Below, one piece after another: positions 1-64,000 of a DNA stretch of 64,000 nucleotides. Below the pieces are notes generated by a model. It made no database searches and had not been told where the DNA came from. It was given only the letters and a program-made list of their open reading frames with translations. The number at the start of each line of letters is the position of its first letter. Position 1 is the stretch's first letter. Position numbers and translations under genes: made by a program. The DNA comes from Octopus vulgaris (taxonomy: Eukaryota). The DNA lies in contig OX597814.1 of assembly GCA_951406725.2 (NCBI GenBank), forward strand, positions 140,120,001 through 140,184,000. Reading direction: 5' to 3'.

Positions 1-729
1 TTCTTTAGCCTATGTTGCTAGTGTTTCTCCTTTTCCTACCAACTGTCTCTAGCGCTTGACATTTCTATAGAGAACCCATTTCTTGTCACCAGTCATTATT
101 CAGTCCAAAAAAAGGTTCATTCGTGAGATGTGACAGCAAAGAAGAGCACACATTCACTCTCTGTGCACAATTAGACTCAGAAAATTTGTGAGAAACCCAT
201 TGACCCAATTTGCTGACTTTTCTGCTGACACGCAGATGTCAATGAATGACTGGATGACCAAATCCAAGCTTCTCTGCTAGTTCCTCAACAGTTACAATAG
301 GATTTTGTTCCACCAGAATTTGCAGGACATCCTCATTGAGCTCTACAGATCTTCTAGGATGAAGTTCGTTTTCTAGGCTGTAATTTCCAGCTCAGAATTT
401 TTGGAACAACCATCGACACTGGCTTACACTTATTGTCCGATCCCCATATACTGCATTAATATTGCTCACACTTTCTGCTGCATTGTTGCCTCTATTGAGC
501 TTATAAAGCAAAATATGCCGAAAATGCTCCTTTGTCACTTCCATTACAGCTTTGAAAAAATAACTGCTAAAATTGAACGGCATTCTTCAAAACTTGCACT
601 AAGAATAAGCACGAGGTAAAATTACTACCTGCTTCTATAGTAAGTTGATGCAGGTAGTTTATCCCATACCCCTCTGACTTTTAGTTCACACAGTTGAAAA
701 AAACCTGTATCATTTATGGGATGACCCAA
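1..729 (-). mobile_element. Mariner (Tc1/mariner, SETMAR/Hsmar-like) transposon, 5' part, degraded; cut off by the window edge
   Basis: Minus ORF 392-583 contains MEVTKEHFRHILLYKLNRGNNAAESVSNINAVYG..., a mariner HTH. Further downstream on minus are GQWVSHKFSE (WVPHEL motif, ~180-210) and IMTGDKKWVLY (TGDEKW motif, ~65-98). A TIR-like end TATTGGGTCATCCCATAAATGA (minus) finishes at TA 730-731. Confidence 0.85.
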
Positions 730-819
730 TACATACATACATGCATGCATGGTGAACTCTCTTGACAAAGGCAATAGATAAGCATTCAACATTTTACTGA
801 ACAACCCACACAAGTGATT

Positions 820-1008
820 GGTTTATAGTGATCAAATGTTCATGCTGTAGATTTTGCTCACTCGCTCCATCAAATCAACGTCATCTGAATAGGTGCAATG
901 TGTAGATCACAGAGCAACATGAGATGAAATGTTTTGCTTAAGAACATAATTCACCACCCAGTCTAGGAAATGAAATCACAATCTTTAAATCGCGAGTGCA
1001 CCCTCTTA
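820..1008 (-). mobile_element. Degraded tRNA-derived SINE fragment
   Basis: Resembles the SINE copies at 49690-49930 and 51655-51918 (agagcaacatgagatgaaatgttttgctta ... ccagtctaggaaatgaaatcacaatc). Confidence 0.5.
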
Positions 1009-1069
1009 TATGAGTGTGTGTGTGTGTGTAATGGAATAATTACTGTGAAGCATTGTGTAGAATATATTA

Positions 1070-1332
1070 TATAAAAGATCGTGGGTAAGGCCAAAACAAT
1101 GCAAAGTAAATGCAAGGTAAATCACAAGAAAACAAATATGTGAATTAATGTAGACTTACCTTGTATTCAATATTTCGGGGTTATGACCCCATTTTCAAGA
1201 AAATCATCAAGTTCTTGAAAATGGGGTCATAACCCCGAAATATTGAATTCAAGGTAAGTCTACATTAATTAACATATTTGTTTTCTTGTGATTTACTTTG
1301 CATTGTTTTGGCCTTACCCACCATCTTTTATA
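1070..1332. repeat. Long inverted repeat (fold-back): arms ~1070-1201 and 1212-1332, 10-nt loop
   Basis: Left arm ...gacttaccttgtattcaatatttcggggttatgaccccattttcaagaa mirrors right arm ttcttgaaaatggggtcataaccccgaaatattgaattcaaggtaagtc... There are a few mismatches, and the left arm has one 11-bp internal duplication. Confidence 0.95.
1211..1248 (+). ncRNA. Putative minimal type-I hammerhead ribozyme, U3-A8 core variant (mirror copy on minus ~1166-1201)
   Basis: gttc-TTGAAAA-t-GGGGT(cata)ACCCC-GAAA-ta-T-T-gaat: short stem I, core with the C3U/G8A covariation, 5-bp stem II, GAAA, palindromic ATAT stem III. Confidence 0.5.
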
Positions 1333-2058
1333 CATTATATATATGCATTTAACTAGCAATTTCTATACCAAATAGTTGCTTCATCAGTATTGGACTGGTG
1401 AGATGAAGAATTAATCAATTAATTAACAAATCATTTAAAATAAATCAAGCTCAGTAGTTGATAGCTCTGAGTTTGAAACCTGTTATTGTTAATTCAATTT
1501 CTCCTGTACCTGCTAAGATAACTGGGTTAAAGTTATCCATGTTAAAACTGTTTATCAATTTCATCTTTTTACCTTCTCTATCAGTTTGTCTCTTTTCAAA
1601 ATCTCTTGTCTCCTTTCAAAGGTTCTAGTCATTTAGGAATTATTAACTAGATATATATCAGTGAGTATTTATAAGACATCAAAATACCTGTATCATGATA
1701 TGTTTCAGGAATGCATTATTAGATCAGAATCATCTTGGTTTCACTTTCACTGGTGAATTATTTATTGCTAAACTCACTTTTCAATTCCTAACATCTGTTT
1801 AGTGATGGAAAAGTTGTTAACAACATAAGAATACTGCAAGATGGTATCAGGTGACATAGTTGTGATTTTTTTAAAGATATTAAAACTTCCTTGTTTGAAT
1901 GCTGCTGAAAGCAACTTAGTGAAAATAGTAGTTTGTTTTGCAAAATTCCATTTTTTTTTTTTTTGTCTTTTTAAACAAATCTTTTCTATGTTTGTATTTC
2001 TAACAGAATACACCATTAATGTTAATTTTTGAAATAATCAAAAGTTTTGAGAGAATTT

Positions 2059-2269
2059 CACCTTTTAGCATTCAGACTGGCCATATCCGGCCAAAATATT
2101 CTACCTGTTTTATGTTCAAACTGACCAGATCTGACCTTTGCCATCTAACCTTAAAATAAACAAGCACATCATCAAAATCTCAAAGCTTAGAGATAATGAA
2201 TGATTGATTCAAAACAATGTGAATAAATAAGCCTTAAATTAGACAGTAATCTGAATACTAAAGGTTTAA
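2059..2269. mobile_element. piggyBac-like (TTAA-CCCT) MITE, degraded
   Basis: ccttttagcattcaga ... tctgaatactaaaggtttaa termini. Same family as 12089-12295, 25534-26357, 45862-46146 and 53507-53707. Confidence 0.65.
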
Positions 2270-2549
2270 TAAAATAACTTCTCCATTATTAACTCCTTAA
2301 TTTCCTGTATGACATGAATCTTCCCGACAGCATATGTGTCTTTCAGTTTTGTACTCATGTTTATATTCATTTTAAAATATGTTATAAACTCTCTAATTTA
2401 AGTGTGAAAACTTTAATCTCTTCCACTCTTATTTATTTACATTCTGTAATGTTTTCTATTAAAATCAAGGCACATAATGCTTAATTTTTGCAGTTTATTT
2501 TTCTGTGTTTATTTTGTGCAAACCTGGTTATGCTATGTTTAAAGGGAGT

Positions 2550-2820
2550 AATAATGGGAAACTACCATCTCTTGTGAAAGGTAGGAGAGTCCAGTTTGCT
2601 GGACATTGTTGTAGAGCTGAAAAAGAGGTAATTTCTACTCTTCTCCTCTGGAAGCCATCTACTCGCAATACCAGAGGGTGCACACTCTCCTACCCTGATG
2701 TAATCTCCAGGGATACAGGCATCCAGCAACAGGACCTCCGTAATGCCATGATGGACCGTGAAGTCTGGCATAGCATGATAAATTCCATTGTCTCGACCAC
2801 AGTCGAACAATGATGATAAA
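2550..2820 (+). mobile_element. 3' end of an RTE-like LINE (5'-truncated)
   Basis: Encodes RRVQFAGHCCRAEKE...LLLWKPS...SYPDVISRDTG...AMMDREVW, a typical RTE ORF C-terminus, followed by a (TGA)n tail. Confidence 0.75.
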
Positions 2821-3225
2821 TAATGAAAAAGGTGCAAAAAGGACATGGGAATTTTTTTTTAAGCCTGTGATGTTTGTGTATTCAAGACTGTTATTAATTA
2901 CATTTAATTCATTAGTAACTTGTTTCTTTTCTCTTTTTATAGTACATCTATTATTAATTATTATTATTTAATTCACAAACATACATGCAAAACATTATTT
3001 TTAACACAAAGAAAGACATTAGTCTGTTGTGCAAAACGACCAATTTTCCCAATAACCTGAGTAGGGTTATGACATTATGACATTTAACCAAAAATGTCCA
3101 TTTTTAGGTATTTTCTGTCCACTCTTTACTAGATTGAGCTTTTGATTTTGAAAATTTTCAGCAGAATGTTAAAAATTAAGTTGGTGCTTGGAGAATAACT
3201 TAGCAAAATATTCTTACACATAATA

Positions 3226-3387
3226 GGTGCAGGAGTGGCTGTGTGGTAAGTAGCTTGCTTACTAACCACATGGTTCCAGGTTCAGTCCCACTGCATGGCA
3301 CCTTGGGCAAGTGTCTTATACTATAGCCTCAGGCCGACCAAAGCCTTGTGAGTGGATTTGGTAGACGGAAACTGAAAGAAGTTCGTC

Positions 3388-3437
<50 letters not shown>

Positions 3438-3608
3438 GTATATGCTTGTGTGTGAGTGTGTTTGTCTTCGATGCTGGTGTGTTTACGTCCCCATCACTTA
3501 GCGGTTCAGCAAGAGAGACTGATAGAATAAATACTAGGCTTACAAAGAATAAGTCGTGGGGTCGACTTGCTTGACTAAAGGTGGTGACTGAAACAAGTAA
3601 AAGAATAA
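3226..3608 (+). mobile_element. Full-length tRNA-derived SINE with internal (TA)n/(TG)n
   Basis: A box TGGCTGTGTGG, B box GGTTCAGTCCC, core CACCTTGGGCAAGTG, tail GACTGAAACAAGTAAAAGAATAA. Several copies occur in the window. Confidence 0.85.
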
Positions 3609-3862
3609 TTATAATAGAATATTTAAATTTAAATAAAAACGCATTAAAATGGTTTTGTTTCATAAAACTAAGGGGTTTTTTCAGCTAGGTCACACTCTTC
3701 CTCTTTCTATAGGCATGAAAAATTATTATAAAATGACACTTTCTCTTTTATATATTTCATTAGTAAAACATATGATATTTAATTATCACTTTCATTTTAT
3801 AAATCATAAAATTTCAAAAATTCTATATATTCCTTATGTTATTTTTGTTTTACTATCTGCAG

Positions 3863-3928
3863 GTAACGTAAAGAAATTTTACCACTATGCCAAAGAAACG
3901 CCAAGGCAAGGTAACAAACAAGGAAGCT
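3863..3928 (+). CDS. Candidate start-codon exon (isoform a) of the SLC4 anion exchanger; CDS 3887-3928, MPKKRQGKVTNKEA
   Basis: Polypyrimidine tract plus tctgcag acceptor at 3862, ATG at 3887, and a GTAAGT donor at 3929 in phase 0, which matches the phase-0 acceptor at 40470. Confidence 0.55.
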
Positions 3929-4629
3929 GTAAGTGTTCTAAACTGTGCTTTTTTTTTTCATTTTATGTATTTTTGTTGTTCTAGTTTCATGTTAAATGGA
4001 AATAGATTGTTGTATTGTAAGAAATTAATATTTTCAACTGCTACTTCATTACAATTTGATAATTCTTTTTCTTTTTATAAAGTTGTTATGAAAGGATTTT
4101 AATATTACTATGTATGCATGTGTGTATATGTATATATATATAATATTTTTAATTGCACAAGAATGTGTGTATATCTGGGTCTTTATACATGTGTGCATGT
4201 ATATGGATGTATATATTGTACCGCAAATTTAAGAACTTCATTTGCCTGCCGAACTTATATCTGTCCATCAAATAAATATATGACAATTTTATTTATGAAC
4301 CTCCAATTTATACTCAAATGTTGCTTTTAGCCATTTTTAACTTTCTCACATTCTGATTTTTAAAAGTAAAGAAATTATGTTTAATTAGATTTCTGTGAAA
4401 TTGTTCTAAAATGTTAGAAAAACACTTGAAAAGAATTGTATAGCATCTTATTCAAGTCACAGAGTTTACTGGCTCTGCTGTACATTCCATTATAAAAGAT
4501 AAAGAACAAGTGTTGGCATCAAGGTCTAAGAATTAATTTCTTTTATTTTAGTGATTTACAGCAATTGAAATTTGATGTGTAAATGCCTCATAGGCAAGTC
4601 TTGATCTGATCCCTATTGTGTGATTTTGT

Positions 4630-4727
4630 GAGTTGTGAAAATTAATAAGAGAGTTGTGAAAATTAATAAGAGAGTTGTGAAAATTAATAAGAGAGTTGTG
4701 AAAATTAATAAGAGAGTTGTGAAAATT
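4630..4727. repeat. 21-bp minisatellite, ~4.7 copies
   Basis: Unit gagttgtgaaaattaataaga; this explains the NFHNSLI repeats in ORF 4548-4757. Confidence 0.95.
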
Positions 4728-5849
4728 CTCTCTTGTCAAGTACTCCTTATATAACATAGTTCTTCATAAAATGTAGTTTCTATAATTTAAAGTTGTTAGG
4801 AGTTTAATGATGTGACCAGGACAAGTAAGTGTGATGGGGCAGGGTGCTTACAGACTATCATATACATATTTGTAAGATGGTAGAAATGTTTGTTTTCCTT
4901 TTAGAGAAAAAGGAGTTGTCCTTCAAGAGTCTCCACAGATAAGGTACTCTGATTGTTAAATGTGTATTGGGTTTGGTTAATGTGATGGTAATTACACCAT
5001 TAGGAACCTTTTGTTGTCTATAGTATTTACTACTAGGGGCATGTAGATGTTATGTTGCTTGGGCTCCAGATATGAGTACATGGATTTAATACCTAAAAGT
5101 TACTAATATGTTGTAATAAAGCTAGTGCTTTTATATTTCTGCTACAGCAAGTTCTGATCATATTTTGTTGGCATTGTAAGGGCCAGTCTTGTAAGAAACA
5201 TCATGTTAGATCTGTAACATTCTTAGGCATCATGTTGATAACTTGTGTTTCATGGCTGATAAGGTGTAGCATTGAAGCAGTGCAGGGCAAATTGATAATC
5301 TGACATATCTCTTCAGCTCCTATGAAAATTTTGTTGGACCATATAGATCCTTCATTCCTGAGGATTCAAGGTGAATTTTCAGCTGGTTGAAAAATAATTG
5401 AAAATATTGTAATGCATACTAGGAGTCATTATTATTATTTATTAGTTTGGTATGAAATGTTCTGAGACTGTCTTCTTCAGGTGTGCAATAACACAAAATG
5501 CTCTAAGATTGTCTTCTTCAAGTGTGTAATAACGCACCTGAAAATAGAATGTGTGAGTTTTCTCACAAGGCAGAACTTGTTTTGGCTATCCTCTGCTACA
5601 GATAATGTGTTGCTACCATTAAAAACTATGAAAATTGTATGTCACAAGTGGGTGAAATTTCTGACAACATAAATAGGTCTTTACTTTCAGCAGTTTAGTG
5701 GTCTATATCTCCACCTATTCTGTTAAAACCTTAGTTATTCTGTCAAGTAGCTTGAACTTCTTTCCATGTAGATGGAGATATTGTATTTTCTTCAGTGTGT
5801 CTAGAGTACATAAGTGTACTATCCTAGTTCTTTGTACAATGGTCCCATT

Positions 5850-6680
5850 TGTTGTTCCAATTTCATAACAGTAATTCCCATAGTGGAGAACTGGGACATT
5901 CTAAGTATATGGAACCCTCTCACAATCATCTTTCTAGAAGCAGTAAGTTTATATTTGTATGATTTATATTCAGGCAGCTGAAGTATTTAATGTATCCAAT
6001 CCCTTTTCAGTATTATTTCTGCATGAACTCATCATCATATTGTGCCTGCAAGGTATTTACCTCTCTGGTGTCTAGATTATATCCCAATCATAATCCTATA
6101 TCTGAAGAAACATTTGCCTTAACCATGATGATACATTAGAATTTTTCTTGGCTTTGTATTTCAGTACGTTTTGGTCCATTTCAATTCCTATGTAATCTAT
6201 GTGGATATAAGAAGCAAATAAATAAGTTGTAGAGTATTTTATGCCCAATGTTTGAATATCTGGTCTCAATATCAGCCAGAACTTGAAAAATCTACTAGTA
6301 CTTTGTCTTCAATAAAGATATCATCAGTGCTATGAAAGGAAGTATCTAGCTGTATTATACGTTTTATATTACAGACATAGAATTGTTGCAATGATTAGTT
6401 TGATTTGATTTTCTTGAATGCTTCCTGACACTCAGTATACGAACGAAATTCTGTTTTCTTTGTTTAGGTTTTAATGGGATTGTGAGTGCCATCAGTTACA
6501 GGTTAATTTGACTTAGCTGATAATCCTGAGAAATGTCTGTGGATGTTTTTATGGGGTGGGTACCCTGTAGTTAAATCCAGCTTTTTAGAACTCAGACAGT
6601 AACAGAATAACAATAACTGGCAATACATTGTTGTATAAAACCTATCTCTCTATACATCAGGAAATATACCTTCATCAGAG
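5850..6680 (-). mobile_element. Possible highly degraded Penelope-like retroelement remnant
   Basis: Minus strand gives FHSTDDIFI (~6311-6337, decayed YxDD-like motif), RVPYT*NVP (~5892-5918), and a truncated CTGATGAAGGTATAT motif at 6664-6678. Confidence 0.3.
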
Positions 6681-8984
6681 GACATGTACATATATATCTA
6701 GGTTTCAGCATTACACGTGTTTCCTTGTTTATGTGGAAATAAAAATTTAAAAGAGCAACCATATTTTAAATATGTCTTTGCAACACTGCAGAAATATAGT
6801 CAAATATGGTAAGTCTATCATATCAGTGTATAGTTTCTCTATGACAATCTATATGGACTGTTTTTCCATCATAGTAGATAATGAGTGTCCTGGGATAAAG
6901 AGAGTCTAACAAAATATGTTCTAACATAAAATCAAGATAAAGCCCAAAGGGTGGTGTGATGTAAAACATTGTTATCTTTTCTCCAGCATCTGCAAACAAA
7001 CTACATCCAAATGTTAAACTATCAAACTATCAAACATGGCCGCCTGGCTAGCTAGGCCAACAAAGGTCTCCTGTTTTTGCTTTTGTTTGAAATCAATCTG
7101 CCCTAGAGACATCTCTCTAGTTTCACTGAAAATTGAAAAAAAAAGAAAAGAATGTAACAGAAATTACCTACTTATTGTCTTTCAAGATAGATGAATGCTA
7201 GCTTAATGTGTTCCAATGCTGTATGTCTGTGAGCTTGTGTGTGAGAGAGAGAGAGAGATATCACTTTGTTAAAAACATTAATATTAGATGATGTGTGTAT
7301 AAAGTCTATTTGGTTAAATCAGTCATTGTTTGACTGATAGCTGATGTTAAAGAAGTGAAAGTGTCTAGGGACTTCCCTGGTTTAATGATTGATAAACAAA
7401 AATAATAGCAAGAGACTTCATAGCGAAATCTCATTCACATTACTAACAAGCTTCGTAGTATTTGATTTGATTTCAGTTTATGTTCAGATGTTTCCAGTCT
7501 TAGTCTTTGTATTGTATTTTTTTGTTTACTTGCTCTTAGATTATAAACCAGAATTTATTTCTTTTCAGAGAGAAATGTTAACGTACACAGGCACATATTT
7601 ATAGTGTGGACATTTTATCTTGTATATCATATATTGTTATAGCTAAAATTAATATTCCTCTTTTTTTTTTTTTTTTTGCTGATCATTTATTTTTAGAAAG
7701 ATCACCTTCATTGTATTTGTAGTTGGAACTTGTCCAATTCCCATAAGAAAAGAAAGAACGAAATAATTTTCATTACCTTACTTTCACCACAAGATGTATC
7801 AGTGTTATTGAAAGCATTGATCTTTTCAACTGGAGACTCAAAATAGCATTTGGTAGAAACACCTGATTAATTAAGAATATGCTTTGAATAGATAACTTCC
7901 CCTATCACCAACCTAATTCTCTAATCATTCCTGCTTCTTTTGTCAGGCCTTAAATTTCATTTAGTACTTTATTCGTGTGTAGAACTATTTCAATAGGAGT
8001 CAACTGGTTGATGTTAAAGAAATATTATTCATCTGTACAATTCCCATACTCTTTACCCAAATAGTATGGGAAGATTTAGATAAAGAGATTTGTCCTTGTG
8101 TCTTTTGAAAGGACCGCATTCCATTTTTCTATATGCAGCTCTTTATAAAAATTGCTAAAAATTCATTAGCAATTTTAATTTTATCATGAAACAAATTTAG
8201 TGCAGGACCATGGCAGTGAGAGGTTTTATTTTTATATTCTATTTACTCTACAGACATAGAAACATTTTTTTCTCTCATAATTGCTTAGAAATTGTACTGT
8301 GTATGATATTATTTAGGGTAGTGGAAAATAGCACAAAAATTTATCTTTAAAATATTTTAGAAATTTTAGTTTCCTTCTTGACCTAATCTTAGATAATTTT
8401 TTATCCTGGTGAAAACATAATATTAAACACACTAAGCTACAAAGTATGATGGAGTGACTAATTTCAATGACATCAGTCCTTATAATGATGCTCTTTAATA
8501 TAGGGCATGACAATGTTTCAGTTACTATTCTCTGCAGCTGCCTTCAGAGAGTGACTCTGAACTGGTCATGGAATTGAGCCTGAAACCTTTATTTGCCTAC
8601 TGAATATGTTGTTTCTACTGATCTGCTGTCCTGTCCTAGGATGCAGTATTGTTATTTGAGATACTTAAGCATTAGCCCTGTTTTATCAGATTTAAACTAA
8701 ATGGTAATTGCCTGTACTTGCATGTCAACCTTTATGACGAGGAAAACCATCCAAAGACAAACATTAGCATAAACAACTCATTTTAATAATGTCATGTGGT
8801 TATTCACTGTGCTAGAAATAACAGCTATATCTTGTTAACACTACACCTCCATTTTGAAATCAGGGCACTAAATAATATAATCCTAGATTACCCTAAAAAA
8901 AGACAGACAAGTTCTAGAAAGAATGCTTTCCATCATAGTTCTTCTACTCAGTAAGAGCTGATCACCAACAATTTATCACTCTTT

Positions 8985-9170
8985 TTCTTCATTATCATTT
9001 AACCTCCATATTCCGTGTTGGCATGGGTTGGATGGTTTAATAGGATCCAGTAGGTCCAAGAATTGCTTCATGCTCCGGTGTCTGCTTTGGCATGGTTTCT
9101 ACAGCTGGATACCCTTCCTAACGTCAACCACTTTACAGTGTGTCCTGGACATGTTTTTACATGCTACCTA
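8985..9170 (-). mobile_element. RTE-related SINE/LINE 3' end of the (GAT)n-tail family
   Basis: gcatgggttggatgg ... ctacagctggatacccttcctaacgtcaacc, shared with 20262-20437, 27258-27392, 28765-29045, 53838-54150 and 62090-62405. Confidence 0.7.
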
Positions 9171-10004
9171 AATTCATCTGGAAAAATATGTACAGACAAT
9201 ATATATTGATCAGTATATATTTAATATAGCAAAAGGATAAGGAGACAAAAACTAATGCTTAAGAACCTTAAACTGCAAAAACTATTGGCCCCTTACAAAA
9301 ATGCTTGTGATTAGAACAGCAGACCAAGTAGTTCAATAAAAGTTGCAGTTTTAATTCCTGGTCTTCGAAACTAAAGGCAATGGAAGAACGTCTACAATAT
9401 GAACATTAAACTGTGTTTGTATATTAGACTTTGTTAGTATTTGTACATTGGGTAAGAGTTTGCATTTGTACTATTTTTGTCATTGTTCAACTCCCAGTCA
9501 GCTCTGATTGAGCAGACCTACAGCCTATAGCATTCCTACTGTGACTATGCTGTCTTTTAGGAGTGTCCAAGAATTACATTATCCAAAGTGTCTTTTCCTT
9601 TCTTGAGATGACTGCATATGGTTTAAGGGAGATTTAACTGCTGTTTCCAGTAAATCAACCAACTGCTTAGATTGATTAATGTAGAATTGAATTGTATTTT
9701 TATAGTACAGCTTTGATTTTAGGATTCCAAAATTCTGTTGCTGTGTAAATGTTGAGTATTTGATAGTGTTTAGTTTTGAGTGTAAGCTCAAAGTTATATA
9801 TAATTAATAAGGTTTATGACTTTTCAAATATTGACTGCAGCTTACCTTCATTTTATTACATGCTCTATTTCATAAAGGGAACATATTTATTTTTCTTTCT
9901 TTTTTTGGATTTTGAGTATTGGCTGAATTGTTGGCTACATTTTTATTGGAATTTTTACCATTTTTTACACTATCTTCAATAGGCCATACTTCCTAGCTAT
10001 TGTA

Positions 10005-10387
10005 TCTCTTATGTTTCTCTTGTTTCAATCGTTGGACTGCAGCCATGATGAAACACCACCTTGAAGGGTTTTTGGTCAAATAGATTAATCCTTGTACTTA
10101 TTTTATTTTTTTTTGTGGTTAGATATTTATTCTATTGGTCTCTTTGCCAAACTACTAAGTTATGAGGGACACAAACCAACTCAAGTTATCAAGTGATGGA
10201 GTGGGGTGACAAAGACACATGCACACTGTACATGAAAGGCTTCAACACTGTTTCCATCTCCCAAATTCACTCATAAGGCATTGGTCTGCCTGACCTATAC
10301 TAGAAGACACTTGCCCAAGGTGCCATGAAGTTGGATTGAACCTGAAACCATGTGGTTGCCAAGTGGCCTTAACCATACAGTCATGCT
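10005..10387 (-). mobile_element. tRNA-derived SINE (same family as 3226-3608)
   Basis: Reverse-complement core gacacttgcccaaggtgcc, B box attgaacctg, tail tgtttcaatcgttggactgcagcc. Confidence 0.8.
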
Positions 10388-10671
10388 TTTTCTTTTTTGT
10401 TCTAAGTTTTAGAGAACAAAGAACGCAAATAAAAGTTTTTCATTTCCTGGCTTTCCCATTTACAGACTTGTATTCAAGCATTCTTGTATGTTTAGTAACT
10501 AGTTGAACAGGATATGATTGTTAAGTAAGGTAAAACTGTGACCAACAGTAGCTGAAGAAGTTTACACAAGGTCAACTGATTGTGTAGTTATTGTTTAGCT
10601 CCAAGCCAGTCCTGATTATGCAAATCTAAAATCTTTGTTCCTGCCATGATATGTCTACGTTTATCTTTTAT

Positions 10672-11038
10672 CTTCTTCTTTTACTTGTTTCAGTCATTGG
10701 ACTGCAGTCATGTTAGGTCACTGCCTTGATGGGTTTTAGTTGAGCAAAGTGCTTTTGTTAAAGTCTGGCACTTATTCTATCAGTCCTTTTATTGACCCAC
10801 TAAGTTACAGGGACATAAACAAACCAACACCGATTGTCAATCGGTGGGAGTAGGGGACAAGCACAAACACAAAGGTGTGTGCAACTGGAACACGGTTTCC
10901 ATTGACCAAATTTACTCACAGGGTATTTGTCAATTTGGTGCTATGATAGAAGACACTCAGCCAAGATGCTGCCCAGTGGAATTGTACCTGAAATCATGTG
11001 GTTGCAAAATGAGCTTCTTAACCACACAGCCATACCTG
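10672..11038 (-). mobile_element. tRNA-derived SINE (same family as 3226-3608)
   Basis: ttacttgtttcagtcattggactgcag tail ... cttaaccacacagccatacctg head. Confidence 0.8.
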
Positions 11039-12088
11039 GACCTGTTTCTTATCTTTCTTTTGTTTTTTAAAGACAATTGAATTAAGGTGGGTTCAATTCC
11101 TGTACTGAGCATTGTATTATACCCTTGAGCAAGGCACTTCATTTCCTGTTGCTCCAGTCTACTCAGCTGTTATGAGTCCCAGCTGGGTGTTAGAGCAAAC
11201 TTCTCTTCCTCTGGCCGTCACATCTTGGCAGAGAGGAGAGAATTTCTGTGTTTGTTTGCCACTACATAGTTACCTAAAACAATTAACAAAAGCATGGGAT
11301 ATATTACCAAGCCATATTAATTCATGAGTGACATTTGGCTGTACTTCCATAAGTTATAGTCCAAGGGAGATTCAGCTGCTATTTTTTATTGGGCAGAACA
11401 ACCATATAGAGGCTCTCTCATTAGTTCTAACGTTTCTATTGATTTATTGTTTAACTTCCTTGTATTTCAAGTCACTGATTTCCATTGTAATTTTGATATA
11501 TTATTTCTTTTAAGTTTATTTAATGACAATAACATTTAACGTTTTTAGTATTTTCCCACCGTCTATATAAATTTGTCTTTTTTTCATTTTATGACCCATT
11601 AGTAAATTTGGCATTGGTTCTTGTGTTAGCTATATTGAATTCAATGAAAAATAAATTCTTTCTTTGGTTATGTTACTTGTTTCTATGTATTTAATCAGTT
11701 TCTTTTAACCTAGCTCATGTTTGGGGTATTAAAACAGTGTAATGGTTTATTTGTTTGGCAACAAAACAGTAAATATTTTCTCTGTATTATTTATAAACAC
11801 AGAAGAAAAAACAAAAATACATCTTAAGTGCATATTATTTAGCTAAATAGCCTCTGTCTTTTTTATTGTTACTATAATGAATTCTTTCCCTTAGAGCTGG
11901 CTGGTTTCATATATCTTCCACTCAGGTACCCCTGAGCCACTCATCTCTGCACCTCTCATCACCTTTGTTGCAGCCACTCCACCGATTCCTGTGCTAACCA
12001 CTATTTCCAGTCCTTCCTCCTCAGAACATTGTCCCTCTGGAATCTGCTCCCTTTTCATATCTTTTCTGTAGGTGTTGACCTATAACAG

Positions 12089-12295
12089 TTTAACTCATTA
12101 GCATTTAATTTGGCCATACCTGGCCTAAAATTTTATTTGTTTTATGTTCACACCTGCCAGATCTGCCTCTTACACCTGCCTTACAATCACGTTATCCAAA
12201 TCTCAAAGCTATAAGTTAATTGCATGATTAATTCAAAATGATGTGAGTAAATAAGCATTACATTTGACACGGTAATCTAAATGCTAAAGGGTTAA
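12089..12295. mobile_element. piggyBac-like MITE
   Basis: ttaactcattagcatt ... aatgctaaagggttaa, with TTAA at both ends. Confidence 0.7.
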
Positions 12296-15200
12296 CTGGA
12301 ACAATAACCAGTGGCTTATGGTGATTGTTGTATTGGGTGTGCTGCCACACCCAATGCCACCATATTTCAAGCAGGGGTATGACAAAAGTTTCCCATTTAG
12401 ATTTGTGGTTTAATTAATGAGTAAGGTTAATATTTATAATGAATTTGTCATTTTCAATGAGTGTGCAGGACATACCTAGCACATCCGGAATATACACCCC
12501 TGACAATAACAGCACCAAACTCACTGATCTTAAGGGCCTGCAAAGTTCATGAGCAGTGCTCTCTCTTTCAGATTCACTAAGTAAAAAAAAAAAATGAAAA
12601 ACTATAAATATTTTAAACTGTTTCTTTTTTCTTATTTTGTACATTGCTGCAAACTTGAATCTGGGGCTAAAATATGTGTGTAGATCTCTTCATGTATGTA
12701 TATTTGATAGCTGTAAGCATTTTTGTATCTATCTTTCTGTTAGCTTGTCAGTATGTTTGTGTGTATTATAAACTAAATTACAAGCCCAAACTTCAAGTTT
12801 TGTACAGTCAGCTTTTATGGTTGACCATATTCATCCATGCATTCTTTTGAAATACATTTGTAGATACATACGTGACATACACACACATCTATAGATAGAT
12901 ATGCACACATATATCTAGAGACAGATATGTACATGCACACATGCATACATACAACGGATGTAGAGTGGGAAATTGGGAATATGCACTAATTAACACAGTC
13001 ACAATACACTTTTAATTATTAGCTTTCAAAATTTTCTCACATATTGATCTGACATTTTTTCTTAAACTATTCAGAAATGTCTGTTTTGATTTCAACTCCA
13101 GAATCTTTGTGAAAACATCTGTTAATTTAACTGACAAAATGTTACATGCTACAGTTACTTTTTGAAAGCACACACACAAACAAATTAATAAATCTTATAA
13201 AAGAAAACACTTAAAACATAATGAAAACAAAATCTTTCATAAAATGCACCTCTAATAATAACAGAACAGAAAAAGCTGTAATTATATTTTTCAAAAATTA
13301 ACCCTGTGTTCAAATAACAAGTGACAAGCAAGATATAGCAAGTGAAACTTTGTTATAATAGAAGCCCCTAGCATACTTGGGATTCTATTTTTCATTGTTG
13401 CATCACTGAAAATTTTCTTTGGATTCACTCGTGCCTTTTTTTCTTTCTTATACAATAAAGCATTAAATTTCTTTCATCATTTTTCATAGATACTCCAGGT
13501 CCTTGTAAATTTTCAGGCAACATTTTGTAGTAATGAGGTTATTTTGCCAACTCTTTGGGACACAAGCTATGTTGTCAATTGTTGAATGTTTTTAGCTGTG
13601 TTATTGTTCTTCTGGTTGTTATTGTTGTTCTTGATGATGATGTTGTTCATAAGACCAGCTGTGATTGGTAATAATTGAGCAGGTCTATAGTCAAAAGTAT
13701 TCAGGTTTGGTGATGCAAACAGGAAAAATAGAATCCAAGCATGTGTGTGTATTAATATTTAGCAGAAGCAACAGAGGGACTCAAAGGCTGAGAGTTTTGT
13801 GTGTTAACACTTATCAAACTAGTTCTAATCAAAAGTATTCTAGTTTATATGCACCTGTCTTTTTAGGGATATGTCAGATGACAGTATTTAATATGACCAT
13901 CCCCTTTTAAAGACAATTAGGTGTCTGCTATATAGATGTCAGAGCAGTTTCCCATTGTGGGTATCCCTTTTGTTTTGGAAACTGAGAGAACAATTTGTTT
14001 GGAGCTGAAGTGTTTTCTGCCTGTGAAAAGGAAAGCCAGTCATTTTTTATGCAGTTTTTGTTATAAATATGGTATTACTAGAGGTAGCCATTAGTGATTT
14101 TTCTCTACATAGTGTATTTACTCATGTGTAAGTCAAAACCCTAATTTAGTGTGAAATCTAAATACAAAATTTCTTGCTTTCATATTCAAACTTGATATCA
14201 GCTTTGTTTGATATGTATGTTGCACTCCAGTTTTTAAAATAGTATGACTTATATTCAAGTAGTACAGTGTATATAATCCCAGATACCTTATAGTTAAGGG
14301 GGAAGAAGGTGAGGTGATTTCAATTGAGACACTGCTGATCATCAATCTATTTGATTAAGTTTGGCATGGGACTAAACAACAACTAAGGTCACAGGTTTTT
14401 CTCTTTAGATAAGCAAAAAAAAAAACCCACCTGACATAATTTAACAAATTACAGTTATACATTGTACATTGATTTCTAACTATTGTGGCTATAATGAATT
14501 TGTGTTTTGTGAAAGTGAACATGCTTATGAAGTGAATATACTACCATGGTTGTTGATTTTAACCTACAGTGTTCAATAATTGTTCTACAATATTGTTTGT
14601 TGTAATTATTTTAATAAATATTAAACTGGCTGATTTTTACTCATTTTTATCTCTGTAATAGAAAATGATAGTCAGGTAGTCCTTTATCATGATTATTATT
14701 GAACCAGAAAAATTAGGTTGTTGAATTAAGAAATATATTACGAAAGATTTATTGTGGATATCAAGTTGACTAGTTTGGCCAGTTAGATTGAAATCCCAGC
14801 CAATTTGATCTTCACAATAATTTTAACCAGTCTCAGCATAAAATCACCCCATCAGTAACTATTCCATTGTTATTCTTAAACCTGCTTTAAAATTATGAAT
14901 TTTCCAATTAAAATTGATACAATATCTTTTTAAGCACATCTGCAAATTTGGATATATGTACATAATAGCTTGGTAACTAATCAGGTTGTTAGAACATTAT
15001 TACCCTGAAATATATCTTTATATTTAGATTCTAAGTTGATAATCAAAGAACAGTTTGTTTTTTTTATGTACATGTAAAAAAAAATGAATAATCTCATTTA
15101 TGAAATACTCCAGACACTCTCTCCCCCATGAAATATACATTTATTATCTTTGTAACTTTGTAGACAAATAATCTAAATTTGTTGCTTCCAGTGTTAAAGT

Positions 15201-16816
15201 GAAACAAAAGAAAAATGTATTTGGTTTTGTGTGTGTGTCTGTGTTGTATATATGTGTGTGTATGTATGTATATATATGTGTGTGTGTGTGTGTGTCTGAG
15301 TACATATATGTGATGCATATATATATGTGAGTGTGTATTAACTCACTAGTCCTGTCCCTATTGTTATATACACACCATATTCAAAATGAATAAGCATAGG
15401 ATCATAATCTAAATGTATTTCACAACTGTTATGTCTATCATAAGAAAATGATTGCCATTGGATATGTTCATAAAAACTCTTCATTCTCTTACATCTTCTT
15501 GTTGATGTCATTTGTATTCTTCTATTAATGCCATCAAATGTTGTTGAGATTCTTTATGAATATCTTCAAATGCTGATTGTGTTTCACTTATATAAGCAGC
15601 TTATCAAACATACTTTACTTCTTACTAATAAAGAAAGAAAAGAAAAGAAACACTTCTACAGCCAGTCTACCTTTTTCTTTTTTCTTCTTTACAATTTACA
15701 ACAGCTACCATTCATTTACAAGTTTTCATTTGCAATCATTTATATTTCCTCTTTGTCTTTCAGCTCAATTGTATCCTCTCTTCTTTTTAGCTCTCTTTCT
15801 TTCACCTGATTAGTTATTATTTGGAACATAATGCTTAGAAGTGTAATTAGTTGTTTTGACTTAAATGGTTTAAATAACATTTGTATCCTAAATTACAATT
15901 AAACATGTACGTATGTCATATCAGAGCCCTGAAGCTTGGAATATTGATTGCATTAATTAGCAAACAAATTCTAAAATGATTTTATTCAGTATGTATATAT
16001 ATTTACCAGCTTGCTTGTGTGTATTTGCGTACCTTGTGTATGAGTGAGTGAATGTGTGTATGTTGTAAACATTTTCATTTGATAAAACAGATCCATGCAA
16101 GCGCATATGATGACCACAACATCAAGGGGTTGTGAGAAACTGCCAGTATCATTGTCCCAGTAAGGTCATATAAAATCACTCGCATGTGTATACAAGCACA
16201 AATGCTTAAGTTTGATGTGATCTTTCTTATGACAAAATTTGTTTTCATCGAGAAATATCATTGTTATAGCAAAGACATCATTAATTTAACTGTCTGCAGC
16301 CAACCTTGTTGATTTTGTGTGAAAGCCTACAATGTCACTTCTGCTTGTGTTTGGAATTAAATTTTTTTTTCTCCATGGCTACTAGAGAAGAATTTAAAGG
16401 ATTTTTTTGTTTGTTTACTTTTTTTCTTTTCCTTTGCAAGAATTGTCAGCAAAATTTTAAGCCAGAGCATCTATAGTCAACAAAAGACAAAAACAAGAAT
16501 CACAATACTGGTTTCAAAACAGTTTTCAGTGTTTACAAACATTAACAAAGCCTATCAAATATTTTATTTATTTATTATTTTTGTGAACCAAAAAGCAAAA
16601 AAAAAAAAAAAAAGCTCTTCATCAGCCATCTTTTTCAGTCCATTTTCTTTCAATACGTCATATCATGGCTTCTCTCATTCTCCAGCCAGGAAGCTCTCCA
16701 ATCTGGAGATCCAAATTTTGCTGCATATTGCTGTCTTTCTTCACAATTTGTGATCAAGTGTAAACTTCAACACGTGATCCTACTCTACGATTTCCAGCAT
16801 GCACCACCTCCTTGAA

Positions 16817-16831
16817 ATGAGAACTTTATGG
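16817..16831 (+). CDS. Candidate alternative first coding exon (isoform b) of the SLC4 anion exchanger, MRTLW; 5' UTR probably extends upstream
   Basis: gaaATG AGA ACT TTA TGG|GTGAGT: purine at -3 and a consensus donor in phase 0 matching the acceptor at 40470. The preceding sequence is non-repetitive and less AT-rich. Confidence 0.4.
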
Positions 16832-18425
16832 GTGAGTTCTGTCAGACCCCCCTCCCACATACCCAACCTGTGCTGAAAATTTGGTTTTCTGATTTGTAAT
16901 GTCTGTAGCTGGTGATAAGCATGCTGTATTGAATAAACTACCTATCATGTAGTTCTTCTTTGTTTCTTCCTAGTAGTTATGTCTTTGATGCTCAATGTCA
17001 CAATAATGTTGTTGATCTTGAGAAGAAAATTATATTTTGTAGTTATACCAGTGAAATTATGGATACCAACAGAAAAATATCAAAATAATGGATGTAATAG
17101 TATTGTGTTTCACACACGTCTGTTTAGTATGTGTGCATGTGAGTTTTGCATGTAAATATGATTACCATGTATTATAAAGCATGTTCTTTGTATCCTGTTG
17201 GATGTGAAGATACTACCAACTACCATCTACATATACTAAAGAAAGAAATGAGCCATTCAAAGGAGGTCATTCAATCTTGGAAGGTTGCTTTGTGAAATAT
17301 AATAAAAAATATAATCAGTGCTAGTTATTGCAGCTGCTGTATTTAAAGTGTTGCACGGTGAGCAATGACTTGAGATTTAAACCTTTGAGAAACTACTTTT
17401 AGAATATCCAAATGCCATAATCTTTGAATTTAAATGTCTCTTGGATTTAGATATATATATATTAAAACCAGAAGAGAGAAATATGTTGGTTTTTTTTATA
17501 AGATTCCTAAAAGGAGCCTCCAATAATCACCAGATATGCTCCATATTTGAATTTAATTAATATTAACTAAAACTGGATATATTCAAATTCTTTATATTTA
17601 AAATCAGTCAACACTTTGTTTCAACCTATTGTTATATCTGGAACCAATAACCTTTCTGTAAAGTCTACAATGTCATTTTTGTTTTAAAATGTTTTAGCTT
17701 GTATGACCTATTACTATATGAGGTTAAGCTACTTTTATGAAACATACAGCTTCTACAGCAACATAAATGTTAGTCCACTTAGGAACTTTGATCACTCGCT
17801 CTGAAATTTGCCATCAGCTCTGGCACAGACATAGGAATCCCTATACAGTTGCTTCACTGCTAGGAGTAACATACATCCAAGTCTCCCTCAAGCTGTATTC
17901 TATCATCTTGAGGAAAGAAAGCCACATTAATTAATATAGTCTGAGGTAAACTATGCCTTACAAAAAGAGTTGGATATTTGTCGATGGAATGTTTCTCATT
18001 CTAGATCTGCTCAATTGGCTTGAGCAGTCAAAGCAACCAGAATGCGTTTGTACTACAATAAAGTACCATGGATCCTTATGATAGAAAAATAGGCCTAACA
18101 TGTTACCCAGTTCAGCATCTCTTCTTAAGATGATTCTCTTATTGTAGATTGCGGGTAAACCTGATAAAACTAAAGTATTCTAAGTTTATTAGGTATTTGG
18201 CTACCTTTAGTGAAATTTGCTCTACATTTTAGCTGGGAAGCATAGTACAATCTCTTGACGACAGCTTATTTCTACACCCCTTACATAACATAAAGAAAAG
18301 TTTTCCTTGCAAAGAAGCTCCACTTACAAATACAACAGTGTCTCAAAACCATGAGAAGCTGATTTTTCAATTGCTTCATAATCCCATACTCTCTTTGCCA
18401 TTCGTAATCTCAGCAAACACAGGAT

Positions 18426-19073
18426 GTTAACCCTTTTGATACCAATCTATATGAGACTGCTAATTAGTTCTATGACACAAACTTTGTGTTTTAAAGTAAC
18501 TTAAATTGAAACCTTCTATCAAAAAATTCCTGTTGGTTTGTTTCAAACAGCAGCTTAATGAGAAAATTATTTTACTGAAATTTTCATTATTTGAAAAATT
18601 AATTAAAAGAAAGGTGGTGTGCTTCAGCATGAATATATTTACAAAGGGATTCACTCAAGGCCGCTGACTTCCTCCTGTTAGGCTTATTATGGGGATTGAT
18701 TTATTGGTTAATAATTAATTATGGTTAATCGTTGTCCTCTTTTCTTTTTCCCAATCCACTAAAACAATTCCCCCAAAACTAAAACAATAAAGATAGTCAA
18801 ATATTAACAAAATGGTAATGATTCCACTAAACAATTTTGCCTCTTTTAACCCTTTTATTACCATATTTCTCTTGAAACACTCTGCTTTTATTTCAATTAA
18901 TTCAAAAAATAGTGAAGAATTTAGTAAAATAATTGGCACAATTAAGCTGGTGTTTGAAACATAAATTAACATGAAATTTTGATGGAAAGCTTTATATTAA
19001 ATCACTTTAAAAGAGGAAGTTTGCATCATAAAACCAGAGGTGGTCTCAAGCAGATTTGTATCAAAAGGGTTAG
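18426..19073. mobile_element. Two adjacent piggyBac-like (TTAACCCTTT) MITE copies of a second family
   Basis: ttaacccttttgatacc at ~18426, ttaacccttttattacc at ~18846, gtatcaaaagggtta at ~19059-19073. The two copies are in opposite orientation. Related copies at ~36145-36410 and ~56395-56625. Confidence 0.55.
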
Positions 19074-19583
19074 ATAAACATTTATAAACTTTAGTATAAC
19101 ACTGACCTTATTTACTTACCAATAAACAAAACCACAAACATTATTCCTGTTTGAGACACAAATTCTCATTCTCATCTCTCACCCATCTCTGCTGTTTAAA
19201 GTCCTTCTAAATTCCACCTCTTCTCCCCTAACATTCCTCAATCTTGGGGTCACAAAGTTCTGGTTGGAATCCCATCTATACTCATATTTTCCCTCCAAAC
19301 ATCTTCCTGTGGAAGTTCTTGGTGAACCTCAACCACGTGGATCTCATCAGTCTGAAATGACTTGCAAAGATCATAGGTTTCATTCCTCCCATTTCAACTA
19401 ATTAATAATTCAAACTTAAATTTTTTAGCCCACATAAAAAAAAAGATAAAGATCAGACAGTTCTTTAGTCAAAAACAGAAGTTGTTTTTAAAATGATGTC
19501 ACTTGTAGACTATAGGATTTCATACAACTAGCTTTTCAATGATCAGCATATTCAAATTAACAGGTATATATGTGTATTCTTAA

Positions 19584-19617
<34 letters not shown>

Positions 19618-19618
<1 letters not shown>

Positions 19619-20260
19619 CATTGCCCATATCATGAACAAATGCCCCAGACTTGCCCAAAACCACTACAAGTTGTGGCGATATGATCAGGTAGCGAAAGTG
19701 CTACATTGGAAACTGTGCAAAAAGTGGGAGCTAGAGAGAGGCAAGATGATGGTATGAGCACAAACTGCAGAGAGTGGTGGAATCAGAGATGAGCAAAATC
19801 CTCTGGGATTTCCCAACCCAAACAGATCAGGTGCTAGAGCATAACAGGCTGGACCTAGTGGTAGTGGACAAGATGCACCACATATGCTGTATAGTTGATG
19901 TTACATGCCCCTTTGACCCACGAATAGTCAAGAAGGAAGGTGAAAAACTAGATAAATACAACTCTCTTAAGTACAAAATAACTTGGCTATGGAAAATGAA
20001 GAAGGTGAAGATAGTTCCAATTATTTTTGGGTCCTTAGGAAACAGTATCAGAAGGTATCAAGGGGAATATAAAGGAAATTGGAATAGAGTTCCCAGTAGA
20101 ACTGTTACAAAAGGCTTGCCTCCCTGGCACAGTTACAATAATCAGGAAGGTATTAGATAGGTGAAAAGAATGGATAGCATGGTACTATAGGCTGCAGGTA
20201 GCAAGCCTGCTATGCATGTAAGAGTCCAGGAGCACCAACAAAACCTGTGATAAAGAGAAA
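19618..20260 (+). mobile_element. 3' portion of an R4/Dong-like non-LTR retrotransposon (restriction-like endonuclease)
   Basis: HIMNKCPRLAQNHYKLWRYDQVAKVLHWKLCKKW (end of the zinc knuckle plus RH motif), then ORF 19774-20160 with KILWDFPTQTD..HNRLDLVVVDK..IVDVTCPFD..KEGEKLDKY (PD..D..K motifs). Begins right after (TAA)n at 19585-19617. Confidence 0.85.
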
Positions 20261-20261
20261 T

Positions 20262-20437
20262 AATGATGATCATCATCATCATCATCATCGTCGTTAACGT
20301 CCGTTCTCCATGCTAGCATGGGTTGGACGGTTCGACCGGGGTTCTGGGAAGCCAGAAGGCTGCACCAGGCTCCAGTCTAATCTGGCAATGTTTCTACAGC
20401 TGGATGCCCTTCCTAACGCCAACCACTCCGTGAGTGT
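20262..20437 (-). mobile_element. RTE-related (GAT)n-tailed element end
   Basis: (CAT)n then cgttaacgtccgttctccatgctagcatgggttggacgg ... tggatgcccttcctaacgccaacc. Confidence 0.8.
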
Positions 20438-20456
20438 ATGATAGTAATAATAATAA

Positions 20457-20698
20457 AACCCCTTATTAAGGTACCTTTTGAGCAGGATGGGTTACTCAAC
20501 CAGAAGAAAATTCTAACTGGGCCCCATCTACAAGGTCATGTGCTGTTTATCTTGATATGAGATCACCATGTCGTGCACACTTGGTTGTGATGCATGTGCC
20601 TAGTGTACCCTTATCAGACGGGTAGTCATGATGGGTATACTGGGCTTCGTATATTTTACCCCAGTGTCACTTTGATGGCATGCACTGCTCTCTCACTC

Positions 20699-20742
<44 letters not shown>

Positions 20743-20746
20743 TAAT
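20457..20746 (+). mobile_element. GC-richer module ending in (TAA)n; probably the 3' UTR of a TAA-targeting LINE
   Basis: Bounded by (TAA)n on both sides (20445-20456 and 20699-20746); ends ctctctcactc-aataataat. Confidence 0.45.
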
Positions 20747-22468
20747 TGGGTGGCAAGCCTATCTAATATCACAACCTTATCTAGAATTAATTTCGGTGCA
20801 AGCATTTGAACAGAGTATCTCTTTTCTGTCTTTGTACTTGCTTTTCTTACAGATGTTAAGGCTGAGCATCAGCTGCTTCACTTTTAACAGTCAGAAACAT
20901 TTCCCCTTCTATTAAGTTACAAAAATTAAATTAACTTCTTTTTACAGATAGATTACATATATTTTAACTGAGCTTTTTTTGTCTCTGATTTTATTTAAGA
21001 CTTTATTTAGCATAATTAAAGAAAAATAGAAAATATTTACTAAATAATATATAAATATTTGATTGTTTACATATTCTAAATTTAATATTAATCTTCTTTT
21101 CTTTATCTTCTGACACAAAATAAACAGTATTTTAAATTAAAGGGTCAACAAATGTCTCATTTTTCTGAAATCGTGTTTTTAGAGTATGTGGTTTATGCCT
21201 CTATATATAGATATATTGTAGAAGGAGAATAAAAATTTAATTTTAGCAATTACATTGAGGAACAGCCATTCTAACCATTTAATAACATACAAAGCTGTTA
21301 CATTTACTTCTGATTTTAACACCTCGTGGAATAAATTTAAAATTTAGAATGAATTTAATAGCTTTGTATGTTATTAAATTACTAAATGACTCTTCTGCAA
21401 TGCAGCTACCTCAGTTTCAATACGTTATTCAGATTAAGTCATTTGTTGGACGAGCACAACTCTTTTCTTTTCTTTTTTTTCTTTCCAATTGGTATATTAC
21501 TTCAATAAAGTAATATTCTGATTTAATAAAATAAAGAATTTTGCACCAAATCTGTTTATCATTTATCCCATCATTCTGACATGATGTATTTACTATTGTA
21601 ACAATGTTTTTTTTTTTTATTATTACACAGTGATCGAAAGGTTAGGCACTCATTTTTTAATTATGTAGTTAACACTAAGCAATTAATATGTTAAAAACAA
21701 AACTTCTTAAAATTTTTGCTCGCCCTTTTTTGTTTCATTACCTGTGACAATTGTAAAAAGAAGGGTTCCATTTTTACTCAAGTAAATGTGTAAGTCAGAC
21801 CTCTAATTTAATGTTAAATTTTGGTACAAAATATTTTGCCAATTTCTGGCTTAGTCCAGTGGATAAGTTGCACCCCAGGTTTGTTTTTTTCAGTTAAATC
21901 AAGTGTAAAATATTATAACTTATACACAAATATATACAAAAATAAATAAAGATGGCAAAAAAAATTTTTTTTAATAAAAAATGCAAGTGAACAACAATAA
22001 GGTTTTGTTTTCTTAATTTTATATTAATTAACTGAAGTCAATGTTTATAAGAACTCTTCAAACTAGTTGCTAAATAGTTTATTCAAAACAAAGGAGATCA
22101 TTCCTTTTGAGGATGTTTGGTCTTTGAAACAAACTCATTTACTCCAAACTACAAGCTATTTAAATTTATTAGGAATTAAATTTTAATCACTGAATTAGAA
22201 TTTATTTTGATAAGATGAAGCATACTATGATGTTAAATGTTCTCCTTTGAAAATCATTTCAGACCCATTCATTTAAACACAAAATGTGTTATACCACCAT
22301 GTAGACATGTGGATTATAAAAAAAGGAAAACTATAAAAAAAATTATCTTTCAGTGTCTGAAAGTTGCCATGCATGACACTAAGTGTCTATAGAAGAGTAA
22401 TGCCTGCAATATAGTTTATATTCTTGACAAACCTGCATTAGTAGACCTCCCTATGTATGTGTGTGTGT

Positions 22469-22500
<32 letters not shown>

Positions 22501-22777
22501 GTTATTTGTTAGCTTAGTTCTGTGCAAGATTGGGTGAGGTATCTACTGTGAATATCATTTAACAATTGAATATTAAATATTTCTTCCAGTGCAGAATGAA
22601 TATCGGTTAAAATAACTTTATAGAATGTATTAGGGTGTTCAGAAATTAATTATGTATTTTGAGAAGGACAAGAAAAACAGATGACTGTTTGATTCAATTA
22701 AATACCATTTATTAATAATGTAATCATTATTACTGACTGCAGCAAAAGTCAAAACTTTGATTCTTCATTCAAAAAAT

Positions 22778-22809
<32 letters not shown>

Positions 22810-24591
22810 GTTGAACAAAAATAACTTCACATATCAGATGCAATGTTTTCCTTGTTCCCTTGTGTTCTGCCACTTATGAAATGCTCAGCTGATCAAAGCA
22901 AGAGATAATCCATAGATCCAGTGAGTAATGACAGTGTAGAGCTTCAAATCTTAACAATCTTACTGTTTTTCAGGATTTATTTTTCCATCGTGCAAAACAC
23001 CTTTCCTGTTTACCATAAATGACAACTTTTGCTATAATGTTACATTGATATAATTAAGTTGCTGGCAATGTCTGCAATAATGGTCTTTCTTTGTCAGAAC
23101 ATTATAATGGACAACACTTGTGTATGTTTTATGAGACACATAGCAAGGACTCCTGTGAATGAAGTTCTCCTTTTGCTATTGGTATCAGTTTCTTATGTTC
23201 TGATAACCGCTATCTGTTTTTTTCTCTCTCTCTCTCTCTTAACATGCTATGTTCTATTTTTCAAGACCTGTAATGATGTGGTTCAGAAATGAATGATTGT
23301 TATTCCTTGTTAAGAGACTACTGCAGATAAGGGAATGTCGAGTCTCAAACAAGAGCTCATAAGGAAAACAAATCTCTTTGCATTTTTTCCCAATTTAAAT
23401 AAGACATTTGTGAACAGTTAAACATGACACTCTTTGTGCCAAGTTTCTTTGGCAAGGATATGTTTGATTCAGCTGTTTCTCTCGAAAGATTGTTGTCTAA
23501 AGTATTTCATCTTCAAGAACAAGATTCATAAGGAAGATCATTATCATTATTTCTAAACTTCTGAAAGCAAGATTGCTATTTATGAGCATTCACTGCATCA
23601 AGATATATTCTACAAATGTTTTTCTTGCTTTAGTTGCAGCACATTTTTTAAAAATTATACAGTAGACAACAGCGAATATATTGTTCTTTAAAGCCTTTAT
23701 CTCCCATGGGATTAAACTTTATTATAGACTATAAGTAATGAACTGTCAGATAGATGATAAACTAGATTTAACTGTTGTTTTCTATCATTTAAGCATTAGT
23801 TGTTTGAATTAGAAATTATAGCAATAAAATACAAAATTATTTTCTGATCACTCTGTACAATAATTAGTTGAACTGTTCTCAAAGAAAATATTAAACATTT
23901 TTTTTGTCTGTTTTATCCCTGCTGTTTGATATAAATACTAATTTTGTCACTCAAATTACAATTTTTTAAAAAATCAGAATTTATAAATACTGGTTTACTT
24001 TGATTATAAACAGTTCATATATTTGATTGTTTGAAGAGGCCTTCCTAGACCAAGGAGGAAAACTTGCTCATTTGGCGTTTAGGAGTGGAGATTGTATGTG
24101 TGATGGGGAGGAGAGAGATATATACAACTGCATAAGCAATCTCTGATGAAGAGCATATTTAGAATATTACAGCTCTTTAGTAATTGAGAATCAGCTTGTC
24201 CTCTTTCCATCATATATTACACCTCTCTCCTCCACAGCATGCCTGAAGTAATACTTCCTCTCAAGAATAGAAAACATTGGTATGAAACATTGTCCTAACA
24301 TCATCCTCAGCATCATCATCACCACCACTACCACTATGATCATGATCATCATCCTCATCAGCATCACAATACCTTGGACTGCTACAATCATTTCCAGAAG
24401 CTACTGTGATATTCTTTGCTTATATGTATTGCATCTAAAATGATTTGTTTCTCCTACAGTGCATTAAAGACCATAAATCAACTTCAACAAAGTTACATTA
24501 ATTTTGGAATAAATTGTCATTATCTCTTAAAAGATATTCTACAAAGTAATGAGAATTTCATGAACTTCAAAAAAAAATCAATATCTCTCTG

Positions 24592-24593
<2 letters not shown>

Positions 24594-24653
<60 letters not shown>
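24594..24653. repeat. (CT)n microsatellite
   Basis: Read directly from the sequence. Confidence 0.95.
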
Positions 24654-24660
<7 letters not shown>

Positions 24661-24846
24661 TGTTGGGCAGTATATTACTGGTTATGACATGTAACTGGTT
24701 AGAATGTCATCATCAGTTTCATGATGACTATTGCACATAACAATATTAACAATTTCTTCAGGCATGGTGGCCAGAAGTGTTTCTGTTTTATGAGTGAATG
24801 TAATAGATGGAAACTATCAGAAGCATGATGTGTGTGTGTGAGAGAA

Positions 24847-24880
<34 letters not shown>

Positions 24881-25533
24881 GGTGTATTTGTATGCCTTTA
24901 TATGTCCCTCACCGCTTGACAACTGGTGTAGGTTTGTTTATATCTCCATAACTTAGCAGCTCAGCTAAAAGAACCCTAGAGAATAAGCAACTTAGGTTAG
25001 TATCATTATGCCTTTTACACTGGTGGCCCTCCCCAGATTTGTCATTTATTCAAAAGCACAGTACAAAACTATTGTTTACAGGCAAAGGAAAGCAATAAAC
25101 AGAACTGATGCATTCTACCAATGAACCACTTCTCATGCCCTGACACAGATAACTCTATGAGAAAAGGAAATAAACAAACAATAAAGTCCTTTAATACAAA
25201 CTTATTTATATCCCTCTTGAAAAGCTGCAACTTGATGGCTGCAGGAAAAACATGAACAGGACAGAAATTAATAAAGTTGCAATAGCTTTTAGAAAGAGGA
25301 AACTGAATTATAGATATATGAGTGAGTCCCTTGTGCATCTGCAGCTCTAACTCTGCTTAATCACCACCAATATTGTTTCTTTCAATGCTAATCAGCAAGC
25401 TCTAGCTTCACAGTGATATTATATCTTCATTTTTGTTTTTTAATCTCTAATGCTAAAACTACAAAAATTGCTACAGAATTAAATCTATTTTGATATCATT
25501 TCAGTCTATGCTTTAATACAAAAAAAAATGTCT

Positions 25534-26357
25534 TTAACCCTTTAGCATTTGAACCAGCCATATCTGGCCAAAATATTCTACCTATTTTATGTTCATACTT
25601 GCCAAATCTAATGTTTTAACACCAACCCTACAACAATATCATTCTAAAAGATTAACAGTTACCTCATCAAAATCTCACAGTTACAAGATAATGCATGATT
25701 GTGAGCTGCTCTCCGGCTATCTATCTGAGGCTTTATATAGCTATGGTGCGGCCTCGCCTGGAAACTGTTCAGCAATGTGTAACCAAGAGAATACCCTCCA
25801 TCAGGCATTTGCTATATTCTGAACACCTTACTTCCCTGGGCATGGATACTTTGAAACTCCGACGTCTGGCAGCTGACTTGGCAGACACCCATAAAATCAT
25901 TAACCATCTTACTAACAATAACTCTGAGCACCTTTTCAAACTCCACCTGTCTAACACCCGTGGACATGTTTACAAAGTCAGAAAACAGCACAGCTCCCAT
26001 GACTTTTGGAAACATTTTTTCATGCTAAGAGTTGCTGAAGTATAGAACAAACTGCTGGCACCAGTTCTTAGTTGTCAGAGCACTGCATCCTTCAAAACTT
26101 CCATACTTCCTGAGATTCACCAACACTACACCTGATTTTCTCCCCTCCATACACACGCAAGCATGTATCTGACTCATACACTGTTCACTTTCCAGACATT
26201 TGTACATTACTGCATATGCATTATATGCACTTTTGACAAGTTGTGGTGCACCTGAGCACTGTATACAGTAATTTCATTATTATATTATTATAATTCAAAA
26301 CAATGTGAATAAATTAGCATTACTTTTGACAGAATAATGTGAATGCTCAAGGGTTAA
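25534..26357. mobile_element. piggyBac-like MITE interrupted by a CR1-type LINE
   Basis: TTAA-ccctttagcatt at 25534 and aatgctcaaggg-TTAA at 26357. The MITE sequence atgcatgatt|aattcaaaacaatgtg is split by the insert. Confidence 0.8.
25701..26290 (+). mobile_element. 3' end of a CR1-type LINE
   Basis: LRLYIAMVRPRLE...LKLRRLAADL...NTRGHVYKV...KHFFMLRV matches the CR1 ORF2 C-terminal motifs; (TTA)n tail. Confidence 0.85.
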
Positions 26358-28764
26358 AATGAAAGAATGGTCACAACTAGACTTAGTAAGAAAAAGTATA
26401 TATATAAAATTTCCAAAATATTAATGTAGACACAGGAATTTTAAAATAGGAATGTTTGGAAATATTATGGTATCAGTAATATAACAATTATTCGTTTTAT
26501 GGACAAAATTTTAAAATTAATGGTATCAAGAGAAATGTTTCGTTCTCTTAATTTTAATTAAACAAGCTTATATTAAACTATAATACAATAAAACCAGATA
26601 TTCCCAAAGGCTGATTGATAAAGGTAAATAAAACTGCTATAGAACTGCTTTATTGCTCTTGTAGAAACTTTGGCAAACATGAACAGTTTTAGTATTTTGC
26701 TGATTGCTTTACTAGAAGTGCATAAAAGAAAAATAAATTATCCCTCCTCTCTTACCATAACAGAATTTTTTTCTCGACAGTAACTGCTGTGAATTTGCCT
26801 TTAAATGTGTAACAAACATATTTTAGTTAAACTAAAGTTCATCTCCCCTAGTTATTTCAAGAAAAAAAAAAGGGTGGAAAACACAAGGTGTACAGTATTT
26901 TTTATATAGTTTATGAAGATATTTCATTTGTTTTTCTCCAATCTTGTACATAACTTATTATTGTTATTGTTATTATTAATTGTAATAATAATAATATCAT
27001 TATTATTAATATTATTATTATCATTAGAAAATTTTAGAATTTTCATAGTATATCAAAATTTCTATACACTGGTCTTTTCTCTTTTCATAGACTTATCTAA
27101 TTCTTTCATACTGTGTTCTAAATTCTTTTTTCTTCCAATGCATTCCACTGGAACTTCATTCTTTTAATATTTTCCTGCCATAAACTAATCTTAAACTGTT
27201 TTAAAATTAACAGCTGTGGCCTAATTAATTTATTCTTATGATTTGGCATGGTTTTCTATGGAAGGGAATACAGCCGTAGAAAACCCTGCCAAATCAGACT
27301 GGAGTCTGGTGCAGCCTTCCAGCTTACCAGTCCTGGTCAAACCGTCCATCCCATGCCAGCATGGACAACAGACATTAAATAATGATGATGATCCATAATA
27401 GAAGAGCCTAAAAAAGTATAAAGATTCTATTCTTCAACTGCTGACAAGAAAACCGTGGTTTATAAACATATTCTATCTATTACTTATTTCATAACTTTAT
27501 TTTATAGTTCTTTCCATTTTTCCTGAAATTATGTCACAGTTTACAGAAAAAAATCTGAATAATCATCTAAAATTGTTTTTGCTATCATCAACTTTGTCCT
27601 CTTGTATTAAAATCAGTCAATATCTCTTCAAAATTCATTTGCGAATGTTGTAGATTGCCAAATCATCTGAGATTCTAATCCTGAGTTTTCAAGAGTTAAG
27701 TACCACTGCCTAAACATGTGCAATTACTGAAATTAAAATGTCATGTCCAATAAACTTTTACTAAAATTATTCTCATTGCTTTCTTTTTCTGAGTATTTTG
27801 ACGAACCTTTATTTTACATCAATCTAAAGATTCACATATGACTTTAGTGAATTTTGTAAACTTCATGCCATGTCTTCAAATTTAAATCTTCTTTTATTGA
27901 AATATCCTTTTTGAGAACAGTTTGCTTTTTAAGGGGGGATTTAAATTGAATATTTGTATCAGCATTTCATCAATTGTTGTTTTCTCAAATGATTTTGTTC
28001 ATTTTAATATGAAATTCAACATTTTAGCAGGCTCTGATTAATGAAAAATGTTATGGGAGTACTATTTAATTAAACTCTTGTTAAATTCAACCATCAGAAA
28101 ATCAAAACTTTTTCAATTTTTTATATTTATTTTTATTATTCATCACAAATATCATTTTTCAAAACTTTACCCAGAAAACTGCTTGAAAATATATTGCACA
28201 AAAACTACCAATATTTACTATAAATTTTAAGAAATTACTGTATGAATTACTGGTAATTTGATAATATCTCTCTACTTATCTTTTCTTTCTTACCCTTTTT
28301 TTATATTTCTAAAGTTGGTTTTGGAAATAGTTTGTAATTGTAAAACATTAGCCACTCTTCTTACTAGATTTAATTATAGTATTTTCTTTAAGCAATATGA
28401 ATAATTTTTAACGATCCAAATAAATTTTTTTTAATAGTGATTTTAACATCACAAACAGGATTAACAACATCAGCAGTACAAGTTAACTAAGGAATTGCTA
28501 TTTACTTATAAAACCTTATTTCGAAAAATTTAGCTACGCTTTTAACATGTTTATTGCATATTTTACCTCGTAGATTTTAGTTCAGTAAACTGCTTTAAAG
28601 ATTAAAATGACTAAGTCTTTGAATGTCATCTTCACACAATAAAAGGTAATAGTTACAACAGAAAATTCAGTCATTTGGTCTGTAAAGTAGGTGTACTTAT
28701 GCAGAACTAACTATGGTTATTTGACAAGAATATTGATTTCTAACATTGTTTAACAAGAATACTA

Positions 28765-29045
28765 TCGTTGCCAGTGCCGCCTGACTGGCTCCCATGCTGG
28801 TGGCACATAAAAAGCACCATTCAAGCATGGCCAATGCCAGTACTGCCTGACTGGCCCTCTTGCCAGTGGCACATAAAAAACACCCACTACACTCTCAGAG
28901 TGATTGGTGTTAGGAAGGGCATCCACTATAGAAACCATGCCAGATCAGATTGGAGCCTGGTACAGCCTTCTGACTTGCCAATCCTCAGTCAAACTGCCCA
29001 ATCCATGCCGGTATGGAAAGCGGACATTAAATGATGATGTTGATA
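28765..29045 (+). mobile_element. RTE-related (GAT)n-tailed SINE with internal tandem units
   Basis: Two units of gccagt..ctgactggc..tggcacataaaa, then ggaagggcatcc ... ggaaagcggacattaaatgatgat. Near-identical to 62090-62405. Confidence 0.8.
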
Positions 29046-29734
29046 ACTATCAACAACAACAGCAACTCTACAATTCTAGAAGGAGCCTCTACATGGTTGC
29101 TTGCCTGCTTGAAATAGCATCCAAATCTTTCAAATCACACCTGACCTAAAACAATAACAAAAAACATTAGATGTAGTCCTACATACACCTAAAAATGATA
29201 GCATGGGCCAGCCACAAACAGGGTTTCGAATAAGCACTAATCACTTTAATAACCAGATTCACAGACATTTTTCTCTACCCTATATTGAAGGGCAAAAACC
29301 AGAAACAGACATTCCATTCCTCACAGCAATGAACATTTTGATATTCTCTGAACTTAGATTAATTGTTGCCAATGCAAACTTTACTTAATTTTTTCAGATT
29401 CCAGGCTTTACATTGAGTAATGTACAAGCTGAATGACCAATGGTTCTTATCTTCCCATCTGTGCAACATTATATCCATAGTCAAAACATTATATTTCTAA
29501 TAGCTGAGTCCATTAACCCTCTCAGACCTGGGCCCCTGTGTCTAACTTTCACCTCCACCTGGGCTCTTGAGCAAAAGAAAAATAATAGTTACATATAAAG
29601 TTCACGAGTAATGATTGCAGGCAAACTAATGGGCAGAATTAGCTGCATCTTCTTTTTCTATGTTATTTATTACTGCTTTACTGAGAATCTTGCAGAGATT
29701 ATGTTTAACCTATTCCCTCTAAAGTGGGAACATG

Positions 29735-30021
29735 TTCCTTCTCGAGCCATGCCTGGCTCATTCCCCGGTTTCCTTGGCGTATAGGTTCCCCACCTGGACG
29801 GAATGCCGGTCCGTCACAGGTGAACTGCTAGATGCAGGAGGAAAGAGTAAGAGAAAGTTGTGGCGAAAGAGTCAGCAGAAGTTTGCCATTACCTTCTGCC
29901 GGAGCCATGTGGAGCTTAGGTGTTTCGCTCATAAACACACACATTGCCCGTTCTGAGGTTCGAACCTGCGATCCCTTAACCGCGAGTCCACTGCTCTAAC
30001 CACTAGGCCATGTGCTTCCAC
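29735..30021 (-). mobile_element. Intact tRNA-derived SINE with a 14-bp target-site duplication
   Basis: AAAGTGGGAACATG at 29721-29734 and 30022-30035. On minus: A box TGGCCTAGTGG, B box GGTTCGAACC. Confidence 0.9.
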
Positions 30022-31861
30022 AAAGTGGGAACATGGCATTACAGAATTAAGCTCTAAGTAGGTTATGCCAGTTGCCAAATGACCCATTGGGTTGCAATGC
30101 TGAGTTTAATTCTTCCTGTTGCATAAGCTACTGGCTTATGTCAATGTCCTAAATTGTAGGATATTTATCTTTCATCTGCTTAACACTATAAACACTGTCC
30201 ACAAATATCAGTTCCATGAATCATTTTAATTTAAAAAAGGAACTTTGGATATTGGAGTCACTACAAACACTAGAACAAGTCTAATTAATTAAACAAACAA
30301 GAAAGTATGTAAAAATCTCAGTTGCTATAAGTATTACCTGTTGTTCAATTAGCTACTTGTCAAACTCTGCTTGATCAAAGCTAATTGAGGCTAAATAAAT
30401 GGTCAATCAATTGTTATTATTCAGTGACACACATTTGTAGCCAAGACACTGGCTCTTTTGGTTTTGTTTGTATCACATTTCTGCCTTATGTAAATGAATC
30501 ATGCTAAGCACAATAGTATTTACACTTTAAATAACAGCTCTCCACGTCACCACCTTAGGAATCATTGTTAATCAATTCCTGAGAAGTTGAAAAGACTGAA
30601 AACCCCTTGAGTTCAATTCTCATTCCAAGCAACCAAAAAGGAAAATTCTATGGTTTAATTATGGGGGCCTAATTTCATAGTGAGATTAAATACACAAAGA
30701 TATGACTCCTTATATTCAATATAATTTCATCCATTGCAGCTTCTTCTTCAATAGTTAGAGACCTTGTTGATCAAAAAGATTAAATATCCTGTTATGTTAT
30801 GAAAAGATTCTGAATTCAAGAGATTCAATATTTAAAAGGTTTTATATTCCAAAGATTCAAGCTAATTCAACTGACCATGTGGAAATAATTTAACTTGTAG
30901 AAAACACTTTATATTTTGTTGTGTTTTAGCCCTAGATTATTCCATATTGAGCAGGCCTATAATCATAAGAACTCTAGTTCTAATCATACTTTCTTTTGAA
31001 ATATACATCATTCCAACCTGTTCTTCACTTTTTTAATTTATTTTTTAAACTGATTGGATGTGATATTGAGGGAAATTTGGTTGCTATTTCTAGCAAGCTG
31101 AGTGATCATTTAATGGCTCCCTGATTGTTTATGTTGTTTACTCCTGATCAACCTTGATAAAACAGACGCATAATAAAAACATTAAGGCCATGACCATCCC
31201 ATTTTGTTCTCCAGGACTTGGTCGTCCCCATGTGTCCCTTATTTTTAAGACACTGATATGTGTAATTTTGAAAGAGATTTGGCTGCTATTTCTGAAAAGT
31301 GGGTGATGCGGTAGAAATCCCCTCATTGTTGTTATCAGTATTCCAAGACTCTCTCAGTGTTGTTATTGGTAATCCTTGATTATTTTGCACTCCAACAACA
31401 AGCTGCAAGGTCACAAATATTTGCCCTTCTAAACAGAATTGTTTTTATATAATATGTTACATCAATGATAATGGTGAAGGTGACTATAAGTTACTGATAT
31501 ACAGCTAACCTTGAACTAATTTTCTTTCTCTAAACACACAAATATTGATCATTTTCAAATCTAAAACTGTCTTGTATGCTTTTTATAAAGCAAAATAAAC
31601 CAGAGAAGTGATTCTGGAAACTCCGAGTGTTGAGTTTCATTGCTTGCATAACGAACAATTGATTTTTTTTTTTTAAATAATCAATCTTGAATAAATGGAA
31701 GATTTACACTTTTCCTCAGAGACCTATCTAATTCTGTTGGTGTTATTTCTTCAACATTCAGAAGGTTTTGATTTCTTTTTTTCTTTAACTCTGTTATTCG
31801 TTGCAAAATCTGTCTTGTGTCCCTAGTGTGCTTGTGAAATAGCTTTCATTATCATTTAAAC

Positions 31862-32567
31862 CAGTGGTCCTCAACCAGGTTCCATATGGCCCTTGGGGGT
31901 CCATATGGTCCTTGGGGCTCCATATGGCCCTTAGGGGTCCATATAAGATTTTGTTAAAATACATCTGCAATAAATTGGTCATACTTTTACAATAAATGCA
32001 GGAGTGGTTGTGTGATAAGAAGCTTGTTTCCCAAGCACATAGTTCCGGGTTCAGTCCCACTGCGTGGCACCTTGGATAAGTGTCTACTACAGCCTTGGGC
32101 TGACCAAAGCCTTGTGAGTGGATTTGGTAGGCGGAAACTGAAAGAAGCCCATCATATATGTGTATATATATCTATGTGTGTGTGTCTTTGTCCTGTGTTT
32201 GTCCCCCCCCCCCCCCATCACTGCTAGACAACCAGTGTTGGTCTGTTTATATCCCTCTAACTTAGCAGTTCAGCAAATCAGACTGATAAAATAAATACCA
32301 GACTTTAAAAAAAATTTAGTGCTGGGGTCGATTCATACAACTAAAAATTTAAGGTGGCACCCCAGCATGGCTGCAGTCTAATGACTGAAACAAATAAAAG
32401 ATAAGATAAATACACAAAATACTTTAACAATTTCTTTTATACAATTCCTAATAATATTTGATTTTAAAAATATATAATTTTTTAAAACATTGAATGGCTA
32501 GGGGGATCCATCTAAGTAACCTAGGCATCAAAGGTGTCCTTCAGTAAAAAGTAGTTAAGAAACGCTG
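31862..32567. mobile_element. hAT/Charlie-like MITE containing a nested SINE
   Basis: TIRs CAGTGGTCCTCAACC ... AGTTAAGAAACGCTG. 8-bp TSD ATTTAAAC/ATTTAAAG. Three 20-bp subterminal repeats of the tccatatggcccttgggggt type. Confidence 0.8.
31997..32410 (+). mobile_element. Full-length tRNA-derived SINE (family of 3226-3608)
   Basis: gcaggagtggttgtgtgataag ... gggttcagtcccactgcgtggcaccttgg ... gactgaaacaaataaaagataag. Confidence 0.85.
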
Positions 32568-34019
32568 ATTTAAAGATAGTCTATAGTAAATATGAAAACA
32601 TTGTAGCCTGATCTCGCTATATTGTCTTTTAGTTATAACTACATTTGATATCATACTGAAAAGGTTCAGTTTAGTTTCTTTTAACCATTTACCTATCCTG
32701 TGTGTCACGTGATAAATAGGACATATTTATCTGGTGTCCATGCATTATATAATACACATTCCCAATTTTGTTTTTCCACCATCAGAGTAACCTGGAGGGA
32801 AAGCTTTATATTGCACAGGGCAGGCTAAAAGTTCAAAAGCAAACATGGATATTTAGGGCACACTTATGAAAATGCATTGTATAGTCAAAGAGGCAAATTT
32901 TACATTACTAATCAGTTTTTTTTTTTTAACCAAAAGATTTTTTTTTAATTATCTAGAAATGCTTCAAATCATAAATTTGTGGTATTATGTTGATGGCATT
33001 TTCATATAGAAATTCTTCTAAATATAGAAAATTTTATTCAGAATATATATTTTTATTATTATAAAAATTGAAAATATTTTAAGCAAAACAGTTTTTGTTG
33101 TTTTTTATTTATTTTTTTTACTACATTTGTAATCATCCATTTTTACAAAAACAGCAACTAGTTATGGTAAGATGTTGGTTAGTTAAGCTACCAACAAAAC
33201 TAAAATAAAAAAGAGAAATAAAAAATCATTCTGCTGATATTTGTCCAGTTTATGCAATAATGGAAATACATAAGATGATGAGGTTGACGCTGATGCTGAA
33301 AAATATAATGAGATTTAATGGTTTGGTGATGTTAGTCATTATTATTAATGTTAAAAATTATTATTGGCTACCTGACTTCTTAAAGAGGTACTACATTGCT
33401 CTGTCACAAAATTCAAAAGAGACTTTATAGCATTATTTAACAGCTCAGTGTTGAGTAAAAAAAAACCATCATTCTCATCATCATCACCATTGTTCTTACA
33501 TCTACTTTCCATGCTGGCATGGGTTGGGAGGATCACAATAGTCTAAGTCAGTATAGTGACTCCTAATAAGAACTGACTTAAACTGTGACAGCCCTTCCAA
33601 CTCACGCCAGGATGGAAAGTAGGTGTTAAAACAATGGTGATGGTGATGAGAATAGGATTGATGGATGGAGGTGACCAATAACGCATGGGGGTGAAGAGCA
33701 GTAGAACAGTAAAGAGGATGCAATAGGGGAAGAGAGAGACAACATATAGTTGGGTAAGTAGCAAGAGTGCAGAGGGAGGAAGAGAGAGGCAGCATAGTGC
33801 TTTGGAAGAGTGGGAGGTGTATGGTGGTGAAGAAGGAGAGATAATTTGGTGGCTTAAGGGTGTGATCAATGTAAAATATGAGTGGAGGACAGTATTGAGG
33901 ATAAGGGATGTATACCAAGTGAAATGATTCTGGATAGTAAGAAAGATTAGTGGTATCAAGGAAAAGCTAGGGTCAGAGAGTGAAGGACCCTGTTGTGCAT
34001 ATACATACCCATACATTGC

Positions 34020-34315
34020 TTTCAGAACTTAATTTCATCAAGTTGGATAGGTCTTTTCAAGAACTGCATGTTGCCAGTCATCTCAGTTCCCTTGACATCT
34101 TCTCCATGAGGTTCAAAGTCCTGTGATCAGCCTTCCCCACTATGTCCCATGTCTTTTGGGCCTCCTTCTGTAAGGTTCAACCATATTAAGTGGTCAGCAT
34201 TTCTTTATACCGCTGTCCTCATCCACAAGCATCACATGTCCATACCAGCACCATCTTCTTTCTTACACAATACATCTGATTCCTCTTATGCCTAGTTTTT
34301 CTCTCAACCTATTTG
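34020..34315 (-). mobile_element. RTE LINE C-terminal fragment
   Basis: Minus strand reads WYGHVMLVDEDS (RWxGHV motif, ~34210-34250). Confidence 0.6.
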
Positions 34316-36495
34316 TAATCTAACCAAATTTGAATGGTTGTGCATGTTACAAAAAAATGTAATGACAAAAGCTGCAACAAAGAAATGCCCCCATTTTTTA
34401 TTCAAACATTTCATTTTGAGGTTTGATGTCAAAACGTCATGGAATGACTTTATGAATGACCCCCTTAAAAATATGTTTCAAAAGGCTGCTATCTAAAAAA
34501 AAATGTAACAGGTTTTTATCTGTTAACCATTGTGTAGAACATTTGTCATAATATCAGCATAAAAGCATAAAAGATTTTACATGGAATCTGTTTTCTCTGA
34601 TAACCATGAACTAGTGGGGGGAAAAAATCTCAGTTCTGATGTGAAACTTGCAATTTGTACCCATCTATTCTAAACTCCTATTTCAATGAATATATAATAA
34701 CTATATCCTTTATATTACCTGCTTTCTTGTTCTATACCTGTAAAATGGAGATTAAATATCTAGAGCCACTTAAAGCTATGATCATTTTCTTTACCTTCTA
34801 TCAAGATTTTTCTTTTTTACTGTTTCCTACCATTCTTTCAATGCATTCCATCTTGTGTTCTTTTCTTCTCTCTCTCTCTCTTATTCAGAAATTCATTTCT
34901 CTGGCCAAATTTATTTTGCTTCTATATCATTCCATTATTGTTGACGCTATTGTTCTTCTTATTTAGCTTCTTTTTTTTTTTCTTCCTTTCTCTCTTTCTT
35001 TCCTTCTTTCTTCCTTTCTTTCTGTTTATATCTATGCTTCCTCCTTACTGTCAATAGCCATGTAAATCTGTTCTGAAAATTATTAGGTAATTTTCATAGG
35101 TGAAGAATACAAATCTTGCTGATTATCTGTGTCTTTTCCTTCGAAACAAAAGATTTCTTCACATCTGTTAACAGATTAAACCAATTCAGTTGCAACAAAG
35201 TTGAATTAATGCATTTTGTTGCCAATCTTGATGCAAGTAATTACTTCACATCATGTGTTAACCAAAAATTTCTAATTCTATTATTGCAACAAAGGAGAGA
35301 TAATTGCATTTTCTTTTTCCTAACAGTATAGTTAATAAATATCAATTAGATATTTATCAGAGTTAGTTTGACATTTTTCTTTTCTTTTTAAGCTCTTGCC
35401 ATTGTTATTTATCATATTTCAAGTATTTTTTCTATACAAACCTATCTTTTATATAAATAATAGTTAGCATCAGAAATTAATACATTATTTCTACTACAAG
35501 TTAAAATGATATTTGTTAACAAAATTGCTTATTAAAACCATTTTCAGTTACTATCTTTAACTCGATCACTTTAACAATTGTAATTAATATCATTCTGACA
35601 ATCATAATTAATAAAAGAAAATACATCATTAGCCATCTTTATATTAATGCTATGGAGCATTTCAGATGGTAATTTACATTTTATTAGAATCTTGCTTTTG
35701 TTTCTGGAGAATTATCAACTAATCTACCATAGTGTAAGCTAAGGATATACAGATGAATAAAGTTCAGTGTTTGTGTGCTGTTTAGTTTCTTAGCTTCACA
35801 AAAGAAATTGAAATTAACAAACTATATTCTGTAAGGAAATCAGAGAATTTTCAGTTTGTATTTTATCAGGGATAAAATATTAGATTCATAATCAACTTAA
35901 TTAGCTTTCCTCCAGATAAGAGGCCTCTTTATTCATGTCGATATCTTCCTGTCTGTGTTTACATTTAGATTATATATATATATATATATATATAGATGTG
36001 TGTGTGTGTAAAATTTCAAAGTTCATTCTGTAGAATATATACCTAGACACGATAATTCATTATACTTCAAAGATTTATTTAGCTTCTTTAATAGGGATTA
36101 AAAAGATACAAATTTAAGTAACTATAAAATGTTTCTGTGGTTTTTAACCCTTTCATGACAATACTTTTGATGAAATACTCTACTGATGTACTTCAATTAG
36201 TTTTGAAAATAATTAAGAATTTGGAAAGATTTAGAAGCATAAATAAATTTTTCATTATTAAGTTGGTTTTTGGAAGATAGTTTTATAAAAAGGACTTAAA
36301 TATAATAATGATGAAGTATTTTAATTTAAATACAAATACTTCAGAACAACAAGTTTTATATCATAGAATCAGGGGCTGTCTCATGTAGATTAGTATCAAA
36401 AGAATTAAGTTATTTTCCATTTACCCTACTTAATTTTACAATTATTGATATATCCCTTTTGGAAATAGTTACCAGTCCTTGAGACTACATTTGAG

Positions 36496-36527
36496 TCTCT
36501 CTCTCTCTCACTCACTCACACACTCTC

Positions 36528-36618
<91 letters not shown>
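36496..36618. repeat. Compound (CT)n/(TA)n microsatellite
   Basis: Read directly from the sequence. Confidence 0.95.
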
Positions 36619-36622
<4 letters not shown>

Positions 36623-36624
36623 AA

Positions 36625-36930
36625 TCTCCTTTTCCAGCATGGTTCTAGCCTAATTCTGAAATCACTAACTAGTAGCCTATGCTGGGGTGTATACTCTTCA
36701 CCTGGGAAAGACTTTGCATCTGTGAGCATCTGCCTGTCTCCTTGCTGGTGAGGAGATAATCAACCTGGCTTATATTCTCACCAGACTGACAAGTAATTAG
36801 GTGGATAGCTGGCTTTCTAAAGTTATTGTTGCAAATCATTATATTATCTTCATGGTGTTTGATCATTGGCACTATGAGATTCATTTTCATTTTGCCTTGA
36901 CATTTCTGTATTTCTTATTATATCTCTTTT
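36625..36930 (-). mobile_element. RTE LINE AP-endonuclease fragment
   Basis: ORF 36669-36890, ICNNNFRKPAIHLITCQSGENISQVDYLL, resembles the RTE endonuclease NTxF..T..S.IDY motif. Confidence 0.6.
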
Positions 36931-37347
36931 TCAGCAATCCATATCAAACATACTTATTTTTAACTACTACAGTACAAAAACAATATAGGTCATAAATAAA
37001 TATGTATACAGTCATATTTCTATGTTTAATAAACATATATATGTTTAATATATTTAATAAGCATATAATTTATTTAATAAATATATAGTTAATAAACATA
37101 TAGTCTCACTGTGAACAGAAACCTATTTGGACCTTTGCAATAACCCGGGTTCATTAACTTTCCCAAACTACTGATGATAGTGGTTTGAAGGGTAGTTATT
37201 AAAATGATTTGTTATTGGTTTTTGATTGAAATGAGAAACAGCTATTTCCCAGGGGAATTTATTAAAATGGATATGACTCTGTGGTGAGGTATGTATTGGT
37301 ACAAGGTTGTCAGCCAAACAACTACAAGAATACCAATATCATGCGAG

Positions 37348-37552
37348 TTTCAAATTTTGACACAAGGCCGGCAATTTTGAAGAAGGGGACTAAATTAATT
37401 CCATCAACCTCAGTGCTCAACTGGTACTTATTTTATTGACCCTGGATGAATGGAAAGCAATGATAACCCTGATGGAATTTAAGCTCAGAACATAAAGACA
37501 AATGAAATGCTGCTAAGGATTTTGCTTGGTGTGCTAGCGATTATGCCAGCTT
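37348..37552 (-). mobile_element. SINE of another family, with ~17-bp flanking direct repeats
   Basis: Flanked by ccaatatcatgcgagtt and ccaataccatgtgagtt. Homologous to 48735-48925 (+) and 63660-63885 (-). Confidence 0.7.
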
Positions 37553-37594
37553 CCAATACCATGTGAGTTATGAATAAATAAGATGGAGGAACAT

Positions 37595-38146
37595 CAGAGC
37601 TGGATTCAGACCCATAGAAACCCTAAGCACTTAAAAAGTTTTAGTACCCCCACATGTATGTAATCCAGAATATAAACAATAATAAACCATAAAATAATTT
37701 TTTATTTTTCGAAATGAAACAAAAGATAGAAAAGAATATTTATTTTTGTATACTTCCACTTTATTTACATTTGAAAAGTTTTCTCCAACTTTAATTCCAA
37801 AGTCTTTGGACAGATCTTCAAAATTGATCTTACATAACGCATCTGCTTCTCTTCTTAGTAAAAATAAAGCATCCAGCCTGCCTTGTTGCATAGTTGTTTT
37901 GATGAGATTTTTAATATACTTCAACTGAGAAAACGAATGCTTAGCTGAGCAATTTGTGACCATTAATGTTAAAAATGTACAAAAGGTAATGTCTACATTT
38001 GGAAAGGCACCATCAATAATGTATAATTTAGCAAGTTTAAGACGATTTCTAATGTGCCATAAACTATTTACAACTTCTGTGGTGCCCACCCTTTCCTCAA
38101 TGCCCTAAGCACGTGCTTATTTTGCTTAAGGGTTAATTCAGTGCAG
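37595..38146 (-). mobile_element. Internally deleted hAT transposon retaining the C-terminal dimerization (hATC) domain
   Basis: ORF 37631-38089 contains FPNVDITFCTFLTLMVTNCSAKHSFSQLKYIKNLIKTTMQQGRLDAL. Termini CAGAGCTGGATT / AATTCAGTGCAG. 8-bp TSD AGGAACAT/AGGAATGT. Confidence 0.85.
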
Positions 38147-39044
38147 AGGAATGTTCATTCTAAACTGCCAAAAGGACCTCTGGGACAAGTTGTCAGTCAA
38201 ACAACTACTATAGTACTAATACAGTGTGAGTTATGAATAAATAAGTTGGGTGAATGTTCATTCTAAGCTGCCAAACAGAACCTTGGAGCCTGATTTCACA
38301 AGGAGACTAAATATGCAAAGATGTGATTTCATATATTATTTAATCATTTTTAACACAAACAAAACTCTTCTGAGTTTGATTATTCCTTATTGTTTCAGAT
38401 CAGCACAAAAAACTAAGTAAAATCTCGCCTTCACCATTCTTTATTTTCTCTTAGTTGAACTGATTCTCACCAAACGATATATTCAAACCTTTATTTCTTG
38501 TCTGATAATCTTATTAGTTTATATCACAATCAATGAAAATTGCCTAGTATTGATTACCATTACTGATTTATAATTTGATTTATTTTTCTTGCCCTTGGTT
38601 CTGGAAATAAACTTCGTTATGTGTTTATATCAAAATTGGAGTAGTATGTTTGTATTGAATGATATTTTCTTCTCTAATTAAACATTATCTTCCCATTGAA
38701 ATATGTTGGCTTCATTTCACTGTCTTCAATTTCATTTTCTTTGAATATCAGAAACCTAAACAGTTTGATAAATTGATAATAATGCACCAAGCCATATTTC
38801 TCTTAATTTATACTAGATTAAGAAATTCAATAAAGAAGCCACTAGTATACAGTTTATGTCATAAAAATCTCTGTTTGCCATTTATATTCTTACTCTACTC
38901 TCCATTTCTCAAATCTCTGATATCATTTGAATGAATTGGCATTTATTTTCTTCCATTTTTAATTGTTTCGTTTTTTTTACATAATCTTGCTGATGCCATT
39001 GTCATCAGTTAGTCCTTCTCTCTCTCTCTCTCACACACACACAC

Positions 39045-39090
<46 letters not shown>

Positions 39091-39099
<9 letters not shown>

Positions 39100-39525
39100 T
39101 AAAAAGAATTCCAACCTTGTCTGATTTTCACGTTTTATTTACAATCTTATAATGATATATTATAAGATAATATATTATAATTGAATAAAATAAAATGAAA
39201 TAGTAGAATGTTAAATATTCATTCTGATTGAACTAGTACTTTCATGCATTGAATTCTGCAATCTTCGGGTTCATGTAGTAGTGTTGACAGTCATGCTTCA
39301 CAATTTTTAAAAATTGTGAAGCATGACTGTCAACACTACTACATGAACCCGAAGATTGCAGAATTCAATGCATGAAAGTACTAGTTCAATCAGAATGAAT
39401 ATTTAACATTCTACTATTTCATTTTATTTTATTCAATTATAATATATTATCTTATAATATATCATTATAAGATTGTAAATAAAACGTGAAAATCAGACAA
39501 GGTTGGAATTCTTTTATTAATATAT
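39091..39525. repeat. Near-perfect loopless palindrome with ~217-bp arms, between (TA)n tracts
   Basis: Centre caattttt|aaaaattg at 39308/39309. By eye the arms are identical except for one A/T-run indel near the outer end. (TA)n at 39064-39095 and ~39553-39598. Confidence 0.97.
39344..39388 (+). ncRNA. Putative minimal type-I hammerhead ribozyme, U4C core variant (mirror copy on minus 39229-39273)
   Basis: TGAAC-CCGAAGA-t-TGCA(gaattcaa)TGCA-t-GAAA-gtac-T-A-GTTCA: 5-bp stem I, 4-bp stem II, palindromic AGTACT stem III, UA cleavage site. Confidence 0.6.
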
Positions 39526-39549
39526 TCTTCTATACACAATCACACACAC

Positions 39550-39605
<56 letters not shown>

Positions 39606-40469
39606 GCATAATATACACTCACACACACACACATTTACAAACTGTTTTCTTCTAAAAAAATTTTTATTAACTGTACTGTGCAAAAATACTGTTTCGACTG
39701 AATTTCTGTCTAAAAATGTGACCTTAAACAAATATGTTTACAAAACAACTAGGAGCTGTGGTATGTACAGTTAAAAATAAAATTTTGGATAACACAGTCA
39801 CACACACATACTCACTTATATTCTGAAACCTCATAATTCCTTCTTTATTTTTGTTTTTATGTTTCAAGCTTTTTACGGGACAGAGGAGGTTGTTATGCAA
39901 ATTACTGCTTGACAAAAGCTATTTATGATTCTTTTTGTATATGTAAAAACCTATTTTTATTGGTCAAGTGAGGAAGAGAATTGTCTCTATTTCACTGATC
40001 CAATATGATTGAAATATGTATGTTGTTGTCACCTTTGCTAAAAAGATCAGGGGCTTTTTCCCCCCTTTAAATATGAGAATTAATTGTTTTGTTTTTTTAA
40101 TTAATTCTCAATCTATTGAAATTATTTTCTCTTTTCTGTGTGAATTTCTATTGAATGTCACTTGGTCTGGACCAAGAGGAAGATTTCAATTTATTAAGAA
40201 TTATTTGTACTCCAGCATAGCCACAGCCTTAAGGCTGAAACATGTAAAAGAATAAAAGAAAACATTATTCAGGGTATTCATATATATATGTGGTTCTTCT
40301 TCAGTTTCTTTTTGATTTATATATTACAAAAAAAAGTGATTGTTTGAAATGAAAGAGTACATTTGAAGAAGCTGATTGATAAGTTAATGTTTAAAATGAT
40401 CAAGAAATAAATTAATATAAATTACTTATTATAAACATAAATTAATTTTTATTTTTATCTCTGTTACAG

Positions 40470-40785
40470 GATGAAATGGAGGATGGCTGCCTCAAAGTTG
40501 GTCTCGGTAGCCATCCCGAGTCAACTCTGTCTGACACAGCCCTCAATGAGACTCCAGGGGTAGGTTCTTCTAAGGAAAACCCAGTAAACCAGGAAGAAGT
40601 GGAATTGCAACCACTAATCTCCCATATTTCTGCAATGGACCGAGGTGCTTGTATGGGCCATATCTCCACACTGCATGATGAGGTGGAAAAAATATTTGAA
40701 ACTCCTCCACGATTCAACATTGATTCTTTATCAACGGGAGAAGTCTGTCAGGATCAGCACCGGTTTGGAGAGGATGATTATAAAA
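40470..40785 (+). CDS. SLC4A2: SLC4 anion exchanger (AE2/AE3-like) exon, N-terminal region DEMEDG...HRFGEDDYK
   Basis: ttacag acceptor; gtatga donor in phase 1. Joins the next exon to give DDYKNHRRMSFPHVHHPL, which resembles the AE2 DFEYHRQSSHHIHHPL motif. Confidence 0.85.
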
Positions 40786-41011
40786 GTATGATAATATAAT
40801 TTTAATGCTCTGACATTTTATCATCATGATCTATCTTTTACTTTTGTGTTATGCAGATCCACACTTGACTCTGTAGCAACATGTTCTCTGTCAATTATGT
40901 TTTCTTTAGTTAACATTTTAATTCTTAGTAATCACTACAACTAACTGTTACTAATCCCAAATATCTGCTAATCAGTTTTCTTCACTTAAAATTGTATGTG
41001 TGTGTGAAATG

Positions 41012-41395
41012 AGGTAAAGGTATGGCTGTGGGGCTAAGAAGTTCACTTTCGAGCCTCATGGTTTTGGGTCCAATCTCACTGCGTGATACCTTGGGTAAGT
41101 TTCTTTTGCTATAAACCACCAAAGCCTTGTGGTAGACAGAAATTGAAAGAAGCCCATTATGTATGTGTGCATGTGTCTTGACATCACATGTTGTAAGCAA
41201 GTGTCACTATCTAAGAAACAATATGATTCATTTCCAATCTTCTGTGAAAACATGCCCTGCCAAGGGGAAATCCTACCTTGCTTGGAAATAAGTAAGGGTT
41301 GGTGACAGGAAGGGCATTTGATCATAGAAAATCTGCCTCAACATATTTTATCTGATCCATGCAAGCATGAAAAAGTGATCATTAGAACAGTGACA
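41012..41395 (+). mobile_element. tRNA-derived SINE, variant with an RTE-like tail
   Basis: Same head/core as 3226 (accttgggtaagt). Tail ggtgacaggaagggcat ... catgcaagcatgaaaaagtg. Confidence 0.75.
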
Positions 41396-42390
41396 ATATA
41401 AGAAATAGGAAAAGACTCGAATCAATGATCAGAGAAACTAGAAATCCAAAAAGGACTCTTTACAAATGAAAGATAATTGTAGAACAAAGAGCTATATTCC
41501 ATAGATGTAATGTTTTAGTAAAGAATCTCCACTTTAGCTTATTCAGTAGCTCTGAAAGCAGAGAAACCAAGGAAATTATTGGAGCATATATATAGAGAGA
41601 GAAAGAGCGGGTGGTGGTGGGGACACCACTTGAGAACCAGTGTTGGTTTGTTCACAACCCTGTAACGTAGCAGTTCGACAAAAAGGACTGATAGAATAAA
41701 TTCCAAACTTTAAAAGAAAAGCACTGATTTCAATTTGCTCAACTAAACCATTCAAGGTGCACACCAGCATGTCCACAGTCCAGCGACTGAAACAAATAAA
41801 AGACAAAAAATAAAGATGAAGTATACAAACTACTTTCTCATGCCAGGTAAATATTTAAAGGTAGAAGTCCATTTTATAGGTTGTCATAGCATGCAGAGAC
41901 AGCTATTTAACTTTCTCTACTGACAAAATAATAACTTTTTAACCTGAAACTAAAAGTAAACACTAAACCTGATACAATTGATATCTTATTTAGCTTGAAA
42001 AGGAAAAGAAAGAATTAAATAGAAAATGAGAGGAAAACAAAAGAAAGCTAAAAATAAATATTCCAGAACCTTTGTTACTCACTGTCTACTTATTTAAACA
42101 TTTCACAGAATATACAGTTGTGATTTTGCAATTAAGGTTGACAAATTGGTTTTACCAGAAGAAAGAATGATATTGGCCATTTTGTTTTTGAGATAACTGA
42201 AGTAGCAGAGATATTGGTAACTGTTCTGCAAGTTGGAAAAAAATAGTTATTCATTCTTACAGAAAAATGAAGGTGCAGATACCTTTTAAATTATTTTTTC
42301 AAATTTCTTTTTAATAGATTGATGTTACTCTGTTAATAAGAAAAAAGTTTCCTTAGATTTTAATAATTAATTTGTTAACAGTCACTGAAT

Positions 42391-42770
42391 CACCATCATT
42401 TTAATGCCTACTTTTCCATGCATGGATCATAGAAAATTCATTGATGCAAATTTTCCATGGTCAGATACACTACTTGTTGCCAACCCTCATTTACATCCAA
42501 GCAAGGTAATATTTCCCGTGACAGGACATGTTTTCATGGGAGATTAGAAACAAATAACACTATTTACAACTATTACATGATGTCAAGACAAAGAGCTACA
42601 CACTCACACACACACATGCACACACACTCACACACACACACGTATGACTGAATTATTTCAGTTGCTGTCTACCAAACCCACTCACAAGGCTTTGGTTGAC
42701 TTGGTGCTATAGTAGAAGACACTTGCTTGAGGTGCCATGCAGTGGGACTGAACCTGAAATCATGTGGTCT
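42391..42770 (-). mobile_element. tRNA-derived SINE, variant with an RTE-like tail (inverted relative to 41012-41395)
   Basis: catcattttaatgcctacttttccatgcatgg ... gacacttgcttgaggtgccatgcagtgggactgaacc. Confidence 0.75.
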
Positions 42771-44073
42771 AGTAATAAGAAAAAAAAATCATATCTTGGA
42801 TATTTTTACTATCACAAAAAATGTTTTGGCTACATTACATCATAGCTTTTCTACTTGTATTAAACTACTCTTACAAGTGGCATCAATCAGTTTTGTTTAT
42901 TGAGTTTAGCTATGATCAAATATGCAGATATTAACTCTGTTTTTATTGACATTTTCAAACTTAATTCACTTAGCCAGAGACAGATGGAAATGTGTGAAAC
43001 CACTTACTGCGTGCCAAGCATTTTAAAATAAGAAACTCACTTTTGTCTTAACTCTAAGTAAATGTTAACTTTGTGTAAATCTCATATTTGACCACTCATT
43101 AAATAATAACAAAGTGATAAATCTTTATAATGACAAAAATAGTCCCCTTTTGAAAGTGTTTCTCACTTCAATCTATTTAAACAGCATATCCTAGTCTCCA
43201 TTATATGATATTTTTATCACTATTATCACCCTATTTAACATATATCAATCAGTGTAAATTTCTCTGACATACTGTGTATTAATGACTGAATTATTATTCA
43301 CACTGTATCAAGGGACTACTCAATCTGCCAGTTTCTGATAGTCTTTGCTCACATTGTTCCATCTCTGTCTGCTGCCATCTGAATTTCAATTTAATCTAGC
43401 TTCTTCATTTTTAAGGTTTTTCTATTTTAGAAGCCTAAAAACTATACACTTTTTCTCCAGTCACATTGCATGGATTCCGTATTATTTGTTATCTTAACAC
43501 TCTCAGTGTTATTCTATCTTTACTTCAGTTCTGCTCTGAACCCAATCTTCATCCAACAAGGCAATATAAACAAAATAAAAATATAAATATAAATGAATAA
43601 ATAAAATAATTAGGAAAATATTTCCTTTTTTTTTTTGTTTTATGTTTATAAATGGTGCTATTGTCATTATTTGATTTGGAGATTTCTGTTAAGATAACAC
43701 CAATTATCATATTAAGATATCATCAATTTTTCTATACTGCTTCTAATTTAATGAAGCAAGTCATTGGTCTCCATAGCCAAAAAATAGAAAGGAATTTAAA
43801 TATAAAATTGCTTGAATGTTTAAAGTCATTTTGATTGAAATTATTTAATGAAATTATATATTTCAGTTTTCAGTCCTAATTGATAAAGCATTTTTATATT
43901 CTGCTTAGTGATGAATATATAAAAAAATCCATATTCTAACCATTTTTTCTTAAAAGGAAAATGAAAAGATCTAAATTACTTTTTATGTTTGAATTTGAAA
44001 ACAACTTGCCTTAACATCCTTCTTTACAACAATCATGTATTTCTTTATATCATTCGCTTTCTTTTTAATACAG

Positions 44074-44261
44074 ACCATCGCCGAATGTCATTTCCCCATG
44101 TCCATCATCCATTGAAATCAATGACCAGTCGCTCGTTCAAATCTATGAAAGGGATAAAAAGAAAAGTAAAAAAGAAATTTCAAGGAGCCAGAAGCTTTCC
44201 ATCCAAAATAGCAGCTCAGTCCCCAGTTATTCCTGAAGTAGATGTTGAAGAATATCAAGAG
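44074..44261 (+). CDS. SLC4A2: SLC4 anion exchanger exon, (N)HRRMSFPHVHHPLK...EEYQE
   Basis: atacag acceptor in phase 1; gtgaat donor in phase 0; conserved H-x-HHPL motif. Confidence 0.9.
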
Positions 44262-45059
44262 GTGAATTTTATCTGTATATTTGAATTAATGTTTCTAGAA
44301 AATTATAAACTATTATTTATTTATCCTTTTTCTAAGAAAAAAAAAGTTTCTTTTTGACTATATTTAAAGTTTTTAATATCTACTTGCTTCATTTTATTTT
44401 CAATATATTCAAGATTCTGTAGTGTCTTAGTAAAAATATCGGTATCTTTGATGTCATAAGAATTTAGAAAGTTTGAGTGAACATGAAATAATTTGTTTTT
44501 GTTTTTTTTTAAATGGTCATGTTTACAGAAAATGTGGGTTCATGTCCCACAGGCGGTCTTTGACTTATTGTATCCAAAGGAATTTTTAACCCAATATTTG
44601 CACATTATTTATTTATAGCTTTATCCGTTTTAAGTTTCACCATTTCAAAATGGAAATATATCTGTAAGTTTACATATTTGCCTGTCCAAAACATTTTCAT
44701 AATTTTGTTCTAAACATCCATGCTTGTTTTCAGACTTTTAGCTAAGCCCTTGTTTCACACATTCTGAGTAACATAAAGCTTTCCTTTCGTAAGTCCTAAG
44801 TTATTCCACTGGTTGAAAAAAATTGGGAATATGTATCATATATGATGCATGGTCACCAGGGAAATATGGTCTGTGTGTCCACATGGGATACACAGAACAA
44901 GCAAAAGCTTAAGATGGTGTTGATCTACTGAAATTTCACATTGTTTTTCATTTTGGTCAAGATTGTAATTTAAATATGAACACTTTCATATGTACATGCA
45001 GATGCAGTTAGCAGAATGGGGTATAAAAAGGTGTTAAAAGGTTATAGGATAACATCACT

Positions 45060-45530
45060 ACTACTTGTACTTGTGATGGTGTTCACCCAGGGCAGGTTGA
45101 GCCAGTTTCTTCTCTGGTCCTAACGGCATCACGAACCATGGCAGCCCACGCTCATTGGTCCTGTGTGAGATCACTGGAAATAGTGAGCCATTAGCGGTTC
45201 CATCTGTGCAGACCGACCACCTGCAGACCTGAGAGTTCGGAGAGGTCCTCCTTTATCGTTGTTGCCCAGGTCTTCAGCTGCCCGACCGTGCGTTTGCACC
45301 AGCTGGGAAGTGATGGTGTGAGGAGGACATTGCAAATCAGCTCACCCTCTGGATGCCAGGCTGCATGAATGAACCACCTTAAGCGCCGTTGTAGAAGCAC
45401 CAAAGGGAGGGACTGGAGGTTCAGGCAATGACAAAGACCGGCTGTAGGAACCCAATCAATGTGGTGGAGACAGTCATTGTCGAACACCTCCAGCCTTCGC
45501 TGATCGACTACCCTCATAGGCCATGTTTTA
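45060..45530 (-). mobile_element. 3' end of an RTE LINE
   Basis: ORF 45191-45517 contains RRLEVFDNDCL...QRRLRWFIHAA...GQLKTWATTIKEDL; (CAAGTA)n-like tail. Confidence 0.8.
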
Positions 45531-45861
45531 TAACATCACACATCAATGCTGCTTGATACTACTGATATTAAATAAGTTTAATGATATAAGCTAACATTTA
45601 ATGAAATATTTTGAAAAATATCTCTGATTTATACAATACAGCTTTGTTATAATGTTTTATTGGGATTGTAAATTCATTAATAAATTCTTAATGCATTTAT
45701 GTATGTAAATATTGATACGTGTTTCAAATATATTCTGAACAATTTCTTGGCTAACTATAAAATCTCAACTTAATTTAGTTCTATATTTATTATCCTGCAA
45801 AACTTTTAAGATTGATAATTGTTTTTCGTCCTACATATACCTCATTCTCTTATAATTTCTT

Positions 45862-46146
45862 TTAACCCTTTAACATTCAAACTATATCAGACCAAAGTAT
45901 CTTACCTGGTTTATGATAACTAGTGTTAATAGATGGCACTGAAGTACCACTCTAATTATTTTATCCAAATCCAAACTCTCCTTCTCCAATTAAGCCATTA
46001 ATTACACCTACCCTACAATGTCATTCTAAAAATAAATAGTCACATCATTGAAGTCTTGAAGCAAAAGATAATGCAGGATTAACTTAAAACAATATAGATA
46101 AATAAGTATTATAATTGACAGAATAACCTGAATGGTAAAGGGTTAA
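45862..46146. mobile_element. piggyBac-like MITE ending 38 bp upstream of an exon
   Basis: ttaaccctttaacattca ... tgaatggtaaagggttaa. Confidence 0.7.
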
Positions 46147-46184
46147 GATCACATAAAAATGGGTTTTCTCATTTTCTTTTGCAG

Positions 46185-46578
46185 GATATTGACTCAGATG
46201 ATGCAGATTTTGATATGGCTTCCAACATGTACTCAATTGAAATGCAAGATTCACAGTCTGATATACCTGAATTGGCTGTTGGTTTCTACATTGGTGAGAG
46301 TGAGCGTGGCCCAGATGTGGCATCTTTGCAAACTTCATTTGAAGATTCACCTCTTTTGATGAGACACCAACCATCAATCGAGTCATATGCATCTTCCAAG
46401 TCTGTAGCTGCACAGAAGTTCCATCGCCAGGCATCTGGCTCTCCTGAACCAACGTCAATGTTTGAAATAGATGAGGCACCTCGACCATCTGAACAAGCAG
46501 CACATCCACGATTATCGCTGGATGAAACAGATGCAATGAGAGGCAGTCAACCATCTCTAAAAGTAAACTTTCAATTAG
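46185..46578 (+). CDS. SLC4A2: SLC4 anion exchanger exon, acidic/Ser-rich, DIDSDDAD...KVNFQL
   Basis: tttgcag acceptor in phase 0; gttagt donor in phase 1; open frame (ORF 46179-46583). Confidence 0.85.
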
Positions 46579-46667
46579 GTTAGTTTTTCAGTTCTATATT
46601 TATGAGATGATGAATTATGTACATTATTTACATTTGATGGATATTTGTCCTCATTTTGTATGTTGTT

Positions 46668-46713
46668 AACACAATGTTTCGGCTGATATACCTTCCAGCC
46701 TTCATCAGGTGTC
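46668..46713 (-). ncRNA. Minimal type-I hammerhead ribozyme at the Penelope 3' end (canonical core)
   Basis: Minus: GACAC-CTGATGA-a-GGCTG(gaaggtatat)CAGCC-GAAA-ca-T-T-GTGTT. Stem III ACAT is a likely CpG-decayed ACGT palindrome. Confidence 0.8.
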
Positions 46714-46761
46714 TTGAGGAAATTTTGAACCTGGGTTCTCATTCATAAGGTATTTTTGGAT

Positions 46762-46784
46762 GTTGTTGTTATTATTATTATTAA

Positions 46785-46833
<49 letters not shown>

Positions 46834-46857
46834 TTCATTATTATTATTATTATTATT
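46762..46857. repeat. (TTA)n microsatellite inside the Penelope 3' region
   Basis: Read directly from the sequence. Confidence 0.95.
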
Positions 46858-46859
46858 TA

Positions 46860-46932
46860 GGTCACTGCCTGGCATCGAACTTGAAACCTTGGGGTTAGTA
46901 GCCCGCACTCTTAACCACTATGTCATATGCCC
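46860..46932 (-). other. tRNA-like segment (Pol III A/B boxes) embedded in the Penelope 3' UTR
   Basis: Minus: GGGCATA-TGACATAGTGG-TTAAGAGTGC-GGG(CTACTAA)CCC-CAAGGTTTCAA-GTTCGATGCC-AGGCAGTGACC. The stems are imperfect, so this is not a functional tRNA. Confidence 0.65.
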
Positions 46933-48983
46933 GTAGGCAATTATGGAGTGAATTTTAGGGCTTATAAATCTAATATTTTCCTATCCTTCCTTAATACCAG
47001 TTCCCATATGCTGCCCATATCTGCACTCGGTCTGCTTAGGAGATTGTTGTGTCCTAGCATCTGTGCTGCTTCTTTTAGTTTTCGTATTTTCCAGTGTTGT
47101 TATTCTCTGTCTATTATTTTAACTTCATCCCACAGGGGAAAGTGGTCTCCATTTTTCTGTACATGATCAGCTATACCCAATTTATCAATATCTCATCATG
47201 TCACAGCTTTGCGATGTTTCTCTACCCTTATTTTGAGGGGGTGGCATGTTTTGCCTTTGTATAACCTACCACAGCTGCATAGGATGGAGTACACTCAGTC
47301 TTTGGTCATATGCTCTTCTGTTGGTGATTTTACTCGAAGGAAATATTTGAAAAGTGCTGTATTACTCTTGAATGCTGTCCTGATGTCATATGGGCTGCAT
47401 ATCTTTTGTATCTTTTCAGAGAGGCCTTTCACTTAGGGTAGACAGACTGTGGATACTTTATTGGTTTCATCCTCTCTTTTCTTCATAATTGGAGTAGATA
47501 GTATGTTTTGGGGATAGTTGTTACTTAACAGATTGTTACTTAGCTTGATCATTTCTTCATGGTGGCTATAACAATCGCTACTTACATTCTTTGCTCAATG
47601 TTTTAGGCACTGAGCAATCCCTCTCTTTACACTGTACGAATCGTTGAATTGAAGTTGAGGTATCATCCAGTGAAGGTCGGCTTGCACTATACGGATGTCC
47701 TGAATCCATACTTGGTGCATGTTAATACGTTCAGGAATACTAGTTGATTGTCTTTTTCCTTTTCCATTGTGAATTGTATGGATAGCTTTATTGAGTTCAC
47801 ATGATCTAACAGCACTTGGACATCTTTCAGGTGGAGCCAGAGTATAAAGGTGTCATCAACATATCGCAGCCATAGGGTAGGTTTTAGCGATGTTGATCCT
47901 AAAGCCAAATTCTCAAAGTATTCCATGTATATATTGGCTATTATCAATGATAATGGTGAACCCATAACTAAACCCTCTTCTTGTCGATATATATCAGTGT
48001 CCATACTGAGGTAGGTAGTTTCTACACAGAAGGTCAACATTTCCATCAGGTTTCTTATTGGTATACTAATGCGTTCTTTTAGATGGGTGTCTGTCACTAG
48101 TTTTTCTTGAATCACTGATAGTGCTTCACCAGTTAGGACTTTGGTGAACAGACTTATTTCATCTAGACTCACCATCTGGTTGGATTCAATGGGGGTATCC
48201 TTGATCAATTGTGTGTAGAATTCCACCCACTTCCATTTTTCTTCCACAACTTTTTGTCATATTTGAATTATCCTTATGATTTATCTTTTTATCCATGACA
48301 AAAAAAATAAACCTTGTTCTTTCTTCTTTTTTTTTTGTTTTTGAGTTTATGTATATCAATTTATTTATTACTAGAAATAGTATTTAACTATTCCAAAACA
48401 TTAATTAGTTACCTAATTAAATTTATGTTTGTATCAAAATATAAATAAGTATTAAAGAAATGTAAACTTCAAAGAAGATATTCCCCGTTGTGTTCTGTTA
48501 ACGTTATTTAATTCAATGATTAAAAGACAGTGTGATTATGGCTCTGTCACATTATTTATCTTCTGCTGTGAAAAATACAGTAGTTTAAGAATTGTAATGG
48601 TATTTGTGATATGAAAACCAATTACAAAACAGCTTTGTTTTTTCTAATGTGATATTTTACTTGAAGAATTTTGTGTTAACTTCTAGATATGTGATAGTGA
48701 TTAAGCTCTCTTTTAAGATTGATAAATATTTTATGGAGGCAAGCTGGCAGAATTGTTACCATACTGGACAAAATGCTTATCAGCATTTCTTCCAGCTTTT
48801 CACATTCTGAGTTCAAATACTTTGCTTTTTATCCTTTTGAGGGTCAATACAATTATCAGTTGAGTACTTGAGTCAATTGATTTCCCTCTCCCCTGAAAAT
48901 CGTTAGCTTTGTACCAAAATTAGAATGAAATATATGATCTAAAGTAGGATGTTCACTAATCAAGGTAAGGGTTTATATTTCAG

Positions 48984-49092
48984 GAGAAGAGGAGCCCAGT
49001 CAAGAGGATGTATTATGGGTTAAAAGGACAGATGTAGATACTGGAAAGGGAGGGTTAATGAAACAATCTTCATCAGCTGCATCTGCACCAAG
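48984..49092 (+). CDS. SLC4A2: SLC4 anion exchanger exon, (G)EEEPSQEDVLWVKRTDVDTGKGGLMKQSSSAASAP(R)
   Basis: Absent from the ORF track. tttcag acceptor in phase 1 and gtatac donor in phase 2 bridge the flanking exon phases exactly; no stop codons. Confidence 0.8.
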
Positions 49093-49689
49093 GTATACTA
49101 TTGGCATTTTCTTTTTAGATGTCTTCATTTATCAAATTGAAATAAACACATTGAATGCAATTTTCTTTTCACAAACTGTTATTAAAATATAAAAATGTTT
49201 ATGGCATAAAAATTTAGAATCTTTGAGAGACCTGCAATAAACTGTTTTGAAGAGTGGAACTCAAAACATGATGTTATAAATATGTGAATAATAGTTGGGT
49301 TTAAAATATCAAAGGTTGTCTTTCACTTTTTTCCATCCCAGAGGATTATTAACCCAATATTTACATGCTATAATTTACAGCATTATTTAATTTCAGTTCC
49401 ACTAATGAAAAATATATATTATTCTAAGCAATCATTTCGTTTTGTGTGTCAAACAAAGTTAGTTGTTATTTTAAAATAGTTCTGAAACATCTTTAAAAAC
49501 TTGTATCAGAAACTCTCTTCAACTTCCTAGCTTTTGTTTGTCATCTGTAACAATAACACTGAAACATTTGTAATTGTTCTTTGTATAATAGATACACATG
49601 ATAAAAATCCACAAAACTATAATATCAATAAGCCTAAATAATATAATGAAAACTAGGAATGGTAGAAGTATTTTATTTGTCTTATCAAC

Positions 49690-49930
49690 ATGACCTCAGC
49701 ATCCCCTGGCCATCATCGCTGTCTTTAGTCCTAGGGCTGATATCATAACATTTTCCCTGAATGGGACATCAGTCTGTCACAGAGCTATTCATTTATAGCT
49801 GAGTGAATTGGAGCAACACAATATAAAGTGTTTTGCTCACGAATACAACACATCACCTGGTCCAGGAATCAAAATCAGAATCTTATAATCATGAGTCCAA
49901 CACTCTAACCACTAGACCATGTACCTTCAT
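49690..49930 (-). mobile_element. tRNA-derived SINE
   Basis: agctgagtgaattggagcaac ... ccaggaatcaaa (B box) ... ctaaccactagaccatg (A box), read on the reverse strand. Confidence 0.75.
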
Positions 49931-50663
49931 ATAAAAATTTATTTGATATCATCAAATATATTTATTTAATATGTCTTCTTAACTGTAATGTAATTTATTT
50001 ATTTATTGAAAAATGTAGAGTAACTTAGTTCATTATTTTATTAAAAGTTATATTAAATTCGCTTATATTTTGAGAGCTTCTGTACTGCACTAACTTAAAC
50101 TGACTGACTTTTATACCAGTAAATGTGTTTGTTTATGATTGAGAGATAGAAAACTTGATTGTAAATATTTCACAGCATAAAGAACCTACATGTTGAAAGT
50201 ATGCTTCTTTCAGTATCAGTATTCTTTATCTATACACAACAGTTAAGTAGAGTAATTTTGATCAACTTTTTAAATTGGTATTTATTCATTCAATGACTTG
50301 CATATTCTTAATATGTTCCAACAGATCCAATTGCAAATATACTAATTGTTGTTATGTTTTGTCACAGAACAGCTCATCCTTTACAACAACTATATGTTCA
50401 TAACACACTTGATTCACTAGTGCAAGGGATTCTGGGATGCCTGTGTTTAAATTTGTCTTTGATTCTGCTGAAATGTTTTAAGAATAAATATGCAAGTCAT
50501 TGTTTTGATTCCTTACTGCTTACCATGCAAATAATTTATTTATTAATTATTGTTTTCTAAAAGGCCCTCTGTTGTTGTGGTGATTCTTAAAGTATTATTA
50601 ATATAATTCTTGTTAAGTTGTGTTTTCTGTCTTGCTATTTAGTTTAAAACATCTTAGTTTCAG

Positions 50664-50947
50664 ACACAAAACACCAGAAAAGTCTCCGGCTAGTGATAAA
50701 AAAGAAAAAAGCAGTGATAAAGAGGGCAAAAGCCACAAGCACAAACATGGTCATCATCATCATGAACATCATCACGGTCACCATCATGGTCACCATCATC
50801 GGCATCATGAGCATTTTCGAATGCAAGACTTGTTAATGCGCAGGCAGGCAGGAAGTGAAATTGATTTGGATGAGAAATTGCACAGAGTACCTACAGAGTC
50901 TGAGGAAGCATTAACATTACAGAAAGCTGATCTCGATCAGATGGCAA
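50664..50947 (+). CDS. SLC4A2: SLC4 anion exchanger exon with poly-His tract, ending TLQKADLDQMA
   Basis: tttcag acceptor in phase 2; gtaagt donor in phase 1. EEALTLQKADLDQMA+SHRW resembles the AE2 EAQTLATADLDLMKSHRF motif. Confidence 0.9.
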
Positions 50948-51618
50948 GTAAGTAAAGAATTCTACTACTTCGGTGTATTCCAAAGCTGGTATCAGGCTCA
51001 GATTATGGACAGTCTCACAATGGAAAATAACTACAAATATAGTTGCAACAATAGTATTATGATCTTATGGTAGAATGAATTTGAAACATTGTTCAGCCTT
51101 AAAAAAAAAAATTAAAAAGCATGGATGTAGAAAGTATATTAACAACCTACTGTCTTTATTACTAGAATATAAATTTTCATTTATTGAATTTACACGACAA
51201 AAAAAAATGCTAAAGTTTTCATAAATGCCATAATAATGATGCAAAGATAAAATGATTTATTCATGACTTTTATTGAAATTTTAGCTCTAACAGAATTAAA
51301 TCATTAATTTAAATTCACTTTTTATGGTCAATTATCACTCTCCCTTCCCACCTCTGTAACTTCTAAAAGTTTCCATTATTGCTGCTAACATTTCTTTCCA
51401 TGCAACATATCCAATACAATATATTAGATAGCACAATGCAGAGGGAACTGGTGAGTCTTGGCAAGCTAACACCTGGACACGGGGAGGGTACCTGGCTGAT
51501 GATATTGCATATAACTGTGATAAAAGAAACATCAGTATTTTGCCAAATGCCAAAAAAATAATCTTTATATTTCTTAATGTGTTTATTCCAAACGTATGAA
51601 ACAATATATAAAGTTTGC

Positions 51619-51654
<36 letters not shown>

Positions 51655-51656
<2 letters not shown>

Positions 51657-51918
51657 GAGACCCCCTTCGATCACGACACAGACCATGGGAATGCACCTAG
51701 AAAGTTACCCTCCCAGGCACAAGTCTGGGCAAGGTTGTTTATGGAAGACCAGCAGTCGCTCATGCATACCAGCCTCCCCTCTCCACGCCACCAGTGTTAT
51801 CCAAGGGAAAGGCAAAGGCCAATACAGCTTGGCACCTGTGACATTGCAACTCATTTCTACAGCTGAGTGAACTGGAGCAACGTGAAATAAAGTGTCTTGC
51901 TCAAGGACACAACACACA
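51655..51918 (-). mobile_element. SINE body lacking its tRNA head, flanked by (TA)n
   Basis: cagctgagtgaactggagcaacgtgaaataaagtgtcttgctcaagga core; (TA)n at 51622-51653 and 51923-51936. Confidence 0.7.
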
Positions 51919-51955
51919 CTAAATATATATATATATTTTCAAAAATGAGTTGAAA

Positions 51956-52221
51956 TAGGGCTGTGGAGTTGGAGTCAGAAACAATTAAGGGGTAGCTGGA
52001 GTCAGAGTCGGTAAAGCTATGCCAGCTCCAACTCATAATATCTTTATTCTTTAATATAAACCAGTTATAACATATAGGCCTACTCAAGGTACAAGCATAT
52101 GCATATGCTTTATGAGATATGTAGACAACAATCACTTAATTACATAAAGAGGAGTTAGAGGTGCCAATAATAGAGGAGTAGGAGTCAGAGTCAAATTTTT
52201 TGTTTCGACTCCACAGGCCTA
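51956..52221. mobile_element. MITE with ~18-bp TIRs and GGAGTCAG subterminal repeats
   Basis: TAGGGCTGTGGAGTTGGA ... TTCGACTCCACAGGCCTA. Confidence 0.7.
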
Positions 52222-52658
52222 GTTTAAAAGGATATATAATCCTGGCAGTTACTACCGTGTTTCCTCTTAAATCAGTTTCAGATGCCAGCTAACCACAATA
52301 GTCCTTTAGAGATACTCAAGTTAACATTAAGTTGCTAGACTCTGGTAACTATTCTCACTTGGTAAATCTATAATTTTATTATGTGAATTGTGGTTTCATA
52401 CAGTTTAGGATTTGGTGAGAGCTACAGATATCTACGATATATACAGATATCTGCAATATAAGATGTTAAGGGTTAAATATGATTACAATGAAGTTAAAAT
52501 GCCAATAAGAAAATACTTTCTATAAAATGATGGTAATGATTTACTAATTTATTTTATTATTGCATGTATGCACAAAAGCTTTATGCCTGAGGTTGTTGTT
52601 ATATTAATGATCATGTGTTCAACAGATTTTTTTCTAAATTCTATTTTAATTTAAATAG

Positions 52659-52807
52659 GCCATCGATGGGGTGATGTGAGAGGCATCAGGAGACACAAAA
52701 TTGCTAAACATAGTGCAATTGCATCTGTTGTACACCTCAGCAAGACAGAAAAGCTAAAGAAGAAAATTTTAAAGCCTAAGAAAAAGTTTGACCATAGTCC
52801 ACACGAG
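52659..52807 (+). CDS. SLC4A2: SLC4 anion exchanger exon, (S)HRWGDVRGIRRHKIAK...FDHSPHE
   Basis: aatag acceptor in phase 1; gtgaga donor in phase 0. Resembles AE2/AE3 SHRFED.PGVRRHL ... PHE. Confidence 0.93.
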
Positions 52808-53837
52808 GTGAGATACATACATTATATGTCAGAAACAAAATTATCTTCTATTATGCATTATCTTGGCTAGACACTTTTTAAAGACATATATAAATATTTC
52901 TCTGTGTTTATTAAACTGAAAGTATTATTACAAGTTCACAAGTTTACCATATTTGCCAAGTAAATAAACCATAAATCTGTAGACAACTTTCTAAGAAGAA
53001 ATTCAAAGACACTGTTTATCTCATAGTGTGTTATTCTATAATTTAAAATGATATGATCTTATTAATACATATTTATGGGTGAAGATCAAAGGTACTATTA
53101 AAAAATATCATTATTTCTGTAATATTTAGGTTAATATTTATTTTTCAATCGATATCTACTGCTGTTGAAGGTTGAATAAATAATAAGTCACATGATGATC
53201 ACTTGTTTAAAAGAATGGAAAACAAATAAATGAATAAAAAGGGTTTTAGTTGTGGTTACTTTGATTTAATTAGAATTCCAAATAAAAAGAAAAATTCACA
53301 ATCTGTGAGTTTACAGTTTCAAAGAAGTTTGGTTTAGAATTTTCAAAACATATACACACTAATTTTAATACACCTGTAAATGAAATTGTGACTCTTTGTC
53401 TCTCTCTGGGCATTACTGAGGAAGACATGAGATCTTAACATTAGTTAAAAACATGGAATCAAGTGTTGTGTAATCCTTTCTTTTTTTCTAAGATAGTAGG
53501 GAATGTTTTAACATTTTAGCATTCAAACATAATTTTTATTCATTTACATTGTTTTCAATTAATTGTGCATTATTATCTTGTAGCTTTGGGATTTTGAAGA
53601 TGTTTATTCTTTAGAATGATGTTGTATGATAGGTGTGAGCTGGCTTAAACATAAACCAGGCAAAATATTTAGGCCAAATATGGTTGGTTTAAATACTGAA
53701 GGGTTAAGGTATATCTGGCTACTACTTCTAGCTGATCTTGCAACTACAAAGAGCAGAGTCCAGGAAGTGTTTTGGTGGCACCAAATTGCAAGCGCAAAGA
53801 TCATGTAAGGATATTTGGTGCTGAGTAGAGATGCATT

Positions 53838-54150
53838 TCATCATCATCATCACCATTTAACATCTGTTGTCCATGATGGCATGGGTTCGATAGTTTGACT
53901 GGGCTGGTATGCTGGAAGGCTGCGCCAGGCTCCAGTCTGATTTGGCTGGATGCCCTTCCTAACACCAACCACTTGGATAGTATAATGGCTGCTTTTATGT
54001 GCCACCGGCACGGGTGCCATTTGTGTGACACTGGTATCTGCCACAACTGCAATTTTCCTTGGCTTGATAGGTCTTCTTCTCAAGCACAACATAATGCCAA
54101 AGGTCTTGGTCATTGCCTCCACGAGGCCCAACATCCAAAAGGAACTTGGC
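53838..54150 (-). mobile_element. RTE-related (GAT)n-tailed element end
   Basis: (CAT)n plus catgatggcatgggttcga ... ctggatgcccttcctaacaccaacc. Confidence 0.75.
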
Positions 54151-55174
54151 CACCTTGATTGTTTAGATCTTAAGTCTCAAGCTCATTTCTGTTTCTTCAT
54201 GTAGATTTTTAAAAGACTTAGTGGGGTTTTTCCAAATTTGAATGCAGTGTATGGGAGTTCCCCACTTCTGGTTTAGAGACTCTGTCATTGACTCATTTAA
54301 AATTTTATTATTGGGTGTCGTGACTATGGTATGTTTCTCTAGTATTGAATGTTTGGGTGATTCTTATGGAAGGAACCTGTAGGAAGGGAAGACAAAAGAA
54401 GTAGTGAAAGCTTATCTCAGGAGGCTAAACTTTATGTAGAATTGTCAGAAGTGGCAATACACTGTACAGGAGAAGAGATGTGCAATCTATTTGTATATGG
54501 AAAAATGAACATAGAATAATTATGATAGTTGATAGTGGGTGGGACAAATTTGTCTGATAACCTGTGATCTAGCCAATTGTAATTTTAGTTGAGAAAATTT
54601 GATCACTACTTAGCTGGTATAGTCGTATAGATAAAAGGTTTGGTGTATAACTACATGAGTTCAGTTTCAGCCCATGGTGCGGTATCATAGTGTCAAATTG
54701 ACCATGTCATTCTGAGTGAAATTTGGTCAATAAAAACTGAGAAAACCCATTGAAGGAACTGTTATGCTTTTGGATGAAAGATTTAATCCATCACTTTGTT
54801 TAAAACCAACAGACCACCTGCTCTTGGGTGATTTTAGTTGGATCCATTTTGTTGTAAGGGTATGTGAGCCAGGCCACCAGTCTGAGAGTAACACCCTCTC
54901 TTTCCCCAATTACTAGTTCCTGAAAATGGTCTTGGATTCTGCCCATCTTCATCTCCCTAAGCTGCCAAAACAAAATAAAACAGTAGCTCTTTTCAACTGG
55001 CAAAGAATTTCTGGCTCCTTCAGCTCATAATCCATCACTGACATTATCATGGTCCTTATTATTGTTGTAAAAATTAGTTGAGGGATGAGGTTGTTGTCTT
55101 CTTTTTGTGAGATTTGTTTCTTTTTTTTTTCTCACTTTTTGTAAATTTTCTATTTATTTGTTGGTATTGTGCAG

Positions 55175-55361
55175 CTCTTTGTAGAGCTTGATGAACTACA
55201 TGTTGGAGACCAGAATGATTGGGACTGGGAATGGAGAGAAAAGGCTCGATGGATCAAATTTGAAGAAGATGTTGAAGAAGGAGCAGAGAGATGGGGCAAA
55301 CCTCATGTAGCTTCATTGTCATTTCATAGCTTAATAGAACTGAGAAAAGGGCTCGAACAAG
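55175..55361 (+). CDS. SLC4A2: SLC4 anion exchanger exon, start of the Band 3 cytoplasmic domain
   Basis: LFVELDEL...[39 protein letters not shown] is the hallmark SLC4 motif, and [11 protein letters not shown] is AE-type. gcag acceptor in phase 0; gtgagt donor in phase 1. Confidence 0.97.
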
Positions 55362-55685
55362 GTGAGTGTATTCTTCACACCATAAAATATATTCACTGTC
55401 TCAACTATTTTTATTATGCTTTTTCTCAGATTTTATTGTTTACTCAATATATTCATCTAAGTGCAGTACTACTCATTCAGGTGGTGTAAATGTTACCATT
55501 TAACCCCCTACACTTCACATTGTAACCCTACTACAGTCCCTTATCACCTATTTCTCATCCCTGATCCACTCCTGTTTCCTTCACTTCTCTTCCCCCAAAC
55601 TAATAGTCACTTCATCCAACTCAATCCCTATAACTTATCATTTCATACTTTTTTTACACTCTATTGTATTTACCTACCCATTAAC

Positions 55686-55688
<3 letters not shown>

Positions 55689-55773
<85 letters not shown>
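55689..55773. repeat. (CT)n microsatellite
   Basis: Read directly from the sequence. Confidence 0.95.
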
Positions 55774-55778
<5 letters not shown>

Positions 55779-56096
55779 CACCTTATACCTTTAGGGTATG
55801 CCCTCATCATCATTCTCCTTTTTCAGCTTGAGAAACTATGTAGTTACTTCTGCAAGATACCTTTTCTTGTTGCTCTATCATACTTTCACCTCCTTCAGTA
55901 CTGTACCCCACTCATGTGAGGGGTCGTGCAAGTGTTTGGTGTTCAACAAATACTTTTTAACAAAACCAAGCATATTATTGAAATAAAGGCATACTTAATT
56001 ATTTTTTAATGAAAAGAAAACACTGATTGCTTTTTATTCAGCAGATATGATTCAGCACCGTCCACTGGATGGGGTGGGGGGGCGTTTTGCTCGTAG

Positions 56097-56145
<49 letters not shown>

Positions 56146-56914
56146 CACACATATATTGTGTGTGTTTGTGTTGTCCCCCACCATTGCTTGACAACCGATG
56201 TTGATGTGTTTACATCCCTGTAACTTAGCAGTTTGGCAAAAGAGACCCATAGAATAAGTACTAGGGTTACAAAGAATCAGTCCAGGTGTTGATTTCTTTG
56301 ACGAAAGGCAATGCTCAAGCATGGCTGAAGTCAAATGACTGAAACAAATAAAAGAATATATAAAACACAAACTAGGACTCAACAAATTCATCAATTAACA
56401 CTTTTGTCATCATATTTCTGTTGAAATACACACTCATTATTTCAATTAATTTGAAAAGTAATGAATAATGTATTAAAATAATTTGTCATTATTAATCTGA
56501 TTTTTAGAACATAAATTAACATGAAATGTTAATGGGGAATTTGAATTTATATCTCTTTAACACTGGAAGTTTGTACCATAGAACCAAGAGCAGTGTTCAG
56601 TGATTTAGTATGAAAAGTGTTAATCTCTCTAAATATGAGACCTTGTGGCAAAGCTAGAAATAATCATTTATGTATAAATATATATTTCCTGATTACACAC
56701 TGCAATATTTATCAACTAAATTATATATTAACCATGTTTAATCATTAACATTTTGGAGGCAATTAACATGCAATATGCAAAATTAATTGTTGACAAGTTA
56801 ATTGTTAGAGAAAAGAAGTGCTCTTCTCCCCTGTAAATAGAACAATGTTAATCAGAAATATGGTATTAAAAGTGTTAATTTATCAATTGATTTTATTGGA
56901 TCCCATTTTTTTTA

Positions 56915-57330
56915 ACCATTATGTAAACCTCCTCAAGGAATGTGAAGACGCAGGCTGGAAAGCAGAACATTTTCCAATCGAAGTCGGTTGTAGAGGGTTT
57001 GTTGGACACAGCGTGAGACGACTGTTGTTATCGCTAGGCCTAACTCATTGTAAAGTCAATACCACCATGACTGATATCCAATCTACAGTGGAGAAGGCTA
57101 GCAACAGGATTTGGTTAAAAAGAGACGATGAGCAATGGCTAGAAGGATATTGAGTTTAACTTCATAACCAGCTGATCTAGCAAGCGGGACCACATATCAG
57201 TGAGTGGCGCCGGTGCGCATTGATGCCGTCAAGAGGTAGGCCCCGAAACGGCGCGCATTCTTTCCTGATGATCCCATACACTTGCTGGCTTCCGGTATAC
57301 AGAGCTTTTGACTGGTAGCACTTGCATGTG
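56915..57330 (+). mobile_element. 3' end of a HERO/R2-group non-LTR retrotransposon (REL endonuclease tail plus structured 3' UTR)
   Basis: YVNLLKECEDAGWKAEHFPIEVGCRGFVGHS...LG...VEKASNRIWLKR, stop at 57153, followed by a GC/CpG-rich UTR. Confidence 0.8.
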
Positions 57331-57499
57331 CAAGTTGTTTGCAAGACATAATCAATGCCCAACTTGATTATTCAACATCCTGCACTTTTAAAGTTTTCTC
57401 TAACACCTTATACTTTGGTGTGAAGAGATACCTTGCTTCAGTTTACAATAGACTGGTTGCTGTGCAAATTTTAGATTCATCATTTTTTAAACAAATATA

Positions 57500-58008
57500 C
57501 CTTAAGTCCTCGAGTATAATCCGCATTTTTTCCCCAAAATCCCTAGTGCGTACTATATACGAGGTTAAAAATGAAAAATATTTTCTAAGCAATGTCCGAG
57601 TCTCTATTTGCTGTCTGGCAATGTTTATTCAGACGCATTTTGTGATGTCGGGCGTGAAAATACCTTAAGCTAAGCCTGAAAGCAATGAAGTCATAAAAGA
57701 ATCATCTATAACTTGCAGTAAGCAACATTTATTAAAATAAAAGTACTCAGAACACAGAATAACATGTAACAAAAACAATTTGCAAACATATTTACATTCC
57801 CATATAACAGTTAAGAACATCACTATTATTGTATTACGCATGCATGGAAGTGTTTGTTCGACTAGGTGCTGCTGGCTTAATTACGCACAACTCAGGTTAG
57901 AGAAGGGGGTGCATATTATACACAAGGTTTAAGTTTTTCAGAGGTACAGCCCCCTAAAAATTCCCTGCGTATTATACTCAAGGGCAGACTATACTCGAAG
58001 ATTTACGG
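57500..58008. mobile_element. Tc1/pogo-type MITE with TA target duplication
   Basis: TA-CCTTAAGTCCTCGAGTATAATCCGC ... GCAGACTATACTCGAAGATTTACGG-TA, plus subterminal TATTATAC(A/T)CAAGG repeats. Confidence 0.85.
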
Positions 58009-58009
58009 T

Positions 58010-58415
58010 AGACATAGTTGTGTGGTTAAGTTCACTTTGCAGTCACAAGGTTCCAGGTTCTGTCTCACTGTGTGACATCTTGTGCAAGTGTCTTCTGCTA
58101 TAACTCCTAGTCAATCAATACCTTGTGAGTGAATTTGGTAGAGGGACACTCTGTAGAAGCCTGTCGTAAATGTATGTGTGTATTTGTATGTTTGTGTATA
58201 TAGGTTGATATTTCATTTGTCAGTGTGTGAGCAAAGTGGTGCTGATGTTGACATTCCTTGTTGACATTATGACCAGTAGCTCTGCACTTTCAAAGCCATG
58301 GAATATGAAAATACTTTGTTTTGAAAAAAAATGTGAGTTAGCAACCAGAATAGCATCTAACCATAAAATCCTGAGTTAAATAATTCTCCATCTAACTCAT
58401 ACTAGCATGGAAAAA
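58010..58415 (+). mobile_element. Degraded tRNA-derived SINE (RTE-like tail variant)
   Basis: tagttgtgtggttaag ... ggttctgtctc ... tcttgtgcaagtgtcttc ... catactagcatggaaaa. Confidence 0.65.
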
Positions 58416-58752
58416 ATTTATTACTAATTGCTTATTTAACTTTTGCACATTTGATTTCATGAATGTGCATTTCTTTTTTTTTTTTTTTTTGCAACTGAAT
58501 ATCATTTGAAGCAGTGACTTTACTATCACAAAATCAAATTTATATTGATATATTCAAGTTTTCTAGTAAAGGTGGAATTTTCTCATAAAATTTCATAATT
58601 TATCATTTTTATTAAATATTGAGTAATTTTCCAAATCAATAATCTGGCAATTTAAGTTTATTGCTTATAATTTGTTGTGTTATTGATATGGAAAGGCCAT
58701 AGGTATTATTAACATTGCATTTTTTTCTCATGAGAGACCTTTTTTCTTCCAG

Positions 58753-58888
58753 GTGTTTTTTTACTGGATTTGGAAAGCACAGATTTAAAGTCAATAGCTC
58801 ACAACATTGTTGAACAGATGGATATTTATGACCTTATTCAGCCAGAAGATAAGGGCAATGTTCTAAGAACTTTATTGCTGAAACACAA
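58753..58888 (+). CDS. SLC4A2: SLC4 anion exchanger exon, (G)VFLLDLESTDLKSIAHNIVEQMDIYDLIQPEDKGNVLRTLLLKH; the gene continues beyond the window
   Basis: Absent from the ORF track. ttccag acceptor in phase 1; gtgagc donor in phase 2. Resembles AE2 GAVLLDL...AHQVVEQM...D...NVLRALLLKH. Confidence 0.95.
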
Positions 58889-60560
58889 GTGAGCATTTTA
58901 TTCTTTTGCACTTAAACAGTTATGAAATCTTCATTTAACATAAATATCTTCCTCCCTTTATTTAATGGTTAATTATTATCAAAGAAGTAATAAGTAAAAG
59001 AAAAAAAAAATTCAATTTAATTCTCTTCATTCTTGTGCAATCTTAAGAAATCCCATATGTTGTTTTTCACTTCATTCTTTGAAATTTCCATTCAAAGTAT
59101 TTTCATTTGCCGCTATAATTTTTCTGTTATTCTCCTCCCATATGCAAATTACTTTGACCTGTTAGCATAACTAATTTACTTCAATTTGTTTTTTGTTTTT
59201 TTTTTCATTTTGTTTTTTTTACCTATTTTTATTATTTACAAAAATACTATTTTGTTTCCCTTTAACTTTTGTATTATCTTATATTGTTCTTCTCAAACAT
59301 GATGATTATTTCTGCTTTAAATATTTATTTATTTGTTTTATTTCAGTTTATTATATCAAGCCAATTACAGAGTAGATTAGTTTTTCTATGAAATTATATT
59401 AATATCATAAATGTTTCCGCTAATAATATTTTTGAACAACACTCTGTATCTTAATTAGTTCTATTAATGATTATATTTTGCTGTTGTATTTTTTCACAAA
59501 CAGAAATCATCAATTTAAGCTTTTGTTTAGTATTGACCAATAAAGTAAGTTGCGTGTCATTTTTAAGTTCAGTTCCTTTACTGTTTATTGAATGTAATTG
59601 GTTCCAGGAACAATGAGAAGAATTCCTCTCCATTTAAGCAATTTGGTCAAAATAATTCAGTGTTTATGTGACATTTGTCCTAATTTAATTCAATATTCAT
59701 TAATTTAGAGAAGAAATATTAGTGGAAATGGAGAACACTTTTCTCATATAAAAATCTTTGCATGAAAAACAAAAACAAATTGTAAATAATTGATTGACAG
59801 CTTGTGATTCAATTTTGTTTGCTGTTGCCTTAGTTTGCTGGTTGTTTAGACATTGGTGAATTAATGGGTGTTGCTCTCACACAAATACAGCTGAGTGCTT
59901 TGAAATAAACTAATCAGCTAACAATTTTATAATTTACATTCTTATTTATTTCTAGATTCTTTCACAGTCATTTAATTTATATTGATTGGCTGCTGAGAGC
60001 TTGGCAAATACAACATCCATTTAGAAAAATATCCTAGATTAATCCAGCAAACACCCATAACTTTCCAATGTGTTATAAGCAAACATTGTTCCTCATGTGA
60101 AGATTACTGTTCCTCTGTTGAGTATATTTTATATGAGTTCTTTAAGTTTGTTCATTCATATAATTTTGTTTTTATTTATGAACTTTAATAACCTGCTCTT
60201 CCAGTTCTACAGAAAACATATGAAGGGTAGATATTATTTTTCCATTATTTATACATCCAAATTAGAAATGTTTAATTACATTTACAAACAAGTTTAATTC
60301 TCCTTAATCTAACAAATAACAGTAATTTATTACATAGTAAAACAATATTTTCTTGAAATTCCTAACATGGAATTTTAAACTGAGAATTGTGGAAATAGTC
60401 ATAGTTTTGTCTAAAGGCAACAAAATAAACAACTATAAAACTATTTGTTATTTTATTTTATTTTTAGTTTCACAAAGCAATATGAAAAATATTTTGTTTA
60501 CTCATTTATTCTTAGTCATCTAATCAATTACCATTTATTTTCAGATAAATATTTTGAAAT

Positions 60561-60598
<38 letters not shown>

Positions 60599-61129
60599 AA
60601 TAGACACAGTATACTTATATATATATGTATCAGTAAAATGTATAAAAACAACATACAATTTATACTATTTGTTCCTACACATGTTTTACCATTGTGGCTA
60701 TTCACATCTTCTGCAAAGGGTGCTAATAGTAAGTCTGGCTGCAGATTCACAATAGTTCTTTAAGGGAATATTTTATTACATTAAGTACACTGGAACTACT
60801 ATATATATATTCTGTTTGTAGCACAGAAATCATAAAATTGCTCAGTACATGCTTGTGTTAGGAGTGTCATCCTATGTTTGTTTAACCAAGATTCTATATA
60901 ATCTTCTATAGTCAACTGTAGGTATCTCCCAATAGGTTCAGTCAAGTAAAAGGCCAGTTGAAGTGAACCATGATTCAGGTTTATATCACAAATGATAAAT
61001 ATATTACATATGTACAAACTGAAGCAATATAGGGTAGAATGAACATGACAACTTCTCTAGTGCTGGTGCCATAATAAAATGCACCCAGTACACTCAATAA
61101 CTGCATCCAGTTATCTAGGATGTTTGTAC

Positions 61130-61301
61130 AAGTTGTAATAATGAAGTCAAACCAAATAGTTATATTTTGAAATCATTTAATATGTAGGTCTTTCACAATG
61201 GATGCATGCATTTCCTATTATTTATATTACACAGACCTGAAACATACAAATTGAATGATTTCAAAATATCACTATTTAGTTTGACTTCTTTATTACAACT
61301 T
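61130..61301. repeat. Degraded inverted repeat, arms ~61130-61191 and ~61233-61301
   Basis: aagttgtaataatgaagtcaaaccaaatagttatattttgaaatcatttaa mirrors ttgaatgatttcaaaatatcactatttagtttgacttctttattacaactt. Confidence 0.85.
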
Positions 61302-61747
61302 ATATGACTTGATGCCGGTACAAGTTAGCTGGTCCAGTCACTACTAATGTAGATACTCTAACTAGTTATTGGAATAGTTTATTACATTTGATTCAAGTAA
61401 AAAATCCTGGTTGTGTGCACTGTTTCTTAGTGTAACATGAAATATATATGATTTTGATAAATAGTTTACATGGAACTCTCAATCTTTGAGCCACATATGT
61501 AACTTTACAGCTAACTAAATGTGCATATCACTGTATCAACCAGACTATTTCTTAGAGATTTTACATGTTTCAGTTCTTCTTGAAAAAATGAACCTTATCA
61601 AAAATATTTTTAAAAGTTAAGTGTAATAAAAAAGTTCATAATTGTTTCTTACTAGTCTCAACAGAATCCACGTGGTCGTGTTTTGTGGGGAGTAAGCATT
61701 ATGGCTGTCTTGTGTGTTGACTAGATTTGTTGGCTGTAATTGGGATA

Positions 61748-61790
<43 letters not shown>

Positions 61791-62089
61791 GTGTGTGTTT
61801 AGGTAAGTGCTTTAAATGAAACGCTAAAATTTTGAGTAACATGTGTAACTTTACTGTTATTAAAGAAATATATATTCCTTTGTCCATGCATTCAGCAAGT
61901 AGCTACGCGATCTTTTCTCCCTCCACTTTGAAGAGAGATTATAGGCCACTGACCATTAGAGTCTAAAGCAACACTGTTAAGCTAAGTGCTTTACAGACAT
62001 GAAATCCAGGGTAACCCCATAGTCCAGCTATAACTATCTTTATCTAATTACTCTGTTGCTCTATAACTTAGAATGTGCTTCTCTTTCGG

Positions 62090-62405
62090 ATTTGGCACAG
62101 AAAAAGCACTATTCGAACATGGTCGTTGCCAGTGCTGCCTGACTGGCTCTTGTGCCAGTGGCACGTAAAAAGCACCATTCGAGCGTGGTTGATGCCAGTA
62201 CTGCGTGACTGGCCCTCGTGCTGGTGGCACATAAAAAGCACCCAGTACACTCTCAGAGTGGTTAGCATTAGGAAAGGCATCCAGCAGTAGAAACTTTGCC
62301 AGATCGGAGTGGAGCCTGGTGCAGCCTTCTGACTTGCCAATCCTCAGTCAAATACCGTCCAACCCATGACAGCATGGAAAGCAGACGTTAAACGATGATA
62401 ATGAT
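62090..62405 (+). mobile_element. RTE-related (GAT)n-tailed SINE with internal tandem units
   Basis: Near-identical to 28765-29045; ends gcatggaaagcagacgttaaacgatgat. Confidence 0.8.
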
Positions 62406-62462
62406 TATATAATTATATATATATAATCTCTCCTTCTTTCTCTCCTTGTTTTTTTCTGTGTA

Positions 62463-62500
62463 TCTTTCTGTCGAAGAGCGTAGGCTCAAAACGTAAAAGA
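62463..62500 (+). ncRNA. Hammerhead-like fold with a variant/decayed core, in a short module between (TA)n tracts
   Basis: TCTTT-CTGTCGA-a-GAGC(gtag)GCTC-AAAA-cg-T-A-AAAGA. Stems I and II and the ACGT palindrome are intact; the core has A6U and G12A changes. Confidence 0.5.
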
Positions 62501-63629
62501 CTTTTTCTATTCCTGAGCGTTATACTAATACATCTGTTTGTTTGTACTCCACCTGCCTTCGTCTTTTGTTTATTTTCATAAACTTACCCTTTATATATAT
62601 ATATATATATATACATACACACACACACACACACATGTACATCATTTTTACATCTGTTCCTTGCTAGCATAGGTTGGATGAGCCAAGTCAGTTGTTATTT
62701 GGAGTTACTCTCATTCCTTTGCAGATCAGGGACTATGTCTCATATATTCCAATTTGCCATATTTTCTACAATTCGATAGCCTTCCTATCATTAGTCTTTT
62801 CACAGAGTGTACTAGATGGTGAACATCTTGTGTTTGTATGTATGTGCAGTCTCTCTGTCTGTCACTCTCTCGATTTGTGTGTGTGTCCCTTTCCTTCCAG
62901 CACCAAAATATACTGTGGCCAAAAGAGGTTGAATGTCCATTCAGCTGTGCCAAATCATCAGCCCACAAGCAACTACACCTGATCATCTCACTCCATACAT
63001 ACATACACACATACACACACGTACAGACATGCATAAATTCATGCATTCAAGAACACATGTGTGCATACACACGCACACACACACACACATATATAAGCAT
63101 TAAAATGTCAGCTAGCTCTTATATCTTCTCAACATTTCCATTTAAAAATCAGTGTAATAACCTGGATATAACTTGTATTATATAACTGTGGTTTCAAGAA
63201 GATACATAAAAAACAACTTAACACCTTACTAATCAGTAATCCATTATCTGTGATAACTGCCCATGTTTCAGATGATAAATCTGAGATTTGTGTAAAACGC
63301 ATGCAGTCAGTATACAAATTATTCTCTGGTGAGTAACAAATCAAAAGGTTACAAAAGGTGACATTAGAACACAAATTCATGCACCACACACATGCACACA
63401 CACATACACACACACACACACATATGGAGAGAGAGTAAGGGAGAGAGATAGACACACACACACACACACATGCATATATACACATATAAATATATAGGCA
63501 CACCAACAATAGCAACATCTCTACCCACTTTTTCAAGCTATAATACTAAGTTTTGGTTATGGCACGAAAGATTTCAAAATACAACTGCTTGTTCTGGTAA
63601 GTTCAAAGCTTAAGGAAAGTAATCTAATA

Positions 63630-63920
63630 ATAATGATGATGATAATGATGATGATGATGATATTGGTTTCAAATTTTGGCACAAAGCCAGCAGTTTTTGA
63701 GGAGAATGGGAAGTTGATTACATCGACCCCCCCCCCTCCCCCAGTACTTAACTGGTACTTTTTTTTATATCTCCAAAGAATGAACAGCAAAGTTGTCCTC
63801 AGTAGAATTTGTACTCAGGACATAAAGATGGACAAAGTGTCATAACATGTTGTCTGGTGTGATAATGGTTCTGCCAGCTCACTGCATTGATGATGATGAT
63901 GATGATGATAATGATGACGA
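63630..63920 (-). mobile_element. SINE of the 37348-37552 family, between (GAT)n tracts
   Basis: tttcaaattttggcacaaagccagc ... actggtactt ... tctgccagctc. Confidence 0.7.
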
Positions 63921-64000
63921 CGACGATGATTGTTTTGTCCTAGTATAAAAGACAAGCTGCAGCAAATATTCTGCTCAATACTATAGATTTGCTTGTCAGC

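Follow-up and report, generated by a model that had tools for sequence, protein, structure and literature searches.

The question raised by this locus is how a loopless and nearly perfect palindrome came to lie within a gene of Octopus vulgaris, and how its two arms came to be almost identical. The window, namely the whole 64-kb stretch of DNA that was analysed, had been described in an initial annotation as carrying a near-perfect palindrome of about 435 bp with a single indel and (TA)n on both sides, and exact-arm alignment confirmed this description along with the proposed centre at 39308/39309 (Table 1).

An intronic palindrome and its hammerhead motifs

The exactly inverted arms (39102-39308 and 39309-39515) are 207 bp long, 100% identical and devoid of any spacer. 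An extra A at 39101, which gives a run of five rather than four Ts when read outward, is followed by 10 further paired bases that extend the palindrome to 435 bp, with full arms of 218 bp (left) and 217 bp (right), no loop and one extra base. In the rest of the window the longest perfect palindromes are (TA)n tracts of at most 23 bp. The left arm, whose T run is the longer one, starts at position +5 of the element unit described below and ends in its first AT tract, where it is fused with the target (TA)n. In the right arm the unit's first four bases are missing, as are the CCAAT- and TATA-like motifs upstream, and this arm is the only one extended by a 26-nt element-derived tail, a feature that the initial annotation had left unmentioned. 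Both ends of the insert merge with (TA)n, which is where target-site duplication was checked; the initial repeats of the right (AT)n can derive from the element, in whose unit an (AT) tract follows the tail, with the remainder belonging to the target. The junction has 7 nt less than the commonest centre of the family, and this loopless form is found at two genomic places, the second being on C28 with unrelated flanks. Elsewhere in the window, a (CT)n(TA)n tract at 36496-36623 resembles the occupied site with the insertion absent, and a 66-bp tandem repeat of 2.3 copies at 62093-62242 has similar translated text at 28744-29031.

Table 1. Features of the insertion and of the flanking host exons, in window coordinates
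Feature	Position	Strand	Basis
First coding exon, host SLC4 (AE2-like) gene model	16799..16831	+	protein mapping
Left target microsatellite, (TA)n following (CT)n/(CA)n	39064..39096	.	repeat scan
Left arm, tail-less pLTR copy running leftward	39091..39308	-	
Hammerhead-shaped motif, left arm	39229..39273	-	
Head-to-head junction, centre 39308/39309	39302..39315	.	
Right arm, pLTR copy, sense relative to the host gene	39309..39525	+	
Minimal type I hammerhead motif, right arm	39344..39388	+	
26-nt element tail, right arm only	39526..39551	+	
Right (AT)n	39552..39598	.	
Second coding exon, host SLC4 gene model	40470..40787	+	protein mapping

The downstream exon shows a 99% match to the anion exchange protein 2-like protein of Octopus vulgaris, which maps in order onto the two exons of Table 1 and onward, and Band_3_cyto matches a later exon of the same gene. 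Since these SLC4/AE2-like coding exons flank it, the palindrome is intronic (intron 1), and the proposed position about 950 nt upstream of the exon at 40470 is borne out by the exon mapping, which places the acceptor 945 nt away.

Each arm carries an outward-pointing hammerhead, as had been claimed, which we confirm as a motif on either strand. In the right arm, stem I is formed by 39344-39348 and 39384-39388, the core (39349-39355) has C at position 4, stem II is formed by 39357-39360 and 39369-39372, GAAA lies at 39374-39377, helix III is palindromic and the predicted cut falls after 39383. The lowest-energy fold of the motif comprises stems I and II (-5.3 kcal/mol), and pairing of two RNAs through the helix III palindrome is predicted at -6.8 kcal/mol. 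The Rfam search yielded no hammerhead match at gathering scores and none among the 31 hits at E<=10; its miRNA hits on the palindrome are below gathering scores and reflect the mirror hairpin shape only. A pattern search of the genome gave 102 hammerhead matches against 45 in the control, many of which are thus due to chance, and the comparison between families accordingly used only the paired-stem cases among the 30 read. In related families of the same genome, double, compensatory changes preserve the pairing of both stem I and stem II. Homologues of the arm are moreover abundant. Core position 4 is C in the youngest subfamily and T (U) in 23 older arms. At least two other hammerhead-like families (L120, L122, L121 and L131) have the same palindromic helix III.

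In the available text of Cervera and de la Pena 2014 (PMC4209133), the minimal type I hammerheads of metazoan Penelope-like elements (PLEs) are likewise described as having a short helix I, one additional base ahead of helix II and a palindromic helix III; the version studied here differs from them in the C at core position 4 of the youngest subfamily, a helix II of 4 bp and the lack of an Rfam match. The same text reports that minimal PLE hammerheads are weakly active and need dimers, and that Schistosoma has hammerheads paired on opposite strands at distances of 100-700 bp.

Once transcribed as part of the host pre-mRNA, the insert would fold into a duplex of about 215 bp, switching off the ribozyme fold. 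The sequestering of the ribozyme envisaged by the initial annotation is supported as a prediction, as folding gives the full hairpin 215 pairs and -333 kcal/mol, against -5.3 kcal/mol for the ribozyme fold. Most likely the insertion is a passenger, either neutral or slightly deleterious. In the next intron, a pair of diverged inverted repeats (41216-41363 and 42419-42565; 74-78%) about 1.1 kb apart might also form dsRNA.

The parent element and its young family

The arms match the end of an element encoding a reverse transcriptase (RT) and a GIY-YIG endonuclease, which supports the earlier suggestion of an inverted duplication of a PLE terminal repeat. The palindrome is almost certainly an inverted pair of PLE pseudo-LTRs (pLTRs); on sequence grounds, it is a promoterless head-to-head pLTR pair of a young PLE within a (TA)n tract. 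As in PLEs bearing an endonuclease (EN+), the pLTR contains a hammerhead motif, with core and stems I and II, and the parent unit of 4,271 bp occurs in tandem, the units being identical in L104. Head-to-tail arrays with three hammerhead copies spaced at exactly 4,271 bp were also observed on C1 (27841091-27849669, 38876586-38885164) and at other places. These arrays, taken together with the identical L104 units, point to probable multi-unit templates.

A 775-aa frame in L038 contains the RT and the C-terminal GIY-YIG domain expected of an EN+ PLE, with RVT_1 at E 2.9e-6 (27.6 bits, below the cut-off of 29.6) and GIY-YIG at E 2.7e-5 (24.8 bits, above the cut-off of 22.6). The RT has YLDD and DKG motifs, the protein has 699 homologues, and a CCHH motif of the endonuclease was recognized by eye, its two Cys lying between the GIY and YIG parts and its two His downstream. 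A CX4CxxC linker lies at residue 653, ahead of GIY-YIG, and is present in 114/114 homologues with a readable GIY-YIG, of 120 in all. Because a CX2-5CxxC linker is the criterion given in the available text of Craig 2021 (PMC8557442), its presence places the parent element, as a candidate member, with Neptune/Nematis and not with Penelope/Poseidon, an assignment by the linker motif alone, which does not tell Neptune and Nematis apart. By that source, the linker before GIY-YIG, the CCHH and DKG motifs and the (TA)n target are all alike in these clades, and the Penelope/Poseidon clade, defined by absence of the linker, was rejected. A MITE or foldback DNA transposon was likewise rejected, as the ends differ by the tail, single-arm copies are abundant and the arm corresponds to the end of an RT element; so was a non-LTR retrozyme with short head-to-tail hammerhead units, the copies here being head-to-head.

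Upstream of the arm, the element shows CCAAT-like boxes, a TATA-like motif and, about 32 nt on, an initiator-like site (all by eye). Many short single copies start at this last site, which suggests that it may be the RNA 5' end. The L104 unit has two ORFs (218-1579 and 1489-3813) overlapping in the -1 frame, as also seen in L038, and the overlap contains a U-rich heptamer of slippery type that is unchanged in 16/16 copies read; a programmed frameshift between them is likely. The upstream ORF and the -1 overlap are additional to the EN+ PLEs of the printed descriptions available, although the Fig. 1 legend of Craig 2021 (PMC8557442) allows for ORF1 being frameshifted in certain types of PLE.

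A DNA search of the same genome with the arm gave 45 full-length matches at 99-100% among the 56 listed, and a 37-nt core gave 1,122 exact genomic matches against none in the control. At least 87 loci, including that of the window, have a short palindrome centred at the same site of the element; details come from the 50 short loci listed among these 87 and from the 100 core matches listed among the 1,122, and in most of the 50 the centre spans 7 nt, one base of which is unpaired. Alignment of arms from 47 loci (7/54 having been left out) showed that over about 200 columns the arms of the window equal both arms of at least 15 other loci. As these loci are unlinked, the identity of the arms is explained by their youth, and of the "very recent origin or arm-to-arm conversion" put forward earlier the recent origin stands, while there is no need to invoke conversion. 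Nor can the single indel be read as a measure of elapsed time, since the same T5/T4 difference recurs in 8/47 palindromes, that of the window included. Among other loci, L022 and L023 (C5, 62 kb apart) are a near-duplicate insertion with a common right flank, and L023, which has many small errors, is possibly an assembly duplicate; L095 has two inverted insertions side by side within 3.3 kb, with one tail each.

One tail per insertion and a proposed route of integration

The asymmetry in tails seen in the window proved to be a strict rule of the family. All 47 short loci with both ends intact (of 55 read, 8 being left out because an arm was cut off or too diverged) have one tailed and one tail-less arm. 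One tail was also found in 25/25 classifiable further inverted pairs (by eye; L044 left out) and in the inverted insertion L136. Exactly one tail is thus present in 73/73 inverted insertions with both ends readable, in keeping with the inverted copies of EN+ PLEs, and two exact tails were found in 0/72 loci of the genome-wide centre lists, which have no locus in common. Both insertion ends sit at element AT tracts that merge with the target (TA)n. Single-arm copies on C1 whose 5' end is seen use either end, 19 having the tail and 9 lacking it (by eye; L142, L163 and L172 are omitted as unclassified and L158, L167 and L173 because their 5' end is out of view); an independent choice of ends is therefore excluded for 73/73 (about 5e-27). 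In a sister family that is older and has another hammerhead, the sole locus read (L113:1280-1650) is a head-to-head pair of the same pattern, with the tail on one arm only.

The available texts of Craig 2021 (PMC8557442) and Arkhipova 2013 (PMC3846280) describe EN+ PLE insertions with several comparable traits, namely tandem units, pLTRs, a head-to-head inverted copy, a tail that is often one-ended, AT-rich or (TA)n targets, as well as a GIY-YIG at the C terminus. Compared to these printed cases, the insertion in the octopus consists of pLTRs only, is loopless and has a tail of 26 nt rather than 30-40, and its family obeys a strict one-tail rule at a copy number that permits statistics. The former source calls the origin of PLE tandem and inverted structures "undefined", while noting the inverted pLTR and the often one-ended tail. 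In the portion available of Frangieh 2024 (PMC11167929), Anolis Poseidon is reported to cut and extend both target strands in vitro, from two RT start sites that bound the tail, with uncleaved RNA as main template and hammerhead cleavage dispensable; the inverted copy is not explained there. AT-rich targets and tail-bounding starts, putative in the octopus, are common to both systems; in the Anolis element the RT starts are not target-homologous, whereas those of the octopus lie in AU tracts matching (TA)n, a difference that weighs against the pairing step proposed below. In the O. vulgaris repeat annotation of PMC13282606, 31 Penelope-like families are given as recently active, its available text offering no structural detail, and the parts available of PMC6431247 and bioRxiv 10.64898/2026.07.22.740005 add little further information. 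A double-priming account for PLEs was not found in the openly accessible literature searched.

We consider it probable that a single insertion event produced both arms, each being a separate cDNA copy of element RNA. The more specific proposal, to which we assign about an even chance, is that PLEs integrate by double priming, both primers annealing to one RNA at the AU tracts on either side of its tail, with end joining of the cDNAs. The GIY-YIG nuclease would cut both strands of the self-complementary (TA)n, yielding two like 3' ends, one of which would pair with the AU tract preceding the tail and the second with the tract that follows, in most cases on the same RNA. Both would then be reverse-transcribed toward the RNA 5' end, which, as judged from the DNA, would be the point just behind the TATA-like and initiator-like motifs where the centres cluster; the rear cDNA would displace the front one and run through an uncut hammerhead. 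The 3' ends of the cDNAs would be joined via microhomology, with 7 nt lost at the locus of the window, and loss of one cDNA would leave a single-arm copy, either tailed or tail-less. Where the cDNA ends have equal sequence, they would pair with a central T-T mismatch, and repair in either direction would give a mixed centre base.

A comparable process is twin priming in L1, in which both target strands prime on one RNA and the cDNAs are joined by microhomology. There the second primer is internal and an inversion without duplication results, whereas the octopus primers would be separated by about 30 nt and produce a duplication in mirror image.

Double priming and its rivals

Of the rivals the strongest, though on balance unlikely, is snap-back, in which the tail-primed cDNA would fold on its own 3' end and be copied back to the first AT tract, which would join the other target end, with later centre flips and deletions blurring the pattern. 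It is in print for palindromic junctions of PLEs (Arkhipova 2013, PMC3846280, in the text available), and it accounts for the single tail. The two differ over the centre base. Genome-wide, with the tail placed on the right, 29 loci have T and 43 have A at this position (p=0.12 against 50:50); the lean to A is in the direction that snap-back predicts and counts against double priming, but snap-back allows only A, so that 29/72 loci carry a forbidden base. Were the centres flipped gradually after snap-back, young copies should be more skewed, whereas T:A is 15:19 in young and 14:24 in older ones (by eye; Fisher p=0.63), the forbidden base being no rarer in the young. The tail-less single-arm copies further show that the first AT tract starts on its own.

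The tail-less arm often reaches deeper into the element than the tailed one (L096-L098, L102, L103, L139, L174, L040 and L002), for which snap-back would require additional deletions. Junctions show overlaps of 1-11 nt in 20/25 cases, or else inserts copied from nearby sequence, both of which are marks of microhomology end joining. Asymmetric centres can also be produced by later deletion within a palindrome, and such deletion, centre flipping or ectopic conversion could mimic the other marks of double priming. Between arms, family polymorphisms make up 14/75 substitutions where 2.7 are expected, an excess that speaks against snap-back, although discordant polymorphisms can arise from ectopic conversion or recurrent mutation. 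Conversely, 17 private variants in 8 loci are common to both arms, which suits one template, conversion and also snap-back. Six long inverted pairs (L012, L018, L031, L037, L047 and L101) have near-symmetric internal centres, within 14 nt, which count against double priming, as they suit snap-back or else need a broken RNA common to both RTs. Double priming is nevertheless favoured because of the one-tail rule, the mixed centre, the asymmetric junctions and the polymorphism excess, together with the findings in the available part of Frangieh 2024 (PMC11167929).

A protein dimer with one element RNA for each target strand, whose asymmetry would set the starts before and after the tail, is improbable. 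The arms of L062, L063, L067, L089 and L092 do differ at family-polymorphic sites, a dimer is predicted for the anole protein in the text available from PMC11167929, and the helix III palindrome could, by the predicted energy, pair the two RNAs. Yet both arms are nearly always of one subfamily, the near-symmetric internal centres require a common RNA end, and a symmetric dimer offers no ready cause for a strict one-tail rule. It is very improbable that perfection was kept by arm-to-arm conversion or by host selection for an intronic editing or small-RNA hairpin: the SLC4 intron site, the very stable predicted hairpin and the both-arm private variants of some older loci would fit, but arms that equal the young family sequence at unlinked loci have no locus-specific history to preserve, and the locus is one among at least 87 alike.

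Contigs, rather than reads spanning both flanks, were examined as to the assembly: those of four runs break at the left microsatellite, covering none of 39014-39081, and at the palindrome centre there are three from X1, the possible source, and none from X2, X6 and X4, which does not prove absence. The sole contig over the centre passes it by 11 bases, below the bridging standard, in a run that may be of the source sample, and a fold-back or assembly artefact is still the least probable reading of all, considering that the flanks differ with exon order intact on both sides, the tail is confined to one arm, the many other loci vary in their centres and, as far as they were read, have unrelated flanks, and the same junction recurs at the unrelated C28 site.

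Taken alone, the locus is a young PLE insertion of an ordinary sort, whose inverted pLTR structure is already in print. The family is of greater value than the locus, as its over a thousand near-identical copies yield countable rules that separate insertion models, namely one tail, a mixed centre base and asymmetric junctions, and that point to a clear in vitro test. If true, double priming would by itself account for the tail, for the inverted pLTR and for the bias of PLEs toward microsatellites, and would be recorded in hundreds of young insertions. Octopus is known for heavy RNA editing, and the family spreads long perfect hairpins across its genome, from which dsRNA and fragile sites may arise and would be worth looking for.
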